Sequence record: PZ379076.1 | Source: a phage | Direction: 5' to 3' (one strand) | Length of the DNA stretch: 44,111 bases | Part shown: one piece after another, positions 1-44,111 of the stretch | Layout of the letters: the number at the start of each line of letters is the position of its first letter | Numbering within the stretch: position 1 is the first letter of the stretch | The notes under the pieces: model-generated | The model's database searches: none | Seen by the model: only the letters and a program-made list of their open reading frames with translations | Told to the model about the DNA's origin: nothing | Made by a program: the position numbers and the translations under genes

Positions 1-173
1 AGGCACTGCGTTCTGGTGACGTCACGACTCTGCGGGCTAAGCTGGCGCTGTTCATCAACCAGAACGGCAAACCGATACTTGGACTGCGTCGTCGTACCGC
101 CGGTCGTCTGGCGCTGTTCGACGGTAAACCGTGGCAGGAGGCTGAGGCTATCGGGCGCGCGGTGAAAGGTTGA
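1..173 (+). CDS. endolysin (lysozyme-like), C-terminal part; 5' end is at the window end (43796-44111)
   Basis: Open phase ends TGA 171-173; translation ...GKPILGLRRRTAGRLALFDGKPWQEAEAIG fits the C-terminal G-L-x-RR-x-E-x-LF pattern of phage lysozymes; frame is continuous with 43796-44111 across the junction. Confidence 0.6.
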   Translation, partial: ALRSGDVTTLRAKLALFINQNGKPILGLRRRTAGRLALFDGKPWQEAEAIGRAVKG

Positions 174-239
174 CACATAAGACTAATCCGACGATACTTA
201 AATCACCTCCTGCTCCATCCCTCTGCTCTCCAGTTTTAT

Positions 240-268
240 CCCGGCCCTGACCCAGCCGGGATTTTTTT
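240..268 (+). terminator. rho-independent terminator after the lysis genes
   Basis: Stem cccggc (240-245) / gccggg (255-260), 9-nt loop, then a run of 7 T (262-268). Confidence 0.75.
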
Positions 269-290
269 ATCTATTTTCTGTGATGACTAG

Positions 291-319
291 TTGACTATTA
301 TCCTCGACCCTATTATATT
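291..319 (+). promoter_or_regulatory. sigma70-like promoter for the 354-2492 small-gene operon
   Basis: TTGACT (291-296), 17-nt spacer, TATATT (314-319); ATG at 354 lies ~30 nt downstream behind an aacgagaacggag leader. Confidence 0.55.
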
Positions 320-353
320 TACTTCATCGACAACGAGAACGGAGTAGAGAGAA

Positions 354-554
354 ATGGGCAACGTATCGACGATAGAAATAACCGAAGAACTCGAAGTTAA
401 ATGTATCGCATCAGCTATAATAGGGAATGGTTCGGTGGAAAAACTACAGATGAGGGCTGCTGCGGGCTACATACGCAGGGCTAATAGCGCGCAGACTGAT
501 GTTTTACGTAAACGTTACCTCGTGAAAGCGTTAGAAATACTGGAGAATAACTAA
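354..554 (+). CDS. hypothetical protein; shares a ~45-aa segment (GYIRRANSA-x-TD-x-LR) with the 41733-42491 protein
   Basis: 66-aa ORF in track; purine-rich leader; internal paralogy seen by eye. Confidence 0.6.
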   Translation: MGNVSTIEITEELEVKCIASAIIGNGSVEKLQMRAAAGYIRRANSAQTDVLRKRYLVKALEILENN

Positions 555-703
555 TGAAAATCACAGATATCGAAGCATTCAAAGACGCGCAACTGATGGC
601 GCGCATCGCAGTTAGTAACCTGAGCAACAGCATTCCAGCGGACGCGTTCTGGTTCGCTGCGATGCAGACACTTAAAGCAGCTTATGCAGGAGAGAAGAAA
701 TGA
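554..703 (+). CDS. hypothetical small protein (49 aa)
   Basis: ATG overlaps upstream stop (TAATG) and its stop overlaps the next start (ATGA); below track size cut-off. Confidence 0.45.
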   Translation: MKITDIEAFKDAQLMARIAVSNLSNSIPADAFWFAAMQTLKAAYAGEKK

Positions 704-897
704 AAGTTAAAGCCGCTAAAATTCTCTGGTTAGCCGCCCTTGACTATGTGACAGAGGGTAAAGTGTACGATGTGTACAACCCGACAGCTACTGGTTTCGG
801 TTATATAGACTCCGACGACGACTGCTGTATTTTCATAGACTTTGGTAACGATGAAGGTGATGGCTTCCACGGCGTTAAATGGGAGATTGTAGAATGA
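700..897 (+). CDS. hypothetical protein
   Basis: 65-aa ORF in track, ATGA-coupled on both sides. Confidence 0.55.
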   Translation: MKVKAAKILWLAALDYVTEGKVYDVYNPTATGFGYIDSDDDCCIFIDFGNDEGDGFHGVKWEIVE

Positions 898-1052
898 GCG
901 AACAAGGTCAAGTAAGCCAACCACTACGGGTAGGCCGTAAAGTCAGCCACACCCCGTTCCCGACACGCGAGGAACTGATGAAACGTAACAGTTTCCCTGG
1001 GCCGGACAAGAACAAGTATCTCAATCGCATGTGGGGAGAGCGTAAAGTATGA
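894..1052 (+). CDS. hypothetical small protein (52 aa)
   Basis: ATG 894 overlaps previous stop; stop overlaps ATG 1049; fills a gap in a tightly coupled operon. Confidence 0.45.
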   Translation: MSEQGQVSQPLRVGRKVSHTPFPTREELMKRNSFPGPDKNKYLNRMWGERKV

Positions 1053-1273
1053 CTAATAACGAATATGAAAAAGCATGCGTCGAATCCGCGACCGGTGAAT
1101 CTGAAATAGCGTGGATTGACACCCACATCGAACACCACTTACGGCAGGTGGATAATCTTATGGAACGCCGCCGTGAGCTGATTATCCGCTTCAACATGAA
1201 CAAGGGGCGCGCTATTTCTGACGATTTCGATGGGGATTACCGAAATGGCGATTTTTATGAGGGAGCCGAATAA
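1049..1273 (+). CDS. hypothetical protein
   Basis: 74-aa ORF in track, start/stop coupling. Confidence 0.55.
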   Translation: MTNNEYEKACVESATGESEIAWIDTHIEHHLRQVDNLMERRRELIIRFNMNKGRAISDDFDGDYRNGDFYEGAE

Positions 1274-1563
1274 TGCCTAAAATCACAATCGCGTCACTTG
1301 AGCGTCGTATTCTGGTCCTTGAGTCAGAGAAACAGACGTTAGGCGGGCAACTGTCAATTAACGGTGAGTTTCAACTGGAGGCGTTTAAGGAGTTACTGGC
1401 TATTAAGACGCAAGAACCGAACGTGTACGCGGGGTTGTTCGTCGGTGAAGACAGTTCTTCGCTGGCTTATTACAACACGGCAACCGCAGCTTCAAAGGAT
1501 GGGGCTGATGTGATAATCCCGCTGTACGACAATGTTGTCGGACCAGAAGATGAAAGCGCCTGA
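1273..1563 (+). CDS. hypothetical protein
   Basis: 96-aa ORF in track; TAATG overlap with upstream gene. Confidence 0.6.
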   Translation: MPKITIASLERRILVLESEKQTLGGQLSINGEFQLEAFKELLAIKTQEPNVYAGLFVGEDSSSLAYYNTATAASKDGADVIIPLYDNVVGPEDESA

Positions 1564-1732
1564 ACCGGTAGTTATTGATGGCGTCCTGTGGAAACCATAC
1601 TCGGTTAACCACATCGACGCCGACGGGAAGAAGTTCAGCTTCTACATTTTTGCAATTAGCCGTGAGCATGCTGCCTGTGTGGTCGATGATATACGAGAAA
1701 CGGCGTGGCTCGGTGATGAGATAGTGGGGTAA
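1532..1732 (+). CDS. hypothetical protein (alternative start ATG 1550)
   Basis: 66-aa ORF in track overlapping the end of the previous gene. Confidence 0.5.
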   Translation: MLSDQKMKAPEPVVIDGVLWKPYSVNHIDADGKKFSFYIFAISREHAACVVDDIRETAWLGDEIVG

Positions 1733-1736
1733 GAGT

Positions 1737-1820
1737 ATGAGTCTTGAGGTTGTTATTGGCCTGGTCGGTCTTAGTTACTTCATCGGACTATTGGTTGGGT
1801 TTCTGTGGGGCAGATACTAA
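1737..1820 (+). CDS. hypothetical 27-aa hydrophobic peptide
   Basis: ATG 1737, translation MSLEVVIGLVGLSYFIGLLVGFLWGRY is one predicted transmembrane helix; stop overlaps next ATG. Confidence 0.35.
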   Translation: MSLEVVIGLVGLSYFIGLLVGFLWGRY

Positions 1821-1990
1821 TGTTCAGTGACATCAACGCAGCAATCGAAGAGGCAATCTGGCGACGCTACAACGGCGAGCAGCAACGGCACTTCTGCCTG
1901 GTGCAACGCGGCAACATGGTCGCCGTAGTGCAGGACCGCGATAACAAATATCCGAATGCGATGTGGACGACGAGGAATTTCTTAGGATGA
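1820..1990 (+). CDS. hypothetical protein
   Basis: ATG 1820 within track ORF 1805-1990 (which opens on GTG); coupled to neighbours. Confidence 0.5.
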   Translation: MFSDINAAIEEAIWRRYNGEQQRHFCLVQRGNMVAVVQDRDNKYPNAMWTTRNFLG

Positions 1991-2223
1991 TTACCAGCAT
2001 TCCTAACCTTATTAAAGAATTTGGCACGATGGCGGAGACGTGCCGACAAACAGGCCTCAACGAAATGACGATTGCGAAGTACAGCAAAGACGTGAAATGC
2101 GAGCGCCATGTAATTTATAATAACCGCCTTATGACGCACGTTAAGACAAGCCCGGTGTTATTCACGCGCCGTGGTATCACTAAAACAGAGCAACGCATTG
2201 CGCGAGAGGAGAGCGGGGAATGA
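1987..2223 (+). CDS. hypothetical protein
   Basis: ATG 1987 (ATGA overlap) inside track ORF 1963-2223. Confidence 0.5.
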   Translation: MITSIPNLIKEFGTMAETCRQTGLNEMTIAKYSKDVKCERHVIYNNRLMTHVKTSPVLFTRRGITKTEQRIAREESGE

Positions 2224-2492
2224 TTGAATATGATAACTACCACATAAACCGGTGTGAGGCACTTGAATTTTTGTCCAGAAACTTCCACGATTTCCCAGAA
2301 CACATGCCTAATGTACGCGAAGTTGCGGAGGGTATTTCCGAGAACATATTCAAAGGCTGGCGATTCGTCGTTATTGATTCTGGTGAGTTGGTTTTCGCTG
2401 ATTGCCTTTCACCATGTATTCGTAAAATAGACCTTGAGGAATTTAATGCAACTTTTAGTCTTTCCGAATGCCTGGGTTATAGCGGTAGCTAA
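2220..2492 (+). CDS. hypothetical protein
   Basis: 90-aa ORF in track, ATGA overlap with upstream gene, last gene before a terminator. Confidence 0.6.
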   Translation: MIEYDNYHINRCEALEFLSRNFHDFPEHMPNVREVAEGISENIFKGWRFVVIDSGELVFADCLSPCIRKIDLEEFNATFSLSECLGYSGS

Positions 2493-2550
2493 CGACCATT
2501 ACGGCGGCGACGGTAAACGCGCGCCACGCCACGGCCTATATAACTGATAC

Positions 2551-2574
2551 AAGCCCTCTACGGAGGGCTTTTCT
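2551..2574 (+). terminator. rho-independent terminator
   Basis: Stem aagccctc (2551-2558) / gagggctt (2563-2570), loop tacg, then TTCT. Confidence 0.6.
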
Positions 2575-2609
2575 GTACATCCCGCCCAATCCCCTTATAT
2601 AATCCCTTT

Positions 2610-2651
2610 AGACGCGTAGGGCGCGTCTGGTGCGCTCTGATGGTCAGACGC
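2610..2651 (+). promoter_or_regulatory. inverted-repeat cluster at the 5' edge of terS (candidate packaging recognition site)
   Basis: AGACGCG (2610-2616) / CGCGTCT (2622-2628) perfect inverted repeat, plus a third CAGACGC at 2645-2651. Confidence 0.3.
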
Positions 2652-2668
2652 ATATGCAAGGGGATTCT

Positions 2669-3178
2669 ATGAAGCTGAAACTTAAGCAGCCATCGCCAGA
2701 GGTGGTACAAGCTGCACATGAAGAAGCTGTTAGCGCAAACCGTCGCCGTAAACGACCGCGCGGTAAACAGAGCCTTTATCAATCATCCCGTAATTCCGCC
2801 GCGTTGTGGGACCCGGGCTATTGCGATGCACTAATCGAGTTCTTCGACCGCACGTCGTGGGAGCTTGTGCCTACGTCTAAGGGTGACGAACGCCCGCTGA
2901 TTCAGGATAAACCACCGTCACTGGCCCGCTTCGCCTTACACATCGGAGTCACTATCCCGATTATTAAGCTTTGGCTGCGTGAGATTCCCGCATTTGCAGA
3001 AGCCTGGGAGACAGCACAGGCGCTGGAAGAGGCATACTTCACTGAAACGGGGGCCGCGGGCATCTCTGCTACGTTTGCTGCCGCGAAACTGGGCCTGAAT
3101 AAAACAGTTGTCGCCGAAGAAGTACGCGACGAGCCAATCAGCGAAGTAACAATTAAGGTGGTGTCCGGTGAACGTTAA
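2669..3178 (+). CDS. terminase small subunit (putative)
   Basis: ATG 2669 with AAGGGGA SD, inside track ORF 2630-3178; basic N-terminus, immediately upstream of and overlapping the large terminase gene. Confidence 0.6.
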   Translation: MKLKLKQPSPEVVQAAHEEAVSANRRRKRPRGKQSLYQSSRNSAALWDPGYCDALIEFFDRTSWELVPTSKGDERPLIQDKPPSLARFALHIGVTIPIIKLWLREIPAFAEAWETAQALEEAYFTETGAAGISATFAAAKLGLNKTVVAEEVRDEPISEVTIKVVSGER

Positions 3179-4439
3179 TATCACGGCAACGGAGCCGCAA
3201 GGCGCGTTTCTCGGTATGCATTGCAAGTTTCCGGCATTCGTAGCTGGCTTCGGTACGGGTAAATCCGAAGTTATGTGCAACTCTGCACTACTCGACAGCA
3301 TGGAAGGTGGTAGCGATTCTATCATCGCCATGTATGAGCCGACTTATGACCTGGTGCGCCTCATCCTTGCACCGCGTATGGAAGAAAAGCTCACCGACTG
3401 GGGTATCCGGTACAAATACAACAAGTCTGACAACATAATCTATACGTCTTCCGGACAATTTGGGGATTTTGTTCTGCGTACACTTGATAATCCAGCACGA
3501 ATCGTTGGCTACGAATCGTTTCGTGCGAAAATCGACGAGTTGGACACCCTTAACATGGAGCACGCCGAGCACGCGTGGAACAAAGTCATCGCCCGTAACC
3601 GCCAGTTGCCGCGGACATATAAACCTATTACACCGAAACCTGCTAATACCGTTTCCGTGTTCACTACCCCGGAAGGATTCCGTTTCGTACATGACCGCTG
3701 GGTAGTCAAAAAGAATCCAGGCTACGAGATGATTCAGGCGTCCACCCTGTCTAACCCGTTCCTGCCAGAAGATTATGTGCAGTCGTTACGCGACACATAC
3801 CCAGGTCAGTTGATTGACGCCTACATCAACGGCGAGTTCGTCAACCTGACGGCGGGGACTGTCTATTACGCCTATGACCGCAGGAAAAACAGCAGCCGCG
3901 AAACAATAAAACCAGGCGAGACTCTGTATATCGGGCAGGACTTTAACGTAGGCCACATGGCTAGTACAGTTTACGTGCAACGTGGCAAAGTCTGGCATGC
4001 AGTCGCCGAGTTGGTGGATATGTTCGATACGCCCGATGTGGTGAGAGCCGTAACAGAGCGCTGGAAAAGTAAGGGCCACTATATCGTTATGTACCCCGAC
4101 GCAAGCGGTAAAAACCGTAAAAGTAACAACGCCAGCACATCTGATATTGCCCAGTTACAGCAGGCCGGCTTCGAAGTGCGCGCTAAATCGACAAACCCAC
4201 CGGTTAAAGACCGCGTAGCGGCGATGAATAAGGCGCTTGAATCTGGTATGGTCATGATTAATGAACAGGCTTGCCCTGTTACCGCACGATGCCTGGAGCA
4301 ACAGGCTTACGACAAGAACGGCGAACCGGATAAATCAGGCGGTGTGGACCACCAGAATGATGGAACCACATACCCTATCGCGTATGAAATGCCGATTCGC
4401 AAACCAGTTATTAACGTCCCGGTGACTTTCGCACTTTAA
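3168..4439 (+). CDS. terminase large subunit
   Basis: 423 aa; Walker A-like GFGTGKS near the N-terminus; position between terS and portal. Confidence 0.85.
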   Translation: MNVNITATEPQGAFLGMHCKFPAFVAGFGTGKSEVMCNSALLDSMEGGSDSIIAMYEPTYDLVRLILAPRMEEKLTDWGIRYKYNKSDNIIYTSSGQFGDFVLRTLDNPARIVGYESFRAKIDELDTLNMEHAEHAWNKVIARNRQLPRTYKPITPKPANTVSVFTTPEGFRFVHDRWVVKKNPGYEMIQASTLSNPFLPEDYVQSLRDTYPGQLIDAYINGEFVNLTAGTVYYAYDRRKNSSRETIKPGETLYIGQDFNVGHMASTVYVQRGKVWHAVAELVDMFDTPDVVRAVTERWKSKGHYIVMYPDASGKNRKSNNASTSDIAQLQQAGFEVRAKSTNPPVKDRVAAMNKALESGMVMINEQACPVTARCLEQQAYDKNGEPDKSGGVDHQNDGTTYPIAYEMPIRKPVINVPVTFAL

Positions 4440-4451
4440 GAGGATTATTCA

Positions 4452-5933
4452 ATGTTAACTATGAACGGTCAGAATCAGGGTGTTAAGACAAAACACCGGG
4501 AATGGCTGCATCACTTCGATAAATGGCAGAAGGTACGCCACGCTCTTGAAGGCGACCTTATCCGCTATCTGCGCAACGTCGGGAAGAACGAGCCTGACCA
4601 GACCTACGCAGCACAGCGACAGGAAGAATACGAGAACGGCGCTATCTGCTACAATTTCACCAAACGCACGCTGGCGGGGATGACGGGGTCAGTGATGCGC
4701 AAAGACCCTGAGCAGATTATCCCGCCTGAACTTGAGTACCTGTTGCACAACGCTGACGGTTCAGGTGTCGGGCTGTGGCAGCACGCGCAGGATACGCTGA
4801 TGGAGATTAACTCGATAGGCCGTGGCGGGTTGCTGGTGGACGCCCCGGAAACAGCCGCAGCAACGGCGGCAGAGCAGAACGCGGGATTATTAAACCCGGT
4901 AATCGCATTCTATACCGCGGAGAACATTATCAACTGGAGACTCACCCGCATCGGTTCAGTGAACCGCGTGACGATGGTTGTATTGCGTGAGGCATGGGAA
5001 TACTCGGAACCAGGCGCTGAGTTTGAAACAAAATTCGGCGAGCAATACCGCGTCCTTGACCTGATTGACGGTCGCTACCGCCAGCGCATCTACCGCTTCG
5101 ATGCCGAAGGTGGCGCACAGGATGAAGTAATCGAAATCTTCCCGGAACTCGGCGAACAGTTGCGCGGTAAAATCCCGTTCACGTTCATTGGCGCAAGCAA
5201 CAACGACGCCACTATAGACGATGCGCCTTTACTGCCGTTAGCTGAGCTAAATATAGGACACTTCAGAAATTCGGCCGATGTGGAAGAGGCCAGCTTTATA
5301 GTAGGTCAACCGACACTGTTCATTGCCCCCGGCGAGAACATGAGCATGGAGCAGTGGAAAGAAGCCAACCCACACGGCATACGCATGGGGTCGCGTTCAG
5401 GCCACAACATCGGCTCCGGCGGAAATGCGTTTCTGGTTCAGGCGGCGGAAACTAACCTCGCCAAACAGAATATGCTGGATAAAGAGAATCAGGCCATCCA
5501 GATTGGCGCGCAGCTTATCACCCCGACGCAGCAAATCACCGCGGAATCGGCCCGCCTGCAACGCGGCGCCGACACGTCAGTCATGGCAACAATAGCACGT
5601 AATGTAAGCATGGCGTATACCGATGCGTTGCGCTGGGTTGCGGGTATGCTTGGGCTTAGTGAAGATACTGAGATTGAGTTCAAGCTGAATATGGAATTCT
5701 TCCTGCAACCTATGACAGCTCAGGACCGCGCTCAGTGGATGGCGGATATTAACGCTGGCCTGCTACCCGCCACCGCTTACTATGCTGCGTTGCGCAAGGC
5801 AGGTGTGACTGACTGGACAGATGAGGACATTCAGAACGCTATTGAAGACGCACCTCTGCCGTTGGGTTCTGTTGCTCAGGTAGCGGGAGAGATTCCGCAG
5901 TCGGCGCAGCAACAGGACACCACTCAGCAGTAA
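4452..5933 (+). CDS. portal protein (putative)
   Basis: 493 aa, directly after terL and before the head morphogenesis gene; assignment by size and position. Confidence 0.65.
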   Translation: MLTMNGQNQGVKTKHREWLHHFDKWQKVRHALEGDLIRYLRNVGKNEPDQTYAAQRQEEYENGAICYNFTKRTLAGMTGSVMRKDPEQIIPPELEYLLHNADGSGVGLWQHAQDTLMEINSIGRGGLLVDAPETAAATAAEQNAGLLNPVIAFYTAENIINWRLTRIGSVNRVTMVVLREAWEYSEPGAEFETKFGEQYRVLDLIDGRYRQRIYRFDAEGGAQDEVIEIFPELGEQLRGKIPFTFIGASNNDATIDDAPLLPLAELNIGHFRNSADVEEASFIVGQPTLFIAPGENMSMEQWKEANPHGIRMGSRSGHNIGSGGNAFLVQAAETNLAKQNMLDKENQAIQIGAQLITPTQQITAESARLQRGADTSVMATIARNVSMAYTDALRWVAGMLGLSEDTEIEFKLNMEFFLQPMTAQDRAQWMADINAGLLPATAYYAALRKAGVTDWTDEDIQNAIEDAPLPLGSVAQVAGEIPQSAQQQDTTQQ

Positions 5934-5943
5934 GTTCACCTAT

Positions 5944-5966
5944 AGCCCCGAAAGGGGCTTTCTTAT
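5944..5966 (+). terminator. stem-loop / weak terminator after portal
   Basis: agcccc (5944-5949) gaaa ggggct (5954-5959) followed by TTCTTAT. Confidence 0.4.
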
Positions 5967-5969
5967 AGT

Positions 5970-7046
5970 ATGCTATTAACTTTAGCGCCACAGGGTTTAT
6001 CTATGAGCTTACTTACATCCCTAATCAGCCATCAGATATGGCTGCAACGCACCGCATCCGGTGAGGTGAAAGACCTCACGCCGTTCATTCAGGAGATAAG
6101 GGATGAAATCAAACGGCAGGTGCTGTTATTCGGTGACGACGGTCGCAGCACTGCGCGACTGAATAAACTGTTACGCGACCTGGAAGAAGCACTAACCGGT
6201 ATTACGGGTGACTGGCAAACAAAGCTAACAGACGACCTTAAGGAACTGGCGGCGTACGAGGCTGAGTGGAACGTAAAGACACTGACCGCCAACGTAGACG
6301 CGGAATTTGTTACGCCTACCGCTGAGCAGGTATGGGCCGCTGCCGAGTTTCAACCATTATCATTGAGCGACAAGCCCGTTGATTTCACCAAGCTGATGTC
6401 TGGATGGGGCGAAACGGAAGTAGCACGTCTTGTAACTGGAGTTAAGATGGGCTTTGTGCAAGGTCAAACCACACGGCAGATTGTTAAGAATGTTGTTGGC
6501 GCTGGTGGACTAGCCGACATCTCAGAACGTAACGCGACTACGGTAATCCGCACCGCGCTGTCCCACGTATCCAACGAGGCCCGTAACGAGACGTACCGCC
6601 AGAACGACGACATCATCGAGAAGTACGAGTGGGTGTCAACGCTTGACAGCCGCACCAGTACGATTTGCAGGGTCAGAGACGGGATGACGTGGGAAATTGG
6701 TAAGGGGCCGATGCCCCCAGCCCATCCGAACTGCCGGTCGTGCACGGCTCCGGTAATCAGTTCCGAGTTCGACTTCCTCGATAAAGGCGCAAAACGCGCG
6801 GCTAAAGGCGCGGAAGGTGGCACTCAGGTAAGCGCAGACACCACTTACTACGAGTTCCTTAAACAACAACCGGCGTGGTTTCAGGACCAGGCGCTCGGCC
6901 CGGTGCGAGGTAAGATTTTCCGTAACAGCGGTATATCGCCGGAAGAGTTTCGCGTAATATCTGTAGATGGTTTCGGGAATCCGCTCACGCTTAAGCAGAT
7001 GGCGGAACTCGATAAACGTGTTGCTGATTATCTGAAAGGGGAATAA
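5970..7046 (+). CDS. head morphogenesis protein (Mu F / SPP1 gp7-like)
   Basis: 358 aa; motif VSTLDSRTSTICRVRDG...HPNCRSC typical of Mu-F-like minor head proteins; follows portal. Confidence 0.8.
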   Translation: MLLTLAPQGLSMSLLTSLISHQIWLQRTASGEVKDLTPFIQEIRDEIKRQVLLFGDDGRSTARLNKLLRDLEEALTGITGDWQTKLTDDLKELAAYEAEWNVKTLTANVDAEFVTPTAEQVWAAAEFQPLSLSDKPVDFTKLMSGWGETEVARLVTGVKMGFVQGQTTRQIVKNVVGAGGLADISERNATTVIRTALSHVSNEARNETYRQNDDIIEKYEWVSTLDSRTSTICRVRDGMTWEIGKGPMPPAHPNCRSCTAPVISSEFDFLDKGAKRAAKGAEGGTQVSADTTYYEFLKQQPAWFQDQALGPVRGKIFRNSGISPEEFRVISVDGFGNPLTLKQMAELDKRVADYLKGE

Positions 7047-7507
7047 TGATGGGCTTTTTCAAAGTAACTGACGTACCGTCTCGTCGCGTAGTCCAGTACG
7101 CCCGCGTGTCTGGCTCTGGCGAGAACGTGGTATTTATTGAGGACGAAAGTGTACTCGGTACACCGGTAGATGATATGCCGTTTGCAGATAAAACCGGTAT
7201 TGCGTTGCCCGCCGCTGGTATGCTTTATGAAATTCCGTATCTGGCGGACGCTGGTGACGTGTATTTCTCTGTGCAACCGAAAGACACTGAACTTACAGAT
7301 GGCAGCGCAACTATCACTGTCGAAGTTAAGGCGGGTAAAGCACCGTATGCTCTGACCTGGTACAAAGACGGTAAGGAAGTGGTAAACGCCCCGGAAGAGG
7401 CCTTGTCTCTGACGGTTAATGCAGTTGGTGAATACTTCGTTAAAGTTACCGATGCCGGTGGCGTAGAGGCCGTCAGTAAAGCGGCGAAGGTCGCTAAACC
7501 AGAATGA
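7046..7507 (+). CDS. Ig-like domain protein (possible capsid decoration)
   Basis: 153 aa; ...ALTWYKDGKEV...VKVTDAGG segment resembles bacterial Ig-like domains. Confidence 0.55.
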   Translation: MMGFFKVTDVPSRRVVQYARVSGSGENVVFIEDESVLGTPVDDMPFADKTGIALPAAGMLYEIPYLADAGDVYFSVQPKDTELTDGSATITVEVKAGKAPYALTWYKDGKEVVNAPEEALSLTVNAVGEYFVKVTDAGGVEAVSKAAKVAKPE

Positions 7508-7510
7508 TAA

Positions 7511-7537
7511 AAGGCCCCATTAAGGGGCCTTAGTTTT
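7511..7537. terminator. bidirectional rho-independent terminator
   Basis: Stem aaggcccc (7511-7518) / ggggcctt (7524-7531); T-run follows on plus strand and A-run precedes it (T-run on minus). Confidence 0.75.
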
Positions 7538-7740
7538 CAACGGAATCTTGTGTTTAAATCCTGCTCGTGGACGACCCTCAGAACAGTGTCATAATCCCCG
7601 TATCTTCCAGGTTCAAATATATCTAATGCCCTGTAAGCAGACATTGCGTCAGGGAAAACCTGCAGAACCTTTTTAACACGGCACAAGTCACCGTCGAACT
7701 CTTCATCGAACTCTTGAACTACTTCGCAAATTGCATACAT
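7537..7740 (-). CDS. hypothetical protein (lone minus-strand gene in the head region)
   Basis: 67-aa ORF in track; AGGAGG SD 6 nt before ATG; own promoter upstream and terminator downstream. Confidence 0.6.
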   Translation of the reverse strand: MYAICEVVQEFDEEFDGDLCRVKKVLQVFPDAMSAYRALDIFEPGRYGDYDTVLRVVHEQDLNTRFR

Positions 7741-7767
7741 TTTTCACCTCCTGCTTAAGTTAACTGA

Positions 7768-7796
7768 ATAGTACCCTATTATATTGGGGTGTGCAA
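7768..7796 (-). promoter_or_regulatory. promoter, TTGCAC-N17-TACTAT family
   Basis: Minus strand reads TTGCAC (7796-7791), 17-nt spacer with AATAG-N4-CTATT palindrome, TACTAT (7773-7768). Confidence 0.5.
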
Positions 7797-7862
7797 ACTA
7801 TTTATTTAATTATTCCAGTTATTCCGCTCAATTGTAAATGTTGGAATAAACTATTCGAATAG

Positions 7863-7891
7863 TTGACTTTTCACTAAAAATATGATAAGCT
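7863..7891 (+). promoter_or_regulatory. promoter of conserved element copy 1
   Basis: TTGACT (7863-7868), 17-nt spacer, TAAGCT (7886-7891); same arrangement at 39678-39706. Confidence 0.45.
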
Positions 7892-8000
7892 CCACCTGAG
7901 CTTGTGAAGTATGAACAAGCGACCGCGGCGCGGGCAGGTAACGGAGCGGGACGTAAGTCCTGAGTGTAGTTACGCTGACGCGTTCGGAAGGGCCATACTC
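7886..8000 (+). repeat. conserved ~115-nt element, copy 1 (candidate structured RNA or leader)
   Basis: First 43 nt identical to 39701-39743, then matching with two offsetting 1-nt indels through ...TTCGGAAGGGCCATA(C/A)TCTATTG; GCTTGT/ACAAGC stem 7900-7920. Confidence 0.85.
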
Positions 8001-8070
8001 TATTGCTTGTGTAAAAAGTAACGGGTTTACTGAGATTACGCCGTTTCTATGTTTAAATGATAAGGACTAG

Positions 8071-8099
8071 CGCCCCGCTTTAAGGCGGGGCTTTACTTA
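8071..8099 (+). terminator. hairpin plus U-rich tract (terminator or attenuator) before Rz
   Basis: Stem gccccgc (8072-8078) / gcggggc (8085-8091), then TTTACTTA; Rz ATG at 8116. Confidence 0.4.
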
Positions 8100-8115
8100 T
8101 CGAGAAAGGAGAAAC

Positions 8116-8502
8116 ATGAATCTTAAAGCAACCGTCGTAGCAGGAGCATGTTTCATCATCCTGGCTTACACACACGGCATTTATCAGTACCGCAGCGGCT
8201 GGCACGAAGGCCGCGCTAATCTCGTTTCGCAGCAACAGCAAAAAGCACAGGCTGAGTTAGCTAAGAAAACACAACGGCAGCAGCAGGACGAATCTAAGGC
8301 CGCCGCCGCCGATTCCAAAGGCAAGACGAAATCAGAGGTGATTACCCGTGAAGTCGTTAAGTACATTAAAACGCCTGGTCGCAGCGGGTGCGCTTTTGAC
8401 CCTGAGCGCGTGCAGCTCAAGTCCCGCGCCGTCGCAAACGCTAATTCCATTACCGGATACGACGATGATGCAGCCTCCGTGCAAACTGGCAGCGCCAAGT
8501 AG
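8116..8502 (+). CDS. Rz-like inner-membrane spanin
   Basis: 128 aa; N-terminal hydrophobic helix, Q/K-rich coiled-coil-like middle, and an overlapping lipoprotein gene in another frame. Confidence 0.65.
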   Translation: MNLKATVVAGACFIILAYTHGIYQYRSGWHEGRANLVSQQQQKAQAELAKKTQRQQQDESKAAAADSKGKTKSEVITREVVKYIKTPGRSGCAFDPERVQLKSRAVANANSITGYDDDAASVQTGSAK

Positions 8503-8611
8503 CGATGCTGACGAGGATTTGGCTATAGACGTTCAGAACGCCGAATGCGTGCGGCAACTGCGTCTGAAAGTATTCCAGTTGCAGGATTATGTGAGGAATA
8601 TTCTGGAATAG
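8348..8611 (+). CDS. Rz1-like outer-membrane lipoprotein spanin
   Basis: GTG start with GAGGTGA SD; signal peptide with lipobox LSAC, proline-rich mature part; starts inside Rz in another frame and runs past its stop. Confidence 0.65.
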   Translation: MKSLSTLKRLVAAGALLTLSACSSSPAPSQTLIPLPDTTMMQPPCKLAAPSSDADEDLAIDVQNAECVRQLRLKVFQLQDYVRNILE

Positions 8612-8693
8612 TTGCCTTGCATGTTGGAATAATTTATTCTTGACATGTAAATCCGGGTGGCCCGGGTTCCAACGTCCAGGGGACATACTGACT

Positions 8694-9398
8694 ATGAATC
8701 GTTTTTTACGTTATCCGTTCCAGGAAGAAGCTGGGGCAGAAGATAAAGCTGGTGGCGGTGACGCTCCTAAAATGTTCACCGCTGAAGAAGTTCAGGCGCT
8801 GATTGAGAAAGAAGTTGCCGGGCTTAAGGCTAATCAGGAAGCATTGTTGGCGGAGAAGAAAGAAGCCGCTCGCAAAGCAAAAGAGGCCGAAGAAGAACGG
8901 CAGCGCGCGCACCAGGAGGCGTTAAAAGCCGCTGGTAAGATGGATGAGTTCGAAAAGACGATTCGTAGCCAGTATGACCCGGTGTTAGCCGAGAAAGACG
9001 GTCGCATCTCCAGAATGGCAGAGCGTATCCTCGGCAGCGAACGTAAAGCGGTGCTAGGCTCTTTCGCGGGTGACTTTATTACCCCAGAAGCAGTGGACAT
9101 TCTTGCGCCGTTCGTTAAGACTGAGTTCGAAGGCGATGATGTGGTTACTAAGTTTGTTGGCGCAGACGGCAACGTAATCACGACTGACCCGGAACAGTTC
9201 CGCAAATACTTGCGAGAACACAAAGCGTTTTCACATTTGATTAAAGCAAATGCAGCTTCCGGCGGCGGGGCTTCCGGTAGCAAAGGCGGCGGGGCCGCAC
9301 CAGCGTTTAAAGACATGAGTGAAGCGGAGCGTATCGCTCTGTACGAATCGAACCCTGCCGAATTTGAACGGCAACTTAAAGCCCTGAGGAAAAAATAA
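8694..9398 (+). CDS. scaffolding protein (putative)
   Basis: ATG 8694 inside track ORF 8640-9398; charged helical composition; immediately upstream of the capsid gene. Confidence 0.55.
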   Translation: MNRFLRYPFQEEAGAEDKAGGGDAPKMFTAEEVQALIEKEVAGLKANQEALLAEKKEAARKAKEAEEERQRAHQEALKAAGKMDEFEKTIRSQYDPVLAEKDGRISRMAERILGSERKAVLGSFAGDFITPEAVDILAPFVKTEFEGDDVVTKFVGADGNVITTDPEQFRKYLREHKAFSHLIKANAASGGGASGSKGGGAAPAFKDMSEAERIALYESNPAEFERQLKALRKK

Positions 9399-10447
9399 TG
9401 GCAATTACTACTATCGGCGACATCGTAACTGGTAAAGAATCGGTAATCCTGTCCTACATGACAGAGGACCCGGTAGAGAAAACCGCGTTCTTCCAGTCCG
9501 GTATCCTTACCTCGACTCCGTATGCCGCCGCTATCGCAAACGGCCCGTCCAACAAAGCGGTCCTGCCGTACTGGAAAGCTATTGATACCTCTATCGAGCC
9601 GAACTACTCGAACGACGTATATCAGGACGTCGCCACCCCGCGTAACGTGCAAACCGGTGAGATGGATGTTCGCGTAGCTTACCTGAACGAAGGTTTTGGT
9701 CAGGCTGACCTGACGGTAGAACTGACCAGCCAGAATCCGCTGCAATCCGTGGCTTCCCGTCTGGATAACTTCTGGCAGCGTCAGGCACAACGCCGTCTTA
9801 TTGCTACCGCGCTCGGTCTGTACAATGATAACGTAGCGGCTACCGATGCGTACCACGAGCAGAACGACATGGTTATTGACGTGTCCGCTACTCTGGGCTT
9901 CGACTCCGGCGCGTTCATCGATGCTACCCAGACTATGGGCGATGCGCTGATGGGTAACGGTGGTGAAGTGCTTGGCGCTATCGCGATGCACAGCTTCGTT
10001 TATGCGCAGGCGCGTAAGCAGCAGCTTATCGACTTCATTCGCGACGCGGACAACAACACCATGTTCGCCACCTACCAGGGCTATCGTGTGATTGTTGACG
10101 ACAGCATGACCGTAGTCGGAACTGGCAACAGCCGTAAGTTCATCTCCATCATCTTCGGCAACGGTGCTATCGGTTACGGCGAAGGTTCTCCGTCAAACCC
10201 GCTGGAATACGAGCGCGAAGCGTCTCGCGGTAACGGTGGTGGTGTCGAAACCCTGTGGACCCGTAAGACCTGGTTGCTGCATCCGTTTGGTTACAGTTTC
10301 ACCAGCACTGTAATCACCGGCAACGGCACCGAGACTATCGCCCGCTCTGCTTCCTGGCAGGACCTGGCGAACGCTTCCAACTGGAACCGTGTGGTTGACC
10401 GTAAGCATGTACCGATTGCCTTCCTGGTAACTGGTGTCGGGGCTTAA
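9398..10447 (+). CDS. major capsid protein (HK97-fold type, putative)
   Basis: 349 aa after scaffold gene, followed by a strong terminator; assignment from size and synteny. Confidence 0.7.
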   Translation: MAITTIGDIVTGKESVILSYMTEDPVEKTAFFQSGILTSTPYAAAIANGPSNKAVLPYWKAIDTSIEPNYSNDVYQDVATPRNVQTGEMDVRVAYLNEGFGQADLTVELTSQNPLQSVASRLDNFWQRQAQRRLIATALGLYNDNVAATDAYHEQNDMVIDVSATLGFDSGAFIDATQTMGDALMGNGGEVLGAIAMHSFVYAQARKQQLIDFIRDADNNTMFATYQGYRVIVDDSMTVVGTGNSRKFISIIFGNGAIGYGEGSPSNPLEYEREASRGNGGGVETLWTRKTWLLHPFGYSFTSTVITGNGTETIARSASWQDLANASNWNRVVDRKHVPIAFLVTGVGA

Positions 10448-10463
10448 GGTTAAGATATAATCG

Positions 10464-10491
10464 AGAGGGACTTCGGTCCCTCTTTTCATTT
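10464..10491 (+). terminator. rho-independent terminator after the capsid gene
   Basis: Stem agagggac (10464-10471) / gtccctct (10476-10483), loop ttcg, then TTTCATTT. Confidence 0.7.
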
Positions 10492-10506
10492 ACTAAGAGG
10501 TAAATT

Positions 10507-10806
10507 ATGGCTAAGACCGGAAAAGGCTTGCCTCGCAGCCTTCAGAATGTCGACTTCGGCGACTTTGACATCCCAGTAACGCCGGCTACTACCAGCGTAG
10601 TTGGTGGGGTTAAAAAGTCAGCTACTGTAGCCGCCCCCGCGGCCATTACCGCTGCCGCCGGGTCGCAGTCCGCTGCGGACCCGACTAAGACCGAGTTCGA
10701 TGCCCTTGTAGCCGAGTACAACAAACTTCGAACTGATGTAACCGCGCTGCGCACTACCGTAGCAAATCTGTTGACTGCGCTTAAAAATGCAGGAACTGTA
10801 AGCTAA
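10507..10806 (+). CDS. hypothetical structural protein
   Basis: 99 aa; Ala/Thr-rich with C-terminal heptad-like segment; within head module. Confidence 0.55.
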   Translation: MAKTGKGLPRSLQNVDFGDFDIPVTPATTSVVGGVKKSATVAAPAAITAAAGSQSAADPTKTEFDALVAEYNKLRTDVTALRTTVANLLTALKNAGTVS

Positions 10807-10818
10807 AGGAGCTTAAAA

Positions 10819-11169
10819 ATGGTTGATGTAATCAAACGTCGTATTACTGGTGTTTCTGATGATTCTCCTGCCGATGGTCAGGTTGAAATCGATATGGCGA
10901 ATATCTCGCCCGCATCTTTTTCTACCGCACTTGCCGCTACCACTACCAAGTCTACGGGGCAGACGATGACTCTTACCGTAGCCGTAACTGGCGGTCTGGC
11001 CCCGTACACATACCAGTGGTACAAAGATAACAACGCTATCCCAGGCGCTACCGCCGCCACCTACGAGAAAACTTCGCTCGCTACTACCGATTCCGGTACG
11101 TATAAAGTGGTTGTCCACGATGTATATGGTAATATTATCTCCAGCAGCACCGTAGCAACTGTATCTTAA
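10819..11169 (+). CDS. Ig-like domain protein (Hoc-like decoration candidate)
   Basis: 116 aa; ...LTVAVTGGLAPYTYQWYKDNNAIPGATAATYEKTS...DSGTYKVVVHD resembles an Ig-like domain. Confidence 0.6.
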   Translation: MVDVIKRRITGVSDDSPADGQVEIDMANISPASFSTALAATTTKSTGQTMTLTVAVTGGLAPYTYQWYKDNNAIPGATAATYEKTSLATTDSGTYKVVVHDVYGNIISSSTVATVS

Positions 11170-11205
11170 TACCGCGGCCCTTCGGGGCCGTAATAAGGAA
11201 AGGTC

Positions 11206-11385
11206 ATGGCAGATAATTATGTAATCCGCGAAAAGTACACCCACGTTGATGTTGTTGACGGTCAGGTTATGCCCGTTCGCGGTGTTGTAGAAGCGGATGA
11301 ACTGGTAGCGGTTCAACCGGACAACGAAGAAGCGCACAACAACGGCGGTGGCACTAAGCGTCGCCGCCGTAAGTCAGAGGAATAA
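11206..11385 (+). CDS. hypothetical small protein (59 aa)
   Basis: ATG 11206 with GGAAAGG SD; basic tail GGGTKRRRRKSEE; below track size cut-off. Confidence 0.4.
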   Translation: MADNYVIREKYTHVDVVDGQVMPVRGVVEADELVAVQPDNEEAHNNGGGTKRRRRKSEE

Positions 11386-11388
11386 TTT

Positions 11389-11901
11389 ATGCCGCTAATC
11401 GTGGAAACTGGGGCAATCGTCCCGAATGCCGACAGTTACGTTAGTCTGGCTGACGCCCGCGCGTTAGCGGCTAATTATGGCCTGGAGCTACCGGAAGACG
11501 ATACTGCCACCGAAGTAGCCTTGCGCAACGGCGCTACTTATGTCGGGCTTGCAGAACCGCAGATGTGCGGCCGCCGTGTGTCCGCCGAGCAGTCCCTGGC
11601 GTACCCACGTACGGGAACAACACTAAACGGCTTCACCGTAGCTGATAATGTTATCCCACCGCAGTTAATCCGGGCGCAGGTAATCGCCGCTGTTACGTAT
11701 GGAGCGGGCACTGATGTTCGGGCTAACTCCGATGGACGTTCCGTGCAGACCGAGCGTGTAGAGGGTGCGGTAACAGTTACCTACTTCAACAACGGCAACA
11801 GCGGGGCCACAACCGCGATTACCGCCGCTGACGACGCCTTACGCCCGTTACTGTGTGGTGGTCTTAACAACGGCTTCTCATTTAATGTGTACCGGGGTTA
11901 A
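11389..11901 (+). CDS. hypothetical head-tail connector region protein
   Basis: 170-aa ORF in track between head and tail modules. Confidence 0.5.
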   Translation: MPLIVETGAIVPNADSYVSLADARALAANYGLELPEDDTATEVALRNGATYVGLAEPQMCGRRVSAEQSLAYPRTGTTLNGFTVADNVIPPQLIRAQVIAAVTYGAGTDVRANSDGRSVQTERVEGAVTVTYFNNGNSGATTAITAADDALRPLLCGGLNNGFSFNVYRG

Positions 11902-11903
11902 AA

Positions 11904-12518
11904 ATGGCGAAGACTAAATCAGAGATGTTTACTCTTATCGGCGCAAACCTCCCCGATAACACTACCGGGCTTATTACCCCAGCAGCGTTGCGCGAGGTAA
12001 TGACACAGATGGCTGACTCACCTATTTACGCCACTCCAGGTGTTAAAGAGGTTGAAGTTCTCCGTGCCGCGTCTACGGTAACCCAAGCGCCTACCGCGGT
12101 AGATACGGCATTGCAGTTAACTTTCGGTGCAGCTCAGGGTAGTGCATCCGACCCGGTAATGATTAATGCTGCGGGGCTGGTTACATTCAACACCGCCGGT
12201 AACTACGCCGTTCGCATCAAGTTACAGGCAGGCCGCACAGGTGCCAGCGGAACGTCAATCCTGCTATCACGTATTTTAGTAAACGGCGCTCAGTACGGCT
12301 CACCAGCCGCCACGAAACTGGTAAGCGCGGACACCACAATCCCGATTGAATCTCGCGTTGTTATTAACCCAACAGCAGGCCAGACTTTTGCCGTTCAGAT
12401 TATGCGGGATAGCGCCGGAAGCAACTTCGGCGGCGTATACCCGCAAGCGGCTACCGTAACCGCATGGGGTACAGCACCATCCGCGCTACTGGTTATCTCG
12501 AGACTGGAGGCCGCCTGA
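11904..12518 (+). CDS. hypothetical structural protein
   Basis: 204-aa ORF in track; stop overlaps next ATG. Confidence 0.55.
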   Translation: MAKTKSEMFTLIGANLPDNTTGLITPAALREVMTQMADSPIYATPGVKEVEVLRAASTVTQAPTAVDTALQLTFGAAQGSASDPVMINAAGLVTFNTAGNYAVRIKLQAGRTGASGTSILLSRILVNGAQYGSPAATKLVSADTTIPIESRVVINPTAGQTFAVQIMRDSAGSNFGGVYPQAATVTAWGTAPSALLVISRLEAA

Positions 12519-12877
12519 TGAGCACAGCTTTCAGTAAACGTATGCAAGGCGTAGGTACACGCCTGTTAACCAAATTCGGTAGCACGGTATCTCTGATTCG
12601 CGCTGGCTCGAAAGTGTGGGATGAAGTTCTCGGTGAGTACGTCTGGTCTGCGGATGAAGTGTTGCCGTTGAAGGCCGTTCCGGTTCCTGTTAATGCGGGT
12701 CTGGTGAACGGTACGACGATTCAGGCTGGTGACATGATTGTTAAAGCCGATTACAGCGTCGTTCCTAAGATGGAAGACAAAGTGCAATTCGGCGGCGAGC
12801 AATGGTCCGTCGTAGCCATTGAGAAGAAGGTGGTTAACGATGATGTTGTGTCCTACTTTATTCAGGTGAGAAAATGA
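12518..12877 (+). CDS. head-tail joining protein (putative)
   Basis: ATG 12518 (TGATG overlap) inside track ORF 12464-12877; neck-gene position. Confidence 0.45.
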   Translation: MSTAFSKRMQGVGTRLLTKFGSTVSLIRAGSKVWDEVLGEYVWSADEVLPLKAVPVPVNAGLVNGTTIQAGDMIVKADYSVVPKMEDKVQFGGEQWSVVAIEKKVVNDDVVSYFIQVRK

Positions 12878-13269
12878 GTTTCGCGCTGGACGTCTCTAAG
12901 TTCGTGGAAAAGGCGAAGAAGAACCCTGAGAAGGTGATGCGTCAGGTGTCTATCAAGCTGTTTTCCGCTATTATAAAGGCGAGTCCGGTAGATACTGGTC
13001 GGTTTCGCATGAACTGGATGGTATCTGGCGGTACTCCTGCTTCCGGGATTACGGATGCTACGGATAAATCAGGAAACACAGCAACCGGAAACGCTACAAG
13101 TTTCGTGCTGAAAGCCACCGACTGGCATGAGTTCACGCTGACAAATAACCTGCCGTATGCACAACGGCTGGAGTATGGCTGGTCGCAACAGGCCCCGCAA
13201 GGATTCGTCAGGACTAACGTGTCCCGCTTCCAGCAACTCATTAACGAAGAAGCTAGCAAGGTGAGATGA
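12874..13269 (+). CDS. neck / tail completion protein (HK97 gp10-like, putative)
   Basis: 131 aa; segment ...DTGRFRMNW...YAQRLEYGWSQQAPQGFV resembles the gp10 family pattern. Confidence 0.45.
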   Translation: MSFALDVSKFVEKAKKNPEKVMRQVSIKLFSAIIKASPVDTGRFRMNWMVSGGTPASGITDATDKSGNTATGNATSFVLKATDWHEFTLTNNLPYAQRLEYGWSQQAPQGFVRTNVSRFQQLINEEASKVR

Positions 13270-13682
13270 TGGGCTACTTTGAGGACTTAACAAAAGCGTT
13301 TGATGTGCCGCTGGTAGCCTTCGGAACCACCAACGGCATCAAGGTAGCGCTTGAAAACATCGACGCGCCGACGTCAACAGATACGCCGTATCTGGCAAGT
13401 TACATGTTGCTGGCGGATACCGAGCAGGCTGACTTATTCTTCACGGAACAACGCGCCGGTGTCTATCAGATAGACATTAACTACGCATCGGTGAAAGGTA
13501 GCGCGCCAATCAATAAAATGGCAGACTTACTTAACACGGCGTTTAAATCAGGTAAGGCATTTTCGCGTAACGACATCTGCGCCGAGGTTCAATCGGTTAG
13601 CCTGGGGCCGCTGATTGTAGAAAACGGATGGGCCAAACGACCATTGTCAATTAACTTTATTGCATTCACCAAGAGGCTGTGA
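13266..13682 (+). CDS. hypothetical tail protein (tail terminator position)
   Basis: 138-aa ORF in track, ATGA overlap, directly before the major tail gene. Confidence 0.45.
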   Translation: MMGYFEDLTKAFDVPLVAFGTTNGIKVALENIDAPTSTDTPYLASYMLLADTEQADLFFTEQRAGVYQIDINYASVKGSAPINKMADLLNTAFKSGKAFSRNDICAEVQSVSLGPLIVENGWAKRPLSINFIAFTKRL

Positions 13683-13684
13683 AT

Positions 13685-14851
13685 ATGGCTACAACTCCTT
13701 TTAAGGGCGCGAATACCGCGCAATTCTATGTGGCGGAAACTACCCCGGGCGTAACACCGGCTAACCCTGTCTGGTCGCCGTTGCGTAACACTGGCGGTGT
13801 TCCTGCCGTAACCCGCGATGCGCTGACTTCCAACGAACTAGACGGCAGCCGTGAAACTACATCCATCCGAACCGGTAACAAACAGGTTAGCGGGGAGTAC
13901 GCCATCGAACTTAGCTCTCGTAGCCAGGATGATTTCCTTGCGGGAGCGATGACTTCTACGTGGCAAGCTGGGGTAGAGATTACTGGCGCCGAAATTACGG
14001 TCGCCCCAGCAGGTAAAACATTCACCCGCGCTGCCGGTAGCTTCATTACTGACGGTGTAGAAGTTGGCGACCTTATTGCGTTCACCGACTTAACCGGCGA
14101 CAACGCAAAACCGTTTATCGTGACCGCGGTTTCCGCTCTGGTAGTTACGGGCGCAGGTATTCAGCACACGCTGACAGCAGAGACAGTAACCACTGACGCA
14201 AAAACTGGCGACAAGCTGGAAACCGGTAACGCGTGTAAGACGTTCTCCATCCTGACGTGGTTCAAGGGCCAGTGTGGTAACCCGGACGCGTACATGCTGA
14301 CCAAAGGTGTGGAAATCTCTGGCTTTACCGTAGAGCAGGCGGTTAACGCCATGGTCACCGGCAGCTTCCCGTTCATCGGCCTGAGTCAGGAGATTCTTAC
14401 CGCGCCGCCGTCTGGCTCTGATTTCTCTCAGGTTACGTTCACCGATGAGCCGTTCTCGTCGGTAGATGTGTCGGTGTTCGATGGCTCCACGCCGTTGCGT
14501 TGCGATACTCTCACCATCACCAACGACAACGGAGCTTCCGCGCAGTTCGAACTCGGTAACAGTAGCGTGGCGTTCGTCGAACGTGGACGCGCAGCTAACA
14601 CATTCTCTATCTCTGGCAAGCTGTACGACATGGCGATGATTCAGAAGTTTATCAACGAGCAGCAGGTAGAGATTAACTCTATTCTGGCAGGGGTAAACGG
14701 GGCTATGTCTTTCAGTTTGAAACGTGCAGAGCTTACGGCGGTTACACCTGAGATTGGTGGGCCTGAGTCAATCACTCAGTCCATTGAAGGCCAGGCTACC
14801 GGCAATCAGTACCAGTCGTCTATCGTAATTCAACGTATCACCTACGCATAA
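13685..14851 (+). CDS. major tail protein (putative)
   Basis: ATG 13685 with AAGAGG SD inside track ORF 13679-14851; large Thr/Gly-rich protein upstream of chaperones and tape measure; followed by strong terminator. Confidence 0.6.
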   Translation: MATTPFKGANTAQFYVAETTPGVTPANPVWSPLRNTGGVPAVTRDALTSNELDGSRETTSIRTGNKQVSGEYAIELSSRSQDDFLAGAMTSTWQAGVEITGAEITVAPAGKTFTRAAGSFITDGVEVGDLIAFTDLTGDNAKPFIVTAVSALVVTGAGIQHTLTAETVTTDAKTGDKLETGNACKTFSILTWFKGQCGNPDAYMLTKGVEISGFTVEQAVNAMVTGSFPFIGLSQEILTAPPSGSDFSQVTFTDEPFSSVDVSVFDGSTPLRCDTLTITNDNGASAQFELGNSSVAFVERGRAANTFSISGKLYDMAMIQKFINEQQVEINSILAGVNGAMSFSLKRAELTAVTPEIGGPESITQSIEGQATGNQYQSSIVIQRITYA

Positions 14852-14856
14852 AACTA

Positions 14857-14880
14857 AGGCCCCTTTCGGGGCCTTTTTCT
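14857..14880. terminator. bidirectional rho-independent terminator
   Basis: Stem aggcccc (14857-14863) / ggggcct (14868-14874), loop tttc, T-run after it; sits between convergent genes. Confidence 0.75.
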
Positions 14881-15434
14881 TACAAACCTAATTTTAAAGC
14901 AATGTCTATAACGTTCGATTTAACGTCACCCGGTATGATGTAGGTGTCGTAATCTTTTACACCACTAACATCGTACAGATAGCCACGGCTATCGCAGATG
15001 AACGTATAGCCGTCACGATGGAGGCGGACGATTCGCACGTCATGCCCCGCGGCGACGATAGGGGCAACTTCACTGGCGAATCCACCATCGGACACTACAA
15101 AAACTTCGTCGCCGTCAGGCAAGTTTTCAGCAAGATACTTACCGAAATAATCATCGCCGAATACCGGTTTAATGAATTGCTCAGAAATGGCAATCATTAA
15201 CCGGCGGCGGGACAACCCATTAAGAAAACCCTCGGGTTTTTCTTTCCGCGCCCGGTCGTCGTAGCCGTCGAGAAATTCGTGGTAAGCATCCTGGCCTAAC
15301 GCTGCCAAAGCAATATTGAACATTGGGTTCTTGAAACTGGTAGTTCCTTTCGCAAAGCCCATTTCTACCAGCGCCATAGCAAGCGTGTCTTTCCCGCAAC
15401 CCGCAGGGCCATTAAGAATAATTACCTTAGCCAT
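14880..15434 (-). CDS. P-loop nucleotide kinase (dNMP-kinase-like)
   Basis: 184 aa; Walker A GPAGCGKDT, a GKDT-type P-loop as in T4 gp1-type dNMP kinases. Confidence 0.65.
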   Translation of the reverse strand: MAKVIILNGPAGCGKDTLAMALVEMGFAKGTTSFKNPMFNIALAALGQDAYHEFLDGYDDRARKEKPEGFLNGLSRRRLMIAISEQFIKPVFGDDYFGKYLAENLPDGDEVFVVSDGGFASEVAPIVAAGHDVRIVRLHRDGYTFICDSRGYLYDVSGVKDYDTYIIPGDVKSNVIDIALKLGL

Positions 15435-15922
15435 TATTTATCGCTCCCGTGTGGTTTTAAGTGTGTAGAGTTCCCGTTACAGTCGTATTCGGTAACTGCG
15501 TGTGCGGTTATGCCGAGGTCACGGAAATGCTTTATTACCGCTGGGGAGTCGTCGAACGCACACAAGATTCTTTCCAGTCCGAAAGCACGCAACACCTCTT
15601 CTTTAATTACGATGTCTTTTCTGTTGTCGTGTTTGCTGCGCATGATTAGCGTGTCAAACCTAACGTTATTCTCTCGTAACCATTCGCGAGTCTCCTCCTC
15701 AGCGTCATCACTTCGCCCGGTAAGGATAATTATAGTAAGTCCGGAATGCCACAGTACGCTACACAAATGGATATTGTCGTATATCGGAGCGTCATCTTTG
15801 CAGGCCATGTTAAATGGCTTCCACGCCCACGTTTCTCCGTAGTTATCTTTTGGTAACAGGTGTAAGCGATGGGTACCGTCGGCCAATGTCCCGTCTAAAT
15901 CGAAAATTACAATATCTTTCAT
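15434..15922 (-). CDS. HAD-superfamily phosphatase (nucleotidase or 3'-phosphatase-like)
   Basis: 162 aa; N-terminal IFDLDGTLADG is HAD motif I. Confidence 0.7.
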   Translation of the reverse strand: MKDIVIFDLDGTLADGTHRLHLLPKDNYGETWAWKPFNMACKDDAPIYDNIHLCSVLWHSGLTIIILTGRSDDAEEETREWLRENNVRFDTLIMRSKHDNRKDIVIKEEVLRAFGLERILCAFDDSPAVIKHFRDLGITAHAVTEYDCNGNSTHLKPHGSDK

Positions 15923-17049
15923 CCCAGCATCTCCGGTGAAATAGTTAAACGTGCGACCTCGCCATATTCGGCGCTATAAGTAATTACATTTGCACTGCGG
16001 CCCGACATCCATCCGCCGCGAGAGGCGTAGGCGTCTTTAGCCGCTAAGGTGCGGTGTTGCTCAACAATCATGTTACGGCTTTCTACAATCTTCTGGTGGT
16101 GCAGATGGCCTACGTGGGCGTAGCTGTAAACACTCTCGCCGAACGCTTTACGGAACTTGGCAATCATAACCGGTTCGATAGCGTCGAATCGTGCTTTATG
16201 CCCGTGATGGAAGAACAGCGTCGTTTTGCCGTGTTGCACCATCTTGTAAACATCCGGCGACGTATCGACGAACACGCGCGGCTCATTGTCGTACAGCGTA
16301 CTGAACATCTCAGCCAACCAAATCATACCCGATTCGTCGTGATTCCCTTGCACGATAAGCAAGCGAACATTTTTATGCTTAACCAACGCCATATCAACGA
16401 CACGGCGGACCATACGAATCATGTAACGGACCAGTTTCTGATAGCGCGTGTCAGCGTCAAGGACATGACCGCTTGCGGGCGTAACGGCATCAAGACTATC
16501 GAAGTGCGCTAAGTCGCCAAGAAGATTGATAACCCCAGTACCGGCATCCGGTGCTTTCTGGAATGCTGCATCGAACCAACGAGAGAACAGGTCTTCCGCA
16601 ATCTTCATGTCCCAGTCGTCGCCACTCTCGTCGGCCCAGGCCAGCATACCGAGATGGAAATCGGATACAGTGTAAAGATTGAGCAGCTTATCGTCCCGTT
16701 TGGCACGAACGGCTTTAACAGGTGCAACGGGCGTAATCTCCGATTTCATGCCTTCGATCACGGCTTTCATCAATTCAACCTGACGTTCGGCGTCAGTGTC
16801 GGTCTTAACCCATTGCAACTTAGTGTTGCCGAACTCATCCACCAGTGACGACGTACCTTTAATCTTATAGCCGTCCGGGACAAGGTGGCTAACATCACGT
16901 CCGTGACCTACACCTTTCTTAGCCAGCTTCGCTTTACGGATACGAATTACGCGGTCTGAGATGCCGTATTTACGGGCGATGTCTACATTCTTCATTCCGG
17001 CGTTCAATTCTTCCTGTAACTGTTCGTCGGTTATTTTCTTCCGGGCCAT
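15919..17049 (-). CDS. calcineurin-like metallophosphoesterase with N-terminal HTH-like segment
   Basis: 376 aa; metal-binding motifs VSDFHLG, GDLAHFD, GNHDE, GHLHH in canonical order; N-terminal ~45 aa basic helix-turn-helix-like. Confidence 0.7.
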   Translation of the reverse strand: MARKKITDEQLQEELNAGMKNVDIARKYGISDRVIRIRKAKLAKKGVGHGRDVSHLVPDGYKIKGTSSLVDEFGNTKLQWVKTDTDAERQVELMKAVIEGMKSEITPVAPVKAVRAKRDDKLLNLYTVSDFHLGMLAWADESGDDWDMKIAEDLFSRWFDAAFQKAPDAGTGVINLLGDLAHFDSLDAVTPASGHVLDADTRYQKLVRYMIRMVRRVVDMALVKHKNVRLLIVQGNHDESGMIWLAEMFSTLYDNEPRVFVDTSPDVYKMVQHGKTTLFFHHGHKARFDAIEPVMIAKFRKAFGESVYSYAHVGHLHHQKIVESRNMIVEQHRTLAAKDAYASRGGWMSGRSANVITYSAEYGEVARLTISPEMLG

Positions 17050-17087
17050 GCTTACTTCCTCGTGTTTAGGATTTGTCTTATAGTAGC

Positions 17088-17279
17088 CTACTTCTCTTTC
17101 ACGTTCGAGTTACAAGCCCAGATTAAAATGAATACCCACGGCAACAGAACCCACCCGAGAAATAAGTTAGCCATGAATATCGCTAGCTTTGCTTTATGGT
17201 TTCGCATATGGGCCACAAAAAACGGGATAAAATAAACGCCTACAACAATAATTAAAAAGAACATAGCGATACCGGTCAT
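17088..17279 (-). CDS. small two-helix membrane protein (superinfection-immunity-like, putative)
   Basis: ATG 17279 with AGGAG SD (track ORF opens at 17306); two hydrophobic helices around HMRNHKAKLAIFMANLFLGW. Confidence 0.4.
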   Translation of the reverse strand: MTGIAMFFLIIVVGVYFIPFFVAHMRNHKAKLAIFMANLFLGWVLLPWVFILIWACNSNVKEK

Positions 17280-17321
17280 AACATAACTCCTGATTTGAGA
17301 TAACATCGTTGGTGTAAGTGA

Positions 17322-17350
17322 ATAGTACGCTATTATATCAGGGTGTGCAA
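17322..17350 (-). promoter_or_regulatory. promoter, TTGCAC-N17-TACTAT family (drives the minus-strand cassette)
   Basis: TTGCAC (17350-17345), 17-nt spacer with AATAG-N4-CTATT, TACTAT (17327-17322) on minus strand. Confidence 0.5.
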
Positions 17351-17457
17351 GTAGTATGTTAGAATAATTTTGCGCCTAGTGTCGCACACGAAAAGCGGGT
17401 GGTTCCCGTCTGGCGCATTTCCTTTAACCAGTAACCTCTTAACCAAAGGATTAAAGA

Positions 17458-17874
17458 ATGAAACTTTCTGATTTTTATTACGAAGCTGAAGCTGAAAAGG
17501 GTGCACGTATGCCGATACCATTAAAAGACGGTACCGATTCCGGGGAATGGCTTAATGTTGTTTCTCCTGAGGCAGACGTTGCCGTTAAGGCTATGCGCGC
17601 GTTCACCCTTGCATACCGGGCAGTGTTAGGGAAATTAAAACCGCTTCGTGATAAGTGCGAAGAGATGAAAGATTTCTCTGAATACAACCTGAAGATGGAA
17701 GACGCGGCGACGGACCTTAACCGTCAGTTAGCGGTTGAATTGGTTAACGGGTGGAGCCTTGACGACGAATTCAATAAAGAGAATCTGAACACACTCCTGA
17801 CGCAATATAAACGACTCGCGGAACTTGTTGTTGTGTTTCATAACGAACAACTGCACCAGCTACAGGAAAAGTAG
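17458..17874 (+). CDS. tail assembly chaperone (putative, G-like)
   Basis: 138 aa immediately upstream of the tape measure gene; AAAGGA SD. Confidence 0.5.
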   Translation: MKLSDFYYEAEAEKGARMPIPLKDGTDSGEWLNVVSPEADVAVKAMRAFTLAYRAVLGKLKPLRDKCEEMKDFSEYNLKMEDAATDLNRQLAVELVNGWSLDDEFNKENLNTLLTQYKRLAELVVVFHNEQLHQLQEK

Positions 17875-17879
17875 ACGCG

Positions 17880-18239
17880 TTGCTCCAGTTCGCCCGTTGG
17901 AACTTCATAACCCGCCACAAACGGCGGGAATTTGACAGTATCGCCGATGGGCATAAAGCCGCGCTAATTGCTATGGGGGTTATGCAAGACGCGCCGGACG
18001 CAACGCAGGCCACTGGGCCGGAATGCCCCCCTGAACTACTAACCACATTTGAGAAGTACAGGGAAATTAAATTCACCCGCCGAGTGGACGACGACGGCAT
18101 CAAGATGTACCCGCGCGAGCAATTACGATGGTCAGATTTAGTGGCGTACAGCACCGTTTCAGGCCAGAATATAGGGATGTTCGAATCTGACATCATCATG
18201 AGCTTAGACGCTATTTTCGAGGGTAGAAACGATGGCTGA
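17880..18239 (+). CDS. possible -1 frameshift extension of the tail assembly chaperone (T-like)
   Basis: -1 frame open from 17844, overlapping the last 10 codons of 17458-17874 which end ...CAG GAA AAG TAG; track ORF opens on TTG. Confidence 0.3.
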   Translation: MLQFARWNFITRHKRREFDSIADGHKAALIAMGVMQDAPDATQATGPECPPELLTTFEKYREIKFTRRVDDDGIKMYPREQLRWSDLVAYSTVSGQNIGMFESDIIMSLDAIFEGRNDG

Positions 18240-19647
18240 TGTAGCTAGTTTAGTCGTAAAAGTATCAGAGCAAGGCGCGAAAGCCACATCAGACCGTCTT
18301 GATAATCTTTCAAAGTCCGCAAAAGTAGCGGGGGCCGCCGTAGCAGGCCTCGCTTCTATCGTAGCGGCTACCGCGTATAAAGCCGCCCAAGAACTAGTTG
18401 ACTCACAGCGGCAACTGGACAAGATGTCCGCCAGTTTGAAGACCTTAACCGGAAGTACCCAAGGTGCTAAACAGGCGCTAAGTATCCTGCAAGATTTTGC
18501 ACGCGACACCCCATACGGACTGGAGCAGGCGGTGGAAGGCTTCCGTAAGCTGGTGGCCCTTGGCCTTACCCCATCCGAGGAGGCGTTGCGGTCCTACGGC
18601 AATACCGCATCGGCTATGGGTAAGGACCTTAATCAGATGATTGAGGCGGTAGCCGACGCCAGTACGTTTGAGTTCGAACGCCTCAAAGAATTCGGCATCA
18701 AAGCCAAGCAGAACAAAACCGACGTAGAGTTTACGTTCCAGGGAACGACAACCGTAGTTAAGAAAAGCGCTGCCGATATTGAGCAGTATTTACTTAACAT
18801 TGGTAACGTAAATTTTGCGGGGGCTATGGCTGACCAGGCCAACACCCTTAACGGCGCTATCGCGAGTGCCAGTGACTCATGGTCGCAGCTAAAAATGACG
18901 CTTGCCACCAGTCTTGATGTTGGCGCACTTGCTGAACCTATCAGGTATATCGATGACTTGATTCAGGAATTAAACGCGTCTGTTGCTTCCGGTGAATTAG
19001 CCGCTGAAATGCAGATGTGGGGGAACATCGCGTCGGAAGTAGGAAGCGCTATCGAGATGTCATTCGACGCTGCGTTTGGCTTTGTTGGCGATGCCATCAA
19101 CGGGCTTAATGAACTGTGGGATTTCAGCAGCAAGAGTATTACGGATAGCGGAGAACAAACGGCTACTACCATCGCTGAATCCGCCGCCGATGCGCTTGAC
19201 TTCATCGCGGAAGAGTTCACCGCGATGGAGAGATTCTTTGAAGATATGGTTAAAGGCGCGCAGGACGCGGGCCGTCTTGTACGAGCCGCTTTTACCCCCG
19301 GGGAATCAGTAGACGTAGCTAAAAATATCAACTTCCAGCTTGGCCTGGCTTTGGATACCCAGCGCGATGTCGCCGACGTTACGCGTAAAAGTTTCCGCGA
19401 ACAGGTAGAAGCTCAACAGGATATTGTAGCGTTAAAACGCGCGGCGTATGACATCGATAAGGAGTCCGCAAAAGCTGAGGGGTTAAACAAATTTAAGGTA
19501 ACCGGAACTGGCGGCGGTTCTGACGATGACGGGTCAGCCGCAAAAGCCGCTAAGAAAGCGGCGGACGCGTTCGAGCGCCAGAAAAAGCGGCGGAAGACTT
19601 CTACTATCAGTCAATCCATCTTAATGATGACGTATTTCAGAAAATAG
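18232..19647 (+). CDS. tail tape measure protein, N-terminal ~470 codons (frame broken near 19580)
   Basis: Long Ala/Gln/Glu-rich helical ORF after chaperone genes; ends 20 codons after an A5 run. Confidence 0.7.
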   Translation: MADVASLVVKVSEQGAKATSDRLDNLSKSAKVAGAAVAGLASIVAATAYKAAQELVDSQRQLDKMSASLKTLTGSTQGAKQALSILQDFARDTPYGLEQAVEGFRKLVALGLTPSEEALRSYGNTASAMGKDLNQMIEAVADASTFEFERLKEFGIKAKQNKTDVEFTFQGTTTVVKKSAADIEQYLLNIGNVNFAGAMADQANTLNGAIASASDSWSQLKMTLATSLDVGALAEPIRYIDDLIQELNASVASGELAAEMQMWGNIASEVGSAIEMSFDAAFGFVGDAINGLNELWDFSSKSITDSGEQTATTIAESAADALDFIAEEFTAMERFFEDMVKGAQDAGRLVRAAFTPGESVDVAKNINFQLGLALDTQRDVADVTRKSFREQVEAQQDIVALKRAAYDIDKESAKAEGLNKFKVTGTGGGSDDDGSAAKAAKKAADAFERQKKRRKTSTISQSILMMTYFRK

Positions 19648-20570
19648 AAGCTAACCAGGAAGAGCAACTGTCTAAGTTGCAGGACTTCTATAGCAATAAG
19701 CTTCTTAGCGACCAACAGTACGAAAACGCCAAGACGCAGATTATGTTATCCGCGGAACAGGCCCGCCAGGAAGAACTGGATAAGAAAAGGAAGGAGGCCC
19801 AGGAGAATCGGCAGAAAGGCGAGGATTTCATGGCTCAGATTATGGGTCAGAACGCCACCGAGCTTGAGCTTCTGGATATTCAGGAACAGCAGAAACTGGC
19901 AGTAGCCGATAAGTACCGTGAACAGGGTCTTATTAGCGAGAAGCAGTATCAGGCCACGCTTAACGCCATCAACGAGCAGTACGCAACCAAGCGAGCCGAT
20001 GCAACGGCAACCGCTTTCGGCAACATGGCGTCCAATATTGGGTCCGCGTTAGGGGAGGCATCCGGGGCTTATAAGGCGTTCGCTATTGTACAGGCCACGA
20101 TAGCCACGTACACCGCAGCTATTGAGGCGTACAAGTCAACGGCTGCTATCCCTGTTGTTGGCCCGTTCCTGGCCCCTGTAGCCGCTGCCGCTGCCGTTGG
20201 GGCTGGTATGGCGCAGATTTCCGCTATCAGGTCCGCGCGTGAACAGGGCGGTCAGTTATCAGCCGGGCAGGCTTCTACCATCGCTGAACGCGGTAAACCA
20301 GAAGTTATCATGCCCGCTGGCGCGTCGCGTGTACGCACAGCACAGCAGATGAAAGAAATTATGGGGCAAAACGGGTCTTCTTCCGGCCCGTCTAATGTTA
20401 CCATCGTAAACAACACGAGTTCTCAAATCGGCAACGTATCCACTGAGCAAGATGATGAAGGCCGTTTGCGAATCATCATCGAGGAGCAGGTGGCTGCCTC
20501 TTTGCAGAACAGCAACAGCAAGATTAGCAAGGCCCGCAAAGCCACAAGAAATGCGCCGGGGTTTAAATAA
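19554..20570 (+). CDS. tail tape measure protein, C-terminal part in the -1 frame
   Basis: -1 frame opens at 19554 and continues with the same composition to 20570 (track ORF 19677-20570); one extra A in the run at 19582-19586 would fuse both parts. Confidence 0.6.
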   Translation, partial: ESGGRVRAPEKAAEDFYYQSIHLNDDVFQKIEANQEEQLSKLQDFYSNKLLSDQQYENAKTQIMLSAEQARQEELDKKRKEAQENRQKGEDFMAQIMGQNATELELLDIQEQQKLAVADKYREQGLISEKQYQATLNAINEQYATKRADATATAFGNMASNIGSALGEASGAYKAFAIVQATIATYTAAIEAYKSTAAIPVVGPFLAPVAAAAAVGAGMAQISAIRSAREQGGQLSAGQASTIAERGKPEVIMPAGASRVRTAQQMKEIMGQNGSSSGPSNVTIVNNTSSQIGNVSTEQDDEGRLRIIIEEQVAASLQNSNSKISKARKATRNAPGFK

Positions 20571-21973
20571 TGAGCGACTTATATTTCCCACGTAGCCTTA
20601 AGCCAATTGTATCGAAAGGCTACTCAATGACCAGACGTAACAACGTCTGGAGTGTAGATTTAGCTGGTGGCGGTGTACGTCAGGGGCGCGACACGTATTA
20701 CGACGTGTTCCCTGTTAGCGTAACCCTGATTACATCCGCAATGGGGCGACAGGCGTTTCTGTCGTTCCTTGAGAAAGTCAATGGTGGTGCGTCAAGTTTC
20801 TGGATGGCGCACGACTTCGGCATGGGTATTGAGGACTATCAGGTATCCATTACGTCCACCATCGCAGAATCCACCGAAGACGGGATTAACTGGACAATTA
20901 CCTTCACGGCAACCGCCGAGAAATCGCCGTTCCAGAACCTTGAGAACCAGTGCCTGATTAACAATCTGCCGGATTTGTACGGTTGCTACGGGGATTGTCT
21001 GGGTAGTTTCCTAAAAATATACGCCAACTATGAGACGACGTTCCCGCGCATCTGGAGCAATGAAGGCCCCGCTGGGTATCCACCGATTAACCTTCTGGCG
21101 TCGACCCTTGATAGCCGCATTGTGTATGACGGGCCACAGGTCTATTACATCAACCGCAATGGTAATCTTGTACAGTCCGCCGCCAATGAATGGCCCCTTA
21201 CGTTTATTGACGGGGTTGCTGTTGGGCGTGTGCCGCCGGAAGACTCTACAACTAACCTCATAGCCTACTCGTCTGAATTTAGTAATTCTGCTTGGAGTAA
21301 GACGAGAGTTACCGTTTTGGCGTCTTCTACCGTAGCTCCTGACAATGGCACCGCCGATAAATTGGTAGCAACACCGGTAAACGGAGCGCACGTATTGACT
21401 CAACCAATAATACCAATTGGTGCGAGTGACTACTCTGTTAGCTTTTTCATTAAAACTGGTGGTCTGGGAAAATCTATTGTGCAAATAGGTACATTTTCAA
21501 GCCAGACCAACCCTAACCCAGTGAAGATTGACCTTGTCAGCGGAGTTATAACGTCGGCCAATGATTTAACAAGATGCGGGATACTACCTCTCTCAGATGA
21601 TTGGTATTTCGTCTGGACTTCATCAACAACAACTTCATCCCCGAGCAATATACTGGCGACGTGTCTTCTTGCAGACCAGTCCGGTAACACTACATTTACA
21701 GGAAATGATGTGGATGGCGTATACCTGTGGGGTGCAAAATTAGAAAAGTCAGCATATGCTACGTCGCCAATAATCACCAATTCGTCACCTGTAGCCCGGC
21801 CATCAGCATCCGCGAAAGTAACCATGAATAGGGCCGCAAGTATTGACATCACCTATTCCGATGGCACTGTGGTAAACGTTCCGTCTGTAGATGATTACGC
21901 GACTATCCCGCAGGCCAATTCTGCGTGGGGTAGTAAATATATCACTCGTATTGATTTTAATGTGGACGGTTAA
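20570..21973 (+). CDS. distal tail protein (lambda gpM-like N-terminus with long C-terminal extension)
   Basis: 467 aa; N-terminal ...DTYYDVFPVSVTL...FLSFLEKVNGGASSFWM resembles the minor tail protein M pattern. Confidence 0.5.
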   Translation: MSDLYFPRSLKPIVSKGYSMTRRNNVWSVDLAGGGVRQGRDTYYDVFPVSVTLITSAMGRQAFLSFLEKVNGGASSFWMAHDFGMGIEDYQVSITSTIAESTEDGINWTITFTATAEKSPFQNLENQCLINNLPDLYGCYGDCLGSFLKIYANYETTFPRIWSNEGPAGYPPINLLASTLDSRIVYDGPQVYYINRNGNLVQSAANEWPLTFIDGVAVGRVPPEDSTTNLIAYSSEFSNSAWSKTRVTVLASSTVAPDNGTADKLVATPVNGAHVLTQPIIPIGASDYSVSFFIKTGGLGKSIVQIGTFSSQTNPNPVKIDLVSGVITSANDLTRCGILPLSDDWYFVWTSSTTTSSPSNILATCLLADQSGNTTFTGNDVDGVYLWGAKLEKSAYATSPIITNSSPVARPSASAKVTMNRAASIDITYSDGTVVNVPSVDDYATIPQANSAWGSKYITRIDFNVDG

Positions 21974-21976
21974 CTT

Positions 21977-22492
21977 ATGAGCCAGGAATCAGTAGAAGCA
22001 GCCTATCGCCGTAAGCTGGCGTCTAACCCGGACGGCGAGATGGACTATATAACGTTGCAAATCAGTCACCCGTTGCTGTCAAAGACGTACTATCTTGTGC
22101 GCGGGCTACAGGAACTTACGGCAACGCTGGAGACGGGAGAAACAATCACGTTCGAACCTACTCCTATGGAAGCGTCGGGTGCGGCTAACAACAGTGATAT
22201 GGACCAGACGACGACATTTACTTTACCGGATATTCTCAATCAACTTGACGATGAGATGGATAAAATCCCGATGAGCAATACCGAGTTGCCGAAGTTCGTC
22301 TTCCGCCGTTACGTCAGCACCGACCTGTCTTACCCGGCGGATGGCCCTGTCGTGTACGAGTTACAGGCCATCAACCAGGAGAAGGGCGAGTTCTCTGCGG
22401 ATGTCGGTACACCTATGCTGAACCAACGAAGCACTGGTATACTGATGACACCTAAAGAGATACCGTTATTACGCGGCCTGTTGACTACATGA
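21977..22492 (+). CDS. minor tail protein (gpL position)
   Basis: 171-aa ORF in the M-L-K-I order typical of lambda-like tail tips. Confidence 0.45.
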   Translation: MSQESVEAAYRRKLASNPDGEMDYITLQISHPLLSKTYYLVRGLQELTATLETGETITFEPTPMEASGAANNSDMDQTTTFTLPDILNQLDDEMDKIPMSNTELPKFVFRRYVSTDLSYPADGPVVYELQAINQEKGEFSADVGTPMLNQRSTGILMTPKEIPLLRGLLTT

Positions 22493-22854
22493 ATATTAAC
22501 GACTACACGGGAATACCTTACGACTTTCGCAAACGTAATTGCTGGCATCACGTGCGCATTGTCCGCGCGGATGCCGGGTTAGAAACCCCAGCGTTCGACG
22601 TTGCAAGTCCAACGGCGATTAACGAAGCGTTCGACGAAGGACATCGCAACACGAAGGGACTTACAAAAATTGATAAGCCTGAAAACTTCTGTGCGGTGCT
22701 TATGGGGTATCGCCGCGGCGGTCGTATCGTGTGGCACGCAGGAGTTTACTTCGACGGGATGGTGAGCCATTGCGAGCTTGCTTCCCGTCAGGTACGGCTT
22801 GACAGGCTGGCGGATCTCAGAGACACGTACACGGAGATTGAATTTTGGCGATAA
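22489..22854 (+). CDS. tail assembly protein (gpK position, possible Cys/His peptidase)
   Basis: 121 aa; conserved Cys-His (NCWHH) near the N-terminus and His-Cys (SHCE) near the C-terminus; ATGA overlap. Confidence 0.4.
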   Translation: MNINDYTGIPYDFRKRNCWHHVRIVRADAGLETPAFDVASPTAINEAFDEGHRNTKGLTKIDKPENFCAVLMGYRRGGRIVWHAGVYFDGMVSHCELASRQVRLDRLADLRDTYTEIEFWR

Positions 22855-24332
22855 TCCTGCACTACACGCGAAACGCTGATGGCGCTTTCAACCGTACAAA
22901 ACACGTCGGGATGCCGATGGAGTTTGTCGTTAACCGTATCCCGGACGGCGTTCCGGTACGCGTCTATCTTGGCGAGATTGGTGATGATACTGATGTTACA
23001 GACGACTTCGACGCGCTCAAAGACGAGGACGCCGTGTACCACATTATTGAGGGCGCTGGCGGCGGCATTGGCGACGCCATCGGGAGTGTATTCAGTTTCA
23101 TCCTTAAGCCAATCGCCAAATTGTTCGGGCTAAACACAGCGGCTAACGCTAATTATTCCGCTACCAACAATCAGGCTACGTCGCCTAACAACAGTCTCAC
23201 CGACCGCTCAAACAAGCCACGACCTTATGAGCGTTCCTATGATATCTGCGGGACAGTGCAGACCATCCCCAATGACCTGATGCAGACATATAAGGTGTTT
23301 AATGCCGCGGGTGCGCTTATTGAATATGCGTACTATGACGCCGGTCGAGGGTATCTGCATATTGAGGAAGACGGTGTAACGGAGGCGGATACCCGAATCA
23401 GCGAGATAACTGGCTCGTCGGTGACGGTGTATCCCCCTTATACTTCGCCAAATAATACCAGCACCCCACAATTGCATATCGGCGACCCTATAGACCAGAA
23501 ATTGTACGTTACATTTAAAAACGCCGATGTCGATGGCGCTGTTCTTCCCGCACCTAATGACATCGCTATAGACGTGCAGGACTACACTGTCCAGCGGCAG
23601 GGAACAACAGGTGTTGTAATAGGCGATGACGCTGGTTTCGATGAGTTTTTGGCTGTCGGGGACCTGGCATATTTCGATAACGTATATGCGGACACAACTC
23701 CTGGGTCTTTAGGTAATGAGGTTAACTTAGACGGGAGGTACACTGTTCTTTCGGTTAGTGAAACCACCATTATTGTGGACGTCAGTACAAATCAATCAGT
23801 ATGGAACCAGCTAGGGGCGTCTGTGTGGTTTATAGGTGAAGAGGGTAACCATCTTATAGGCCCGGCGGACACTTACGCGGCTTCTCTCTCTGAATGGGCG
23901 TACATCACCCGCGGTACTGTCGACCGTGTTGTAGCCAATGTCGCCGCCAGCAACGGCATGTACAAATACAACGGCGACTATAACCGCGCTTCAGTGACAG
24001 TCGAACTGCAATACCAGATGGTAGATGAATTGAAACAGCCTGTAGGTGACATATTTACCGTACGAGGAACCGTAACAGGCCGGAACACGGATTACACAGG
24101 GATTACTCTTTACGGAAGTTTACCAACTGCTTCCAGATTCCGCGCCCGTATGCGTCGTGTTTCGGACACCGATAAAGATTTTGAAGGTACTGTTAGCGAC
24201 GAGGTTACTTTCACTAATCTGTATGGGCAGTCGCTGGACACAACCCCCACTACGGCAACCGTACTACCGTACACTGCGCCCGTAAACAAACCCCACGTGC
24301 AGCCGAGGTGTCCGAACCGGAACTGCGCATGA
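22845..24332 (+). CDS. tail tip protein with gpI-like N-terminal region
   Basis: 495 aa (TTG start in track); glycine-rich hydrophobic segment GAGGGIGDAIGSVFSFILKPIAKLFG as in lambda I-type proteins. Confidence 0.5.
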   Translation: MAIILHYTRNADGAFNRTKHVGMPMEFVVNRIPDGVPVRVYLGEIGDDTDVTDDFDALKDEDAVYHIIEGAGGGIGDAIGSVFSFILKPIAKLFGLNTAANANYSATNNQATSPNNSLTDRSNKPRPYERSYDICGTVQTIPNDLMQTYKVFNAAGALIEYAYYDAGRGYLHIEEDGVTEADTRISEITGSSVTVYPPYTSPNNTSTPQLHIGDPIDQKLYVTFKNADVDGAVLPAPNDIAIDVQDYTVQRQGTTGVVIGDDAGFDEFLAVGDLAYFDNVYADTTPGSLGNEVNLDGRYTVLSVSETTIIVDVSTNQSVWNQLGASVWFIGEEGNHLIGPADTYAASLSEWAYITRGTVDRVVANVAASNGMYKYNGDYNRASVTVELQYQMVDELKQPVGDIFTVRGTVTGRNTDYTGITLYGSLPTASRFRARMRRVSDTDKDFEGTVSDEVTFTNLYGQSLDTTPTTATVLPYTAPVNKPHVQPRCPNRNCA

Positions 24333-25411
24333 TTGCAACCGAGATGTGCTACAAATACTTAGGTAACGGCGTATTCGATACGGTAATGACACCGAACACT
24401 CAGGCCGTGCAGTCGCTAATCAGGCTGGCGCGTGACCCTGTGGTGGGTAATCTGGAACTGACAACGGCAAATATGGACAAGTTACTTGCCGTGCAGGAAG
24501 AAATTGAGTCGTATTTTGACAGTGAATTAGCCGGGCAGTTCTGCTACACATTCGACGACTACGACACAACCATGCAAGACATCGTTCAGACCATCGCGGA
24601 AGCCGTGTTTTGTACGGCATACCGTAAAGGTGCTGATATTATGCTGCGATTCGACCGTCCTGTTGCGGGGCCTGAGATGGTTTTCACCCACCGCAGCAAA
24701 ACGACCGGTACGGAGAAATGGACGCGCACGTTCAACGATTCGACAACCTACGATAGCCTGTCGTTCTCGTACATTGACCCGGATACAAACGTACAGGAGA
24801 CGATTTATATCCCGGAAGAACTCGGCGCGAACACCGAGGAGTACGAATCGAAGGGTGTACGTAACTATCAGCAAGCGTACTGGCTGGCGTGGCGTCGCTA
24901 CCAGCGCAACACGTTAAGTAAAGTTGTCGTAGAGTTCGAAGCTACCGAAGAAGGCGCTCTCGCTACTCCCGGCGGCGTAATCAGTGTGGTTAAAGGCTCG
25001 CGTATCGCGCCGCAGGATGGTTATGTTGTTGCCGTCAATGGCCTTACGCTGACGCTGTCTCAGCCTGTTACGTTTACTCCTGGTGATGACCATTCCATCA
25101 TCCTCAAGAAGCGCGACGGCTCTGTGCAGAGTATTTCTGTTATCAAAGGAAGCCACGACCGCGAAGTGATTATGCTCTCCGCGCCGGAGGAGGCAATCTA
25201 CACGGGGAATAGCGCACTAAAAACTGAGTTTTCATTCGGCAACGAAGCAAGGCATAATGCTCAGAAGATAGTTGTTTCTTCAATCGACCCCGGCGACGAC
25301 CGCACGGTCAAGATTACTGGTTACAACTATGACGACGGATTCTATAAATACGACGGCGTCGCGCCATACGGCAGCAGCTTCTCCGACGGATTCAGCAATG
25401 GTTTTAATTAA
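24329..25411 (+). CDS. tail tip / host specificity region protein (hypothetical)
   Basis: ATG 24329 overlaps the upstream TGA (ATGA); track ORF 24308-25411 opens on GTG. Confidence 0.5.
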   Translation: MIATEMCYKYLGNGVFDTVMTPNTQAVQSLIRLARDPVVGNLELTTANMDKLLAVQEEIESYFDSELAGQFCYTFDDYDTTMQDIVQTIAEAVFCTAYRKGADIMLRFDRPVAGPEMVFTHRSKTTGTEKWTRTFNDSTTYDSLSFSYIDPDTNVQETIYIPEELGANTEEYESKGVRNYQQAYWLAWRRYQRNTLSKVVVEFEATEEGALATPGGVISVVKGSRIAPQDGYVVAVNGLTLTLSQPVTFTPGDDHSIILKKRDGSVQSISVIKGSHDREVIMLSAPEEAIYTGNSALKTEFSFGNEARHNAQKIVVSSIDPGDDRTVKITGYNYDDGFYKYDGVAPYGSSFSDGFSNGFN

Positions 25412-25423
25412 AGAGGACTCTAT

Positions 25424-27409
25424 ATGTCAAGCGGATGCGGTGACGTTTTAAGCCTGGCGGATTTACAGACCGCCAAGAAACATCAGATTTTCGAGGCCGA
25501 GGTTATCACTGGCAAATCCCGCGGTGTAGCTACGGGTGCAGACATTGATTACGCAACAAATCAGGTTACCGGGCAGACGCAGAAGACGCTTCCTGCCGTG
25601 TTGCGCGACGCGGGTTTTTCTCCGGTGTCATGGGATTTCTCCACAGGCGGCACGTTAACCGTTAACGACCGGGACAAGGTGGTGTATGACCCTGTTAGCA
25701 AAACATGGTACTCGTACGCAGGTACGTTACCAGTTGTTGTCCCTGCATCGTTTAATCCAGTCGGTAACGCTAACTGGAAGCCGCAGACAGACCCAAATTT
25801 GCGTAATGATTTGGCGTCAAGTACCGCCGGTTTAGGGGCTTCACTGGTGTCTTTTTCCAACGGTAACACCGTTGAAACATTATCTGACGCGGAAGGTGCC
25901 AAGAACATAGGCAGTGGCGAAAGGAGTTTGCTTGCACGTAACAATGATATTAAGCATTCTGGCGACTTTTCTACCCTTCAAGCCGCGGTAGATGCGTCGT
26001 TAACTAAAAACGACTTAATTGTTTCTCCGGGTGAGTATACAGAAGCAATCACTCTGGGTAGTAAGCAGATAAAAGGTGTAGGTGGTGCTGCAATATTAAA
26101 ACCATCGGCAAACTATGCAAATACTGTACAGGTTAATTTATCCACCCCGCACTGGCAGTTTCGACACAGCGGTGGTTTTGCCGTAGATGGTACAGGTACA
26201 ACTGGGGCCGTAGGTATTAGTTTTGACCCGTCAGACCAATATTCCGGACGTCATAATTTTAGTGATTTATACATCCACAACATCAACAAGGCCATTCAGA
26301 AGCCTTCCGGGAACATCGGTAATACATGGAGAAATATTGGGGTATCTACGTGTGATTGGGGGTATTACGCGATTAGTGGCTCAGAGATGCATTGCGGGGC
26401 CGATACCCTCTACAATATCCACTTCGACGGCATCTCCACCTATGCCGTCTACCTAAACGGCACTGTCGATAACGGCGGGATAGGCGGATGGTGGCTTAAA
26501 GACTCCATTATTGAGGCTTCCGGAGGCGGCGGGATATATTTAAAAAGCAAATCAGGTGACTGCCCTACATCTCCATGCGGGGTATCCAATGTATGGACGG
26601 AAGCGATTGCAACATCATCGGCTGTTCAGGTAGACGGCGTGGCGCAAAAACCGCGAGTTCTCAAGTTGGTAGACACCGCGATATTCTTTGCTGAGTATTC
26701 TTATCTCAACAACATCGAGCTATCCAACTCCAACTTAGTAACTTATGGTTGCCGTTTTGACAACGCCGATGGTAATCAGGATATTGTAGTGGATGCACAA
26801 AGCACCATCGTAGCCCACGACGTGTATTTAAACGGCAGCTCTGGAAAGGACGTTATTGTAGAGTCTGTCGCGTCGCAATCCGCAACGATAGCCACTACAA
26901 ACTTGTCTCTACGAGGAAATTTAACAAGGGGACGAGTGTTTAATACGCCGACGGGGAATAAGTTAAAAGCTATCACATTTGACTCAGGTAGCCATAATTT
27001 TTCTGGTAGCGGTACCGTTAACGGTTCGACTGTATCTGACGGACTTCACGCCGCTACATGTACCGAATTTTCATTCCCTGGGTCCGGTTTATATGAAATG
27101 GTAGCGTCAAGAACGACACTTACATCCGGTAGATGGTACGTGTGGGGCGTCAACTCTCGCCTCCAATCAGGAACAGCAGATGTGAGTATAACGTTAGGTA
27201 TTACTATGGGTAGCGTTTATACTAAGTCTGGTGAGTGGATTAGCACATTTGGGGTGGGTAAAGCTTCCGCTAACGGTACTGTAGGTCTGTACGTCTCTAC
27301 TGGGGGAGGTTCAGGTGCTGTTATCAGATTTAGTGACTTCTTCATCGCTGAGTTTACGACGCAGGCTCAGGCTTTAGCTTTCGCTAACTCCCGAATGTCG
27401 TTGGCTTAA
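25424..27409 (+). CDS. tailspike / tail fibre with probable beta-helix (depolymerase-like) domain
   Basis: 661 aa; last tail gene; Gly/Asn/Ser/Thr-rich repeats typical of beta-helix receptor-binding proteins. Confidence 0.65.
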   Translation: MSSGCGDVLSLADLQTAKKHQIFEAEVITGKSRGVATGADIDYATNQVTGQTQKTLPAVLRDAGFSPVSWDFSTGGTLTVNDRDKVVYDPVSKTWYSYAGTLPVVVPASFNPVGNANWKPQTDPNLRNDLASSTAGLGASLVSFSNGNTVETLSDAEGAKNIGSGERSLLARNNDIKHSGDFSTLQAAVDASLTKNDLIVSPGEYTEAITLGSKQIKGVGGAAILKPSANYANTVQVNLSTPHWQFRHSGGFAVDGTGTTGAVGISFDPSDQYSGRHNFSDLYIHNINKAIQKPSGNIGNTWRNIGVSTCDWGYYAISGSEMHCGADTLYNIHFDGISTYAVYLNGTVDNGGIGGWWLKDSIIEASGGGGIYLKSKSGDCPTSPCGVSNVWTEAIATSSAVQVDGVAQKPRVLKLVDTAIFFAEYSYLNNIELSNSNLVTYGCRFDNADGNQDIVVDAQSTIVAHDVYLNGSSGKDVIVESVASQSATIATTNLSLRGNLTRGRVFNTPTGNKLKAITFDSGSHNFSGSGTVNGSTVSDGLHAATCTEFSFPGSGLYEMVASRTTLTSGRWYVWGVNSRLQSGTADVSITLGITMGSVYTKSGEWISTFGVGKASANGTVGLYVSTGGGSGAVIRFSDFFIAEFTTQAQALAFANSRMSLA

Positions 27410-27414
27410 AACTA

Positions 27415-27436
27415 AGGCCCCAAACGGGGCCTTTTC
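27415..27436. terminator. bidirectional rho-independent terminator
   Basis: Stem aggcccc (27415-27421) / ggggcct (27426-27432), loop aaac; T-rich on both sides; between convergent genes. Confidence 0.7.
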
Positions 27437-27437
27437 T

Positions 27438-27575
27438 CTACTCTTCTGATAACTTCTCCAGTACAAACGCCAGTTGCGCATTAGCGGCGTCTCTTTGCTG
27501 ACGTAGCCGCAGAACCTCTTCTTCGAGTTCCTTGATACGTTTTTGCAATGCCGGAATTGGGGCTATGATGTTCAT
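27438..27575 (-). CDS. hypothetical small coiled-coil protein (45 aa)
   Basis: ATG 27575 overlaps upstream stop (ATGA); translation MNIIAPIPALQKRIKELEEEVLRLRQQRDAANAQL...; below track cut-off. Confidence 0.4.
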   Translation of the reverse strand: MNIIAPIPALQKRIKELEEEVLRLRQQRDAANAQLAFVLEKLSEE

Positions 27576-28087
27576 CTGGTAAATTTCCTCGCAAGATACG
27601 TTATTTCTTCTTCACAAAGTTCATCAAGGTCGTTAGATACAAATCCTCTGGTGAATGTTTTGCTGAACTTTAATCCAGCTTTATCATTGTCGCCAGCGCA
27701 CACCCAGTCATACGGCAAAAGTGACATTTGCTGCCGTAGGTCTGTTGATATATTTGACCCCAGTGCGCTTACAGCATTGAACCCGCAATTCATCAAGGCT
27801 ACGGCTTTGAATATGCTTTCGGTAACAAATACCACCCCGCTTTCCGGCAAATACTCAAGCCCCCATAAACACGGCCTTGTTGTTCTGGTAAAGTACCGCG
27901 CGTCTTTAGGGTTTTTACAGTTCTTTTCGGCATGTGGTTTGTAATGCTGGTATCCGCGAAGCCTACCGTCAAACCCCCACAGGTAAAACGTAGCTACTCC
28001 AGGGGCTAAGACTACCTGGAGACGGTCAGCGTCAAACCCACGCGCCAGCAGATGAGCTTTAAGTAGAAACTCTTCGAAATCCATCAT
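27572..28087 (-). CDS. Toprim-domain protein (primase-like)
   Basis: 171 aa; ...VFVTESIFKAVALMNCGF...WVCAGDNDKAG gives the conserved Glu and DxD of the Toprim fold. Confidence 0.55.
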   Translation of the reverse strand: MMDFEEFLLKAHLLARGFDADRLQVVLAPGVATFYLWGFDGRLRGYQHYKPHAEKNCKNPKDARYFTRTTRPCLWGLEYLPESGVVFVTESIFKAVALMNCGFNAVSALGSNISTDLRQQMSLLPYDWVCAGDNDKAGLKFSKTFTRGFVSNDLDELCEEEITYLARKFTR

Positions 28088-29430
28088 TTCTTACCTCGTC
28101 TCTTCATGTAATTAAGCAACTCTTCCTGTACCGATTTCTTCTCGTCGGTACGCGCGGCGACAACCTCGTCCAGAGTGTCTTTAGCAACGATGTGATAAAG
28201 GAACACCGGGCGCTCGTGTCCTGCTTGCTTCTGGCGTACCGGGCCTATACGCTCGACAACCTGCAAATAGTGCTCAAGGTTCCAGCCTTGCGAGATGAAC
28301 GCCAGATGATGTCCGCCGTCCTGTAAATTCAAACCATGACCGGCTGACGCAGGATGTACGCATAGGATTTCGATTTCACCGCGGTTCCACGCTTCCATCT
28401 GCTTATTACCCTTAGCGCCTTTTGCAAACGCCTGGGCCTGCGGGAATCGCTTAAGGATGCGCTCCAGTTCGTGCTTAAACTGATAGGCCACCAGTAGCGG
28501 CGCTCCCTGTAACTCCTCCACAATGGACTCGAGCGCATCCAGTTTCGTGTCGTGCACTTTCTCCCAGTCTTTGGTCGCTTCGCCATCCGGCCCTGACACA
28601 TACACGGCACCAGATGCAATCTGCAAGCACTTTGAGGTCTTCGCCGCAGCGTTAGCCGCTTCAACTTCCCCGCTCTCCAGTTCTGCGAATAACTTCTCCT
28701 CCATATCTATGTACGCCTGACGCGCTTTCTTCGGCAGGTCTATTTCCACCGGTACGATAACAGGCGCTTCACAACCAAACCACTCGGCAGGGTCTATGGT
28801 CAGGCTGATGTCTTTCATCTTCTGATGAATCTCATTATCCGCACCCGGTCGTGCATGATACTCGCGGGCCATAGCCGATTTACCTTTCTGTACCGAGTTA
28901 AACCAGCGGTCGGTGAATGCTGTGTACGAAGAGCCGAGGCGCTCGCCAGCGTCGATAAACCAGTTCTGACCCCACAAGTCTTTGAGGCCGTTTGGTGACG
29001 GTGTGCCTGTCAGGTTGATGAAACGCTTAACCTTTCCGAACGCAACCTTGCTGAGCGCCTTTGCCCGCTTGCTACCACCCGAACGGCTGCGGAACGATTT
29101 AAGCTTCGTGCTTTCATCGGCAACGATAACCGTAAAAGGCCAGTCGTCTTTGCCGTAGTAGTCAATTAGCCACTCGATAACTTCGTAGTTAGTGCACACC
29201 ACGTTAGCATCTGACTCCAGCGCTGCGATGCGGCGCTTCTCCGAACCAGTTGCATCTACGACACGCAGACAAGGGAATTGCCATTTCTCTTGTTCAGCGG
29301 GCCACGTACCGGACGCAACACGTAACGGGGCAAGGATTAACACGCGGTCCTCTTCCGTAAGCTGCCCGTTGCGGAACAGGCGGTTGAGCACCCACATAGT
29401 GGAGGAGGTTTTACCTCCCCCATTCCGCAC
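28084..29430 (-). CDS. SNF2/SF2-family helicase, as called in this frame (N-terminus displaced by a frameshift)
   Basis: 448 aa; GGGKTS (motif I), VIVADESTKLK (DExx), LTGTPSPN (motif III), late HPASAGHGLNLQ; track ORF starts on GTG just downstream of a C5/G5 run. Confidence 0.8.
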   Translation of the reverse strand: MRNGGGKTSSTMWVLNRLFRNGQLTEEDRVLILAPLRVASGTWPAEQEKWQFPCLRVVDATGSEKRRIAALESDANVVCTNYEVIEWLIDYYGKDDWPFTVIVADESTKLKSFRSRSGGSKRAKALSKVAFGKVKRFINLTGTPSPNGLKDLWGQNWFIDAGERLGSSYTAFTDRWFNSVQKGKSAMAREYHARPGADNEIHQKMKDISLTIDPAEWFGCEAPVIVPVEIDLPKKARQAYIDMEEKLFAELESGEVEAANAAAKTSKCLQIASGAVYVSGPDGEATKDWEKVHDTKLDALESIVEELQGAPLLVAYQFKHELERILKRFPQAQAFAKGAKGNKQMEAWNRGEIEILCVHPASAGHGLNLQDGGHHLAFISQGWNLEHYLQVVERIGPVRQKQAGHERPVFLYHIVAKDTLDEVVAARTDEKKSVQEELLNYMKRRGKK

Positions 29431-29507
29431 CAGATATTACAGCGCGGGTGTTGCAGCATGAACGAAGTCATGAGCTTCTGGTACTCTCGACGGATAAATT
29501 TAGACAT
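29337..29507 (-). pseudogene. N-terminal fragment of the same helicase in the other frame
   Basis: ATG 29507, translation MSKFIRREYQKLMTSFMLQHPRCNIWCGMG... carries the Q-motif (REYQ) and the start of the P-loop; frames swap at the run 29417-29421. Confidence 0.55.
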
Positions 29508-29509
29508 GT

Positions 29510-29704
29510 TCAATCCTTAACGTAGAGTACCAGCTCTTTACGCCCGAACGCGGTAACGTTGCCTGTTACATCTTCGATAACCAGTTTACCGTTTGACTCG
29601 ACGAACACAGTATCAACGGCAACAGGCTGGCGGGTCTTAACGTTGAAAATCATGTCGCCAGGTACGATGTCACGTGCTGGTTTGCGGTCGTATTCGTGTT
29701 TCAT
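29510..29704 (-). CDS. hypothetical protein
   Basis: 64-aa ORF in track, first gene behind the promoter at 29738-29766. Confidence 0.55.
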   Translation of the reverse strand: MKHEYDRKPARDIVPGDMIFNVKTRQPVAVDTVFVESNGKLVIEDVTGNVTAFGRKELVLYVKD

Positions 29705-29734
29705 TTCTCAATTCCTTATATTGTTGGTGTAAGG

Positions 29735-30019
29735 CTAACTATAATAGTTCGCTATTAGGGTGTCAACCTGTTTGAACGAACCAACTACAAAAACATTTGC
29801 ACCACGCTTACGCATCCGCTCGTGCTCTCGTAACTGGTGCGGGTCAGGCTTCGTGCTTTCGTCTTTCTTCACCTCGACGAACCAGACGATGCCGCCAGGG
29901 AGAATTACCAGCAGGTCGGGAGCGCCGGAACGCCCCTCGTAGGAAAGTTTACGAACGAGGCCCCCAAGGGCCTCAAATCGCTCTTTTGCGTATTTCTGGA
30001 TGCGGCCCTCTTTAGTCAT
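29735..30019 (-). CDS. VRR-NUC-like PD-(D/E)xK nuclease
   Basis: ATG 30019 inside track ORF 29735-30199; ...GAPDLLVILPGGIVWFVEVKKDES...QLREHERM fits the D...E-V-K nuclease core. Confidence 0.55.
   Translation of the reverse strand: MTKEGRIQKYAKERFEALGGLVRKLSYEGRSGAPDLLVILPGGIVWFVEVKKDESTKPDPHQLREHERMRKRGANVFVVGSFKQVDTLIANYYS
29738..29766 (-). promoter_or_regulatory. strong sigma70-type promoter, TTGACA-N17-TATAGT family
   Basis: Minus strand TTGACA (29766-29761), 17-nt spacer with AATAG-N4-CTATT, TATAGT (29743-29738). Confidence 0.65.
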
Positions 30020-30168
30020 GACCGCAGCATCCAGGTAAGGAAAGCCCCGCCTAGAAGGGCAACACCGGCAAACTGAAAGAACAGGCCGTAACAGAACATA
30101 GCAGCTATTCCCGCACCGAGTAACAGTGCGAGCATGGTTACTATCGACCCGAATACAAACATTCTCAT
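30016..30168 (-). CDS. hypothetical 50-aa membrane peptide
   Basis: ATG 30168, translation MRMFVFGSIVTMLALLLGAGIAAMFCYGLFF...; GAGGGG SD; stop overlaps next start (ATGA). Confidence 0.35.
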   Translation of the reverse strand: MRMFVFGSIVTMLALLLGAGIAAMFCYGLFFQFAGVALLGGAFLTWMLRS

Positions 30169-30254
30169 AACACGCACCCCTCACGTTTGGTATGCTCAAT
30201 ACCGCAGCGCGGGCAGATTCGACAGTCTTCTTCGTAGAACCGGTAAATTTTCAT
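30165..30254 (-). CDS. hypothetical 29-aa Cys-rich peptide
   Basis: ATG 30254, translation MKIYRFYEEDCRICPRCGIEHTKREGCVL; ATGA-coupled on both sides. Confidence 0.3.
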   Translation of the reverse strand: MKIYRFYEEDCRICPRCGIEHTKREGCVL

Positions 30255-30382
30255 TCCAGCACCCACAGATAAATTGCGATGAACATACCCAATATGGCAA
30301 CCATCATGCCGTATTGACCCTCGTGACAGTAGACACCTGCGGCAAATCCCGCCAGTACCGCGATAATCAGTTTACTTAACAT
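30251..30382 (-). CDS. hypothetical 43-aa membrane peptide
   Basis: ATG 30382 with AGGAG SD, overlapping the last codons of the polymerase gene; translation MLSKLIIAVLAGFAAGVYCHEGQYGMMVAILGMFIAIYLWVLE. Confidence 0.35.
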   Translation of the reverse strand: MLSKLIIAVLAGFAAGVYCHEGQYGMMVAILGMFIAIYLWVLE

Positions 30383-32552
30383 AGCGTTTTAACTCCTGAC
30401 CTTCCGCTACAAGAGGGAACCCCTCCGCCCATTCTGGTAATTCGCACATCAATCGCTCAAGCTCTGCGACATTGTATTCCGGCGTATCTGGAGTTTCGCA
30501 GATAATCTCATCGTGGACATGAAGTACAATTGGATAACCGTTTGCTTCTACGTTCAGCAGCGCGTTGGCCAGCAAATCACGGCACAACGCCTGAGTGCAG
30601 TTTTCCACCAGTTTACCAGAGTAGGTGTACTGGAAGCCCCACTGCCGGGTTAACTGGTTTTCGCCCTGGTACTTGATGCGCACGTTAGTAGACACCTTTC
30701 CATCTTCGTCTGTCTCTTTCGACACACTTAATCCGACGCCCGGGTATGACATAACGCGACCCGACGGCAACGTCATGCGCAACCACCAGCCCGCGACTTT
30801 GTCGCCGTTGTTGTCTGTCTCTATGTTACGCGAAAACTTAACGCCTCGCGGTCCTGCGGTGAACTCTTTACCTGGATTGCGGATAGCGGCCATAGCTGCG
30901 TCTTCAATATCTCGCCAGAAAGCTACTGTTTCAGGGTGTGACTCTCGCCACATACGCTTGATAGCGTCACAGGTACGCCACACTTTCTTATCAAGAATAT
31001 ACGATGGTCGGTCATCCTTCTCCCCGGGTCGCGGCGGTCGCTTGGCTTCCTGAATACGTGCCCATTCATAGCCGCGTGCAGTAGCCGCCCAGATGTGGTC
31101 CGGGAAAGTACCGTCCATTGTTTTTGACATATCAACAAGGTCAAGTCCGAGGTTCTTAGCAAACTGAACGAAAGCGCCAACACCACCAGCGTAGCCGAGG
31201 CCAAGCTCGCAGGCTTTACCAATCTGGCGCAAGTCTTTGCGTTCCTTCTTAATGTAATCCGGCTCCATGCCGAACATCTTACCCGCGGTTACACAGTAAA
31301 TGTCCAGCCCGGCGCGGAACGTATCTAGCGCGGTTTCTTCGCCTGCCAGCCACGCAAGCCCCCGACCTTCAACGTTAGAGTAATCGGCAACGACAAACTT
31401 ATGCCCTGCTTCCGGTATGATGCAGCTACGAACGGTCGATGCCGTTAGCTTGGCCACATCGAAACGGCGATGGGCGCGACCCTTAAGTAACGCCGAAATG
31501 CCTTTATCCAGCTCATCATCGTGATAGTAACCGCGTGCCAGGTTCTGCGGCTGGAAGCCTTTACCGGCCCATCGCAGAGTACGCTTTGCCCCACCGTACT
31601 GGATACAACCGCGGCGTCGGTCGTCCGACGAGCGGCCTAACAGCAGCGGGTTATATTTCGTGGACGCTGTTGACGCGGCCCCGAGGCGCATTTCGATAAT
31701 CATCCGGGCGTCGTCCGGTAAATCATCATCTGCCAACAGGTCGTTAAGCGTCGACTTCTGTGCATTGTGTATGTGGTGCGCGGGCGCAAGTTCACGCAGA
31801 ATCGGAAGGAAGTCTTTACCGGTAAGCGAGCCGCCGTATTTACGTTGAGCTTCTTCCTGTAACTGTGCCTTGTGCTTCTCTACGGCTTCAATCGCGGCTT
31901 CCGCCAGTGCGACGTCAACCTTAAATCCGCGGTCGTTGATTAACTGGTCAAGTTCCAGTACACGGTCTTCGAACTCGGAGTTACCCCAACGCGGCAGCTT
32001 ATGGAAGACTTCACGCATCGCAGTGATGTCGCTCACGGCGTACCTGATGAACATCGCCCACTCGTCAGGGTGAGTTTCTGCGGTGTAGCGGCGGATTTTG
32101 TAGTTCTTCGGCGTCGGTTTAGAGAAACGCTTAATCAGAGCCTTGCCGCGTTTATCTTTCGCGTTGTCTGCAGACACGCCCAGCACTTCGCACAGCGCAT
32201 CAAGAGAACCCGGCAGCGCGTGACGGAACGCCCAAATCATAGTATCAATGGTGTTACTTACCGGAATATCAAAGTCCCAGCAGTGTTTCATGATTAGGCG
32301 ATCGAAAAGTCCACCGTTGTGCCACACCATCTTGATGCGGCTGTTGGGCTTAACAAGGCGGCGCAGTGCGCGGTGTAAATCCCCCGGCATGTCGCTGCCG
32401 TCGGTGCAATCCCATACCCGCACAGGTTCGTCGTCAAAAGCATATGTACAGATAAGCACTTCGGTTGACGGGTGTTCGGCGTAAGCGTAAGAACCGACTT
32501 TCTTCAAATCGGCTTCTGAGAATGTTTCAAAGTCTAAGAACAGGTAACTCAT
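30372..32552 (-). CDS. DNA polymerase, family A, with 3'-5' exonuclease domain
   Basis: 726 aa; Exo I FLDFETFS; polymerase motif A DYSNVEGR, motif B-like K...LGLGYAGG, motif C VHDE. Confidence 0.9.
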   Translation of the reverse strand: MSYLFLDFETFSEADLKKVGSYAYAEHPSTEVLICTYAFDDEPVRVWDCTDGSDMPGDLHRALRRLVKPNSRIKMVWHNGGLFDRLIMKHCWDFDIPVSNTIDTMIWAFRHALPGSLDALCEVLGVSADNAKDKRGKALIKRFSKPTPKNYKIRRYTAETHPDEWAMFIRYAVSDITAMREVFHKLPRWGNSEFEDRVLELDQLINDRGFKVDVALAEAAIEAVEKHKAQLQEEAQRKYGGSLTGKDFLPILRELAPAHHIHNAQKSTLNDLLADDDLPDDARMIIEMRLGAASTASTKYNPLLLGRSSDDRRRGCIQYGGAKRTLRWAGKGFQPQNLARGYYHDDELDKGISALLKGRAHRRFDVAKLTASTVRSCIIPEAGHKFVVADYSNVEGRGLAWLAGEETALDTFRAGLDIYCVTAGKMFGMEPDYIKKERKDLRQIGKACELGLGYAGGVGAFVQFAKNLGLDLVDMSKTMDGTFPDHIWAATARGYEWARIQEAKRPPRPGEKDDRPSYILDKKVWRTCDAIKRMWRESHPETVAFWRDIEDAAMAAIRNPGKEFTAGPRGVKFSRNIETDNNGDKVAGWWLRMTLPSGRVMSYPGVGLSVSKETDEDGKVSTNVRIKYQGENQLTRQWGFQYTYSGKLVENCTQALCRDLLANALLNVEANGYPIVLHVHDEIICETPDTPEYNVAELERLMCELPEWAEGFPLVAEGQELKRYVK

Positions 32553-32572
32553 TATTTTTGACCCCTAGTAAA

Positions 32573-32592
32573 AAGGCCCAATGAAGGGCCTT
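32573..32592 (-). terminator. rho-independent terminator between the SSB-like gene and the polymerase gene
   Basis: Stem aaggccc (32573-32579) / gggcctt (32586-32592); on the minus strand the stem is followed by TTTTAC; polymerase ATG only ~20 nt further. Confidence 0.55.
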
Positions 32593-32611
32593 AGTTAAAT
32601 TGATTCAGATA

Positions 32612-33238
32612 TTAGCGGCGGCGACGTTCGCGGCGCGGTGCTTCATCTTCTTCGTCGTCTTCCAGGTCATTGACGCTCGCAGCGACTTTAGAACCGCCGA
32701 ACGCTTTGCCTTCGCCAACGTATTTAATCGCCAGCAGGTTAACGCCGAGGACTTTGTATTTCTGGCTGAACCAGATTTCAACGCTTACGTTAGCTAAGCA
32801 TCCGCTGTAAACCTGTTCACCTTCAATCTGTTCACCGTCTACATTGAAGTCCTGTTCTACCTGAGTCTCACCTTTTTTAGAGGTTACAATCAGCGGCTGC
32901 TTCTGTGCCTTCGCTTTGAAGTAGAAGCCTTCCGGGAAGTCTTCAAACGGATTGTCACGCTCGGCAATGTCTTTAATCGCACATTTATCCATGTGCTTAC
33001 CTTCGCCGTAGTTGGACTTCATCCACTTCTCGGCGGCGGCTGCACCTAACGCTTCTTCAACTACAGCGTAAACGGTGTCGTAGAGCGCGTCGATTTGCGC
33101 GTGGTCGGACGGCAGGATAATAGTCGCGCTGTACTGACCTTTAGTGATTGAACCATCATCATTTTCACGGTCTTTTTCGCGTTCGAATACGTTAACCCAA
33201 GCAGTGTTTACTTTACGCAGATTTAATTTCAGTCCCAT
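32612..33238 (-). CDS. ssDNA-binding protein (DUF2815 / gp2.5-like, putative)
   Basis: 208 aa; acidic C-terminal tail DLEDDEEDE; sits between a DUF2800-like nuclease and a family A polymerase. Confidence 0.45.
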   Translation of the reverse strand: MGLKLNLRKVNTAWVNVFEREKDRENDDGSITKGQYSATIILPSDHAQIDALYDTVYAVVEEALGAAAAEKWMKSNYGEGKHMDKCAIKDIAERDNPFEDFPEGFYFKAKAQKQPLIVTSKKGETQVEQDFNVDGEQIEGEQVYSGCLANVSVEIWFSQKYKVLGVNLLAIKYVGEGKAFGGSKVAASVNDLEDDEEDEAPRRERRRR

Positions 33239-33293
33239 TTCTCGATTCCTCAGTTTTCAGTTTACTCCGGGAGCTGCCCGGCCAGTGATTAGA

Positions 33294-33322
33294 ACTATAA
33301 TAGCTAACTATTCAGGTGTCAA
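33294..33322 (-). promoter_or_regulatory. strong sigma70-type promoter, TTGACA-N17-TATAGT family
   Basis: Minus strand TTGACA (33322-33317), 17-nt spacer with AATAG-N4-CTATT, TATAGT (33299-33294). Confidence 0.65.
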
Positions 33323-33511
33323 ATAAAATTTCGCAATACGGACTATGTTCTCGAAATCATTCATATCAACGGGTTCGAATTCATCCTCCACATGGTTGTA
33401 TCGCACCATCGTGCCGTTCAGGAACGTAAACGATTCCGAATGGATATAACCGCCCCAGCGCCATATCATCACAAAATCTTTATCTGTGGGCATTTCATTT
33501 ACTTGAATCAT
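33308..33511 (-). CDS. hypothetical protein
   Basis: 67-aa ORF in track, coupled to the upstream nuclease gene. Confidence 0.5.
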   Translation of the reverse strand: MIQVNEMPTDKDFVMIWRWGGYIHSESFTFLNGTMVRYNHVEDEFEPVDMNDFENIVRIAKFYLTPE

Positions 33512-34749
33512 TATAAATCCTCCTCTGTTACCCTATTCCACTCAGGACGTTTGTCGTCTGCCGTTGCAACACATGGTGCGCCTGGCTTACGGGTAATGAA
33601 GTCTTTCAGTTCTTCTTCCGGTATGACTTTAACCGCTTCGGTTGGCGTCATGAGCACTTGCTTCATTAGCGCTATGCCATACTCGCCAGCCACTTTCTCT
33701 GCATCTTTCCACGCACGATTACCCGGGCGGCCTTCAACCAGCTTGTACCCCGGAACTTTCTTACCGGAATGCAACGCGGCAGCCATCGCTTTCTCAACCT
33801 TGTCGATGTGCTGGCGCAACAACGGCAACTTCTCATACTCAGCTACGAGTTGCTCCGGCGTAAGTTCCAGGGCAAAGTCGTCCTCCAGTTCTTCCGCCAG
33901 CACAGAGTTAACCGTCTTTGTACGCGCGGCGCACTGTTCAGAGAACCGGCACCACTGACAACCATCAACCGACGGCTTGAAGTCTGACGCTTTCAGGTTC
34001 TTCTTGCCACGGTGATAAGCATCAAGCGCTAACAGTGCGCGTTTCTGTGCGAACTTAGCGAACAGCTCCATACCTTCAACCGAGATGTCCCACTCCGACG
34101 CGCCGCCAGTGTACGGCTGGAAGATTACCAGACGAACAACTGTTATGTTATAACGTCTCTTGAGTCGGCGATAAACACCGAGAGCGTAAAGCATAAGCTG
34201 CTTGTTTTCTTTCGCTTCGACGCGATGCCGCCCGGTTTTCAGGTCGCCGATAATGAGCATGTGCTCGTCGGTGTTTGCCAGTTCCTGGACAGCAACGAGG
34301 TCAGCGGTTCCGAACGTCTCAACGCCTTCATACCCCGGATGCAATACCTCAGTAAGATTGACACGCATTTCCAGCTTGGCGTAAGTCGCTACGTCTATAA
34401 TCGCTTTGCAGTAGTCGGTGTACTTGCGCACCTGCTCAATCATGTCCGCCGTAATCAGTACCGCGCCTTTCATCGGGCTGATTAGCGCCTTAATCTGACC
34501 TTTGCCTTCATCCAGTACGTAAGCGCCGACTTCACGCTCCAACGGCAACGCAGTGCCGCGTATATAGGCGTTGAGATGGACCTCAGCTATGGTGTGCATG
34601 GCGGTTCCTAATACAGCGGCTTTACCCGACGTGTTAGGGGTATCTTTTTCACACGCCAGCGACGCAGCGCATGACAGCCACTTTTTAGCGCCTGACGGTG
34701 ACAGTAAGGCGTGTACATCATTATTGCCGCCTCGTTCTTTTAGAATCAT
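33511..34749 (-). CDS. PD-(D/E)xK nuclease (DUF2800 / Cas4-like, putative)
   Basis: 412 aa; ...TADLVAV...IIGDLKTGR...QLMLYA core plus Cys cluster (CQWCRF...C); GGAGGAGG SD. Confidence 0.6.
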   Translation of the reverse strand: MILKERGGNNDVHALLSPSGAKKWLSCAASLACEKDTPNTSGKAAVLGTAMHTIAEVHLNAYIRGTALPLEREVGAYVLDEGKGQIKALISPMKGAVLITADMIEQVRKYTDYCKAIIDVATYAKLEMRVNLTEVLHPGYEGVETFGTADLVAVQELANTDEHMLIIGDLKTGRHRVEAKENKQLMLYALGVYRRLKRRYNITVVRLVIFQPYTGGASEWDISVEGMELFAKFAQKRALLALDAYHRGKKNLKASDFKPSVDGCQWCRFSEQCAARTKTVNSVLAEELEDDFALELTPEQLVAEYEKLPLLRQHIDKVEKAMAAALHSGKKVPGYKLVEGRPGNRAWKDAEKVAGEYGIALMKQVLMTPTEAVKVIPEEELKDFITRKPGAPCVATADDKRPEWNRVTEEDL

Positions 34750-35006
34750 TATTTAGCCTCCTCCGGTAGTTCTGGTAAATACATCCAGTGTGTTATACCC
34801 ATCTCGATATACCGTTTCGTATATAACTGATTTCCGTTTTCATCCAGCCCAGCAGTAATGTCGTCGAAATAGTCCTGTATATGCACAAAATCAATTCCGC
34901 CTTCCGGGAACCCATTATCGTCACATTTACTTCCGTCTACTGAGCAAACTAAAACAGAATCATCTTTTTACTCTGGTAGTGCTTCGTTTACGCTAACCCA
35001 ATTCAT
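34749..35006 (-). pseudogene. DUF551-like gene interrupted by an in-frame TAA
   Basis: One frame reads MNWVSVNEALPE-TAA(34970-34968)-KDDSVLVCSVDG...GITHWMYLPELPEEAK; both halves match the intact paralog at 40745-40930. Confidence 0.5.
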
Positions 35007-35275
35007 ACCCTGTTATCCCACTGGTCAATTAAATGTCGTGTCTTATGGTCGCAGTGCATGGCCCACCCATACATCGACTCGAAGACATAAAAGTCAGGCT
35101 TGGCGAAAGTTGTGCGCTTAATCTGTGACACGTGACGGCCTATATCTTTAGGCCGTGGTACTTTTCCTAAGTACGCCATCTCTTCCATCTGGTGCGCACC
35201 GGACGGAGCACGCAATAGCCATAGCGCCTCTGTGTTATCCCGCCTGTCGACGGCTCGGTAGAGTTGGTAAATCAT
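35003..35275 (-). CDS. hypothetical protein
   Basis: 90-aa ORF in track; stop overlaps next start. Confidence 0.55.
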   Translation of the reverse strand: MIYQLYRAVDRRDNTEALWLLRAPSGAHQMEEMAYLGKVPRPKDIGRHVSQIKRTTFAKPDFYVFESMYGWAMHCDHKTRHLIDQWDNRV

Positions 35276-35318
35276 AATTCCGACCCTCAGTTAAAGCGGC
35301 CCGAAGGCCGCGAGATAG

Positions 35319-35819
35319 TTATTCTTCTTCGAAATACTTGTTCTTGATTGCTGTCAGGCGTTCCAGGTACTCAACCAGGTCTTCGTCTTTAATCGCGGCA
35401 ATCTTCATCTTCTTACCTGTGAACTCTTCCAGCAGTTCATCAGAATCATCGCACGCGGCATCGATAGGACCTTCATTAATTGCATCGTCGATGGCCTGAA
35501 TCTGGTCACGCAGAGACTTGTAATCGACTTCTTCTTTCTCTTCTTCCGGTTCTGGCGCAGGTTCCTCTACTTTAGCTTTACGCGGCTTGCGTTTTGGCTT
35601 CTCTTCCTCCGCCGGTTTAGTGTCAACTACGTCTTCACCTTCAACCGGGATTTCTTTTGTTGCTTCTTCAGCGCACTCAGCTACCGCTTCTTTGGTGTAC
35701 GATACCGTCTCTACTTCCAGCGGCGTGGCAACCTGAACAACTTGTTTCGCACTGTTCGCGGCAATCAGTTCGTGCGCAACTACGAAACGTTCCAGTAATA
35801 CTAAGAATTTCTCTAACAT
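35319..35819 (-). CDS. highly acidic hypothetical protein
   Basis: 166 aa with very high Glu/Asp content, e.g. PEPEEEKEEVDYKS and DDSDELLEE; early-region position. Confidence 0.6.
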   Translation of the reverse strand: MLEKFLVLLERFVVAHELIAANSAKQVVQVATPLEVETVSYTKEAVAECAEEATKEIPVEGEDVVDTKPAEEEKPKRKPRKAKVEEPAPEPEEEKEEVDYKSLRDQIQAIDDAINEGPIDAACDDSDELLEEFTGKKMKIAAIKDEDLVEYLERLTAIKNKYFEEE

Positions 35820-35843
35820 TATTTATTCTCCTGTTTATTTGAG

Positions 35844-36071
35844 TTACTCGCCGTCGCCTTCTGTAAGGCTATCGTCTATTAATTCAAATTTACCGTTTGG
35901 GTGTTGAATAGCTTCTTGCCCGCAATGGTCGCAGACAACAAGTTTATCGAACCCATCAAACTCGTCCCCGACTACGCAAGAAAGTACAAATTTATGTTTT
36001 GTGCACACTTCCTGCGATTCTCCGAAAATTGCTAGAAAACCTTTAGCTATGGCTCCCGTTATTGTGTTCAT
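35844..36071 (-). CDS. small Cys/His zinc-ribbon-like protein
   Basis: 75 aa; VCTKHKF...VVCDHCGQE, same C-x-H ... C-x2-C-G pattern as repeats in the 41733-42491 protein; first gene behind the 36100 promoter. Confidence 0.55.
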   Translation of the reverse strand: MNTITGAIAKGFLAIFGESQEVCTKHKFVLSCVVGDEFDGFDKLVVCDHCGQEAIQHPNGKFELIDDSLTEGDGE

Positions 36072-36099
36072 ATCCGCCCCTCTCGTTTGGTATGGGCTA

Positions 36100-36128
36100 A
36101 CTATAATAGCGAACTATTCACATGTCAA
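36100..36128 (-). promoter_or_regulatory. strong sigma70-type promoter, TTGACA-N17-TATAGT family
   Basis: Minus strand TTGACA (36128-36123), 17-nt spacer with AATAG-N4-CTATT, TATAGT (36105-36100). Confidence 0.65.
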
Positions 36129-36192
36129 TGGGCTTTTCTAAAATAATTAATATGGTACTATTCACATATCAACTGACTAAGGAGTAATTGAC

Positions 36193-36408
36193 ATGCAACC
36201 ATCTGAACTAGGTATCCGTGTAGAACAACGCCGTAAAGAACTCGGCATCTCCCAGCGCCGTTTGGCGGCCCTGACCGGCGTTTCCCAGGGCGCGATTAAC
36301 CAACTGGCACTTGGAGTAACTCAGGACGTCCGCCCGGCAACGCTGTTCAAACTGGCGGAAGTTCTGGAAGTAGACGCCAAGTGGCTGGCGTTAGGTGAAG
36401 GGGCTTAA
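36193..36408 (+). CDS. HTH transcriptional regulator (XRE / Cro-CI-like)
   Basis: 71 aa; ISQRRLAALTGVSQGAINQL is a helix-turn-helix signature; AAGGAG SD; only plus-strand gene in the minus-strand region. Confidence 0.7.
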   Translation: MQPSELGIRVEQRRKELGISQRRLAALTGVSQGAINQLALGVTQDVRPATLFKLAEVLEVDAKWLALGEGA

Positions 36409-36423
36409 AGCCCCTTTCTTTTT
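36398..36423 (+). terminator. rho-independent terminator after the HTH gene
   Basis: Near-palindrome aaggggctt / aagcccctt around the stop codon, then TTCTTTTTAT. Confidence 0.6.
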
Positions 36424-36736
36424 ATAGCAACTTATCGAGTTCTTCCAAATTCTTAATAGTGTGTTGCACGTTCAGGTACTGAATCCAGGCGAGAAACCAC
36501 GCACTTACAGGAAAACTTATAACAATAGTTATCGATATAATTAATTTGAAAAGGCACTTTATAATCTCTGCCAGCGTCATGTCTAAAATGTCTTTAAACT
36601 CCGCAAAAATCCCCGCTGCATACACACAAAAAGTCCACCAGTTGTTGCTTACAGCGGAAACACATGTCAGGTATGACGGGCGGTATCCTGCCTTCACTGC
36701 TTTAAACGGGTTATCTATAAAATCGTAAATATTCAT
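36422..36736 (-). CDS. hypothetical membrane protein
   Basis: 104 aa with two or three hydrophobic helices; ATGA overlap with upstream gene. Confidence 0.55.
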   Translation of the reverse strand: MNIYDFIDNPFKAVKAGYRPSYLTCVSAVSNNWWTFCVYAAGIFAEFKDILDMTLAEIIKCLFKLIISITIVISFPVSAWFLAWIQYLNVQHTIKNLEELDKLL

Positions 36737-38985
36737 TCCAAATCCTCCTCGGTCACTGTCAGCATTTCATTCGGCTCGTATATTGTCTTCGGAATCTTGT
36801 TATCTGTTATCATGGTGTTCAGTCTGTAACGGCCTGGGATTATCTGATTGTTTTCGTCAGTACCCGGAACAAGATACCCAGCCTCAACCATTTTCTTAAT
36901 CTTCCCGCGTTCTATGGCTTCTTTGGAGTTAAACGCCTTTGCGTTGGGGTCAGACTGCGCGAGCTTATTCGCTGCGGATACCGTGATGCCCTCGTTGCCG
37001 TTGTAGGTCCCCTCCGCCAGTTCAAACGCCGCGAGTATCGTGGCCTCGGAACTGTTGACGGCGTTCTCTATGGTTTTACGTACATTTTGTTTACCTTCGT
37101 TAGTTAACCCTTCTTCCCTCTCTTTCTCCTCGTCGGTCTTGAATGGCTCGAAGCCCCACGGCATCAATACAAGCGCCTTGTGCGGCTCAGGCAGGTCGAG
37201 GTTTACTATTGTGCCGTATTCCTCTGTGCTACCGAGGAACTCAACCGCGCGGTACTCTTTCGGCGGCGGTGCTTCACGGAACTGTACAGACTCCAGTACC
37301 ATGCCAACCGTCTTCTGTTGCGGACCGTGCTTAAATTTAGAGTGGTATACGTTTATCTGACGGTCGGTAGCGCGTTCGATTGTCAGTTCCACGTCGACAC
37401 CCGCATACAATGCTCCACTGCCGCGGGCTTTCTTTCCGCCCTTCGGAGTATGGTGAACGACACCGACAGCGGCTTTAGTTGCATCGCGCACTTCTTTCAG
37501 GATGGCGATAACTTTACCCATACCGATTGCCGTTGATGAACTGTTCTCGTCGAACTTATCAATCGTCAGGGCCAGCGTCTGGTTAAGGGTGTCGAAGGCA
37601 ACCATGCCAATAGGTTCATCCCCTGCGGTTTCGCGCATCCTGCGGATTAGAGCTGGAATTTTTTTATCACCATGCGTAGCGAGTATTTCGCCCATATCGA
37701 TGACATGTACATAATCTTTACCTTCCTCGCCATATTTAGCCGCGAGTGCATCAATACGTGTTCGTGTAGCTGCACCACCCTCGCCGTCAATATAGAAATG
37801 GTGGCAACGTTGGGTGTCAGCCCCCGCAAACCGGTACCCGGCGGCGCTCAGGTGCATCATCCCCAGCGTATAGAATGATTTGTACGTGCCGGATTCCCCG
37901 ACAATATCCCAGATACAATCCGACGGCATGTACCCCTCAACGACGAAATCAGCCTTTACCGGTTCTGGTAACTCGTCCTCTTCTTCAAGGTCTTCCAGCG
38001 TGCAAGTTACAGGCTCCTCGTTCTCTGTGCGGTGCAGTTCTTCAATCTCTTCATCCGGTAAATCAGGCAGAGCCGCACGAATGCTGTTAATACTGATAGG
38101 TTGCTTGTCTACGTTAAGCTCGTCTGGCAGGCCGCACATACGCAGGGCCAAATGCTGTCGGCGGTTAAGCTCGGTGCAAGCGCCGTTGTTTGTATGCTGG
38201 CACACAAAGCGCACTTCTTTACCATCAAGCATGATGCTTGTGGAGCCTTTGCCTGTATGCAGATGTTCGTTAGGGCATGGGACTTCGTACCCGCGCCCGG
38301 AAGATAAAGCGTCAAGGCCAAGCTCGGCTTCGCAGAAATGCGCTATATCAGCATTAAGCCCATACTCATCGGCGGCAAGTGTCTTAACTTCACGTTTACT
38401 CAACCCCATCTCTTCGGCTTTCTTGATGTACCGCTCGGCACGGATAACACGCCCTTCTGTAACCGTTATCTTTGACTCTCTATGTGGCAGATAGATAAGG
38501 CGGTTGCCGTCTTCCGTGCAGTGGTCACGCAAGGCTTCATCTATTTCTAACTCTGCACAAATAGCCCGTTGGACCATCCACGCGTCGTTAGAGTTAAACG
38601 GCGTGCGAGCCGGAACCAGAACGCGGAAGGCGTAATCACCGTTTTTACACACATGCTGATGCGATGCCGTTGTATGCAGAATATTGAAGAACGGTGCGTT
38701 CTTGAATTTGCGGGTAAGGTCGCGGTACTGAGTACGGTTGAGATGGTCAAAATCGAACTTAACCACACTGTCTTCCAGGATAGCGTTTTTACGGCGACCC
38801 CCAACAGGCGCAATAGCTTTCTGCTTAATCTTGGCAGCGTCGTACTCTTCCTTAGACCACGACGGATCCACGGATAAACGCTTCGATGTATCGCAGACAT
38901 ACTCCACAAACTGCTCGAGCGGCATCTCACGCGCTACAGGGTTTTTATCGAATGTGTTGCGCAGCGTTGCAAAAACAATATTCAT
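36733..38985 (-). CDS. primase / replicative helicase (RecA-like ATPase domain)
   Basis: 750 aa; Walker A GESGTYKS in the C-terminal half, Cys/His-rich N-terminal half; largest ORF of the replication region. Confidence 0.55.
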   Translation of the reverse strand: MNIVFATLRNTFDKNPVAREMPLEQFVEYVCDTSKRLSVDPSWSKEEYDAAKIKQKAIAPVGGRRKNAILEDSVVKFDFDHLNRTQYRDLTRKFKNAPFFNILHTTASHQHVCKNGDYAFRVLVPARTPFNSNDAWMVQRAICAELEIDEALRDHCTEDGNRLIYLPHRESKITVTEGRVIRAERYIKKAEEMGLSKREVKTLAADEYGLNADIAHFCEAELGLDALSSGRGYEVPCPNEHLHTGKGSTSIMLDGKEVRFVCQHTNNGACTELNRRQHLALRMCGLPDELNVDKQPISINSIRAALPDLPDEEIEELHRTENEEPVTCTLEDLEEEDELPEPVKADFVVEGYMPSDCIWDIVGESGTYKSFYTLGMMHLSAAGYRFAGADTQRCHHFYIDGEGGAATRTRIDALAAKYGEEGKDYVHVIDMGEILATHGDKKIPALIRRMRETAGDEPIGMVAFDTLNQTLALTIDKFDENSSSTAIGMGKVIAILKEVRDATKAAVGVVHHTPKGGKKARGSGALYAGVDVELTIERATDRQINVYHSKFKHGPQQKTVGMVLESVQFREAPPPKEYRAVEFLGSTEEYGTIVNLDLPEPHKALVLMPWGFEPFKTDEEKEREEGLTNEGKQNVRKTIENAVNSSEATILAAFELAEGTYNGNEGITVSAANKLAQSDPNAKAFNSKEAIERGKIKKMVEAGYLVPGTDENNQIIPGRYRLNTMITDNKIPKTIYEPNEMLTVTEEDLE

Positions 38986-39110
38986 TTCTTTTTCTCCGCA
39001 CGTTCTAAGGCTTCCTGCATACGGCGCATTGCGCGGTTCATCTTTACCGGTGCGAAGAAGTCAGCGCCGTGTTTCTGGCGGCGTAGCTGTGGAACTATTA
39101 ACTTTGTCAT
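38982..39110 (-). CDS. hypothetical small basic protein (42 aa)
   Basis: ATG 39110 with AAGGA SD; stop overlaps the primase/helicase ATG; below track cut-off. Confidence 0.4.
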   Translation of the reverse strand: MTKLIVPQLRRQKHGADFFAPVKMNRAMRRMQEALERAEKKK

Positions 39111-39150
39111 TGTATAATCCTTATGCTTACTTTGATGATTTGTACTTTAG

Positions 39151-39180
39151 CCCCGACGTTCTGGCGTTGGGGTTTCTTTT
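39151..39180 (+). terminator. plus-strand hairpin with T-run (orphan terminator)
   Basis: Stem ccccgacg (39151-39158) / cgttgggg (39165-39172) incl. one G-U pair, then TTTCTTTT; no plus-strand gene upstream. Confidence 0.35.
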
Positions 39181-39391
39181 ACTTAACGCCCGCAATCCAC
39201 GCACGCTCCGAAGCGTAGAAACGACACTTACTTAAAGCCTCGATTGGCATCTTAATAATGCGTGTCGGTTCCAACAAATGATTAGGCTTACATATTTCCG
39301 CATAGAATCCGCTGTCAGTAATTTCCGACGCAAACTTAAACCAGTATTTAACTTTACAGTTTTCAAAGTAACAACCCATACGCCCAATCAT
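39179..39391 (-). CDS. hypothetical protein
   Basis: 70-aa ORF in track, ATGA-coupled to the upstream HTH gene. Confidence 0.5.
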   Translation of the reverse strand: MIGRMGCYFENCKVKYWFKFASEITDSGFYAEICKPNHLLEPTRIIKMPIEALSKCRFYASERAWIAGVK

Positions 39392-39570
39392 TTCACGTTC
39401 TCCTTAATCCATGCTTCAACTTTATTACGGTCAAATGTTCCTGGTAAACGGCGACCCATAACCTTAATACAGCAATCAGGGAATTTACCGCTGCGCAACC
39501 AGTTATTAATTGTTTGACGTGTCACCCCGATACGTTCAGCCACTTCATTCTGTGTCATGTAATGCTGCAT
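39388..39570 (-). CDS. AlpA / excisionase-like HTH DNA-binding protein
   Basis: ATG 39570 with AGGAGA SD inside track ORF 39388-39642; MTQNEVAERIGVTRQTINNWLRSGKFP ... VEAWI matches the AlpA-type pattern. Confidence 0.6.
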   Translation of the reverse strand: MQHYMTQNEVAERIGVTRQTINNWLRSGKFPDCCIKVMGRRLPGTFDRNKVEAWIKENVK

Positions 39571-39677
39571 TTTTATATCTCCTGTTTGTTTGGTGAAAAC
39601 GAGTATAGGATAGCGTGAATGTAAAAGCAACCAAAACACCACACAAAGTTACTAATATACAAAAGATGCTAATGGTA

Positions 39678-39706
39678 TTGACTTTTACTAAGAAATGTGC
39701 TAAGCT
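39678..39706 (+). promoter_or_regulatory. promoter of conserved element copy 2
   Basis: TTGACT (39678-39683), 17-nt spacer, TAAGCT (39701-39706). Confidence 0.45.
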
Positions 39707-39815
39707 CCACCTGAGCTTGTGAAGTATGAACAAGCGACCGCGGTGCGGCAGGAAACGGAGCGGTGCGTCAGCACTGAGTGTAGTGTCGCTGCCTGCATTC
39801 GGAAGGGCCATAATC
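39701..39815 (+). repeat. conserved ~115-nt element, copy 2
   Basis: Matches 7886-8000; stem-loop GGUGC-gtca-GCACU at 39762-39775 replaces GGGAC-gtaa-GUCCU of copy 1. Confidence 0.85.
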
Positions 39816-39907
39816 TATTGTAAATCCCGTCTAAATAACCCAAGTCACTAATAATTAAAAGTTTCTATAGTTGCCGTAAGCAAGGTAGAGAGTACTTCAC
39901 TCCGCTG

Positions 39908-39927
39908 GGGTGGGCTAAAGCCCACCC
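39908..39927 (+). other. GC-rich hairpin downstream of copy 2
   Basis: gggtgggc (39908-39915) taaa gcccaccc (39920-39927); weak T-rich tract ~13 nt later. Confidence 0.4.
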
Positions 39928-39986
39928 GCTGCGTTGCGTACTCTTTAAAGAAACAAAAGAATCACAACGGCAACGTAACTATTATC

Positions 39987-40015
39987 TTGCACACCCCAAC
40001 ATAATAGGATACTAT
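39987..40015 (+). promoter_or_regulatory. promoter, TTGCAC-N17-TACTAT family
   Basis: TTGCAC (39987-39992), 17-nt spacer with AATAG-N4-CTATT, TACTAT (40010-40015); acgagacagaggag leader before ATG. Confidence 0.5.
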
Positions 40016-40043
40016 TCACTTATCGGAACGAGACAGAGGAGTG

Positions 40044-40235
40044 ATGGTTATGTTTAAGAAGGGTCAGTTGGTTAAAACAAAACGCGGCGGACAGTACGTA
40101 ATAGTTACCCAGAATGAGGATGAATACAGTACCGCTGTAGACGTATGGGGTCTTGTACGAAAGAAACATGGTTACGCTTTCAGAGATAATTTAACACTCA
40201 TCGGCAACAATTTTAAATTCAAAGGGGTGAAGTGA
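40044..40235 (+). CDS. hypothetical protein
   Basis: ATG 40044 inside track ORF 40041-40235; AGAGGAG SD. Confidence 0.55.
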   Translation: MVMFKKGQLVKTKRGGQYVIVTQNEDEYSTAVDVWGLVRKKHGYAFRDNLTLIGNNFKFKGVK

Positions 40236-40438
40236 TGGAAGAATTATTTGAAGAACTGAAACACCATAGACTAGAGAAGGTGCATTTCCAGGTAAACAGA
40301 TACGAGGTTGTTTTATTAGACAGCCCGACTATTTCTTCCGGGACATATGAGCTCTTGCTAAAAGTTTTACGTGCGCTAAGGACGGCATCGAATCATGATG
40401 CCCGTGCCTACGACTCCGAGGGAGGTTGCCGCAAATGA
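40235..40438 (+). CDS. hypothetical protein
   Basis: ATG 40235 (TGATG overlap) inside track ORF 40232-40438. Confidence 0.5.
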   Translation: MEELFEELKHHRLEKVHFQVNRYEVVLLDSPTISSGTYELLLKVLRALRTASNHDARAYDSEGGCRK

Positions 40439-40590
40439 AAATTCGAATAACTGACCGCAGGCTTATAGATTTCGGTATCTCGGTAGGTGATGTTTTTCTG
40501 GCGTTCAGCAGCAACCATTATGGTTTTATGATTGAGTACAAAGGGTCATTATTGTTCGTGTATCGGGATGAATGCGAGGTTCTGGTATGA
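40435..40590 (+). CDS. hypothetical small protein (51 aa)
   Basis: ATGA overlaps on both sides; below track cut-off. Confidence 0.4.
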   Translation: MKIRITDRRLIDFGISVGDVFLAFSSNHYGFMIEYKGSLLFVYRDECEVLV

Positions 40591-40748
40591 GAGAAGCATT
40601 CGAACGGTGGGCCATCGTCGAGGGTCTGCCGGTTAATAAGGGTTCGAAGAAAGAGTACCTGAACGTTAAGACGCGTCTCGCGTGGCGGGCGTGGAAAGCT
40701 GGTGCGAATGTAATGGCTGGCGCATTTGAGAAGAGAGGCGATTTATGA
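40587..40748 (+). CDS. hypothetical small protein (53 aa)
   Basis: ATGA overlaps on both sides; translation MREAFERWAIVEGLPVNKGSKKEYLNVKTRLAWRAWKAG... Confidence 0.4.
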   Translation: MREAFERWAIVEGLPVNKGSKKEYLNVKTRLAWRAWKAGANVMAGAFEKRGDL

Positions 40749-40930
40749 GCAAGTGGATTAAGTGTAGTGAGCGGATGCCGGAGCCTTATGAATACGTTCT
40801 TGTAACTGATTGTTTTGTTGGCTGTGAGGTTATGCGTGTTAATTCAGATGGCTACTGGGGGCCCGCAAAGAGTTTATATCACGGAGATATAACGCACTGG
40901 ATGCCGTTACCTGAGCCGCCGGAGGTGTGA
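40745..40930 (+). CDS. DUF551-like small protein
   Basis: 61 aa; MSKWIKCSERMPEP...VLV...THWMPLPEPPEV shows the W-x3-(K/N)-x3-(M/L)PE start and THWM-x-LPE-x-P end. Confidence 0.6.
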   Translation: MSKWIKCSERMPEPYEYVLVTDCFVGCEVMRVNSDGYWGPAKSLYHGDITHWMPLPEPPEV

Positions 40931-40962
40931 TGTTCAATAGTTTGGGATTTTACTGAGTGACT

Positions 40963-40996
40963 TACGCTGCTACACAGCAGCGTACAACTTTAACTT
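40963..40996 (+). terminator. stem-loop / putative terminator after the DUF551 gene
   Basis: Perfect 9-bp stem tacgctgct (40963-40971) / agcagcgta (40976-40984), loop acac, then caacTTTaacTT; second 7-bp hairpin at 40997-41018. Confidence 0.4.
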
Positions 40997-41242
40997 AGTG
41001 TCGTCAAAAAGCGACACTTTCACCAAACGCAACAATCGAAGCGACTATTGCAGGAGATGCAACAATGAAACTGAACGACATCGTAACCTGGGCCGGTAGA
41101 AACGGAGAAAAGCGATTCTGACTTATTGTCGCATCAAACGGCAACAAGTATCGGGTTATGCGATGGCGTCAGTGGGCACGACGGCCGAGGTACTACTGGA
41201 TTCGCGGTGAACGATTATCTTTAAAACACCAATAAAATTTAC

Positions 41243-41271
41243 TTGCACACTAAGATAGAATAGGCTACTAT
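41243..41271 (+). promoter_or_regulatory. promoter, TTGCAC-N17-TACTAT family
   Basis: TTGCAC (41243-41248), 17-nt spacer with AATAG-N4-CTATT, TACTAT (41266-41271); aaacgagaggagaga leader. Confidence 0.5.
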
Positions 41272-41301
41272 TCATTTACACAAACGAGAGGAGAGACAGA
41301 G

Positions 41302-41451
41302 ATGGTTACTTTGATGATTATGGAGTTCGAAAACAGTACCGCGACTTATCGCGAGATGACTATGGCGCAGGCGTACCACCTGGCCTCAAACGGCAATTTC
41401 TACAAGGCTCAAATCATCAATGAGTTCGGGGTAATTGACTATGAATTTTAG
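41302..41451 (+). CDS. hypothetical small protein (49 aa)
   Basis: ATG 41302 after GAGGAGAGA leader; below track cut-off. Confidence 0.45.
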   Translation: MVTLMIMEFENSTATYREMTMAQAYHLASNGNFYKAQIINEFGVIDYEF

Positions 41452-41713
41452 AAGCTACACCGTGACCGTTGATTTTGAGGGGTTGGAGTTGCCCCTCCCT
41501 AACAACTACAGGTATATAACTCGTGACCGTTTCGGGTTTATTCAGGGGTGGCGTAACAAACCAACAGACACTGAGTTCGGGATGTCTGGTGGAGAAGAGT
41601 TGCCAATCACTTTCGGGCATCAGAGCGGCCTTGAAGAACTTAAAACGGTGATTCGTAAGTATCGCCGCCGCGGTAATACCGGCCTTATAGCAATAACAGG
41701 CGCTGTTGAATAA
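41441..41713 (+). CDS. hypothetical protein
   Basis: ATG 41441 inside track ORF 41435-41713, overlapping the upstream gene end. Confidence 0.5.
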   Translation: MNFRSYTVTVDFEGLELPLPNNYRYITRDRFGFIQGWRNKPTDTEFGMSGGEELPITFGHQSGLEELKTVIRKYRRRGNTGLIAITGAVE

Positions 41714-41732
41714 ACGAGAGGAGAGAAAGAAG

Positions 41733-42491
41733 ATGAACAACAAAAACGAAGTATTCGAGTACCTGATTGACCAACTACGGCAGCAGCTACCAGTTGTAGA
41801 TGTAATGGGTGAAATCAAACGGTGGAGTATTGACCGTAGTATTGCTGGCCGCGGTAACTATACAGACGAGGAAAATGCCGTAATAGATGCCTATATCGGC
41901 CTGGAGCACAGCCCGTACAAGCAACAGTGCGAAGACCTGGCACACGAGGTGCAGTCACTTAAAAACCAGTTACGCGATGCGTCGGCGCAGATTAAGGAAC
42001 TAACCTGTGCGCTGGATTGCGTTGAAAAGGAGGTTATGTGTCTTCGTTCAATCGTTAACCTGGGCCCTAAAGGCGCGATTGGGTACATCCGGCGGGCAAA
42101 TAGTGCAATGACTGACACCCTGCGCCGCCAATACCTTAGCAAAGCACTTGAGGAACTCGGATGTAAGGATGCGCCAGAACAATCCGGTTGCCGTAAAGAG
42201 GGTGCACAGGAGTGCGAGCACTCATGGATTATTATGCCTGGTAGCGAGCTTTGTTCTAAATGTGGTAAACGTGAGTGGGATGACGCGGAATATAAACCGA
42301 AAAACGATACACAGGAATGCGAGCACGATTGGGTTCTTGATGAAAAGGGTGACTACTTCGTTTGTTATAAGTGTGGAAGGCAGGAAGCGGAATTGAACGC
42401 TTGTCGGCACACCAATACCGTTGGTTTGCGTAAGGGCTTTGCACCTGGTTTTACTAAAAAGTGTCTTGATTGTGGGGCTAAACTTAAATGA
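41733..42491 (+). CDS. hypothetical protein with tandem Cys/His zinc-ribbon-like repeats
   Basis: ATG 41733 after aaacgagaggagaga leader (track ORF opens at 41706); repeats QECEHSWI...CSKCGKRE and QECEHDWV...CYKCGRQE; contains the GYIRRANSA segment shared with 354-554. Confidence 0.6.
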   Translation: MNNKNEVFEYLIDQLRQQLPVVDVMGEIKRWSIDRSIAGRGNYTDEENAVIDAYIGLEHSPYKQQCEDLAHEVQSLKNQLRDASAQIKELTCALDCVEKEVMCLRSIVNLGPKGAIGYIRRANSAMTDTLRRQYLSKALEELGCKDAPEQSGCRKEGAQECEHSWIIMPGSELCSKCGKREWDDAEYKPKNDTQECEHDWVLDEKGDYFVCYKCGRQEAELNACRHTNTVGLRKGFAPGFTKKCLDCGAKLK

Positions 42492-42691
42492 CCAGCATCT
42501 TATTTATCTGGGTATTGTCCGCAGGCCAGATGCAACTCGCAGCATCGGAAACGTTTTACTCGATGGAGGCGTGCCAGTCAGCGGCACGCGCTGCAGAGAA
42601 CGCGCACTTTCTGTTTCAGGGCGACAAGCCCAACGATTCAGAGGTACGCGCTATCTGCTCACCTAAGAGACTTGGTAAACAGGAGAAGTGA
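42488..42691 (+). CDS. hypothetical small protein with N-terminal signal-like segment
   Basis: 67 aa; N-terminal MTSILFIWVLSAGQMQLAAS is hydrophobic; ATGA overlap. Confidence 0.5.
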   Translation: MTSILFIWVLSAGQMQLAASETFYSMEACQSAARAAENAHFLFQGDKPNDSEVRAICSPKRLGKQEK

Positions 42692-42693
42692 TT

Positions 42694-42876
42694 ATGGTGC
42701 AGAGATATACCTACGACCAGATATTCGGGTTTACTCCTGATGTTGAGGGCGTGTTAGTGCTTTACGAAGATTACGCGAAACTTGAAGCTGAGTTACAGAA
42801 ATACAAAGACCAGTACCCTGATTACGTCGAGTGCGCGAACTGTGGGTCGGTTACACATGTGGAGGGGGTGGAGTGA
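42694..42876 (+). CDS. hypothetical protein
   Basis: ATG 42694 with AGGAGAAG SD inside track ORF 42688-42876; CANCGS motif. Confidence 0.5.
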   Translation: MVQRYTYDQIFGFTPDVEGVLVLYEDYAKLEAELQKYKDQYPDYVECANCGSVTHVEGVE

Positions 42877-43169
42877 TGTCGTTAGCAACTGACATCCTGA
42901 AACGAAGCGGCCTTGCGCCGCTGTCACCGAGAGCGAAGACACGTATACACAAGCGTCGCCGTAACGTGCTGTACCCAGAGATACAAGAACGGCGTAAAGC
43001 TATCCGCGCCTGTGGATTCCAGAACGGAAAGGCCGTGAATCTAGGAGAGTTTAAAACACAGGAACGCGCGGCAATCGCTAATCGGTTATTTAATTACTGG
43101 AAATCGTTGGGATACGATGATATTCCATCGAAACCGCAGAGACGACAATACATCTGGCGTCATAAATAA
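42876..43169 (+). CDS. hypothetical basic protein
   Basis: ATG 42876 (TGATG overlap) inside track ORF 42831-43169. Confidence 0.5.
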   Translation: MSLATDILKRSGLAPLSPRAKTRIHKRRRNVLYPEIQERRKAIRACGFQNGKAVNLGEFKTQERAAIANRLFNYWKSLGYDDIPSKPQRRQYIWRHK

Positions 43170-43199
43170 ACCGTTATTAAGATAATTCCTAACCGTGCT

Positions 43200-43239
43200 A
43201 TCCTCCAGTTACTGCATACTTAATACGCACCTGGAGGAT
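43200..43239 (+). promoter_or_regulatory. stem-loop sequestering the SD of the holin-like gene
   Basis: 9-bp stem atcctccag (43200-43208) / ctggaggat (43231-43239), 22-nt loop; 3' arm contains GGAGGA, 6 nt before the TTG start at 43245. Confidence 0.45.
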
Positions 43240-43244
43240 TCATC

Positions 43245-43553
43245 TTGGATAAATTTACTGAAACAGTGACGGGGTGGCTTCTCGCTGCCGCACTGGTCGG
43301 TGGATTGGTCGGACTAAGACAACATAAAAAGTCTATATCCGGGCCGATTGACGGACTGGTATTTCTTCTCACCGGCTTCGCGTGCGCCATTTTCGGCGCA
43401 CCTCTTGCCGCTCAATGGTTTGGTATTACTGGCGAGCGCGAGATAGCTGGCCTCGGATTCATCATTGCCATTCTCTGGATGCCAATTTATTCCCGTCTCT
43501 CTGGCATTGTCGCCGGAGAATACATCGCACGTCGCGGAGGTGGTAATGAATGA
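43245..43553 (+). CDS. holin-like membrane protein (three predicted TM helices)
   Basis: 102 aa, TTG start; three hydrophobic helices and charged C-terminus; two genes upstream of the lysozyme. Confidence 0.55.
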   Translation: MDKFTETVTGWLLAAALVGGLVGLRQHKKSISGPIDGLVFLLTGFACAIFGAPLAAQWFGITGEREIAGLGFIIAILWMPIYSRLSGIVAGEYIARRGGGNE

Positions 43554-43818
43554 GTTATTCTGGTTTGGTGGTATGCTCGCAATCGGGAGCACATCGCTGT
43601 TTAACGTATACCACCCCAGCGTAGATGATGGCCTGTTCGGGCGTGTGCTTTATATTCTGACTGCTATTGTCTGCGCCGCCGGATGTATCCACCTGTTACA
43701 GGGCAGCATGTCACCTACGTTGCCTGAGACATTAATCACTTTAGTTGCGCTGCGCCAGATTCGTCAGGCGTGGCTGTCGTACGGAGGACATAAGCGTGTC
43801 TCGAAACATTTCAGATAA
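43546..43818 (+). CDS. second small membrane protein of the lysis cassette (holin/antiholin candidate)
   Basis: ATG 43546 inside track ORF 43465-43818; two hydrophobic helices; overlaps neighbours. Confidence 0.45.
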   Translation: MNELFWFGGMLAIGSTSLFNVYHPSVDDGLFGRVLYILTAIVCAAGCIHLLQGSMSPTLPETLITLVALRQIRQAWLSYGGHKRVSKHFR

Positions 43819-44111
43819 TGGGTTGCATTTCACCGCAGCGTTTGAGGGGTTCCGCGGAACTGCGTATCGTGCTACGCCAAATGAGAAGTACCTGACTATT
43901 GGGTACGGTCATTATGGGCCAGACGTAACGCCAGGCAAGACCATCACCCCGGGACAAGGCCTCCTGTTACTGAATCGTGATATGGCTAAGGCCGTAGCTG
44001 CGGTTGACGCAGCAGCACACCATTCATTGACACAGGCACAGTTCGACGCAGTGTGCGACCTGGTGTATAACGCGGGTGCCGGTGTGATTGCGGCTACTAC
44101 TGGCACAGGTA
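43796..44111 (+). CDS. endolysin (lysozyme-like), N-terminal part; 3' end at window positions 1-173
   Basis: GTG 43796 with GGAGGA SD; translation ...AAFEGFRGTAYRATPNEKYLTIGYGHYG... resembles the catalytic E...TIGYGH region of phage lysozymes; runs off the window end in frame with 1-173. Confidence 0.7.
   Translation, partial: MSRNISDNGLHFTAAFEGFRGTAYRATPNEKYLTIGYGHYGPDVTPGKTITPGQGLLLLNRDMAKAVAAVDAAAHHSLTQAQFDAVCDLVYNAGAGVIAATTGTG

What the first reader, a model, noticed from the sequence alone, without database searches (positions are those of the whole stretch)
7537..7796. Single-gene moron between head genes and spanins
A 67-aa minus-strand gene with its own promoter (7768-7796), strong SD and bidirectional terminator (7511-7537) is wedged between plus-strand late genes. 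Independent transcription units like this often encode host-interaction or exclusion functions.
Basis: inference. Interest (0 to 1): 0.35.

Follow-up and report, generated by a model that had tools for sequence, protein, structure and literature searches.

The report
Swappable accessory gene cassette in phage
The 67-codon backward-facing gene is real and is one of at least a dozen unrelated genes that related phages plug into this same gap between two late operons, each with the same promoter and terminator, but what its small acidic protein does is unknown.

Summary
The window is a Kagunavirus-like E. coli siphophage, about 96% identical to BASEL phages Bas70-76.

- **Gene:** ORF 7537-7740(-) encodes a 67-aa acidic protein (pI 4.5). 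It has an AGGAGG Shine-Dalgarno sequence. The AlphaFold2 model is confident (pLDDT 90).
- **Family:** Only 22 cluster representatives were found among 1.84 billion proteins.
- **Terminator:** The terminator is the phage's standard AAGGCCCC-N4-GGGGCCTT hairpin.
- **Slot:** In 43 related loci the Hoc-to-Rz gap is empty in 9. Elsewhere it holds at least 12 unrelated minus-strand genes, including two DNA methyltransferases, an HNH nuclease, a lipoprotein and small unknowns. Their start codons mostly sit 375-377 nt from Rz.
- **Mobility:** The same promoter-gene-terminator unit sits at a different slot (portal|MuF) in Salmonella phage VSt10.
- **Recent spread:** The cassette is 98-99% identical between phages whose flanking genes are 89-94% identical.

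Function is unresolved. No Pfam, NCBIfam, PADLOC, PDB or fold match was significant. My best guess is a protein-binding modulator of the host or of a host defence.

The finding is a new member of a known kind and of moderate interest. Next to the cassette lies a more unusual item: an ultraconserved, duplicated, promoter-proximal structured RNA.

The parts
7508..7537 (.). Left boundary of the cassette. It is a conserved convergent-transcription terminator, TGATAAAAGGCCCC-loop-GGGGCCTTAGTTTT, with its stem at 7511-7531.
   Evidence: Searches give the fold (-16 kcal/mol on both strands). One search shows the same sequence in all occupied-slot relatives whatever gene follows. One search finds identical hairpins at 14856 and 27414.
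7537..7740 (-). Cassette ORF of 67 aa. The product is acidic (pI 4.5, net charge -6.4) with no signal peptide or transmembrane segment. The predicted fold is beta-hairpin, helix, helix, strand, helix.
   Evidence: pLDDT 90; 22 family representatives; dN 0.32 with dS saturated against VSt10.
7745..7753 (-). Shine-Dalgarno sequence AGGAGGTGA. The AGGAGG core is at 7748-7753, 7 nt upstream of the ATG.
   Evidence: An equivalent GGAG-type SD appears upstream of most other cassettes in the alignment.
7767..7796 (-). Class-B phage promoter/operator. It consists of -35 TTGCAC (7796-7791), a 17-nt spacer and -10 TACTAT (7773-7768). It overlaps the palindrome AATAGGGTACTATT (7767-7780).
   Evidence: One search finds 4 exact copies against 0 expected. 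Searches place the palindrome and the downstream genes. One search shows it conserved upstream of every cassette type and absent from empty-slot phages. One search shows the same palindrome upstream of the VSt10 homolog. PMC9825357 reports the motif tgAATAGTa-ccTATTat-T seven times in a related phage.
7809..7838 (-). Second, consensus-type promoter-like site, TTTACA-18-TGnAATAAT. It could also read into the cassette. It lies in the block conserved even in empty-slot phages.
   Evidence: (10 of 12 matches plus TG).
7811..8115 (+). Right flank. It is not part of the cassette but is its conserved recombination arm and neighbour. It is an ultraconserved noncoding block containing a 16-bp perfect palindrome (7849-7864), a plus-strand promoter (TTGACT 7863-7868, TGnTAAGCT 7883-7891), a structured leader RNA of about 200 nt and a terminator (8072-8091) just before Rz.

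Best explanation
**Shown.** The 67-aa gene is an accessory, horizontally exchanged cassette. It occupies a multi-allelic slot in the gap between two long plus-strand late operons of a virulent Kagunavirus. The first operon ends at the Hoc terminator (7511-7531). The second starts at the promoter at 7863. A cassette is one ORF bracketed by two standard phage parts. These are a class-B promoter/operator with SD on one side and the AAGGCCCC...GGGGCCTT terminator on the other.

**Inferred: how cassettes move.** Cassettes are most likely swapped between co-infecting phages by homologous recombination. The left arm would be the Hoc 3' end plus the terminator. The right arm would be the promoter block plus the 305-nt ultraconserved element. 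The same parts allow the unit to sit in other slots.

**Inferred: expression.** The gene is transcribed by host RNA polymerase from the class-B promoter, antisense to the late genes. It is co-regulated with three other class-B units through the AATAG-N4-CTATT operator. The candidate binder is the Cro/CI-type HTH protein encoded at 36193-36408. Expression timing was not measured.

**Inferred: function (about 0.35).** The product is a small, compactly folded, strongly acidic cytoplasmic protein. It probably acts by binding and modulating a host protein. A host defence or a host-takeover target during lytic growth is the most likely kind of target. An enzymatic or structural role is unlikely.
For: **Slot variability**
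- The gap length ranges from 342 to 1311 nt, 9 loci are empty, and there are at least 12 gene families.
- The families include N6_N4 and D12 DNA methyltransferases, an HNH/endonuclease VII-like protein, a lipoprotein and a half-clamp-like protein (annotations).
- Both junctions are sharp and conserved.

**Shared regulatory parts**
- The promoter family is statistically clear.
- The terminator family is repeated in the genome.

**Mobility**
- The same promoter-ORF-terminator unit is at the portal|MuF junction in VSt10. Its flanks are nearly identical while the ORF is about 65-70% identical.
- Family members also occur after DNA polymerase A, after the endolysin, next to the primase, and between portal and MuF in Klebsiella phage Geezett.
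- The cassette is 98.3-99.3% identical among phages whose Hoc is 88.7-93.3% and Rz 92-94% identical.

**Real protein**
- The AlphaFold2 model has pLDDT 90.
- There are full-length homologs down to 33% identity, with invariant D16, V22, A35 and a C-terminal FR.
- Every family member is acidic, pI 4.2-5.0.
- dN is 0.32 with dS saturated against VSt10.

**Lytic-cycle role**
- There is no copy in 5,426 E. coli genomes or in 72,556 plasmids.
Against: **Function**
- Nothing identifies a function. There is no Pfam, NCBIfam or PADLOC hit.
- There is no PDB sequence or profile hit.

**Anti-restriction is unlikely**
- Bas70-76 all carry the gene yet are reported as highly sensitive to restriction-modification systems and variably sensitive to Old (PMC11990801). 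A broad anti-restriction role is therefore unlikely.

**Untested steps**
- Promoter activity and timing are untested. One class-B promoter (41243-41272) heads a cluster that runs into the lysis genes, so 'early' is not established.
- The GC deviation is modest: 44.1% against 50.4%, at the 10th percentile of windows.
- Recombination at the flanks is inferred from the pattern, not observed.
Confidence: 0.62

Rival explanations
1. The protein acts against competing phages or regulates the phage's own development. For example, it could modulate the regulator that binds the AATAG-N4-CTATT operators, or the adjacent late promoter/leader RNA. On this reading it does not target host defence.
For: The gene sits directly beside the regulatory hub at 7811-8115 and shares its operator motif. 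Other alleles of the slot include a lipoprotein and small membrane proteins of the kind that often mediate superinfection exclusion. In other phages, homologs sit among early or replication genes.
Against: Nine relatives lack any cassette, and the others carry unrelated genes, with no change to the hub sequence. The protein therefore cannot be a required regulator. It has no DNA-binding motif or HTH hit, and no signal peptide or transmembrane segment for envelope-level exclusion.
Confidence: 0.17
2. The cassette is a selfish or neutral passenger. It persists because the conserved flanks make it easy to copy between phages, and it gives the phage no benefit.
For: The cassette is near-identical (98-99%) across diverged backbones, which suggests recent spread. 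An HNH endonuclease allele occupies the same slot, so homing-type mobility occurs there. Empty-slot phages are common, 9 of 43.
Against: The protein is under long-term purifying selection. Full-length homologs run down to 33% identity, the core is conserved with an invariant C-terminal FR, and dN is far below dS against VSt10. The family is maintained in at least five genomic contexts and in phages of three host genera. The protein has no nuclease or recombinase features of its own.
Confidence: 0.12
3. The ORF is a conserved structural or assembly component of the head module.
For: Its position is among the head genes, next to the Hoc-like decoration protein.
Against: The ORF is on the opposite strand. 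It is absent from most relatives and replaced by methyltransferases, nucleases and other genes. Its homologs lie in replication or early clusters elsewhere.
Confidence: 0.02
4. The ORF is not translated. The functional unit is an antisense or noncoding transcript that insulates the two late operons.
For: Empty-slot phages still keep the upstream promoter-like site 7838-7809 reading into a terminator. Convergent-terminator architecture is present.
Against: The SD is strong. The reading frame is preserved in all 33 phage hits and 22 metagenomic representatives. The fold prediction is confident, and the substitution pattern is dominated by synonymous change over long distances.
Confidence: 0.03

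Closest known systems
Morons of lambdoid and HK97-like phages (the definition of Juhala, Hendrix and colleagues, cited from my own knowledge)
   Same: It is a single extra gene with its own promoter and terminator, inserted between two genes that are adjacent in close relatives. It lies in the late region, has a somewhat lower G+C content, and is variably present.
   Different: The host is a virulent phage and no prophage copy exists, so lysogenic expression does not apply. The promoter and terminator are copies of the phage's own repeated regulatory parts rather than imported signals. The site is multi-allelic, with at least 12 alternative genes and an empty state, rather than a one-off insertion.
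Hyperplastic or accessory regions of virulent phages that collect small anti-defence and host-takeover genes, such as the T-even and T7-group accessory genes (from my own knowledge)
   Same: Small, fast-turnover genes of mostly unknown function are exchanged between relatives. DNA methyltransferases and homing-type HNH nucleases are among the alleles.
   Different: Here there is one gene per slot, on the opposite strand to the surrounding operons. Each allele has precisely conserved promoter/SD and terminator junctions.
Integron gene cassettes (an analogy only)
   Same: There is a fixed site, one ORF per cassette, and many unrelated alleles with conserved boundaries.
   Different: There is no integrase and there are no attC/attI sites. 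Each cassette carries its own promoter copy. Exchange is presumably by general or phage-encoded homologous recombination.
[not shown]
   Different: All scores are below the usual significance level. Foldseek against the PDB found no match with E <= 0.001. The profile comparison with E. coli ClpS gives 0.8% probability. No aca-type neighbour was seen.
PHROG family phrog_27256 (function unknown)
   Same: The match is full-length, residues 2-67 against profile positions 4-65 of 65.
   Different: The match is weak (E 1.1e-3, 20 bits), and the family itself has no assigned function.

Membership tests
Moron (classical definition) | The gene is present in some genomes and absent at the same junction in close relatives. 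| tested here: met
   Nine loci have an empty Hoc|Rz gap of 342-346 nt, against 611 nt here. Only 5 of 43 loci carry this gene.
Moron (classical definition) | The gene has its own promoter. | tested here: met
   This rests on sequence evidence only. TTGCAC-17-TACTAT at 7796-7768 is one of 4 exact copies of a 30-nt motif (0 expected), each upstream of an SD plus start codon. It is conserved upstream of all cassette types and absent from empty-slot phages. No transcript mapping is available.
Moron (classical definition) | The gene has its own terminator. | tested here: met
   An 8-bp GC-rich hairpin starts 5 nt after the stop codon and is followed by UUUUAU. It is conserved with every cassette. 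It travels with the gene to the VSt10 slot.
Moron (classical definition) | Base composition differs from the surrounding genome. | tested here: inconclusive
   G+C is 44.1% against 50.4% for the window and 51-54% for neighbouring genes. That is only the 10th percentile of 204-nt windows.
Moron (classical definition) | The gene is expressed from a prophage and benefits the lysogen. | tested here: not met
   No match was found in 5,426 complete E. coli genomes or 72,556 plasmids. No integrase is annotated in the near-identical Bas76 genome. The genus is described as lytic (PMC9825357, PMC11990801).
Anti-restriction DNA mimics (Ocr/ArdA-like) | The protein protects the phage from restriction-modification systems. 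| tested here: not met
   This is indirect. All Bas70-76 phages encode the protein yet are reported as highly sensitive to RM systems (PMC11990801). There is no sequence or fold similarity.
ClpS-like adaptor fold | The protein shows sequence or profile homology to ClpS and its N-degron pocket. | tested here: not met
   [not shown]
Anti-CRISPR proteins (AcrIF9, AcrIC8, AcrIC9) | The protein shows significant fold or sequence similarity and an association with an aca regulator. | tested here: not met
   [not shown]
phrog_27256 | The protein gives a significant profile match. | tested here: inconclusive
   E is 1.1e-3 at 20 bits, over the full length.

The most novel reading that the evidence does not exclude
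Guernseyvirinae phages run a standardised cassette system. One ORF is bracketed by a fixed promoter/operator and a fixed terminator. It is exchangeable among at least a dozen gene families and movable between at least two slots. On this reading the system serves as the group's main reservoir of counter-defence and host-modulation genes. The 67-aa acidic protein would then be a new inhibitor of a host immunity or takeover target, with a fold not yet seen in solved structures.
Probability: 0.3. Interest if true: 0.6.

Novelty: new member of a known kind. Interest (0 to 1): 0.38.

Why it matters
The slot is a ready-made natural experiment. Near-isogenic virulent phages differ mainly in which single gene they carry at one defined position. 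The alleles already include two anti-restriction-type methyltransferases.

Seven phages carrying this allele (Bas70-76) are in the public, phenotyped BASEL collection. The function of the 67-aa protein and of its sister cassettes can therefore be tested directly by deletion or swap. The conserved flanks also give a practical landing pad for engineering these small therapeutic-type siphophages.

The gene itself is otherwise an ordinary phage accessory gene.

Tried and rejected
**Searches for the protein's function that found nothing**
- Pfam, NCBIfam and PADLOC gave no hit.
- PDB sequence and profile searches gave only chance-level matches.
- Foldseek against the PDB gave no match with E <= 0.001.
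- BFVD returned only uncharacterised phage proteins.
- The afdb50 library was unavailable.

**Other searches that led nowhere**
- Rfam and tRNA scans of the region found nothing relevant.
- There are no prophage or plasmid copies.
- I consulted the Kagunavirus time-course transcriptome paper (PMC12645636) for expression timing. That phage carries a different cassette, and the text gives no per-gene class for the slot.
- Literature searches for a prior description of this variable slot or of the conserved RNA found none.

**Leads kept only as weak hints**
- In Klebsiella phage Kpn2-P2 the gene next to the homolog matches Pfam Acb1 (anti-CBASS). The match is below threshold (19.3 against 27 bits), so I treat it as a hint and not as evidence.

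**Readings rejected**
- I rejected the 36-aa ORF annotated at 7911-8021 in relatives. It is frameshifted, truncated or lacks a start codon in 6 variants.
- My first spaced promoter pattern was mis-spaced and gave no hits.

Full report
**1. What the window is**

The 1.9-kb region around the finding is 94-96% identical to E. coli siphophages of the genus Kagunavirus (Guernseyvirinae). The closest relatives include the BASEL phages Bas70-76. Gene order here is as follows:

- portal, 4452-5933
- MuF-like head morphogenesis protein, 5970-7046
- Hoc-like Ig decoration protein, 7046-7507
- the minus-strand ORF, 7537-7740
- 375 nt with no conserved ORF
- spanins Rz 8116-8502 and Rz1 8348-8611
- scaffold, 8640-9398
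- major capsid protein, 9398-10447

**2.

The hairpin folds at about -16 kcal/mol on either strand, z -2.4 and -3.2.

The claimed promoter, TTGCAC-17-TACTAT at 7796-7768, matches the sigma-70 consensus at only 7 of 12 positions. The generic scan missed it and instead flagged TTTACA-18-AATAAT at 7838-7809.

- The 30-nt pattern TTGCAC-N10-AATAG-NN-TACTATT occurs four times in the window, at 7767, 17321, 39987 and 41243. None is expected by chance.
- Each copy lies about 30-45 nt upstream of an SD and start codon.
- The embedded palindrome AATAG-N4-CTATT occurs seven times against 0.02 expected.
- The palindrome defines two promoter classes. In class A it sits in the spacer of TTGACA...TATAGT promoters ahead of replication genes. 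In class B it overlaps the -10 element, as it does here.

A genome paper on a related phage reported the same motif (tgAATAGTa-ccTATTat-T, seven copies) as predicted 'phage promoters' (PMC9825357). A Cro/CI-type HTH protein is encoded at 36193-36408, beside two class-A sites, and is the obvious candidate binder. That assignment is an inference.

**3. The slot is multi-allelic**

I fetched 39 IMG/VR loci through the Hoc-like protein and five GenBank loci. I then measured the Hoc-to-Rz gap in the 43 loci that contain both genes.

- Nine loci have a gap of 342-346 nt with no ORF. This is the empty state.
- Five loci, including the window, carry the 67-aa gene.
- The remaining loci carry other minus-strand genes, falling into at least 12 unrelated families. 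They are listed below:
  - a 173-aa half-sliding-clamp-like protein (phrog_3007), annotated variously as 'sliding clamp' or 'RusA-like'
  - an N6_N4 DNA methyltransferase
  - a D12 (Dam-type) methyltransferase
  - an HNH/endonuclease VII-like protein
  - a 114-aa lipoprotein
  - a 70-aa membrane protein
  - several small proteins of unknown function

In most alleles the start codon lies 375-377 nt from the Rz start. Alignments show two sharp, conserved junctions.

- On the left is TGATAAAAGGCCCC-loop-GGGGCCTTAGTTTTA.
- On the right is the class-B promoter and 5'-UTR block.

Empty-slot phages lack the class-B block and use a different terminator, GAAGCCCCGAAAGGGGCTTTTT. It is joined directly to ATTATTCCAG at about window position 7811. 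The unit that comes and goes is therefore promoter plus ORF plus terminator, which matches the classical description of a moron.

**4. The unit is mobile and has spread recently**

By tblastn, only 33 of 50,697 phage records encode a homolog. In Salmonella Jerseyvirus VSt10 the homolog (63% aa identity) sits at a different junction, between portal and MuF. There it is bracketed by the same palindrome-bearing promoter and the same terminator. The flanks are nearly identical while the ORF is about 65-70% identical.

Other family members lie in four further contexts:

- between portal and MuF in Klebsiella phage Geezett
- next to a primase gene in phage Kpn2-P2
- after the endolysin in Cornellvirus Shemara and a related contig
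- directly after DNA polymerase A in a metagenomic contig

Among Kagunaviruses the 303-nt cassette is 98.3-99.3% identical, whereas the adjacent Hoc is 88.7-93.3% and Rz 92-94% identical. The cassette is therefore younger than the backbones that carry it. No copy exists in 5,426 complete E. coli genomes or in 72,556 plasmids. The family therefore belongs to lytic phages, not prophages.

**5. Why this position**

The AAGGCCCC-N4-GGGGCCTT hairpin also marks the other plus-to-minus strand switches, at 14856 and 27414. Immediately right of the cassette lies a plus-strand promoter, TTGACT 7863-7868 with TGnTAAGCT at 7883-7891, that heads the Rz-scaffold-capsid-tail genes.

The slot is therefore the gap between the end of one long plus-strand operon and the start of the next. 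An antisense, self-terminated insert there should not be polar on late transcription. This is inference from layout. The ultraconserved right flank and the conserved Hoc 3' end plus terminator provide homology arms for exchange, which is also inference.

**6. The protein**

- **Fold:** AlphaFold2 on a 16-sequence alignment gives pLDDT 90 and pTM 0.72. The model has a long beta-hairpin (2-12, 17-29), helices at 32-41 and 44-47, a strand at 53-58 and a short helix.
- **Family size:** An exhaustive profile search of 1.84 billion representatives finds only 22 matches. About 19 are credible members of 63-75 aa, or members fused or extended at the N-terminus.
- **Conservation:** Invariant or nearly invariant positions include C5, V7, D16, V22, L26, Q27, F29, A35, R55, V57 and the C-terminal F66-R67.
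- **Charge:** Every member is acidic, with pI 4.2-5.0 and net charge -4 to -9.
- **Selection:** dN is 0.32 with dS saturated against VSt10, which indicates purifying selection.

No sequence or fold search gives a significant match to anything characterised. All Bas70-76 phages carry the gene, yet they are reported as highly RM-sensitive and variably Old-sensitive (PMC11990801). A broad anti-restriction role is therefore unlikely.

I commit, at roughly one chance in three, to a stoichiometric binder or inhibitor of a host protein, either a defence or a takeover target. The main alternatives are self-regulation or inter-phage competition, and a neutral passenger.

**7. Verdict on the finding**

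The regulatory parts are the phage's own, and lysogenic expression does not apply. The gene is a new member of a known kind, namely phage accessory or moron cassettes. The multi-allelic, standard-parts architecture is tidy and useful but not categorically new.

**8. Noticed beside it: a conserved structured RNA**

The 305 nt between the cassette and Rz (7811-8115) are 95-99% identical in 179 GenBank phages of both Kagunavirus and Jerseyvirus. Median identity in 36 IMG/VR loci is 97.7%. The flanking coding genes have medians of 88-95%.

The 36-aa ORF annotated there in some records is frameshifted, truncated or lacks a start codon in six variants. Rfam has no match.

The block contains the following elements:

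- a perfect 16-bp palindrome overlapping the -35 of the plus-strand promoter
- a transcript of about 200 nt
- an intrinsic terminator 18 nt before the Rz start codon

A paralog of the promoter plus the first 115-125 nt or so lies at 39678-39820, 87.6% identical. It heads the other long plus-strand operon. On 19 distinct variants of both copies, the consensus fold is 98.9% paired. Four pairs show compensatory double changes in 24 cells, against 0-2 cells when the partners are slid. None of 500 shuffles reaches the observed covariation score.

Two promoter-proximal paralogous structured RNAs, each followed by a terminator hairpin and an operon (the copy-2 hairpin lacks a U-tract), recall the logic of lambda nutL/nutR, HK022 putL/putR, or lambda pR'-6S-tR'. 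That comparison is from my own knowledge and is untested.

Noticed in passing
window 7811-8115 and paralog at window 39678-39930: This is an ultraconserved noncoding element, 95-99% identical in 179 Kagunavirus and Jerseyvirus genomes and more conserved than the flanking genes. It comprises a strong plus-strand promoter, a structured leader of about 200 nt and a terminator immediately before Rz. A second copy of the promoter plus the 5' domain of about 115-125 nt heads the other long plus-strand operon. Four base pairs show compensatory changes, and Rfam has no match. The layout resembles nut/put or pR'-6S-tR' antitermination logic, or it may be an sRNA. It is unannotated or mis-annotated in GenBank records.
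   Followed up: partly
window 7767, 17321, 29743, 33299, 36105, 40003, 41259: A seven-site regulon is defined by the palindrome AATAG-N4-CTATT (0.02 expected), embedded in two promoter classes. In class A it lies in the spacer of TTGACA...TATAGT promoters. In class B it overlaps the -10 of TTGCAC...TACTAT promoters. The likely binder is the Cro/CI-type HTH_3 protein at 36193-36408. A related-phage paper had attributed the motif to a phage RNA polymerase. No RNA polymerase is annotated in the near-identical Bas76 genome.
   Followed up: partly
window 7849-7864: This is a perfect 16-bp palindrome, AACTATTCGAATAGTT. It is built from the same half-site in everted orientation and overlaps the -35 of the plus-strand promoter. 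It lies between two back-to-back promoters, is unique in the window, and is conserved in most relatives, including empty-slot phages.
   Followed up: partly
window 7911-8021: A 36-aa ORF is annotated as a hypothetical protein in Bas70-76 and other records. It is truncated to 9 or 17 aa, frameshifted, or lacks its start codon in six natural variants, while the nucleotide sequence stays about 98% conserved. It is probably a mis-annotation of the RNA element.
   Followed up: yes
window 5934-5969; L006 2400-2770; L008 2495-3218: A second cassette slot lies between portal and MuF. It is empty here, with only the hairpin ATAGCCCCGAAAGGGGCTTT at 5942-5961. In Salmonella phage VSt10 it holds the 67-aa homolog with the same promoter and terminator. 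In Klebsiella phage Geezett it holds the homolog plus a 167-aa gene.
   Followed up: partly
window 14856-17521: A minus-strand island sits inside the tail module. It encodes an SbcD-like DNA repair exonuclease and small ORFs. It is bounded by the same AAGGCCCC-N4-GGGGCCTT terminator (14856-14875) and driven by a class-B promoter (17321-17350). It looks like a larger version of the same insert architecture.
   Followed up: no
L005 (phage K1H, GU196278) between Hoc and Rz: The slot is annotated as empty. It nevertheless contains an SD (GGAGGTGG) followed by a 33-aa hydrophobic ORF (MMVAISFVLLVNLGLFVWAVSG...) behind the class-B promoter. This is probably an unannotated small membrane peptide cassette.
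   Followed up: no
L007 2024-2485 (Klebsiella phage vB_Kpn2-P2): The gene immediately upstream of the 67-aa homolog is annotated 'RNA ligase'. It gives a sub-threshold match to Pfam Acb1, the anti-CBASS family (E 1e-3, 19.3 against 27 bits). This is a weak hint that the family can sit beside counter-defence genes.
   Followed up: no
L030/L059 copy 1 versus window 39678-39820: One phage's copy-1 leader carries the sequence variant typical of copy 2. This suggests gene conversion between the two paralogous RNA elements.
   Followed up: no

What the first reader, a model, noticed from the sequence alone, without database searches (positions are those of the whole stretch)
7863..8099. Duplicated conserved element with own promoter, base-pair covariation and downstream hairpin: candidate paralogous structured RNAs
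Two divergent intergenic regions ~31.8 kb apart (7863-8099 and 39678-39927) carry the same unit in the same orientation: TTGACT-N17-TAAGCT, then ~115 nt that is 43/43 identical at the start and ends in the shared TTCGGAAGGGCCATA(C/A)TCTATTG, then a GC hairpin ~70-90 nt further. Between the conserved ends the copies differ mostly where base pairing is kept: GGGAC-gtaa-GUCCU (7948-7961) versus GGUGC-gtca-GCACU (39762-39775), two compensatory pair changes, and a conserved 6-bp stem GCUUGU/ACAAGC (7900-7920). An ATG-initiated reading frame runs through it, but the two 1-nt indels scramble the middle of the peptide, which argues for RNA-level selection.
Basis: seen in the sequence. Interest (0 to 1): 0.8.

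Follow-up and report, generated by a model that had tools for sequence, protein, structure and literature searches.

The report
New phage late-operon leader RNA family
Two copies of a previously undescribed folded RNA, each made from its own strong promoter at the very start of a long phage operon, belong to a family found in roughly 400 Kagunavirus/Jerseyvirus phage genomes, and most likely help the host RNA polymerase express the phage's structural genes.

Summary
The window is a Kagunavirus (Guernseyvirinae) genome. It carries exactly two copies of one unit: an extended -10 sigma70 promoter followed by a ~108-nt structured RNA (A 7863-8005; B 39678-39820).

The fold is a 5' hairpin P1 plus a long irregular hairpin P2-P3-P4, then a conserved tail AAGGG-N10-UAUUG. 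Covariation is strong: 96% of cells are paired against 31-43% in slid controls.

A model built only from Kagunavirus-type copies recovers a much more divergent version in Salmonella Jerseyviruses. That version has the same architecture with different P1, P3 and P4 sequences. One phage carries a natural minimal version lacking P3/P4.

The peptide reading is refuted: several classes lack the ATG, and indels are not multiples of three.

Copy A is found in every Guernseyvirinae genome examined, always heading the Rz-scaffold-capsid operon. Copy B is an accessory duplicate in about a quarter of the records that carry the Kagunavirus-type element.

No Rfam family, paper, E. coli genome or other phage group contains it.

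Function is inferred only. The best guess (about 0.4) is a cis-acting element that acts on transcription elongation, like HK022 put or lambda nut. It is not homologous to put. Rivals are a released small RNA, a protein-binding 5' UTR operator and a riboswitch.

The parts
7863..7891 (+). Promoter of copy A: -35 TTGACT 7863-7868, 17-nt spacer, TG 7883-7884, -10 TAAGCT 7886-7891 (extended -10). The predicted start is G7898/A7899.
   Evidence: Sequence. The pattern has 2 matches against 0.01 expected. It is conserved in all relatives. The start site is inferred from spacing only.
7898..8005 (+). Copy A of the structured RNA. P1: 7900-7905/7915-7920. P2: 7923-7925, bulged C7926, 7927-7931, paired with 7980-7987. 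P3: 7935-7942 paired with 7969-7973 and 7975-7977, bulged G7974. Internal loop: GGAG 7943-7946 / AGUGUA 7963-7968. P4: 7947-7952/7957-7962, loop GUAA. Tail: AAGGG 7988-7992 through UCUAUUG 7999-8005.
   Evidence: Covariance model hit of 133 bits. The minimum-energy fold equals the consensus.
8059..8101 (+). Long stem-loop HP2 of leader A. Its GC tip 8072-8091 plus UUUACUUAU looks like an intrinsic terminator. Outer pairs are GAUAAG/CUUAUC. It ends 15 nt before the Rz start codon.
   Evidence: Terminator scan. Fold z = -3.4. Jersey-type loci keep a hairpin here with different sequence (GCCCGGC/GCCGGGC, GCCCGAC/GUCGGGC; outer AUACG/CGUAU) and no U tract.
8116..8502 (+). First gene of the operon headed by copy A (Rz-like spanin). 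It is followed by Rz1, scaffold, major capsid, connector and tail genes up to about 14851.
   Evidence: ORF list. Annotation of relatives.
39678..39706 (+). Promoter of copy B: -35 39678-39683, TG 39698-39699, -10 TAAGCT 39701-39706. The predicted start is G39713/A39714.
39713..39820 (+). Copy B of the structured RNA (class B1). P1, the P2 base and the tail are the same as in copy A. P3b and P4 differ by compensatory changes.
   Evidence: Covariance model hit of 118 bits. Fold. Alignment.
39886..39947 (+). Long stem-loop HP2 of leader B. The GC tip is 39908-39927 and the outer stem is UAGAGAGUAC/GUACUCUUUA. No U tract follows.
   Evidence: Fold z = -4.2. No terminator call.
39987..40018 (+). 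Second promoter-like element between leader B and the first gene (about 40041). It is one of three copies of TTGCACACCCCAAYATAATAGGRTACTATTCA in the window.
   Evidence: 3 matches against 0 expected.

Best explanation
Shown: this is a conserved, promoter-proximal structured leader RNA of a new family confined to Guernseyvirinae phages. Host sigma70 RNA polymerase would start at an extended -10 promoter, and the first ~100 nt would fold into two adjacent hairpins. P1 sits 2 nt from the predicted 5' end. A long P2-P3-P4 hairpin follows. Its base carries an invariant bulged C and a near-invariant tandem G.U. Then comes a single-stranded AAGGG and, a fixed 10-12 nt later, UAUUG.

Shown: the conserved residues cluster at the P1/P2 junction and tail. 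P3 and P4 are conserved only as structure, and one phage has deleted them.

Shown: copy A begins the mRNA of the Rz-scaffold-capsid-tail operon in every relative examined. Copy B is a duplicated promoter-plus-RNA module placed in front of the other long rightward operon (small genes, holin, endolysin, terminase, portal).

Inferred: the folded 5' RNA acts in cis on the polymerase that made it. It would act either alone, as HK022 put RNA does, or as the assembly site for a phage or host factor, as lambda nut does. Transcription would then proceed through the leader hairpin and the internal terminators of these 7-12 kb operons. The fixed distance to UAUUG may mark where the polymerase is when the completed P2 emerges from it.
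For: RNA structure:
- 96% of cells paired against 31-43% in slid controls, and 0/500 shuffles reach the covariation score.
- With Jersey-type copies added, 92.8% are paired and 16/29 pairs change on both sides.
- Independent minimum-energy folds of the classes agree.
- A model trained only on Kagunavirus-type copies finds Jersey-type copies at 26-41 bits, E 1e-5 to 1e-10.

Functional core:
- Phage SLMP1 keeps P1, P2 and the tail but has lost P3/P4.

Position:
- Conservation begins around the predicted start site, and the promoter is always attached.

Cis context:
- Only 24 nt separate HP2 from the Rz start codon, and no other strong forward promoter lies between 7507 and 8116. The capsid operon must therefore be read from this promoter through HP2.
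- Strong internal terminators lie at 10463-10484 (after the capsid gene) and 5944-5959 (after portal).
- HP2 lacks a U tract in copy B and in Jersey-type loci. There the RNA is a leader, not a terminated small RNA.

Portability:
- Recombinant loci (L015, L072, L091) combine A-type flanks with B-type cores.

Analogy:
- HK022 has two paralogous ~70-nt two-hairpin put RNAs behind its two early promoters. putL starts at +1 and acts up to 10 kb away (PMC9378689; putL located).
- No N- or Q-like antiterminator and no phage RNA polymerase is annotated in a near-identical genome.
- No antisense target of 13 nt or more exists in the phage genome.
Against: - No experiment or transcript data supports any step of the mechanism. 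One published RNA-seq study of a Guernseyvirinae phage (vB_Eco_K1B4) makes no mention of intergenic or non-coding RNAs.
- There is no sequence or structure homology to put.
- The leader hairpin is at best a weak terminator in most contexts, so antitermination may not be needed right there.
- Internal terminators after capsid genes are common in phages that have no antitermination system.
- Many Kagunaviruses (Bas71) and phage Jersey have unrelated leaders at the B locus. The element is therefore not required for that operon.
- The whole 320-bp A intergenic region is 93-99% identical between genera, while flanking genes are 66-89% identical. That may reflect module exchange or DNA-level functions as much as RNA function.
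- An inverted repeat upstream of the promoter suggests control at initiation by a DNA-binding protein.
Confidence: 0.4

Rival explanations
1. A discrete, abundant small RNA of about 170-200 nt. It would be released by termination or RNase III cleavage at HP2 and would act in trans on a host or phage target, or sequester a protein.
For: - It has its own strong promoter, and in copy A a terminator-like hairpin.
- In copy A the whole ~200-nt transcript, not only the core, is 98-99% conserved across genera.
- HP2 is a long stem of the size RNase III cuts.
- At B loci a second promoter (39987-40018) could drive the downstream genes independently.
Against: - No U tract follows HP2 in copy B or in Jersey-type loci.
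- No promoter lies between HP2 and Rz at locus A.
- The 3' halves of A and B RNAs are unrelated.
- Conserved residues sit at a helix junction rather than in an accessible seed.
- No antisense match of 13 nt or more exists in the phage genome. Host targets were not screened.
Confidence: 0.2
2. A 5' UTR operator that controls mRNA stability or translation. A phage or host protein would bind the P1/P2 junction and set the level or timing of Rz-capsid expression without touching elongation. P1 would also serve as a protective 5' hairpin.
For: - P1 lies 2 nt from the predicted 5' end.
- The bulged C and tandem G.U are typical protein-recognition features.
- An SD-like AAGGG and a UUG 10-12 nt later are conserved.
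- An HTH_17 regulator gene sits next to copy B.
Against: - The element lies 110 nt (A) to 220 nt (B) upstream of the first start codon, with HP2 in between.
- The duplicated copy heads a different set of genes.
- The SD-to-UUG spacing is long. The mini-ORFs differ (UUG-UAA in B1/B3/B5, 4 codons in A, 7 in Jersey type), and UUG is CUG in the MB78 type.
Confidence: 0.2
3. A riboswitch-like sensor of a small molecule or ion that decides termination at HP2.
For: - It is a conserved structured 5' leader followed by a hairpin.
- It has conserved internal-loop nucleotides (AG / AGYGUA) across types.
Against: - No Rfam match even at E up to 10.
- HP2 lies 50-90 nt away, its sequence is unrelated between A and B, and no alternative pairing with the element was seen.
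- The conserved internal loop is absent from the viable minimal variant.
- The family is restricted to one lytic phage subfamily.
Confidence: 0.07
4. A DNA-level element, such as an operator palindrome around the start site or a replication origin, with RNA pairing incidental. Alternatively, a short basic peptide (MNKRPRRGQ...).
For: - AAGCTC-N5-GAGCTT is a palindrome over the start site.
- The intergenic DNA is extremely conserved.
- The cumulative GC-skew minimum falls at the B locus.
- Some records annotate a 36-aa ORF here.
Against: - Compensatory changes in P2, P3 and P4, and a wholly replaced P1, are strand-specific RNA signatures.
- The skew follows gene orientation and shows nothing at the universal copy A.
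- The ATG is absent in three classes, and variants carry frameshifting indels.
Confidence: 0.05

Closest known systems
HK022 put RNAs (putL/putR), cis-acting processive antiterminator RNAs of a lambdoid phage
   Same: Both have two paralogous copies in one phage genome, each behind a sigma70 promoter at the head of a long operon. Both start at or near +1 (putL). Both consist of two adjacent stem-loops with a very short linker and a bulge low in the second stem. Both have conserved residues at the junction (PMC9378689; putL sequence).
   Different: There is no detectable sequence or structure homology (the model does not hit HK022). This element is about 100 nt against about 70 nt. It occurs in virulent siphoviruses and heads late structural operons rather than early ones. 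Protein-free antitermination is untested.
Lambda nut sites with the N leader (nutL, then an RNase III hairpin, then the N ribosome-binding site)
   Same: The order of parts in the leader is the same: promoter, RNA recognition element, long stem-loop, first ribosome-binding site. Two copies serve two operons. (The lambda layout is from my own knowledge of the literature, not a tool result.)
   Different: There is no boxA/boxB consensus in the element. A boxA-like string at 39938-39949 is simply the 3' arm of HP2. No N-like protein is annotated.
Other leader-RNA antitermination systems (EAR, the conAn2 RNA of conjugative plasmids) and the Rfam int-alpA motif
   Same: These are structured RNAs at the start of long operons of mobile elements (PMC8191782, listed). 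The third rightward operon of this window begins with an int-alpA match.
   Different: The folds are unrelated. Those systems occur in Gram-positive bacteria or prophages. Nothing on the function of int-alpA turned up in the literature searched.

Membership tests
HK022 put antiterminator RNA | Sequence/structure homology to putL/putR | tested here: not met
   Model R1 run with filters off over the HK022 immunity region containing putL gives nothing above 8.2 bits, and not at put. put appears to have no Rfam model, so this is the only homology test possible.
HK022 put antiterminator RNA | Two adjacent stem-loops in the nascent transcript downstream of a sigma70 promoter, in two copies serving two operons | tested here: met
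   (fold). (two copies with promoters). (operons).
HK022 put antiterminator RNA | Suppresses terminators in cis without any protein, through the RNA polymerase beta-prime zinc-binding domain | not testable with these tools
   This needs in vitro transcription and rpoC mutants.
Lambda-type nut site | boxA and boxB consensus, plus an N-family protein | tested here: not met
   There is no boxA/boxB in the element (sequence). No N-like product appears in the annotated twin genome. The neighbouring regulator is HTH_17 only.
Any Rfam 15 family | Covariance-model match | tested here: not met
   At gathering threshold the window has only int-alpA, elsewhere. Scans of both loci at E up to 10 give only terminator-hairpin noise. 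Jersey-type, minimal and Bas71 leaders give nothing at E up to 1.
Riboswitch | Aptamer whose folding competes with an adjacent expression platform | tested here: inconclusive
   Inspection of the minimum-energy folds showed no competing pairing between the element and HP2. HP2 is 50-90 nt away and unrelated between copies. No systematic search was made.
Terminated trans-acting small RNA | Own promoter, intrinsic terminator, conserved accessible seed | tested here: inconclusive
   The promoter is present. A terminator is present only in K-type copy A and some B classes. No phage target of 13 nt or more was found. The host was not screened.
Small protein gene | Conserved start codon and reading frame | tested here: not met
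   The ATG is absent in classes B2, C and the Jersey type. Variants carry 1-nt indels. Substitutions are mostly non-synonymous.

The most novel reading that the evidence does not exclude
This may be a second, evolutionarily independent class of RNA that by itself converts E. coli/Salmonella RNA polymerase into a terminator-resistant form. It would operate in virulent Guernseyvirinae phages on their late structural operons. The minimal active core would be about 55 nt: P1, P2 with the bulged C and tandem G.U, and the AAGGG tail.
Probability: 0.15. Interest if true: 0.9.

Novelty: new variant of a known kind. Interest (0 to 1): 0.66.

Why it matters
Only one protein-independent antiterminator RNA family (put) is known, and only in lambdoid phages. 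A new RNA with strong covariation, sitting in the analogous position in about 400 genomes of phages now used for Salmonella and E. coli biocontrol and therapy, offers a directly testable candidate for a second such mechanism.

Even if the mechanism differs, the finding has three uses:
- It identifies the control region of the capsid operon in this subfamily.
- It explains a recurrent spurious 'hypothetical protein' annotation.
- It provides a natural deletion series (full, Jersey-type, minimal) for experiments.

Tried and rejected
- **Rfam:** scans at gathering and permissive thresholds found nothing at either locus.
- **Homology to put:** none.
- **Wider distribution:**
  - E. coli complete genomes gave no match.
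  - Plasmids gave one record that is really a phage genome.
  - 100,044 species genomes gave 24 chance matches plus one misbinned phage contig.
  - The metagenome scan returned many chance hits. Every real one was Guernseyvirinae-like.
  - A core pattern in IMG/VR returned only loci already seen.
- **Third copy in the window:** none.
- **Second copy in phage Jersey or Bas71:** none.
- **Small 3' hairpin P5 (AGGN/NUCU):** 89% paired with one covarying pair, too weak to claim.
- **Pseudoknots between the P1 loop and the tail:** not supported by the variation.
- **sigma70 pause element in the P1 loop (AAGTAT):** not conserved in classes B2 and C.
- **boxA-like string in leader B:** it is the arm of HP2.
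- **Antisense targets in the phage genome:** none above chance.
- **Replication origin:** GC skew is uninformative.
- **AlpA-type antiterminator as partner:** the neighbouring protein matches HTH_17 only, not the AlpA family.
- **Literature:** searches on Kagunavirus, Guernseyvirinae, Jerseyvirus and MB78 found no description of the element.

Full report
**1. What the window is**

The two loci match about 180 phage records of the subfamily Guernseyvirinae: E. coli Kagunavirus, Salmonella Jerseyvirus, and Raoultella and Shigella phages. Copy B is 100% identical to phage vB_EcoM_SHAK7858.

The annotation of that genome gives the layout. Three rightward (+) operons are separated by leftward replication and accessory genes:
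- small genes, holins, endolysin, terminase, portal and head morphogenesis (window about 40.0 kb, across the end, to 7.5 kb);
- Rz, Rz1, scaffold, major capsid, connector and tail genes (8.1-14.9 kb);
- the tail genes (17.5-27.4 kb).

**2. The observation**

The shared unit starts with TTGACT-N17-TAAGCT. Both copies also have TG one base upstream of the -10 hexamer, so this is an extended -10 sigma70 promoter. A degenerate pattern for it occurs twice in the window, against 0.01 expected.

From spacing, transcription should start at G7898/A7899 and at G39713/A39714. That is 2 nt before the first helix. The start site is an inference, not a measurement.

A covariance model of the element finds exactly two copies in the window: 7897-8004 at 133 bits and 39712-39819 at 118 bits. 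Nothing else scores above 9 bits.

**3. The fold**

I collected 40 distinct Kagunavirus-type ('K-type') sequences from IMG/VR, metagenomes and GenBank phages. They fall into classes A, A', B1, B1', B2, B3, B4, B5 and C.

The structure, in copy A coordinates:

| Part | Coordinates | Sequence |
|---|---|---|
| P1 | 7900-7905 / 7915-7920 | GCUUGU/ACAAGC |
| Linker | 7921-7922 | GA |
| P2 | 7923-7931 / 7980-7987 | CCG, bulged C, GGNGC, paired with GCNUU-CGG; includes a tandem G.U |
| P3 | 7935-7942 / 7969-7977 | CAG+GNAAC paired with GUUNC, bulged G, CUG |
| Internal loop | 7943-7946 / 7963-7968 | GGAG / AGUGUA |
| P4 | 7947-7962 | variable hairpin, usually with a tetraloop |
| Tail | 7988-8005 | AAGGG-N-UCUAUUG |

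Support for the fold:
- On the model-based alignment, 96.0% of cells are standard pairs, against 31-43% when partners are slid by 1-3 columns.
- Seven pairs change on both sides, and no shuffle of 500 reaches the observed covariation score. One search gives similar numbers on a plain MAFFT alignment.
- One P2 pair is C-G, U-A or A-U. One P3b pair is U-A, A-U or G-C. Four of the six P4 pairs covary.
- Representatives of seven classes fold independently into this same architecture as their minimum-energy structure.
- P3b is weak in classes B3 and B4.

**4. The family is wider than the two copies suggested**

A partial BLAST hit led to Salmonella phage SLMP1. From there I reached about 200 further Jerseyvirus records, including Jersey, SE2, SETP7, wksl3 and MB78. 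They carry a divergent 'J-type' at the same locus, before the Rz spanin gene.

The J-type promoter is T(T/A)GACT-N14-TGT-TACGCT. Its RNA reads UACGCU-UUC-AGCGUA (a P1 of different sequence), CCG-C-GGUGC...GCAUU-CGG (P2 conserved), GGUCGCG/CGCGACC (a new P3), GGGCG-loop-CGCCC (a new P4), and the tail AAGGGYCGAGYUAUAUUGC.

The K-type-only model, which never saw these sequences, aligns them full-length at 26-41 bits, with E from 1e-5 to 1e-10.

On the joint alignment, 92.8% of cells pair against 28-40% slid, and 16 of 29 pairs change on both sides. One caveat applies. In that alignment the model paired the P1 3' strand with the identical TACGCT of the -10 hexamer rather than with the local copy. 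The local hairpin is the one present in a transcript that starts at this promoter.

SLMP1 itself has a natural deletion. P2 is capped by GGAC, P3 and P4 are gone, and P1, P2 and the tail are intact.

Across all types the invariant parts are therefore:
- a 6-bp P1 at the 5' end;
- a 0-2 nt linker;
- CCG-C-GGNGC / GCNUU-CGG;
- AAGGG;
- UAUUG (CUG in the MB78 type) at a constant 17-19 nt from the end of P2.

This pattern points to a macromolecule binding the P1/P2 junction. P3 and P4 would be a dispensable arm.

**5. Not a peptide**

The ATG lies in the P1 loop. It is absent from classes B2, C and the J-type.

Copy-A variants L024 (1-nt deletion) and L026 (1-nt insertion) shift the frame. Most single substitutions would be non-synonymous. 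Core lengths differ by non-multiples of three.

The 'hypothetical protein' annotated over the element in several records is therefore spurious.

**6. Distribution and conservation**

Copy A is present in all Guernseyvirinae genomes I examined, always heading the Rz-scaffold-capsid operon.

Copy B occurs in 43-54 of about 183 K-type records. Bas71 and phage Jersey have unrelated leaders at that locus.

Loci L015, L072 and L091 combine A-type flanks with B-type cores. This shows exchange between the copies.

Between this window and Salmonella phage S100, the A intergenic region (7780-8180) is 93-99% identical. The adjacent capsid-module genes are 66-89% identical. Because J-type copies exist within the same genus, this probably reflects both constraint and horizontal exchange of the module.

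Outside the subfamily the element was not found:
- none in 5,426 complete E. coli genomes;
- among plasmids, only a mislabelled phage;
- among 100,044 species genomes, only a misbinned contig;
- no new lineage in IMG/VR.

Rfam 15 has no matching family. Literature searches found no description of the element.

**7. The rest of the leader**

A long stem-loop, HP2, follows the element after 50-90 nt.

- In copy A it spans 8059-8101. Its GC tip 8072-8091 plus UUUACUUAU is called terminator-like. Outer pairs GAUAAG/CUUAUC extend it, with z = -3.4.
- In copy B it spans 39886-39947, with z = -4.2 and no U tract.
- J-type loci keep a hairpin of different sequence (GCCCGGC/GCCGGGC or GCCCGAC/GUCGGGC, outer AUACG/CGUAU). 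It also lacks a U tract and sits immediately before the ribosome-binding site.

HP2 is therefore a conserved structure, but it is an intrinsic terminator only in some contexts. Its length is in the range cut by RNase III.

At locus A there is no promoter between HP2 and Rz, which are 24 nt apart. The upstream operon ends at a bidirectional terminator (7511-7531). The capsid operon must therefore be transcribed from the element's promoter through HP2.

Strong intrinsic terminators also lie inside the operons, at 10463-10484 after the capsid gene and at 5944-5959 after portal.

**8. Mechanism**

Nothing here measures function. The anatomy fits best a cis-acting element that works on the polymerase that has just made it:
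- it lies at the extreme 5' end of long multi-terminator operons;
- it always travels with its promoter;
- it consists of two adjacent hairpins with a conserved junction;
- one arm is dispensable;
- the tail motif sits at a fixed distance.

The precedent is HK022 put. There, two paralogous ~70-nt two-hairpin RNAs lie behind PL and PR. putL starts at +1, binds the beta-prime zinc-binding domain through the junction of the two stems, and suppresses terminators at least 10 kb away (PMC9378689). I located putL in the HK022 genome.

The order element, long hairpin, first ribosome-binding site also recalls the lambda PL leader (nutL, RNase III hairpin, N). That comparison rests on my own knowledge of the literature.

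Membership in the put family fails on homology. The claim is 'may work like put', not 'is put'. I put about 0.4 on a transcription-elongation role, split roughly evenly between RNA-only and factor-dependent.

The main rivals are:
- a small RNA released at HP2 (0.2);
- a protein-binding 5' UTR operator for stability or translation (0.2);
- a riboswitch (0.07);
- a DNA-level or peptide explanation (0.05).

**9. Verdict**

This is a real, strongly supported new structured RNA family with a well-defined core, confined to one phage subfamily, and its function is unknown. The likely class of function, a promoter-proximal leader RNA governing expression of long phage operons, is a known kind, but this is a new and unrelated variant of it.

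Noticed in passing
window 7765-7796 (-), 17319-17350 (-), 39987-40018 (+): A second repeated 32-nt promoter-like element, TTGCACACCCCAAYATAATAGGRTACTATTCA (-35 TTGCAC, 17-nt spacer, TACTAT). It has 3 copies against 0 expected. Each lies next to one of the three rightward-operon leaders and drives a small leftward gene or the first gene after leader B. Phage Jersey has a related sequence. It is probably a phage-regulated promoter/operator class.
   Followed up: partly
window 17369-17433 (+): A match to the Rfam int-alpA RNA (RF02996) at 36.6 bits, against a gathering score of 35.8. It follows directly after an extended -10 promoter (TGT-TAGAAT, about 17359-17367) and sits just before the tail operon (17458 onward). 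So all three rightward operons begin with a promoter-proximal structured RNA, of two different kinds.
   Followed up: partly
window 7810-7817 / 7842-7849 (also 7819-7825): An inverted repeat TTATTCCA ... TGGAATAA, plus a direct TTATTCC, lies between the divergent promoters upstream of copy A. It is conserved in Jersey-type loci as TTATTCC...GGAATA. It looks like a binding site for a dimeric regulator of the capsid-operon promoter.
   Followed up: no
window 7886-7903; L232 about 385-415: The -10 hexamer is echoed in the 5' strand of P1. In the K-type it is TAAGCT then TGAGCT(T), forming the palindrome AAGCTC-N5-GAGCTT. In the J-type it is TACGCT-ACC-TACGCT. The echo changes together with the -10 between types. 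It could be a sigma70 pause element, an operator, or an alternative pairing that disables the element in read-through transcripts.
   Followed up: no
L203 2370-2480 (phage Bas71); L248 38860-39230 (phage Jersey): Phages without copy B have unrelated leaders at that locus. Bas71 has another extended -10 promoter (TGTATAAT) followed by a long hairpin, GUUGACGAACCCUC...GAGGGAUUCGUCAAC. Neither leader matches Rfam or model R1. The leader slot is mosaic.
   Followed up: partly
window 36100-36128, 33294-33322, 29738-29766 (-): Three identical near-consensus promoters, TTGACA-17-TATAGT, on the leftward strand within the replication module.
   Followed up: no
OR594183.1, CP088689.1, L206, L233 248-325: Likely database errors. 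SHAK7858 is filed under Autographiviridae/Kayfunavirus and named vB_EcoM, although it is a Kagunavirus. A 44,086-bp E. coli 'plasmid' is a Kagunavirus genome. A 'Bacillota MAG' contig carries the element. A tRNA-Ser annotated in phage celemicas lies on the terminator hairpin upstream of the element.
   Followed up: no
window 39391-39573 (-): The 61-aa HTH_17 (excisionase/MerR-type) DNA-binding protein gene is transcribed divergently from copy B. It is a candidate regulator of these promoters. It does not match the AlpA family model.
   Followed up: partly

What the first reader, a model, noticed from the sequence alone, without database searches (positions are those of the whole stretch)
8116..8611. 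Overlapped Rz/Rz1-type spanin pair located in the head region, away from holin and endolysin
An i-spanin-like ORF (N-terminal TM helix, helical periplasmic part) contains in another frame a lipoprotein ORF with lipobox LSAC and proline-rich body that extends beyond the Rz stop. The pair sits between the head morphogenesis genes and the scaffold gene, ~8.8 kb from the holin/endolysin genes across the junction, behind conserved-element copy 1, suggesting separate regulation of spanins.
Basis: partly seen in the sequence, partly recalled or inferred. Interest (0 to 1): 0.5.

Follow-up and report, generated by a model that had tools for sequence, protein, structure and literature searches.

The report
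Known overlapped spanin pair, Kagunavirus phage
This is the ordinary, already catalogued "spanin" gene pair (two overlapping genes that break the outer membrane at the end of infection) of a Kagunavirus-type E. coli phage, and it sits among the head genes, far from the holin and endolysin, as it does in all of this phage's relatives.

Summary
8116-8502 encodes a 128-aa inner-membrane protein with an N-terminal hydrophobic helix. 8348-8611, in the +1 frame, encodes an 87-aa lipoprotein precursor (lipobox LSAC, Cys22) that overlaps it by 155 nt and runs 109 nt past its stop. Both frames are under purifying selection in 32 distinct relatives. The lipoprotein ORF is kept in all 48 loci examined and is the only credible lipoprotein ORF in the genome.

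The window is a circularly permuted complete Kagunavirus genome. The two holins and the endolysin lie 7.9-9.0 kb away across the junction.

None of this is new. The pair belongs to the "Jersey" family of overlapped spanins described by Kongari et al. 2018, with the same 155-bp overlap and the same invariant Cys45 and Cys67. Close relatives annotate the pair as i-/o-spanin, and the fBC-Eco01 paper notes its separation from the other lysis genes. The head-module position is shared by Jerseyvirus, Cornellvirus and Dhillonvirus.

One new lead came up in passing. The 224 nt between the 7863 promoter-like site and the spanin start form a conserved structured RNA, supported by covariation, with no Rfam match. 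It is annotated in relatives as a 36-aa ORF and has a paralogue at 39707-39818.

The parts
8116..8502 (+). i-spanin gene: 128 aa, N-terminal transmembrane helix about residues 5-23, periplasmic helical domain, invariant periplasmic Cys92.
   Evidence: ORF and translation. phrog_2536 'Rz-like spanin', E 1.2e-54. Hydropathy. AlphaFold2 helix 3-67. Cys92 invariant across Kaguna-, Jersey-, Cornell- and Dhillonvirus homologues. pN/pS 0.16. The Snoke orthologue is annotated i-spanin with a TMHMM transmembrane domain.
8348..8611 (+). o-spanin gene: 87-aa prolipoprotein in the +1 frame with a GTG start. Signal peptide 1-21, lipobox LSAC, Cys22, Pro-rich linker, C-terminal helix 54-86, invariant Cys45 and Cys67.
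   Evidence: phrog_1267, E 9.6e-19. Lipobox Cys and Cys45/Cys67 conserved in 33 family members. pN/pS 0.07 beyond the i-spanin stop. AlphaFold2 model. The Snoke orthologue is annotated o-spanin, 'Contains Lipobox motif'.
8335..8341 (+). Shine-Dalgarno sequence GAGGTGA for the o-spanin GTG start, lying inside the i-spanin gene.
   Evidence: Sequence. The ATG at 8465 used by many database annotations has no Shine-Dalgarno sequence and yields a protein without a signal peptide.
7863..7891 (+). Sigma-70-like promoter TTGACT-17 nt-TAAGCT with TG at the extended -10 position. It is duplicated at 39678-39706.
   Evidence: Sequence. Conserved in Kagunavirus and Jerseyvirus alignments. Not mapped experimentally.
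7892..8115 (+). Conserved 224-nt leader of the spanin genes. The structured 5' domain 7892-8003 has hairpin P0 (7900-7920) and a long hairpin (7923-7987) with a GUAA loop and a conserved internal loop. Hairpin 8072-8091 lies just before the spanin ribosome-binding site.
   Evidence: Alignments. Covariance-model alignment: 96-97% of cells paired against 30-38% with slid partners, and 11-14 of 29 pairs with changes on both sides. The 3' hairpin covaries. No Rfam match.
7811..7862 (.). Cluster of GGAATA/TATTCC sites, including the palindrome GAATAAACTATTC at 7844-7856, upstream of the 7863 promoter. Candidate regulator-binding sites.
   Evidence: five sites within 60 nt; 0 of 300 shuffles reach this.
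8571..8640 (.). Second and only other GGAATA/TATTCC cluster, including the palindrome GAATAATTTATTC at 8627-8639. It overlaps the last o-spanin codons and precedes the scaffold gene (8694-9398).
   Evidence: Highly conserved between Kagunavirus and Jerseyvirus.
43245..43818 (+). Two holin genes, 43245-43553 and 43546-43818: the first part of the distant lysis cassette.
   Evidence: phrog_2359 E 9e-31 and phrog_2508 E 3e-33. Annotated as holins in relatives.
43796..44111 (+). Endolysin gene, 5' part. The 162-aa lysozyme continues at 1-173 across the window junction.
   Evidence: phrog_33703 E 2e-47 and phrog_7 E 1e-39.
1..173 (+). Endolysin gene, 3' part.
39678..39818 (+). Paralogue of the spanin leader: the same promoter (39678-39706) and the same structured RNA domain (39707-39818), at the start of the long plus-strand gene block that holds the holins and endolysin.
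   Evidence: Sequence. Covariance-model hits of 122 bits (R1) and 108.5 bits (R2).

Best explanation
8116-8611 encodes the two-component spanin of a Kagunavirus (Guernseyvirinae) phage, a member of the 'Jersey' family of overlapped spanins.

Shown here by sequence: an inner-membrane protein with an N-terminal membrane anchor and a helical periplasmic domain carrying one invariant Cys; and, from an internal GTG in the +1 frame, an outer-membrane-type prolipoprotein with two invariant periplasmic Cys. Both are under purifying selection. This is the only such pair in the genome.

Inferred from established work on lambda Rz/Rz1 (Young laboratory; summarised in Kongari et al. 2018, PMC6139136): the two proteins bind through their C-terminal periplasmic parts and form disulfide-linked homodimers. 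The resulting complex spans the periplasm and is held inactive by the intact peptidoglycan mesh. After the holins (43245-43818) release the endolysin (43796-173) and the wall is degraded, the complex disrupts the outer membrane, probably by fusing it with the inner membrane.

Because a spanin is harmless until the wall is gone, its gene need not be timed with the holin. That would explain why the pair can sit in the head module.

Transcription (inferred, not shown): the genes are reached only through the 224-nt structured leader that starts at the 7863 promoter-like site. GGAATA site clusters bracket the module and also precede the scaffold gene, so the pair is probably expressed with the head genes.
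For: ORFs, frames, Shine-Dalgarno sequences, lipobox and hydropathy. PHROG spanin families: phrog_2536 E 1e-54 and phrog_1267 E 1e-18. Both reading frames are selected: pN/pS 0.16 and 0.07, against 1.5-2.8 in wrong-frame controls. The +1 lipoprotein ORF is kept in all 48 sequences examined, the window plus 47 related loci, and tblastn covers at least 80% of it in 661 phage records. The lipobox Cys, Cys45 and Cys67 of the o-spanin and Cys92 of the i-spanin are conserved. AlphaFold2 secondary structure agrees. It is the only lipoprotein candidate in the genome. Holins and endolysin are identified elsewhere in the genome. Close relatives annotate the pair as spanins; in Snoke the coordinates and features are the same. 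Kongari et al. 2018 list K1G, K1H and K1ind1-3 in the Jersey overlapped family, with a 155-bp overlap and constant Cys45/Cys67. A distant homologue in Enterobacter phage Mulvp2 lies next to a lysozyme gene, which links the family to lysis.
Against: I found no experimental test of any Jersey-family spanin, so the function is predicted. There is no Pfam match to lambda Rz or Rz1; only sub-threshold hits to DUF2514 and LPAM_1. The hydropathy of the membrane segment is borderline (1.59), and the C-terminal half of the i-spanin model is low confidence. SignalP, LipoP and TMHMM could not be run here. The position in the head module is unusual for lysis genes.
Confidence: 0.9

Rival explanations
1. 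The pair is a membrane protein plus lipoprotein with a non-lysis role suggested by its position, for example superinfection exclusion (like the T5 Llp or Cor lipoproteins) or a head-assembly accessory. On this reading the phage disrupts the outer membrane another way.
For: It lies in the head module, 8 kb from the holins and endolysin. There is no Pfam hit to Rz or Rz1. I found no experimental data for this family.
Against: The full set of spanin features is present: overlapping +1 genes, a type II membrane protein with a helical periplasmic domain, a lipoprotein with Ser at +2, and conserved periplasmic Cys in both proteins. There is no other spanin candidate in the genome. A distant homologue sits beside a lysozyme gene. 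T4 is a precedent for spanin genes unlinked to the holin and endolysin genes.
Confidence: 0.05
2. The long +1 ORF is not the real product. Only the 48-aa ORF from ATG 8465 is made, as many GenBank records and metagenome gene calls annotate, or nothing is made in that frame at all.
For: Bas72, SETP13, fBC-Eco01 and dozens of metagenome gene calls give the 48-aa version, and phrog_5672 is built on it.
Against: The 48-aa form has no Shine-Dalgarno sequence and no signal peptide. The GTG at 8348 has GAGGTGA 6 nt upstream. The open frame, the start position and the lipobox Cys are kept in all 48 sequences examined, some of which have an ATG at that position. The expert annotation of Snoke uses the long form. 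Kongari et al. warn that wrong start codons hide spanin signal sequences.
Confidence: 0.03
3. On regulation: the 7863 promoter makes a free-standing small RNA of about 200 nt that ends at the 8072-8091 hairpin. It has nothing to do with the spanins, which are then transcribed only by leak-through or by long late transcripts from upstream.
For: There is a hairpin plus U-rich tail at 8072-8100. The same promoter and RNA domain occur at 39678-39818, where no spanin follows and a strong hairpin closes the unit.
Against: There is no room for another promoter between the hairpin and the spanin ribosome-binding site. A bidirectional terminator-like hairpin at 7511-7531 and a minus-strand gene lie upstream. 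The U-tract is weak here (UUUACUUAU) and absent in the Jerseyvirus versions, although the hairpin still covaries there. The RNA is linked to the spanin genes in all but one of the 47 related loci that include enough upstream sequence; the exception is Cornellvirus L005, where the covariance model finds nothing.
Confidence: 0.3

Closest known systems
'Jersey' family of overlapped two-component spanins (Kongari et al. 2018, BMC Bioinformatics 19:326; members include Jersey, SETP3, K1G, K1H, K1ind1-3, SSL-2009a and SO-1)
   Same: Same sequence family: 92% identity to the K1H o-spanin, plus phrog_2536 and phrog_1267. Same 155-nt overlap, same constant Cys45 and Cys67, and an i-spanin of 128 aa. 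Same position between the head-morphogenesis and scaffold genes in Jersey-, Cornell- and Dhillonvirus.
   Different: Nothing of substance. This copy has Gly where most relatives have an extra Cys at signal-peptide position 14.
Lambda Rz/Rz1 (prototype i-spanin/o-spanin)
   Same: Same components: a type II inner-membrane protein with a helical periplasmic domain and a small outer-membrane lipoprotein encoded in the +1 frame of the same DNA. Both have periplasmic Cys. The presumed mechanism is also the same.
   Different: There is no detectable sequence homology. Rz1 is fully embedded in Rz, whereas this o-spanin gene runs 109 nt past the stop. Per Kongari et al., Rz1 lacks predicted secondary structure; this o-spanin has a confident 33-residue C-terminal helix. 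The lambda genes lie in the S-R-Rz/Rz1 cassette; these lie in the head module.
T4 PseT.3/PseT.2 spanins
   Same: [quoted passage not shown]
   Different: The T4 genes are of the separated architecture and belong to an unrelated sequence family.
FSL_SP-031 / Cornellvirus spanins (separated members of the Jersey family)
   Same: Homologous proteins in the same head-module position (L005; Logan contig L134).
   Different: Only 8 nt of overlap, against 155 nt here. The N-termini of the o-spanins are not alignable (Kongari et al.).
HK022 putL/putR antiterminator RNAs. This is only a functional analogy, and it concerns the leader RNA noticed in passing.
   Same: Two paralogous structured RNAs of two stem-loops, each directly downstream of an early-type sigma-70 promoter and upstream of a terminator-like hairpin and a long operon.
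   Different: No sequence or structural homology was shown, and the element is longer (about 110 nt against about 70 nt). Antitermination was not tested. Many Kagunaviruses lack the second copy.

Membership tests
Two-component spanin (functional class) | i-spanin: integral inner-membrane protein with a single N-terminal transmembrane domain and a largely helical periplasmic domain | tested here: met
   The hydrophobic segment 5-23 scores Kyte-Doolittle 1.59, which is borderline. AlphaFold2 gives a helix over 3-67. The hydrophobic N-terminus is conserved in homologues. The 86%-identical Snoke orthologue is annotated with a TMHMM transmembrane domain, N-in/C-out. TMHMM itself could not be run.
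Two-component spanin (functional class) | o-spanin: outer-membrane lipoprotein with a signal peptidase II signal, a lipobox and a Cys, and without Asp at +2 | tested here: met
   MKSLSTLKRLVAAGALLTLSAC matches a PS51257-style pattern, and the +2 residue is Ser. The Cys is conserved in 33 of 33 family members. Pfam LPAM_1 gives only 14.6 bits, below the 20-bit cut-off. LipoP and SignalP could not be run.
Two-component spanin (functional class) | The two genes are adjacent in an embedded, overlapped or separated arrangement | tested here: met
   Overlapped: +1 frame, 155 nt shared, 109 nt beyond the i-spanin stop.
Two-component spanin (functional class) | Periplasmic cysteines available for intermolecular disulfide bonds | tested here: met
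   i-spanin Cys92 is invariant. o-spanin Cys45 and Cys67 are invariant, as reported for the family. Disulfide formation itself is not testable here.
Two-component spanin (functional class) | Required for outer-membrane disruption; complements lambda Rz/Rz1 | not testable with these tools
   This needs genetics. I found no published test for this family.
'Jersey' spanin sequence family (Kongari et al. 2018) | Sequence homology of both proteins to Jersey, K1G, K1H and related spanins | tested here: met
   o-spanin: 92% identity to the K1H 'Rz-like spanin'. i-spanin: 61-72% identity to Jerseyvirus homologues and 37% to SSL-2009a. Full-length match to phrog_2536.
Lambda Rz (Pfam Phage_lysis) and Rz1 (Pfam Rz1) sequence families | A significant match to the family profiles | tested here: not met
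   No hit at E <= 1 to either family. Only DUF2514 (14.4 bits, cut-off 26) and LPAM_1 appear, both below cut-off. The pair works like Rz/Rz1 but is not a sequence-family member.
Canonical lysis cassette (holin-endolysin-spanin) | Spanin genes contiguous with the holin and endolysin genes | tested here: not met
   The spanin start is 7,943 nt from the endolysin stop. This is not a defining feature of spanins (T4 precedent).

The most novel reading that the evidence does not exclude
The 224-nt leader between the 7863 promoter-like site and the i-spanin start, with its paralogue at 39707-39818, would be an undescribed family of structured phage RNAs that acts in cis on the transcripts it heads. 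It could work as a put-like RNA that lets RNA polymerase read through the hairpin or terminator in front of the spanin-head operon and in front of the early/lysis operon. Alternatively it could work as a switch that masks the i-spanin ribosome-binding site: RNAalifold pairs 7896-7910 with 8095-8109. Under either reading the spanins of Guernseyvirinae would be under RNA-based control that no other spanin is known to have. The RNA structure itself is well supported. The cis-regulatory role is pure inference.
Probability: 0.2. Interest if true: 0.6.

Novelty: already known. Interest (0 to 1): 0.15.

Why it matters
For the spanin pair itself there is little at stake. It confirms that this genome has a complete lysis system of two holins, an endolysin and a two-component spanin. 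It also shows that the correct o-spanin start is GTG 8348, not the ATG at 8465 that many database records use; that truncated form has even seeded a PHROG family. This is useful for annotation and for engineering Kagunaviruses, which are being proposed as synthetic-biology chassis.

The unlinked, head-module position is a family trait shared by at least four genera. It fits the idea that spanins need no tight timing because the intact cell wall holds them in check.

The more interesting lead is the conserved structured RNA in front of the spanin genes. If it controls read-through or translation, it would be a new example of RNA-based control of phage late or lysis genes.

Tried and rejected
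- Pfam search for Rz, Rz1 or any lysis family gave nothing above cut-off.
- Rfam, at gathering thresholds on the whole window and at E <= 5 on 7500-8800, gave no family for the leader.
- The 36-aa ORF 7911-8021, annotated as a hypothetical protein in Bas72 and Snoke, was rejected as coding. Its ATG is deleted in the Jerseyvirus versions, 1-nt indels occur in L011, L021, L028 and L029, and the region covaries as RNA.
- I considered that the HTH protein at 39388-39570 is an AlpA-type antiterminator, which would tie in the int-alpA hit. Pfam gives only the generic HTH_17/HTH_3 families and not Phage_AlpA, so this was not pursued.
- RNAalifold on the plain MAFFT alignment mis-registered the Kaguna and Jersey types and missed most of the long hairpin. 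This was solved with a covariance-model alignment.
- The covariance models did not detect the Cornellvirus leader (L005) or anything in Dhillonvirus (L003).
- The exact register of the promoter around ATGTTGGAATAA could not be settled by eye. Several extended -10 readings are possible, and the consensus scan found no plus-strand promoter there.
- A Logan contig of exactly 44,111 bp carrying a 47%-identical o-spanin (P0075) was checked. It is a different, Cornellvirus-like phage, so the equal length is a coincidence.
- The exact-pattern scan of viral contigs for GCRTTCGGAAGGGCC returned many chance hits. Only Guernseyvirinae-like contigs were confirmed by the model.

Full report
**What the window is**

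The spanin region (7700-8900) matches 233 phage records, nearly all Escherichia or Salmonella phages of the Kagunavirus/Jerseyvirus group. The best match is Escherichia phage Bas72 at 96.8%. An endolysin ORF runs off the end of the window and continues at its start. The window is therefore a circularly permuted complete genome of 44,111 bp.

Gene order follows Bas72:
- terminase, portal, head morphogenesis and a Hoc-like protein;
- a short minus-strand insert;
- the region in question;
- scaffold, major capsid protein, connector and tail genes;
- a minus-strand replication block;
- a plus-strand block of small genes that contains two holins and the endolysin and leads back to the terminase.

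**Checking the observation**

Both ORFs exist at the stated coordinates.

The 128-aa product of 8116-8502 has its most hydrophobic stretch at residues 5-23. It has a good Shine-Dalgarno sequence and Cys at positions 12 and 92.

The 87-aa product of 8348-8611 starts at a GTG, with GAGGTGA 6 nt upstream. It reads MKSLSTLKRLVAAGALLTLSAC|SSSPAPS..., which is a basic n-region, a hydrophobic core, the lipobox LSAC and Ser at +2. The mature protein has 66 residues.

The genes share 155 nt in a +1 relationship, and the second runs 109 nt past the stop of the first.

AlphaFold2 gives a continuous helix over residues 3-67 of the first protein, with a low-confidence C-terminal half. For the second it gives a signal-peptide helix, an unstructured Pro-rich linker and a confident C-terminal helix at 54-86. 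'Proline-rich body' is therefore true only of the N-terminal linker: 7 Pro in the first 29 mature residues.

**Is the +1 ORF real?**

Forty-seven related loci were fetched from IMG/VR. In 32 distinct Kagunavirus sequences that align without gaps:
- the i-only part evolves with pN/pS 0.16 in the i-frame;
- the o-only part evolves with pN/pS 0.07 in the o-frame, with variation concentrated at o-frame third positions;
- the overlap shows intermediate values, 0.41 in the i-frame and 0.84 in the o-frame;
- wrong-frame controls give 1.5-2.8.

All 48 sequences (the window plus 47 loci) keep an open +1 frame with a start at the same place, a signal peptide and the Cys. tblastn covers at least 80% of the 87-aa protein in 661 phage records.

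A genome-wide scan for lipoprotein-like ORFs finds no other credible candidate.

**What it is**

The proteins match PHROG families labelled Rz-like spanin: phrog_2536 at E 1e-54 and phrog_1267 at E 1e-18. They do not match the Pfam families of lambda Rz or Rz1.

In family alignments the lipobox Cys and two further Cys of the o-spanin (45 and 67) are invariant or nearly so. So is Cys92 of the i-spanin.

Kongari et al. 2018 (PMC6139136) define a 'Jersey' family of overlapped spanins that lists K1G, K1H, K1ind1-3, SETP3, SSL-2009a, SO-1 and others. They state that the Jersey genes overlap by 155 bp and that Cys45 and Cys67 are constant. These are the same values I obtained.

The expert annotation of Kagunavirus Snoke marks the orthologous genes as i-spanin (TMHMM transmembrane domain, N-in/C-out) and o-spanin (lipobox), with the same starts. 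The fBC-Eco01 genome paper (PMC9825357) notes that Gp11 and Gp12 form the spanin while the holins and endolysin lie near the other end of the genome.

**Position**

The holins (phrog_2359, phrog_2508) are at 43245-43553 and 43546-43818. The endolysin is at 43796-44111 plus 1-173. The spanin start lies 8,982 nt from the first holin start and 7,943 nt from the endolysin stop.

The spanins occupy the same head-module slot, after the head-morphogenesis and decoration genes and before the scaffold, in several groups:
- Jerseyvirus SETP13;
- Cornellvirus PhiSTP1, where the overlap is only 8 nt, and a Logan contig of the same kind;
- Dhillonvirus SSL-2009a, where they follow the head-morphogenesis gene directly.

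A distant homologue in Enterobacter phage Mulvp2 lies next to a lysozyme gene. The unlinked position is therefore an old family trait. T4 is a textbook precedent for spanins unlinked to the holin and endolysin.

**How it most likely works**

This part is inferred by analogy with lambda Rz/Rz1. It is not tested for this family. The two proteins are exported to the inner and outer membranes and bind through their periplasmic C-terminal parts. They form disulfide-linked dimers, and the resulting complexes are trapped in the peptidoglycan mesh. Once the holins let the endolysin reach the wall, the freed complexes disrupt the outer membrane. Because the complex is inert until then, there is no need for it to be timed with the holin. 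That makes the head-module position tolerable.

**Regulatory context**

Upstream of the spanins lie, in order:
- a bidirectional terminator-like hairpin at 7511-7531;
- a minus-strand 67-aa ORF;
- a promoter-like TTGACT-17-TAAGCT at 7863-7891 with TG at the extended -10 position.

The 224 nt from there to the spanin ATG are more conserved than the coding DNA around them. Phages whose i-spanin is only about 72% identical to this one still have a nearly identical leader.

The 36-aa ORF annotated here in relatives is not conserved. Its ATG is missing in the Jerseyvirus versions, and single-base indels occur in several loci.

The region folds into a short hairpin (7900-7920) and a 65-nt hairpin (7923-7987) with a GUAA loop and a conserved internal loop. 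I built covariance models and used them to align the variants:
- On 15 distinct sequences, 96.2% of cells pair, against 30-37% when partners are slid, and 14 of 29 pairs have changes on both sides, against 0-3.
- On 23 distinct sequences, 96.6% of cells pair, against 30-38%, and 11 pairs have changes on both sides, against 0-3.
- These alignments are fitted to the model, which inflates the figures somewhat. The compensatory changes are nonetheless visible in the raw alignments.

A hairpin at 8072-8091 also covaries. Its U-tract is weak here and absent in the Jerseyvirus versions, so it may not be a true terminator.

Rfam has no match.

The same promoter and RNA domain recur at 39678-39818. That copy sits at the head of the long plus-strand block and is closed by a strong hairpin. 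This second copy is present in only some Kagunaviruses.

GGAATA/TATTCC sites cluster at only two places in the genome, 7811-7862 and 8571-8640. These bracket the leader-spanin module, and the second precedes the scaffold gene.

Taken together, the spanins do seem to have their own entry point for transcription. The shared site clusters, however, point to co-regulation with the head genes. Nothing here has been mapped experimentally.

**Verdict**

The feature is an already described member of a known spanin family in its usual place, so interest is low.

Two practical by-products came out of the check:
- Many database records truncate the o-spanin to 48 aa, starting at ATG 8465. phrog_5672 is built on that form.
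- The structured leader RNA is, as far as Rfam and my literature searches show, undescribed and worth a separate look.

Noticed in passing
window 7892-8115 (5' domain 7892-8003); paralogue 39707-39818: A conserved structured RNA follows a TTGACT-17-TAAGCT promoter-like site. It has two hairpins, a GUAA loop and a conserved internal loop (GGAG opposite AGUGUA), with strong covariation: 96-97% of cells paired against 30-38% for slid controls. Rfam has no match. One copy is the leader of the spanin genes and the other heads the early plus-strand block. The function is unknown; candidates are a cis-acting antiterminator, a translational switch or a small RNA.
   Followed up: yes
window 7911-8021 (and 39726-39851): A 36-aa ORF is annotated as a hypothetical protein in Bas72 and Snoke. 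Together with its 41-aa look-alike at 39726-39851, it lies inside the structured RNA and is not conserved as coding: the ATG is deleted in the Jerseyvirus versions and there are frameshifting indels in several loci. It is probably a mis-annotation.
   Followed up: yes
window 8465-8611: Many GenBank records and metagenome gene calls start the o-spanin at ATG 8465. This gives a 48-aa protein with no signal peptide and no Shine-Dalgarno sequence, and phrog_5672 (47 positions) is built on this truncated form. The correct start is GTG 8348.
   Followed up: yes
window 7811-7862 and 8571-8640: These are the only two clusters of GGAATA/TATTCC sites in the genome (five sites within 60 nt; 0 of 300 shuffles reach this). 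Each contains a perfect palindrome GAATA-N3-TATTC (7844-7856 and 8627-8639). They bracket the leader-spanin module. The second overlaps the last o-spanin codons (RNILE*) and precedes the scaffold gene. They are candidate binding sites for an unidentified regulator.
   Followed up: partly
window 17356-17433: Rfam int-alpA RNA (RF02996) matches 17369-17433 at 36.6 bits, just above the 35.8-bit gathering score. It lies just after ATGTTAGAATAA, which reads as an extended -10 (TGnTAGAAT), and just before the tail assembly chaperone gene at 17458.
   Followed up: partly
window 39987-40019 (+); inverted copies at 7766-7796 and 17320-17350: A promoter-like element of about 31 bp (TTGCAC-17-TACTAT) occurs three times. 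One copy faces the early plus-strand genes. The other two face the minus-strand inserts that interrupt the head and tail modules (7537-7740, and 14880 to about 17280). This suggests that those inserts carry their own early-type promoter.
   Followed up: partly
L041 1501-2090 (IMGVR_UViG_3300045988_013393): A Kagunavirus-like contig has a mosaic spanin pair. The i-spanin N-terminal two-thirds are like this window, but its C-terminus and the o-spanin N-terminus are of the Cornellvirus-like type, which leaves only a 14-nt overlap. Recombination inside the spanin genes has switched the architecture.
   Followed up: partly
L021 1276-1388 compared with window 39707-39818: In one relative, the leader copy upstream of the spanins carries the P2/P3 variants typical of the second (39.7 kb) paralogue. 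This suggests gene conversion between the two RNA copies.
   Followed up: no
window 8387-8389 (o-spanin residue 14): Most Kagunavirus relatives have a second Cys inside the signal peptide (LVAAC ALLTLSAC). This genome has Gly there. It probably has no consequence, because that residue is removed with the signal peptide.
   Followed up: no
L054 25250-25340 (Bas72) and L005 2290-2330 (PhiSTP1): Kagunaviruses that lack the second RNA copy have a different leader at the same early-region position, behind the motif TTGACAC(A/G)T(G/T)TTTGTATAATG. The same motif precedes the spanin leader of Cornellvirus PhiSTP1.
   Followed up: no
L134 (Logan SRR22560160_557): A public contig of exactly 44,111 bp, the same length as this window, encodes a 47%-identical o-spanin. 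It is a different, Cornellvirus-like phage, so the equal length is a coincidence.
   Followed up: yes

What the first reader, a model, noticed from the sequence alone, without database searches (positions are those of the whole stretch)
8595..8645. Cluster of GGAATA half-sites and palindromes upstream of the scaffold/capsid genes and of the copy-1 promoter
GAATATTC (8596-8603), GGAATAG (8605-8611) and the palindrome GAATAAtTTATTC (8627-8639) precede a TTGACA (8640-8645) that has no matching -10, ~50 nt before the scaffold start. A similar ATGTTGGAATAA...CTATTCGAATAG block (7838-7862) precedes the copy-1 promoter. Possible binding sites for a late-gene activator, since the structural operon lacks a canonical promoter here.
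Basis: seen in the sequence. Interest (0 to 1): 0.35.

Follow-up and report, generated by a model that had tools for sequence, protein, structure and literature searches.

The report
Scaffold-capsid promoter with conserved GGAATA repeats

Summary
The window is a Kagunavirus-like (Guernseyvirinae) siphophage. The clustering is not chance: 7 of the 25 GGAATA copies lie in two short clusters, and the exact palindrome GAATA-N3-TATTC occurs twice against 0.02 expected.

A sigma-70-type promoter does exist here: TTGCCT (8612-8617), 17 bp, TATTCT (8635-8640). Its key bases (TTG, TAT..T) are invariant in 15 aligned sequences from five lineages, and equivalent TTGCnn-17-TAnnnT promoters precede the scaffold gene in more distant relatives. 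TTGACA (8640-8645) is therefore the -7..-2 region, not an orphan -35. The predicted start is about 8647, followed by two covarying leader hairpins.

The GGAATA repeats sit at about -52, -42 and -21. They are accessory:
- They are 100% conserved in Kaguna- and Jerseyvirus, and two of three in Cornellvirus, while the 5' half of the spacer between them has diverged.
- They are absent from the Pantoea, Serratia and Klebsiella relatives, which keep the core promoter.
- They are absent from the tail-gene promoter.

They are most likely operator half-sites for an unknown DNA-binding protein. The direction of regulation is undetermined. This is a well-supported but ordinary regulatory region.

The parts
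8595..8600 (+). Distal GGAATA repeat, about -52..-47. It lies inside the last codons of o-spanin (AGG AAT ATT CTG GAA TAG).
   Evidence: Invariant at all codon positions in Kaguna- and Jerseyvirus while upstream codons vary. Absent in Cornellvirus.
8605..8611 (+). GGAATAG repeat abutting the -35 (-42..-36). It includes the o-spanin stop codon.
   Evidence: Invariant in about 57 scaffold-context contigs. Conserved in Cornellvirus, where the block is not next to o-spanin but in a divergent intergenic region, so coding constraint alone does not explain it.
8612..8617 (+). -35 hexamer TTGCCT of the scaffold-capsid promoter
   Evidence: TTG is invariant in 15 sequences from five lineages. Equivalents elsewhere: TTGCAT (L030/AH01), TTGCCC (Tsm2), TTGTTA (L031/VLCpiS11a), TTGCGC, TTGCAA and TTGCTT in farther relatives.
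8618..8624 (+). 5' half of the spacer, free to vary
   Evidence: Between-genus identity 0.17-0.32. Variants seen: GCATGT, GTATGT, AGTAAG, CTGATG, CTCCTG.
8625..8633 (+). TGGAATAAT: the third GGAATA repeat (-21..-16), which also reads as an extended -10 (TGnAATAAT)
   Evidence: Between-genus identity 0.97-1.00. Only two variants in about 57 contigs: CGGAATAAT and TGTAATAAT. The same 9-mer is the -10 of the minus-strand promoter-like site 7838..7809.
8627..8639 (.). 13-bp palindrome GAATA-ATT-TATTC (-20..-8), overlapping the -10
   Evidence: An exact copy of the pattern lies in region A (7844-7856), with a different central triplet in the window (AAC) and in Jersey (CTT).
8635..8640 (+). -10 hexamer TATTCT, 17 bp from the -35
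   Evidence: TAT and the final T are invariant in all 15 sequences. The same hexamer, with an upstream TGt, is the -10 of the tail-gene promoter in Jersey.
8640..8645 (+). TTGACA: -7..-2 of the promoter, not a -35
   Evidence: No -10 lies downstream. It reads TTGTTA in Jerseyvirus.
8646..8648 (+). Predicted transcription start (inferred, not mapped)
   Evidence: It lies 6-8 nt after the -10, leaving 2-4 unpaired nt before the leader hairpin in all three genera.
8650..8668 (+). Leader hairpin 1: AAUCCGGG-UGG-CCCGGGUU
   Evidence: 92.9% of cells are paired, 7 of 7 pairs carry double changes, and 0 of 500 shuffles reach this. Present 28-37 nt before the scaffold ATG even where the scaffold protein is only about 28% identical.
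8674..8684 (+). Leader hairpin 2: GUCC-AGG-GGAC, carrying the Shine-Dalgarno G-run
   Evidence: Compensatory form GACC..GGUC in L031/VLCpiS11a, and analogous SD hairpins in L035-L047 (read).
8694..10447 (+). Scaffold (8694-9398) and major capsid (9398-10447) genes, the unit driven by this promoter
10463..10484 (+). Intrinsic terminator that closes the scaffold-capsid unit
7811..7825 (-). Region A: two GGAATA repeats on the minus strand (GGAATAACTGGAATA), 9 bp apart
   Evidence: Conserved in Kaguna- and Jerseyvirus, including genomes that have no minus-strand gene here.
7843..7863 (+). Region A: GGAATA, palindrome GAATA-AAC-TATTC (7844-7856) and palindrome ACTATTCGAATAGT (7850-7863), at about -55..-35 of the 'copy-1' promoter
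   Evidence: Jersey has GGAATA-C-TTTATTC at the same distance (20 bp) from TTGACT.
7863..7891 (+). 'Copy-1' promoter: TTGACT, 17 bp, TGa-TAAGCT

Best explanation
Positions 8595-8645 are the upstream, core and start region of the host-RNA-polymerase (sigma-70-type) promoter of the scaffold and major-capsid transcription unit.

Core promoter and leader:
- The -35 is TTGCCT (8612-8617) and the -10 is TATTCT (8635-8640), 17 bp apart.
- Transcription is predicted to start near 8647.
- The mRNA opens with a GC hairpin 2-4 nt from its 5' end, which probably acts as a stabiliser or processing element (function inferred).
- A second small hairpin presents the ribosome-binding G-run.
- The unit ends at the terminator at 10463-10484.

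Accessory elements:
- In the Escherichia/Salmonella-infecting clade only, three in-phase GGAATA repeats are superimposed on this core, starting at 8595, 8605 and 8626 (spacings 10 and 21 bp).
- The last repeat forms the palindrome GAATA-N3-TATTC together with the -10.
- A second array of the same half-sites and the same palindrome lies 780 bp upstream, in front of the 'copy-1' RNA promoter.

I interpret these as operator half-sites for one sequence-specific, probably dimeric and probably phage-encoded DNA-binding protein. That protein would tune this promoter and the upstream one together.

What is shown and what is inferred:
- Shown: conservation of the promoter hexamers, the conservation pattern of the repeats, and the hairpin covariation.
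- Inferred: the start site, protein binding, and the identity and sign of the regulator. Sites at -52 and -42 fit activation, while the site over -20..-8 fits repression or timing.
For: Promoter:
- TTG (8612-8614), TAT (8635-8637) and T8640 are invariant in 15 sequences from five lineages.
- Analogous TTGCnn-17-TAnnnT promoters stand before the scaffold gene in L030/AH01, Tsm2, L031/VLCpiS11a, L033/34, L035 and L037/38.
- A terminator follows directly after the capsid gene.

Accessory repeats:
- Clustering is well beyond chance.
- Identity between Kaguna- and Jerseyvirus is 1.00 in the repeat blocks against 0.17 in the spacer half between them. This argues for selection rather than recent transfer.
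- The repeats are essentially invariant in about 57 contigs retrieved with the spacer left free.
- GGAATAG is kept in Cornellvirus outside any coding context.
- The palindrome half-sites are kept in region A while the central triplet differs between genera.
- Region A is conserved even where no minus-strand gene follows it. That is hard to explain if it were only a promoter.

Leader hairpin: covariation is shown.
Against: - No transcript-start or protein-binding data exist for any Guernseyvirinae phage. Literature searches found only a time-course RNA-seq study without start sites.
- The core promoter matches only 8 of 12 consensus positions, so the call rests on conservation and not on score.
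- TGGAATAAT is itself a good extended -10. The two natural variants (CGGAATAAT and TGTAATAAT) do not separate the 'operator' reading from the 'second -10' reading.
- No binder has been identified.
- The clade-level distribution amounts to a single evolutionary event.
- The 8595-8611 repeats overlap o-spanin codons in two of the three genera.
Confidence: 0.55

Rival explanations
1. The structural operon has no usable promoter, TTGACA is an orphan -35, and the GGAATA sites recruit a dedicated late-gene activator that switches on late transcription in general.
For: - The core hexamers are weak (8/12) and were not flagged by the scan.
- Repeats at -52 and -42, on one face of the helix, are in classical activator positions.
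- The scaffold and capsid proteins need very high expression.
Against: - A conserved -35/-10 pair exists, and TTGACA lies at -7..-2.
- GGAATA is missing from the tail-operon promoter in all three genera and from every other intergenic region.
- Sister phages use the same core promoter without the repeats.
- One site overlaps the -10.
Confidence: 0.15
2. No regulator is involved and the repeats are promoter elements in their own right. TGGAATAAT would be an extended -10 giving a second, overlapping start about 7 bp upstream. The upstream repeats would act as UP-like or spacer-shape elements that raise promoter strength in Escherichia and Salmonella hosts.
For: - TGGAATAAT matches TGnTATAAT at 8 of 9 positions.
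- It is also the -10 of the promoter-like site TTTACA-18-AATAAT on the minus strand in region A.
- The tail promoter uses an analogous TGtTAGAAT / TGtTATTCT element.
Against: - The -52 and -42 repeats do not resemble UP elements.
- The region-A array is conserved in genomes where the minus-strand 'promoter' faces only a terminator.
- The palindrome recurs at a place in region A that has no -10 role, with a variable centre.
- Variant CGGAATAAT loses the TG but keeps GGAATA.
Confidence: 0.2
3. The repeats bind a host transcription factor found in Escherichia and Salmonella, for example a protein with a hexamer-repeat operator like that of NanR, which would link capsid synthesis to host physiology.
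For: - The repeats occur only in the Escherichia/Salmonella-infecting clade and not in the Pantoea, Serratia or Klebsiella relatives.
- GGAATAACTGGAATAA resembles, from memory only, the NanR operator GGTATAACAGGTATAA.
Against: - Every copy reads GGAATA and none reads GGTATA.
- Other host motifs I compared by eye do not fit. The ArgR box needs GAAT-N4-ATTC and here it is N5. The Fis and NinH sites are G-N13-C and here it is G-N11-C. The ECF -35 GGAAT has no matching -10.
- A literature search for GGAATA operators found nothing relevant.
Confidence: 0.1
4. The conservation is a by-product of o-spanin coding constraint plus shared ancestry or recent recombination of a module-junction block, with no regulatory role for GGAATA.
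For: - Positions 8595-8611 encode the last five o-spanin codons and the stop.
- K1H-type phages recombine exactly at the scaffold ATG.
- One contig (L127) mixes a Jersey-type spacer with Kaguna-type flanks.
Against: - Wobble positions in these five codons are invariant while upstream codons vary.
- GGAATAG and TGGAATAAT persist in Cornellvirus in a non-coding context.
- The 7-nt spacer segment in the middle of the block has fully diverged (0.17 identity), which a recently transferred block would not show.
Confidence: 0.05

Closest known systems
Sigma-70-dependent phage promoters with overlapping operator sites (for example lambda PR/PRM with OR1-3, or phi29 A2c/A2b/A3 with p4 sites); comparison from general knowledge
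   Same: A host-type -35/-10 pair with 17-bp spacing. Short repeated or palindromic sites abut the -35 and overlap the spacer and -10. A second site cluster lies some distance away.
   Different: The binding protein is unknown. The half-site GGAATA matches no operator I could identify. The sites are a clade-specific addition to a promoter that other lineages run without them.
Extended -10 (TGnTATAAT) promoters
   Same: TGGAATAAT fits 8 of 9 positions. Other promoters in this genome clearly use TGn extended -10 elements (TGaTAAGCT, TGtTAGAAT, TGgTACTAT).
   Different: The ancestral promoter conserved across lineages is the TTGCCT-17-TATTCT pair, 7 bp downstream. The TG is lost in one natural variant that keeps GGAATA.
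5'-terminal stabilising stem-loops of bacterial and phage mRNAs (ompA-type); from memory
   Same: A GC-rich hairpin lies 2-4 nt from the predicted 5' end of a very highly expressed mRNA and is supported by covariation.
   Different: In distant relatives the hairpin follows an upstream stop codon with no promoter. It is therefore tied to the scaffold gene, possibly for processing or autoregulation, rather than to a primary 5' end.
NanR operator (GGTATA repeats); from memory
   Same: Hexamer repeats at 9-10 bp intervals with very similar sequence (GGAATAAC.GGAATAA against GGTATAAC.GGTATAA).
   Different: The third base is A in all seven copies, never T. No evidence links these phages to NanR.

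Membership tests
Sigma-70-type promoter | A -35-like and a -10-like hexamer with A at -11 and T at -7, spaced 16-18 bp | tested here: met
   TTGCCT (4/6), 17 bp, TATTCT (4/6, with A2 and T6 present), read. The total of 8/12 is below the scanner's 9/12 threshold.
Sigma-70-type promoter | Key hexamer positions conserved across relatives while the spacer varies | tested here: met
   TTG and TAT..T are invariant in 15 sequences. Identity in the 5' spacer half is 0.17-0.32. Equivalent promoters occur in six further lineages.
Sigma-70-type promoter | A mapped transcription start 6-8 nt after the -10 | not testable with these tools
   No start-site data were found for this subfamily.
Activator-dependent late promoter (class I/II type) | Activator site centred near -41.5 or -61.5, with a defective -35 | tested here: inconclusive
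   The repeats lie at -52..-47 and -42..-37, and the -35 is imperfect but conserved. A further site lies at -21..-8, which is atypical for an activator.
Activator-dependent late promoter (class I/II type) | The same site present at the other late promoters of the genome | tested here: not met
   GGAATA clusters occur only at regions A and B. The tail promoter lacks them in all three genera.
P2 Ogr / Mu C / T4 gp55 late promoters | TGT-N12-ACA near -55 (Ogr), or TATAAATA at -10 (T4) | tested here: not met
   Direct reading of 8560-8650. The only TGT...ACA pair is 17 nt apart, and there is no TATAAATA.
Palindromic operator of a dimeric DNA-binding protein | Inverted half-sites at fixed spacing, recurring at more than one site, with half-sites conserved and the centre free | tested here: met
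   GAATA-N3-TATTC occurs twice in the window and twice in Jersey, against 0.02-0.04 expected. The centres are AAC, CTT and ATT.
Palindromic operator of a dimeric DNA-binding protein | Demonstrated binding by a protein | not testable with these tools
   There are only phyletic leads: a NinH-like protein (1963-2223) and an HTH_17 protein (39388-39642).
Fis / lambda NinH binding site | A G and a C separated by 13 bp (G-N13-C) | tested here: not met
   The palindrome is G-N11-C (8627-8639 and 7844-7856). The motif definition comes from PMC7166090.
NanR operator | GGTATA hexamer repeats | tested here: not met
   All copies read GGAATA. The NanR motif is recalled from memory.
ECF-sigma promoter | A GGAA(C/T) -35 followed by GTT or TCAAA about 16-18 bp downstream | tested here: not met
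   No such -10 follows any GGAATA copy at the right distance (direct reading). The idea was prompted.

The most novel reading that the evidence does not exclude
The GGAATA / GAATA-N3-TATTC arrays at 7811-7863 and 8595-8639 could be the operators of the phage's own NinH-like (Fis-like) protein, encoded at 1963-2223. That gene is the only one in my comparison present in exactly the lineages that carry the repeats. Binding would wrap or bend the scaffold-capsid promoter and the upstream RNA promoter to set late-gene timing. This would give the widespread but functionless NinH family its first regulatory role and would define the late switch of Guernseyvirinae.
Probability: 0.08. Interest if true: 0.6.

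Novelty: new member of a known kind. Interest (0 to 1): 0.3.

Why it matters
Guernseyvirinae (Jersey- and Kaguna-type phages) are widely isolated for Salmonella and E. coli biocontrol. Their transcription programme is nonetheless uncharted: I found no mapped promoter or late regulator.

This analysis pins down the likely promoter and leader of the most highly expressed structural genes. It also defines a short, testable cis-element (GGAATA; GAATA-N3-TATTC) that separates the Escherichia/Salmonella clade from its relatives.

The region is useful for annotation, for engineering expression cassettes into these phages, and as bait to find the regulator. In kind it is an ordinary promoter-plus-operator arrangement.

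Tried and rejected
- **A shared late-promoter signature.** I considered ATGTT(G/A)GAATAA, shared by sites 7838, 8621 and 17356, as such a signature. I rejected it because in Jersey the 17356 homologue reads TGtTATTCT. The similarity there is just that promoter's -10.
- **TTGACA as a -35.** Rejected because there is no -10 downstream, it is not conserved in Jersey, and it lies inside the conserved promoter's -7..-2.
- **Sigma-54.** GG and GC are 13 or 8 bp apart, not 11 (direct reading).
- **Other known motifs.** The ArgR box, Fis/NinH site, NanR operator, ECF -35, Ogr site, T4 late promoter and lambda CII TTGC-N6-TTGC all fail on spacing or sequence.
- **Link to the early-promoter palindrome.** The genome's early promoters carry AATAG-N4-CTATT (12 hits against 1.1 expected). 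GAATAGT occurs 10 times, all in promoter regions. The scaffold site shares GAATAGT but lacks the second half-site, so I treat it as separate.
- **Rfam.** Nothing was found in 7780-8720, even at E up to 1.
- **Literature.** No start-site data or GGAATA-binding factor were found.
- **Phylogenetic profiling for a binder.** This gave one perfect-pattern gene, the NinH-like one. It reflects one clade-level event, and the lambda NinH motif spacing does not fit.
- **Separating 'operator' from 'extended -10'.** A free-spacer scan of IMG/VR gave one natural variant favouring each reading, so it was inconclusive.

Full report
**Context.** The window is a Guernseyvirinae siphophage of the Kagunavirus type. 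Region 7500-9400 is 97.6% identical to Escherichia phage vB_EcoS-phiEc3, and 8560-8900 is 99.4% identical to Bas72.

The local gene order is as follows:
- head genes up to 7507, then a terminator at 7511-7531;
- a small minus-strand gene at 7537-7740;
- a divergent intergenic region, here called region A;
- a TTGACT-17-TGaTAAGCT promoter at 7863-7891 that drives a roughly 200-nt non-coding-looking 'copy-1' element ending at terminator 8072-8091;
- the i-spanin and o-spanin genes (8116-8611);
- an 82-nt intergenic region, here called region B;
- scaffold (8694-9398), major capsid (9398-10447), and a terminator at 10463-10484.

**Observation.**
- GGAATA is not enriched genome-wide (25 copies against 19.5 expected).
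- Seven of the 25 copies fall in two clusters, 7811-7848 and 8571-8631. Under random placement the chance of such clusters is about 1e-4 and 6e-3 respectively.
- Tandem GGAATA-N3-5-GGAATA occurs twice against 0.00 expected.
- The exact palindrome GAATA-N3-TATTC occurs twice, once in A and once in B, against 0.02 expected.
- TTGACA (8640-8645) has no -10 downstream.

**What the core element is.** I collected the region upstream of the scaffold gene from several sources:
- 42 IMG/VR loci;
- phages Jersey and Shemara;
- Pantoea phage AH01, Serratia phage Tsm2, Klebsiella phage VLCpiS11a and phage K1H.

I aligned 15 sequences from Kaguna-, Jersey- and Cornellvirus and two further lineages. The invariant columns upstream of the leader are TTG at 8612-8614, TAT at 8635-8637 and T8640. 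These are the diagnostic bases of a sigma-70 -35 (TTGCCT) and -10 (TATTCT) with a 17-bp spacer.

Other lineages show the same design before the scaffold gene:

| Lineage | Promoter |
|---|---|
| L030 / AH01 | TTGCAT-17-TATTCT |
| Tsm2 | TTGCCC-17-TATATT |
| L031 / VLCpiS11a | TTGTTA-17-TATATT |
| L033 / L034 | TTGCGC-17-TAACAT |
| L035 | TTGCAA-17-TAACAT |
| L037 / L038 | TTGCTT-17-TACAAT |

The cross-lineage conservation is what supports it.

TTGACA therefore sits at -7..-2 and is not an orphan -35. In Jersey it reads TTGTTA. With the terminator directly after the capsid gene, this defines a compact unit for the most abundant virion proteins: promoter, scaffold, capsid, terminator.

**Leader.**
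- Hairpin 1 (8650-8668, AAUCCGGG-UGG-CCCGGGUU) begins 2-4 nt after the predicted start at about 8647.
- The same triloop hairpin (YGG, AGG or AGA loop) sits 28-37 nt before the scaffold ATG in nearly all relatives. That includes relatives whose scaffold protein is only about 28% identical.
- Its stems differ by compensatory changes: 92.9% of cells are paired, 7 of 7 pairs carry double changes, and 0 of 500 shuffles reach this. The segments were chosen by a hairpin search, which biases the percentage paired but not the covariation.
- In L040-L047 the hairpin follows an upstream stop codon with no promoter. It therefore belongs to the scaffold gene and not to the promoter.
- A second small hairpin, GUCC-AGG-GGAC (8674-8684), holds the Shine-Dalgarno G-run. 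It has compensatory or analogous forms in the other lineages.

**The GGAATA repeats.** Relative to a start at 8647, the repeats lie at -52..-47, -42..-37 and -21..-16. Their starts are 10 and 21 bp apart, so they lie on one face of the helix. The last repeat, together with the -10, forms the palindrome GAATA-ATT-TATTC at -20..-8.

Between-genus identity by segment:

| Segment | Kaguna-Jersey | Kaguna-Cornell | Jersey-Cornell |
|---|---|---|---|
| o-spanin coding, 8542-8594 | 0.75 | 0.31 | 0.34 |
| Two upstream repeats, 8595-8611 | 1.00 | 0.53 | 0.53 |
| -35, 8612-8617 | 1.00 | 1.00 | 1.00 |
| 5' spacer half, 8618-8624 | 0.17 | 0.21 | 0.32 |
| 3' spacer half, 8625-8634 | 1.00 | 0.97 | 0.97 |
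| -10, 8635-8640 | 1.00 | 1.00 | 1.00 |

- A scan of IMG/VR that fixed only the two hexamers and left the spacer free returned about 57 scaffold-context contigs. All carry GGAATAG before the -35 and all but one keep GGAATA in the spacer; the only two variants in the TGGAATAAT 9-mer are CGGAATAAT and TGTAATAAT.
- In Cornellvirus the promoter lies in a divergent intergenic region next to a minus-strand gene, not after o-spanin. GGAATAG and TGGAATAATTTATTC are still kept there.
- Coding constraint therefore cannot be the whole explanation. The fully diverged 7-nt segment in the middle of the block also argues against recent horizontal transfer.

The repeats are dispensable for the core promoter. 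AH01/L030, Tsm2, VLCpiS11a/L031 and the more distant relatives have no GGAATA cluster and no GAATA-N3-TATTC anywhere in their genomes.

They are also not a general late signal.
- In the window they occur only in regions A and B.
- The tail-operon promoter at about 17356-17368 superficially shares ATGTTAGAATAA. That string is simply its extended -10: TGtTAGAAT here, TGtTATTCT in Jersey and TAGAAT in Shemara.

**Region A.** The block TTATTCCAGTTATTCC - about 17 nt - GGAATA-N3-TATTC - TTGACT is conserved throughout Kaguna- and Jerseyvirus.
- It is conserved even in genomes where it directly follows the terminator and no minus-strand gene is present.
- GGAATA keeps a fixed 20-bp distance to the -35 of the copy-1 promoter in both genera.
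- The palindrome's half-sites are kept while its centre differs: AAC in the window and CTT in Jersey.
- Conserved half-sites with a free centre and recurrence at two loci are what an operator of a dimeric DNA-binding protein looks like.
- This pattern is difficult to explain by promoter function alone.

Cornellvirus lacks region A.

**Mechanism, committed.** This is a sigma-70 promoter for the scaffold-capsid unit. Clade-specific operator half-sites are overlaid on it, and they bind an unidentified protein, probably phage-encoded. That protein co-regulates this promoter and the upstream RNA/spanin promoter.

The sign of regulation is open:
- the palindrome over -20..-8 fits repression or timing.

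The main rival is that TGGAATAAT is simply an extended -10, giving a second start about 7 bp upstream. The same 9-mer serves as the -10 of the minus-strand promoter-like site at 7838..7809. The natural variants do not discriminate between the two readings.

**Candidate binders (leads only).** Pfam finds three candidate DNA-binding proteins:
- a Cro/CI-type HTH protein (36193-36408);
- an HTH_17 excisionase-like protein (39388-39642, more likely starting at about 39572);
- a weak NinH-like protein (1963-2223; E = 4e-4, below Pfam's cutoff).

I compared all window proteins with Jersey and Shemara (which carry the repeats) and with AH01, Tsm2 and VLCpiS11a (which do not). The NinH-like gene is the only one with a perfect matching pattern. 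It occurs in about 470 Salmonella and Escherichia records of this group.

Two points weaken this lead. The pattern reflects a single clade-level event. Also, lambda NinH prefers G-N13-C (PMC7166090), whereas the palindrome here is G-N11-C. The HTH_17 protein is found only in Kaguna- and Jerseyvirus, the same distribution as region A and the distal repeat.

**Comparison with known systems.** The arrangement works like a classical phage promoter with overlapping operators. It fails the sequence or spacing tests for the Ogr, T4-late, CII, ArgR, Fis/NinH, NanR, sigma-54 and ECF motifs. These were direct readings, and several of the reference motifs were recalled from memory. Nothing in Rfam matches the region.

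**Verdict.** The feature is a real, conserved regulatory region of an ordinary kind. Its new content is the annotation of the promoter and leader and a defined, testable clade-specific cis-element whose binder is unknown.

Noticed in passing
window 8650-8668 and 8674-8684; also L033, L034, L035, L040-L047: Two small hairpins precede the scaffold gene in very distant relatives (scaffold protein about 28% identical). One is a GC-rich triloop hairpin 28-37 nt before the ATG, with full compensatory changes. The other holds the Shine-Dalgarno G-run. In L040-L047 they follow an upstream stop codon with no promoter. They may be an mRNA stabiliser, a processing site, or a target of scaffold autoregulation.
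   Followed up: partly
window 7863-8005 and 39678-39820; Jersey L004 about 7275-7400: There are two copies of a roughly 145-nt element, each with its own TTGACT-17-TGnTAAGCT promoter. The copies differ by -1 and +1 indels that break the small ORF in the middle but keep stem-like compensatory changes (GGAC..GUCC against GUGC..GCAC). This points to a non-coding RNA rather than the 36-41-aa ORFs annotated in relatives. There is no Rfam match.
   Followed up: partly
window 7767-7780, 17321-17334, 29743-29756, 33299-33312, 36105-36118, 36149-36162, 40003-40016, 41259-41272: A family of strongly similar early-type promoters (TTGACA or TTGCAC, 17 bp, TATAGT or TACTAT) carries the palindrome AATAG-N4-CTATT (12 hits against 1.1 expected). 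All 10 copies of GAATAGT in the genome lie in promoter regions. This is probably the operator of another regulator, for example the Cro/CI-type HTH protein at 36193-36408, whose own divergent promoters carry two copies.
   Followed up: partly
window 17369-17433: Rfam int-alpA RNA matches just above its gathering score (36.6 against 35.8 bits). The match lies in the 5' leader of the tail-assembly-chaperone and tape-measure operon, directly after its extended -10 promoter. The sequence is conserved in Jersey and Shemara.
   Followed up: no
window 7537-7740 (minus strand): A 67-aa gene with its own early-type promoter (7796..7761) is present in only some Kagunaviruses. It is absent from Jersey-type genomes at this place, and its homologue in Shemara sits after the endolysin gene. 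It looks like a mobile small gene (a moron).
   Followed up: no
L050 (phage K1H) 1577-2254, compared with window 8694 onward: K1H-type phages keep the whole promoter and leader block but switch to a different scaffold gene exactly at the ATG. The leader and start codon therefore form a recombination junction between modules.
   Followed up: no
window 1963-2223: A NinH-like (Fis-like) small protein gene lies just upstream of the small terminase gene. Among the six genomes compared, it is present only in those that carry the GGAATA repeats.
   Followed up: partly

What the first reader, a model, noticed from the sequence alone, without database searches (positions are those of the whole stretch)
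14857..17350. Opposite-strand four-gene cassette inside the tail module: kinase, HAD phosphatase, HTH-metallophosphoesterase, Imm-like membrane protein
Between the major tail gene (ends 14851) and the chaperone gene (starts 17458) lies a self-contained minus-strand unit with its own promoter (17322-17350) and a bidirectional terminator (14857-14880), the classic moron arrangement. The mix of a P-loop nucleotide kinase, a HAD phosphatase, a calcineurin-like phosphoesterase fused to a DNA-binding-like N-terminus and a small membrane protein could be a nucleotide-pool or nucleic-acid-end processing module. Calcineurin-like enzymes include cyclic-nucleotide phosphodiesterases, so counter-defence by degrading signalling nucleotides is one speculative possibility; a superinfection-exclusion role for the membrane protein is another.
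Basis: partly seen in the sequence, partly recalled or inferred. Interest (0 to 1): 0.7.

Follow-up and report, generated by a model that had tools for sequence, protein, structure and literature searches.

The report
Swappable enzyme island in phage tail genes
A separately transcribed four-gene island sits backwards inside the tail genes of a Kagunavirus-type coliphage; it is real and already annotated in relatives, and it most likely carries a DNA-cutting enzyme plus two nucleotide-processing enzymes, not a device against cyclic-nucleotide immune signalling.

Summary
Four intact minus-strand genes lie between the tail-tube and tail-chaperone genes, bounded by a conserved promoter-like site and a hairpin terminator. 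The window is a Kagunavirus-type phage (Guernseyvirinae), about 99% identical to Escherichia phages BEU33 and BEU35, and relatives already annotate these genes.

The unit is a mosaic island with fixed boundaries and variable cargo.
- Slot 1 holds a small envelope protein, here of the T4 Imm family.
- Slot 2 holds a helix-turn-helix (HTH)-fused metallophosphoesterase (MPE), present in 7 of 8 relatives sampled without regard to the MPE.
- Slot 3 is swappable. Here it is a PNKP-type HAD phosphatase plus a T4-gp1-like dNMP kinase, found in about half of Kagunavirus-type records.

Best reading: DNA breakdown plus nucleotide or end reprocessing. The cyclic-nucleotide counter-defence idea has no support. 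No function has been tested. An int-alpA-type structured RNA lies beside the promoter.

The parts
14856..14875 (.). Bidirectional hairpin terminator (AAGGCCCC-TTTC-GGGGCCTT) that closes both the tail-tube gene and the cassette.
   Evidence: Found by the scan. RNA fold -19.9 kcal/mol, z -3.5. The hairpin core matches in all 22 Guernseyvirinae loci held at that point, at the same boundary in the loci checked.
14880..15434 (-). P-loop kinase, 184 aa, of the T4 gp1-like dNMP-kinase family. It forms a swappable two-gene block with the HAD gene.
   Evidence: phrog_139, 3e-44. A family profile has T4 dNMP kinase 1DEK as its best solved match (3.5e-6) and no match to T4 PNK at E up to 1. Only 53 phage records match at 80% identity or more, against 117 tail-tube records at that level.
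15434..15922 (-). Stand-alone HAD phosphatase, 162 aa, of the PNKP 3'-phosphatase type (DxDGT..HR, GR, K, DD motifs).
   Evidence: Pfam PF25109, 3.3e-20. Profile against PDB: Pnkp1 1.9e-16 and T4 PNK 5e-11. T5 Dmp falls in the same phrog_415 but aligns only at the N-terminus. It is 54% identical to the HAD of Aeromonas phage Tola.
15919..17049 (-). HTH-fused metallophosphoesterase, 376 aa: HTH at residues 8-44, a beta-hairpin and helix at 61-104, and the MPE core at 119-376. It is the near-constant gene of the island.
17088..17279 (-). Small two-helix membrane protein of the T4 Imm family. It is 63 aa from the ATG at 17279; the open frame extends to 17306.
   Evidence: PF14373, 1.6e-13, 50.8 bits against a cut-off of 27.9. 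phrog_1039. GGAG at 17290-17287. In some relatives it is replaced by 108-120-aa proteins with signal-peptide-like N-termini.
17322..17350 (-). Promoter-like site of the cassette: -35 TTGCAC (17350-17345), 17-nt spacer, -10 TACTAT (17327-17322).
   Evidence: Read from the sequence. The architecture is conserved in the 24 relatives' loci aligned despite spacer changes. The consensus scan did not call it.
17357..17365 (+). Neighbouring element: TGtTAGAAT, an extended -10-like site facing the chaperone and tape-measure genes.
   Evidence: Read from the sequence. TGnTAGAAT is kept in the Kagunavirus-type loci. This is an inference only.
17369..17433 (+). Neighbouring element: an int-alpA-type structured RNA in the leader of the chaperone gene.
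   Evidence: Rfam RF02996, 36.6 bits against a gathering score of 35.8, full model length. Over 12 distinct sequences 98.8% of cells pair, three pairs show compensatory changes, and the slid controls show none.

Best explanation
The unit is an independently transcribed accessory island. Its boundaries are fixed in Guernseyvirinae (promoter-like site and hairpin terminator) and its cargo is mosaic.

- **First gene (inferred function).** A small inner-membrane protein of the T4 Imm family, most likely acting at the envelope, for example in superinfection exclusion.
- **Near-constant gene (fold shown, activity inferred).** An HTH-tethered, metal-dependent phosphodiesterase of the Mre11/SbcD/PolD-DP1 structural type. 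It most likely cuts or degrades DNA.
- **Cargo block in this phage (families shown, substrates inferred).** A PNKP-type 3'-phosphatase and a T4-gp1-like dNMP kinase, translationally coupled to the nuclease gene. They most likely reprocess the products: the phosphatase removes 3'-phosphates, and the kinase phosphorylates 5'-dNMPs, or 5'-OH ends. DNA breakdown products then re-enter the phage dNTP supply.

The same three enzymes, in the same order, form a mobile block in the DNA-metabolism modules of T7-like podophages.
For: - **Anatomy and conservation of the boundaries:**
- **Mosaic cargo:**
- **MPE catalytic motifs** are invariant in 58 diverse homologues.
- **DNA-binding domain.** The N-terminal HTH gives weak GerE/FixJ-type matches.
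- **Kinase.** The family profile's best solved match is T4 dNMP kinase (3.5e-6), with no match to T4 PNK.
- **HAD.** It matches PNKP phosphatase domains and shares phrog_415 with the characterised dNMP phosphatase T5 Dmp.
- **Recurrence of MPE, HAD, kinase in that order:**
  - with the orthologous MPE (53% identity) in Pectobacterium phage PP99 and ECBP5-type podophages, between endonuclease VII and DNA ligase;
  - with a different MPE family (phrog_221) in Aeromonas phage Tola.
- **Slot substitution.** In LIMEzero-type phages the kinase slot holds a dATP/dGTP diphosphohydrolase, a nucleotide-pool enzyme.
- **Precedent.** T5 A1 combines an N-terminal DNA-binding domain with a C-terminal metallophosphatase nuclease domain. 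It drives host DNA degradation, alongside the dNMP phosphatase Dmp (bioRxiv 10.64898/2026.04.02.716235; PMC12916289).
Against: - No activity, expression timing or phenotype has been measured for any of the four genes.
- The Foldseek ranking against PDB is non-discriminating.
- There is no significant sequence match to any solved MPE or to T5 A1, and A1 is not among the top 50 viral fold hits.
- MPE nucleases normally leave 5'-phosphate and 3'-OH ends, which would need neither a 3'-phosphatase nor a 5'-kinase.
- A dNMP phosphatase co-expressed with a dNMP kinase would run a futile cycle, unless the HAD is 3'-specific.
- The HAD is closer in sequence to RNA/DNA end-healing enzymes than to T5 Dmp.
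- Many relatives do well without HAD+kinase, and GRNsp27 lacks the MPE at this locus.
- Host DNA degradation by Guernseyvirinae has not been documented in the papers searched.
Confidence: 0.42

Rival explanations
1. End-healing or repair module. The kinase and HAD act together as a split polynucleotide kinase-phosphatase, with the MPE as a 2',3'-cyclic or 3'-phosphodiesterase as in bacterial Pnkp. Together they restore ligatable ends on RNA (for example tRNAs cut by anticodon nucleases) or on nicked DNA.
For: - The HAD profile matches bona fide repair enzymes: Pnkp1 of the Pnkp1-Rnl-Hen1 system at 1.9e-16 and T4 Pnkp at 5e-11, and Pfam HAD_PNKP.
- Kinase plus phosphatase is the canonical healing pair.
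- From established knowledge, Clostridium thermocellum Pnkp uses an MPE as its phosphatase.
- In T7-like phages the triad is followed directly by an ATP-dependent ligase.
- The patchy presence among near-identical phages suits a counter-defence cargo.
Against: - The kinase family matches T4 dNMP kinase, not the PNK kinase domain, which gives no hit at E up to 1.
- No RNA or DNA ligase is annotated in the 96%-identical genome SHAK7858.
- The ligase next to the triad in PP99 best matches ATP-dependent DNA ligases, as in the replicative ligases of T7-type phages, and not a Pnkp-type adenylyltransferase.
- In LIMEzero-type phages a nucleotide-pool enzyme takes the kinase slot.
- BASEL Guernseyvirinae phages, taken as a group, are sensitive to the anticodon nuclease Ec2ApeA (10.64898/2026.01.26.701840). 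Which of them carry the pair was not checked; Bas71 does not.
Confidence: 0.22
2. The HTH-MPE is a replication or recombination nuclease. It would process phage DNA ends or intermediates as a stand-alone Mre11/SbcD-like enzyme rather than degrade host DNA, and HAD+kinase would be unrelated passengers.
For: - The nearest folds are Mre11, SbcD and DP1.
- In Drexlerviridae the gene follows the helicase, VRR-NUC and Dam methylase genes.
- In T7-like phages it lies between endonuclease VII and DNA ligase.
- It is widespread: 2051 phage records and 4624 clusters.
Against: - There is no Rad50/SbcC-type partner in the cassette or in the annotated relative.
- There is no sequence-level match to Mre11 or SbcD (0.27-0.47).
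- The phage already has a PD-(D/E)XK exonuclease and a Gp2.5-like annealing protein in its replication module.
- GRNsp27 lacks the gene at this locus.
- The repeated linkage to HAD and kinase, even with a non-orthologous MPE, argues for a shared pathway.
Confidence: 0.2
3. One reading: the MPE is a phosphodiesterase that destroys cyclic-nucleotide immune signals such as those of CBASS, Pycsar, Thoeris or type III CRISPR.
For: - The island is accessory-like.
Against: - The protein carries a fused HTH.
- It is present in 7 of 8 relatives sampled without bias and is spread across several phage families in DNA-metabolism contexts.
- It has no PADLOC match and no sequence match to any solved phosphodiesterase.
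- From established knowledge, the known anti-signalling nucleases (Acb1, Apyc1, AcrIII-1) have other folds.
Confidence: 0.04

Closest known systems
Phage T5 pre-early A1 / Dmp system, with the later dNMP kinase Dnk
   Same: - A1 combines a DNA-binding N-terminal domain with a C-terminal metallophosphatase-type nuclease and drives host DNA degradation.
- Dmp is a HAD phosphatase in the same phrog_415 as the window's HAD.
- A small two-helix membrane protein (T5.005) lies next to A1.
- The unit is separately and early transcribed.
   Different: - A1 and the window MPE share no significant sequence similarity (E 0.28) and belong to different PHROGs.
- A1 is not among the top 50 viral fold hits.
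- Dmp aligns with the window HAD family only over the N-terminal motif.
- T5 does not couple the phosphatase and the kinase in one operon.
T4 Pnkp (PseT) and bacterial Pnkp1 (Pnkp1-Rnl-Hen1): polynucleotide 5'-kinase/3'-phosphatase end-healing enzymes
   Same: - The HAD domain is of the same type (PF25109; PDB 4xrp 1.9e-16, 1ltq 7.9e-10), with the DxDGT..R motif.
- A P-loop kinase is encoded next to it.
   Different: - Kinase and phosphatase are separate proteins here, in the reverse order.
- The kinase resembles T4 gp1 and not the PNK kinase domain.
- No ligase partner is found in this phage group.
T4 gp1 deoxynucleoside monophosphate kinase (PDB 1DEK)
   Same: It is the best solved relative of the kinase family profile, matched over two stretches (3.5e-6), and it shares the GxxxxGKD/T P-loop. 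The kinase falls in phrog_139, labelled 'dNMP kinase'.
   Different: - The similarity is distant.
- The window protein is shorter (184 aa against 241 aa).
- Substrate specificity is unknown.
Mre11/SbcD nucleases and the PolD DP1 proofreading exonuclease
   Different: - There is no sequence-level relationship.
- There is no Rad50/SbcC or polymerase partner.
- An N-terminal HTH plus beta-hairpin module takes the place of a capping or OB domain.
T4 Imm (superinfection immunity protein, PF14373)
   Same: The Pfam match covers the full domain and scores above the cut-off. Both are small two-helix membrane proteins.
   Different: The window protein is 63-72 aa. No exclusion phenotype has been tested. 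Alternative secreted proteins occupy the slot in relatives.
Morons and accessory islands of lambdoid and other siphophages
   Same: It has its own promoter-like site and terminator, it is inserted between conserved late genes on the opposite strand, and its cargo varies between close relatives.
   Different: The island as such is ancestral to the subfamily. Its boundaries and the MPE are kept in nearly all members, and its base composition is not atypical.
Host defence systems Metis (MisA calcineurin-like + MisB HAD) and PUA-Cal-HAD
   Same: They pair a calcineurin-like phosphoesterase with a HAD phosphatase that acts on or senses nucleotides (10.1101/2025.11.05.686725; 10.64898/2026.01.15.699771).
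   Different: Those are bacterial systems. The 2023 PADLOC library, which predates both, gives no match, and no direct sequence comparison was possible. The phage MPE has an HTH rather than a PUA domain.

Membership tests
Moron (independently transcribed accessory unit inside a conserved module) | Own terminator | tested here: met
   A hairpin lies at 14856-14875. Its core matches in all 22 Guernseyvirinae loci held at that point, at the same boundary in the loci checked.
Moron (independently transcribed accessory unit inside a conserved module) | Own promoter | tested here: inconclusive
   TTGCAC-17-TACTAT is weak against the consensus and the scan did not call it. It is nevertheless conserved across the relatives' loci. 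No start site has been mapped.
Moron (independently transcribed accessory unit inside a conserved module) | Present in some close relatives and absent in others | tested here: met
   This is met for the cargo. HAD+kinase occurs in 53-57 records at 80% identity or more, against 117 tail-tube records at that level, and is swapped in Bas71, SETP7 and Jersey. The MPE is absent at this locus in GRNsp27. The island itself, meaning its boundaries and slot 1, was never absent.
Moron (independently transcribed accessory unit inside a conserved module) | Atypical base composition | tested here: not met
   GC is 0.48-0.52 in the cassette, within the range of the window.
PNKP-type HAD 3'-phosphatase (PF25109) | Profile score above the curated cut-off, and the HAD motifs DxDGT, S/T, K and DD | tested here: met
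   73.1 bits against a cut-off of 27.6. D8, D10, T12, R19, G69/R70, K107 and D124/D125 are invariant in the family alignment. The PDB matches are PNKP enzymes only.
PNKP-type HAD 3'-phosphatase (PF25109) | 3'-phosphatase activity on polynucleotide ends | not testable with these tools
   This needs an enzyme assay. T5 Dmp, in the same PHROG, acts on 5'-dNMPs, so the family label does not fix the substrate.
T4 gp1-type dNMP kinase | P-loop kinase with significant similarity to gp1 beyond the P-loop | tested here: met
   The profile matches 1DEK at 3.5e-6 in two stretches, residues 1-46 and 128-203 of 1DEK. phrog_139, 3e-44.
T4 gp1-type dNMP kinase | Phosphorylation of dNMPs | not testable with these tools
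   This needs an enzyme assay.
Polynucleotide kinase (T4 Pnkp kinase domain) | Sequence similarity to the PNK kinase domain | tested here: not met
   1LTQ is not among the matches of the kinase profile at E up to 1.
Calcineurin-like metallophosphoesterase superfamily | The five metal-binding motifs: DxH, GD, GNH(D/E), H, GHxH | tested here: met
   D130/H132, G178/D179, N236/H237, H282 and G314/H317 are invariant in 58 sequences. The fold is confirmed. The Pfam scores fall below the curated cut-offs.
Mre11/SbcD nuclease family | Sequence-level membership, a capping domain and a Rad50/SbcC partner | tested here: not met
   The profile against PDB gives E 0.27-0.47. No SbcC-like gene is annotated in the close relative. 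Only the fold is nearest.
Class III cyclic-nucleotide phosphodiesterase (CpdA/Rv0805) | Closest structural or sequence relationship to CpdA/Rv0805 | tested here: not met
T5 A1 family (phrog_1745) | Sequence or profile similarity to A1 | tested here: not met
   BLASTP E 0.28. The PHROGs differ. A1 is absent from the top 50 viral fold hits.
T4 Imm superinfection immunity family (PF14373) | Full-length domain match above the cut-off, in a small protein with two hydrophobic helices | tested here: met
   50.8 bits against 27.9, covering positions 1-42 of 42. The hydrophobic segments are visible in the sequence.
T4 Imm superinfection immunity family (PF14373) | Blocks DNA entry of superinfecting phage | not testable with these tools
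   This needs plating assays.
Known anti-phage defence proteins (PADLOC-DB 2.0) | Any profile match | tested here: not met
   None of the four proteins has a match at E up to 0.01. The library predates Metis and PUA-Cal-HAD.
int-alpA RNA (RF02996), neighbouring element | Score at or above the gathering threshold, with the structure supported by covariation | tested here: met
   36.6 bits against 35.8, which is borderline. Three compensatory pairs are seen, 98.8% of cells pair, and the slid controls show none. Eight relatives' loci scanned in the same call fall below the gathering score.

The most novel reading that the evidence does not exclude
The swappable HAD-kinase pair is a counter-defence cargo that erases nucleotide alarm signals. 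When the phage's nuclease shreds host DNA, it releases mononucleotides such as m6dAMP, which Metis and PUA-Cal-HAD sense, and 5'-phosphorylated deoxydinucleotides, which ApeA senses. A 3'/5' phosphatase and a dNMP kinase made from the same transcript as the nuclease would convert these molecules before the sensors bind them, or would rebuild dNTP pools drained by such systems.
Probability: 0.1. Interest if true: 0.75.

Novelty: new member of a known kind. Interest (0 to 1): 0.36.

Why it matters
**The MPE family.** The HTH-MPE family is very large: more than 4600 clusters at 50% identity and about 2000 phage genomes, spanning Guernseyvirinae, Drexlerviridae, T7-like podophages, and vibrio and campylobacter phages. 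It has no solved structure and no tested function. If it is the host- or phage-DNA nuclease of these small phages, it would explain how they obtain nucleotides. It would also explain why they trigger immune systems that sense DNA breakdown products.

**The mobile triad.** The MPE-HAD-kinase block is a compact, testable three-enzyme pathway.

**A natural experiment.** Near-identical phages with and without HAD+kinase already exist, for example this phage and Bas71.

**Engineering.** The fixed promoter and terminator boundaries mark a tolerated insertion site for engineering therapeutic Kagunavirus phages.

Tried and rejected
- **Homology of the MPE to T5 A1.** Rejected at sequence level, by PHROG and by fold ranking among viral proteins. 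Only the domain architecture is analogous.
- **The HAD as a T5 Dmp orthologue.** Both fall in phrog_415, but the family profile aligns with Dmp only over the N-terminal motif (1.6e-4, probability 50%). It matches PNKP phosphatases over the whole domain.
- **The MPE as a member of a solved family.** No significant sequence match. Foldseek against PDB does not discriminate.
- **A defence-system origin.** No PADLOC matches.
- **The 76-aa gene that replaces HAD+kinase as a kinase remnant.** Rejected, because there is no similarity.
- **The ligase beside the triad in PP99 as a Pnkp-type adenylyltransferase.** It best matches ATP-dependent DNA ligases.
- **The perfect TGaTATAAT at 17340-17332 as the conserved -10.** Relatives read CAATATAAT or TTAATAG there. 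The flanking TTGCAC/TACTAT pair is what is conserved.
- **A second MPE in the replication module (33511-34749).** It is a PD-(D/E)XK / DUF2800 exonuclease.
- **Searches that failed or gave little.**
  - The search for related loci on the 58-sequence alignment failed because the alignment was too diverse.
  - The first protein search returned only near-identical sequences.
  - Literature searches found no functional study of these genes in Kagunavirus, Guernseyvirinae or Drexlerviridae.
- **Not tested.** Whether GRNsp27 carries the MPE elsewhere in its genome, and whether T4 gp1 or T5 Dnk themselves fall in phrog_139.

Full report
**Identity of the window**

The 3.4 kb around the finding is 99.3% identical to Escherichia phages BEU33 and BEU35. 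It is 88-96% identical to many Kagunavirus-type phages, including Golestan, SHAK7858 and K1G. In all, 340 phage records match it. These are small siphoviruses of the subfamily Guernseyvirinae. Many of those records already annotate the four genes, as 'DNA repair exonuclease', 'polynucleotide kinase', 'deoxynucleoside monophosphate kinase' and 'superinfection immunity protein'.

**Check of the observation**

The family evidence for each is as follows.
- The 184-aa protein matches phrog_139 at 3e-44.
- The 162-aa protein matches Pfam HAD_PNKP at 3.3e-20.
- The 376-aa protein matches phrog_704 at 3.5e-167.
- The 72-aa protein matches Pfam Imm_superinfect at 1.6e-13.

The three enzyme genes overlap at their junctions by 4 bases and by 1 base, which suggests translational coupling. 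Imm probably starts at the ATG at 17279, behind a GGAG, which gives 63 aa as annotated in relatives.

The terminator hairpin at 14856-14875 is found by the scan and folds better than shuffled sequence (z -3.5). Its core, GGCCCC-N4-GGGGCC, matches in all 22 Guernseyvirinae loci held at that point. In the loci checked it lies at the cassette/tail-tube boundary whatever the cargo.

That is too weak for the consensus scan, and the scan found no excess of promoter-like sites in the region. The same -35/17/-10 architecture is nevertheless kept in the 24 Kagunavirus- and Jerseyvirus-type loci aligned, including loci where the spacer has changed. The promoter is supported by conservation only, not by a mapped transcript.

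**The unit is a mosaic island**

I compared relatives found through the MPE and relatives found through the tail-tube gene. The comparison shows fixed boundaries and three slots.

*Slot 1* holds either an Imm-family protein or a 108-120-aa protein with a signal-peptide-like N-terminus (phrog_14165 and similar).

*Slot 2* holds the HTH-MPE. It is present in 7 of the 8 relatives sampled through the tail-tube gene. Salmonella phage GRNsp27 has only a slot-1 gene at this locus.

*Slot 3* is variable. It holds HAD+kinase, or a 76-aa gene, or an HNH endonuclease, or an Ant/Rha-type gene, or combinations of these.
- At nucleotide level the HAD+kinase segment (window 14883-15919) is replaced cleanly between the MPE stop codon and the terminator.
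- At 80% identity or more, the kinase matches 53 phage records and the HAD matches 57. The tail-tube protein matches 117 records at that level and 495 at 60% or more.
- The pair is therefore present in roughly half of the Kagunavirus-type records and is rare in Jerseyvirus.

Bas71, whose tail-tube protein is 99.5% identical to the window's, lacks both the pair and the Imm-type gene. GC content is unremarkable. This is moron-like behaviour for the cargo, but the island itself is ancestral to the subfamily.

**The metallophosphoesterase**

The family is very large. It has 4624 cluster representatives at 50% identity with E up to 0.001. It matches 2051 phage records, covering Guernseyvirinae, Drexlerviridae, and vibrio, rhodobacter, cyanobacterial and campylobacter phages.

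In 58 diverse members the canonical metal-binding residues are invariant: D130/H132, G178/D179, N236/H237, H282 and G314/H317. The enzyme is therefore expected to be active.

No solved structure is related at sequence level. The AlphaFold model is confident (pLDDT 92.5). It shows an N-terminal three-helix HTH, a beta-hairpin and helix, and then the MPE core.

- LpxH scores 13.8 and the cyclic-nucleotide phosphodiesterase Rv0805 scores 12.0.
- The protein phosphatases PP5 and PP1 score 8.6-9.2.
- Eleven of the top 16 hits are Mre11, SbcD, DP1 or the Pol-delta B subunit.

Together with the fused HTH, this favours a DNA nuclease. The margin is modest, and this is an inference, not a demonstration. 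The protein fails the membership test for Mre11/SbcD: it has no sequence relationship and no Rad50/SbcC partner. It also fails the test for T5 A1. A1 is a functional analogue only. Published work describes it as an N-terminal DNA-binding domain plus a C-terminal nuclease domain that drives host DNA degradation (10.64898/2026.04.02.716235; PMC12916289).

**The HAD phosphatase and the kinase**

A profile of the HAD family matches only PNKP phosphatase domains among solved structures: Pnkp1 at 1.9e-16 and T4 Pnk at 5e-11. T5 Dmp, a characterised 5'-dNMP phosphatase, falls in the same phrog_415. However, it aligns with the window's HAD family only over the N-terminal DxDGT..HR motif. The family label therefore does not settle the substrate.

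A profile of the kinase family has T4 dNMP kinase (1DEK) as its best solved match, at 3.5e-6 over two stretches. It shows no match to T4 polynucleotide kinase. No ligase is annotated in the 96%-identical genome SHAK7858.

**Linkage across unrelated phages**

The order MPE, HAD, kinase is not peculiar to Kagunavirus.
- Pectobacterium phage PP99 and ECBP5-type podophages are T7-like, with a family A DNA polymerase and a T7-type head-tail connector. They carry the orthologous HTH-MPE at 53% identity, then HAD, then kinase. The block lies between endonuclease VII and an ATP-dependent DNA ligase.
- Aeromonas phage Tola has the same order with a different MPE family (phrog_221) and a HAD 54% identical to the window's.
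- Arno160 has a phrog_221 MPE directly upstream of the kinase, and VP-HS15 has one about 0.4 kb upstream of it.
- In LIMEzero-type phages the kinase slot holds a dATP/dGTP diphosphohydrolase.
- In Drexlerviridae the MPE stands alone, between the helicase/VRR-NUC/Dam methylase genes and the lysis genes. HAD and kinase lie elsewhere in the genome, adjacent to each other or close together.

Repeated linkage in the same order argues for a shared pathway in DNA and nucleotide metabolism, particularly because the linkage holds with a non-orthologous MPE and allows a nucleotide-pool enzyme as a substitute for the kinase.

**Mechanism and rivals**

The best-supported reading (confidence about 0.42) has four steps.
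1. The island is transcribed on its own, probably by host RNA polymerase.
2. Imm acts at the envelope.
3. The HTH-MPE binds and cuts DNA.
4. The phosphatase and kinase reprocess the products for phage DNA synthesis.

What is shown: the gene families, the conserved catalytic residues, the fold ranking, the mosaic structure and the cross-family linkage. What is inferred: every substrate, the timing of expression and the biological role.

The main rival is a split PNKP-style end-healing system (about 0.22). The identity of the HAD and the neighbouring ligase in podophages support it. The gp1-like kinase and the absence of a ligase in this phage group weaken it. A second rival is a recombination or replication nuclease with unrelated passengers (about 0.2).

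A more novel reading cannot be excluded (about 0.1). The pair might clear nucleotide alarm signals that recently described defence systems sense during host DNA degradation (10.1101/2025.11.05.686725; 10.64898/2026.01.15.699771; 10.64898/2026.01.26.701840).

**Novelty and interest**

The cassette is real but ordinary in kind. It is an accessory island built from known enzyme families and already annotated in dozens of genomes. What this analysis adds is threefold.
- The slot structure of the island, with fixed boundaries.
- The mobile MPE-HAD-kinase triad shared with T7-like phages.
- A structural argument that the widespread but uncharacterised HTH-MPE is nuclease-like.

I rate it a new member of a known kind, with interest 0.36.

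**Seen in passing**

The divergent intergenic region carries an int-alpA-type structured RNA on the plus strand at 17369-17433. It scores just above the Rfam threshold. Three compensatory base-pair changes across Guernseyvirinae support the structure.

Three long genes of the window are frame-broken at homopolymer runs. These breaks are probably sequencing errors.

Noticed in passing
window 17369-17433 (+): An int-alpA RNA motif (Rfam RF02996) lies in the leader of the tail-chaperone gene, just downstream of a conserved TGnTAGAAT (17357-17365). It scores 36.6 bits against a gathering score of 35.8. The element is conserved in all sampled Guernseyvirinae loci. The three-helix structure is 98.8% paired over 12 distinct sequences, with three compensatory pairs (CG/UG/UA, GC/CG, UA/GC/CG). 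The window holds only one copy. Finding this prophage-associated motif at the start of a lytic phage's tail operon is unexplained. The close relative also encodes an AlpA-like 'excisionase and transcriptional regulator'.
   Followed up: partly
window 19581-19587, 24245-24248, 29418-29421: The tape-measure gene, the central tail protein gene and a helicase gene are each split into two frames relative to SHAK7858. Each break lies at a homopolymer run (A5, C5, C5). These are most likely sequencing indels rather than biology. The four cassette genes are intact and full length.
   Followed up: partly
L095 (Salmonella phage GRNsp27) 5674-6253: Between the tail-tube and chaperone genes this Guernseyvirinae phage has a single 120-aa protein with a signal-peptide-like N-terminus and no MPE. 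The near-constant nuclease-like gene is therefore dispensable at this locus, or it sits elsewhere in that genome.
   Followed up: partly
L088 (Bas71) 8125-8451; L010, L012, L019, L021; L022, L023: In place of the Imm-family gene, slot 1 holds 108-120-aa proteins with signal-peptide-like N-termini (phrog_14165 and a related type ending in ..FAYGE). These may be alternative envelope or exclusion factors.
   Followed up: no
L031 7809-8318 (LIMEzero-type podophage): A dATP/dGTP diphosphohydrolase (PF18909, 8.4e-29) follows the MPE and HAD genes, in the position where other phages carry the dNMP kinase.
   Followed up: no
L025-L028 (Escherichia phages of the bov25_1D / Maverick type): An MPE 76% identical to the window's lies between the endolysin gene and the small and large terminase genes. 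The position is entirely different, which implies horizontal exchange of this gene between siphovirus lineages.
   Followed up: no
GenBank records OR594183.1 and PV052270.1: The taxonomy lines of SHAK7858 (Autographiviridae; Kayfunavirus) and SE126_1NRH (Rountreeviridae; Minhovirus) disagree with their Guernseyvirinae-type gene content and sequence identity. They look mis-assigned.
   Followed up: no
window 17333-17521 (-): A 62-aa ORF, annotated as a 37-aa hypothetical gene in SHAK7858, overlaps the conserved promoter region and the int-alpA element. It is probably not a gene.
   Followed up: no
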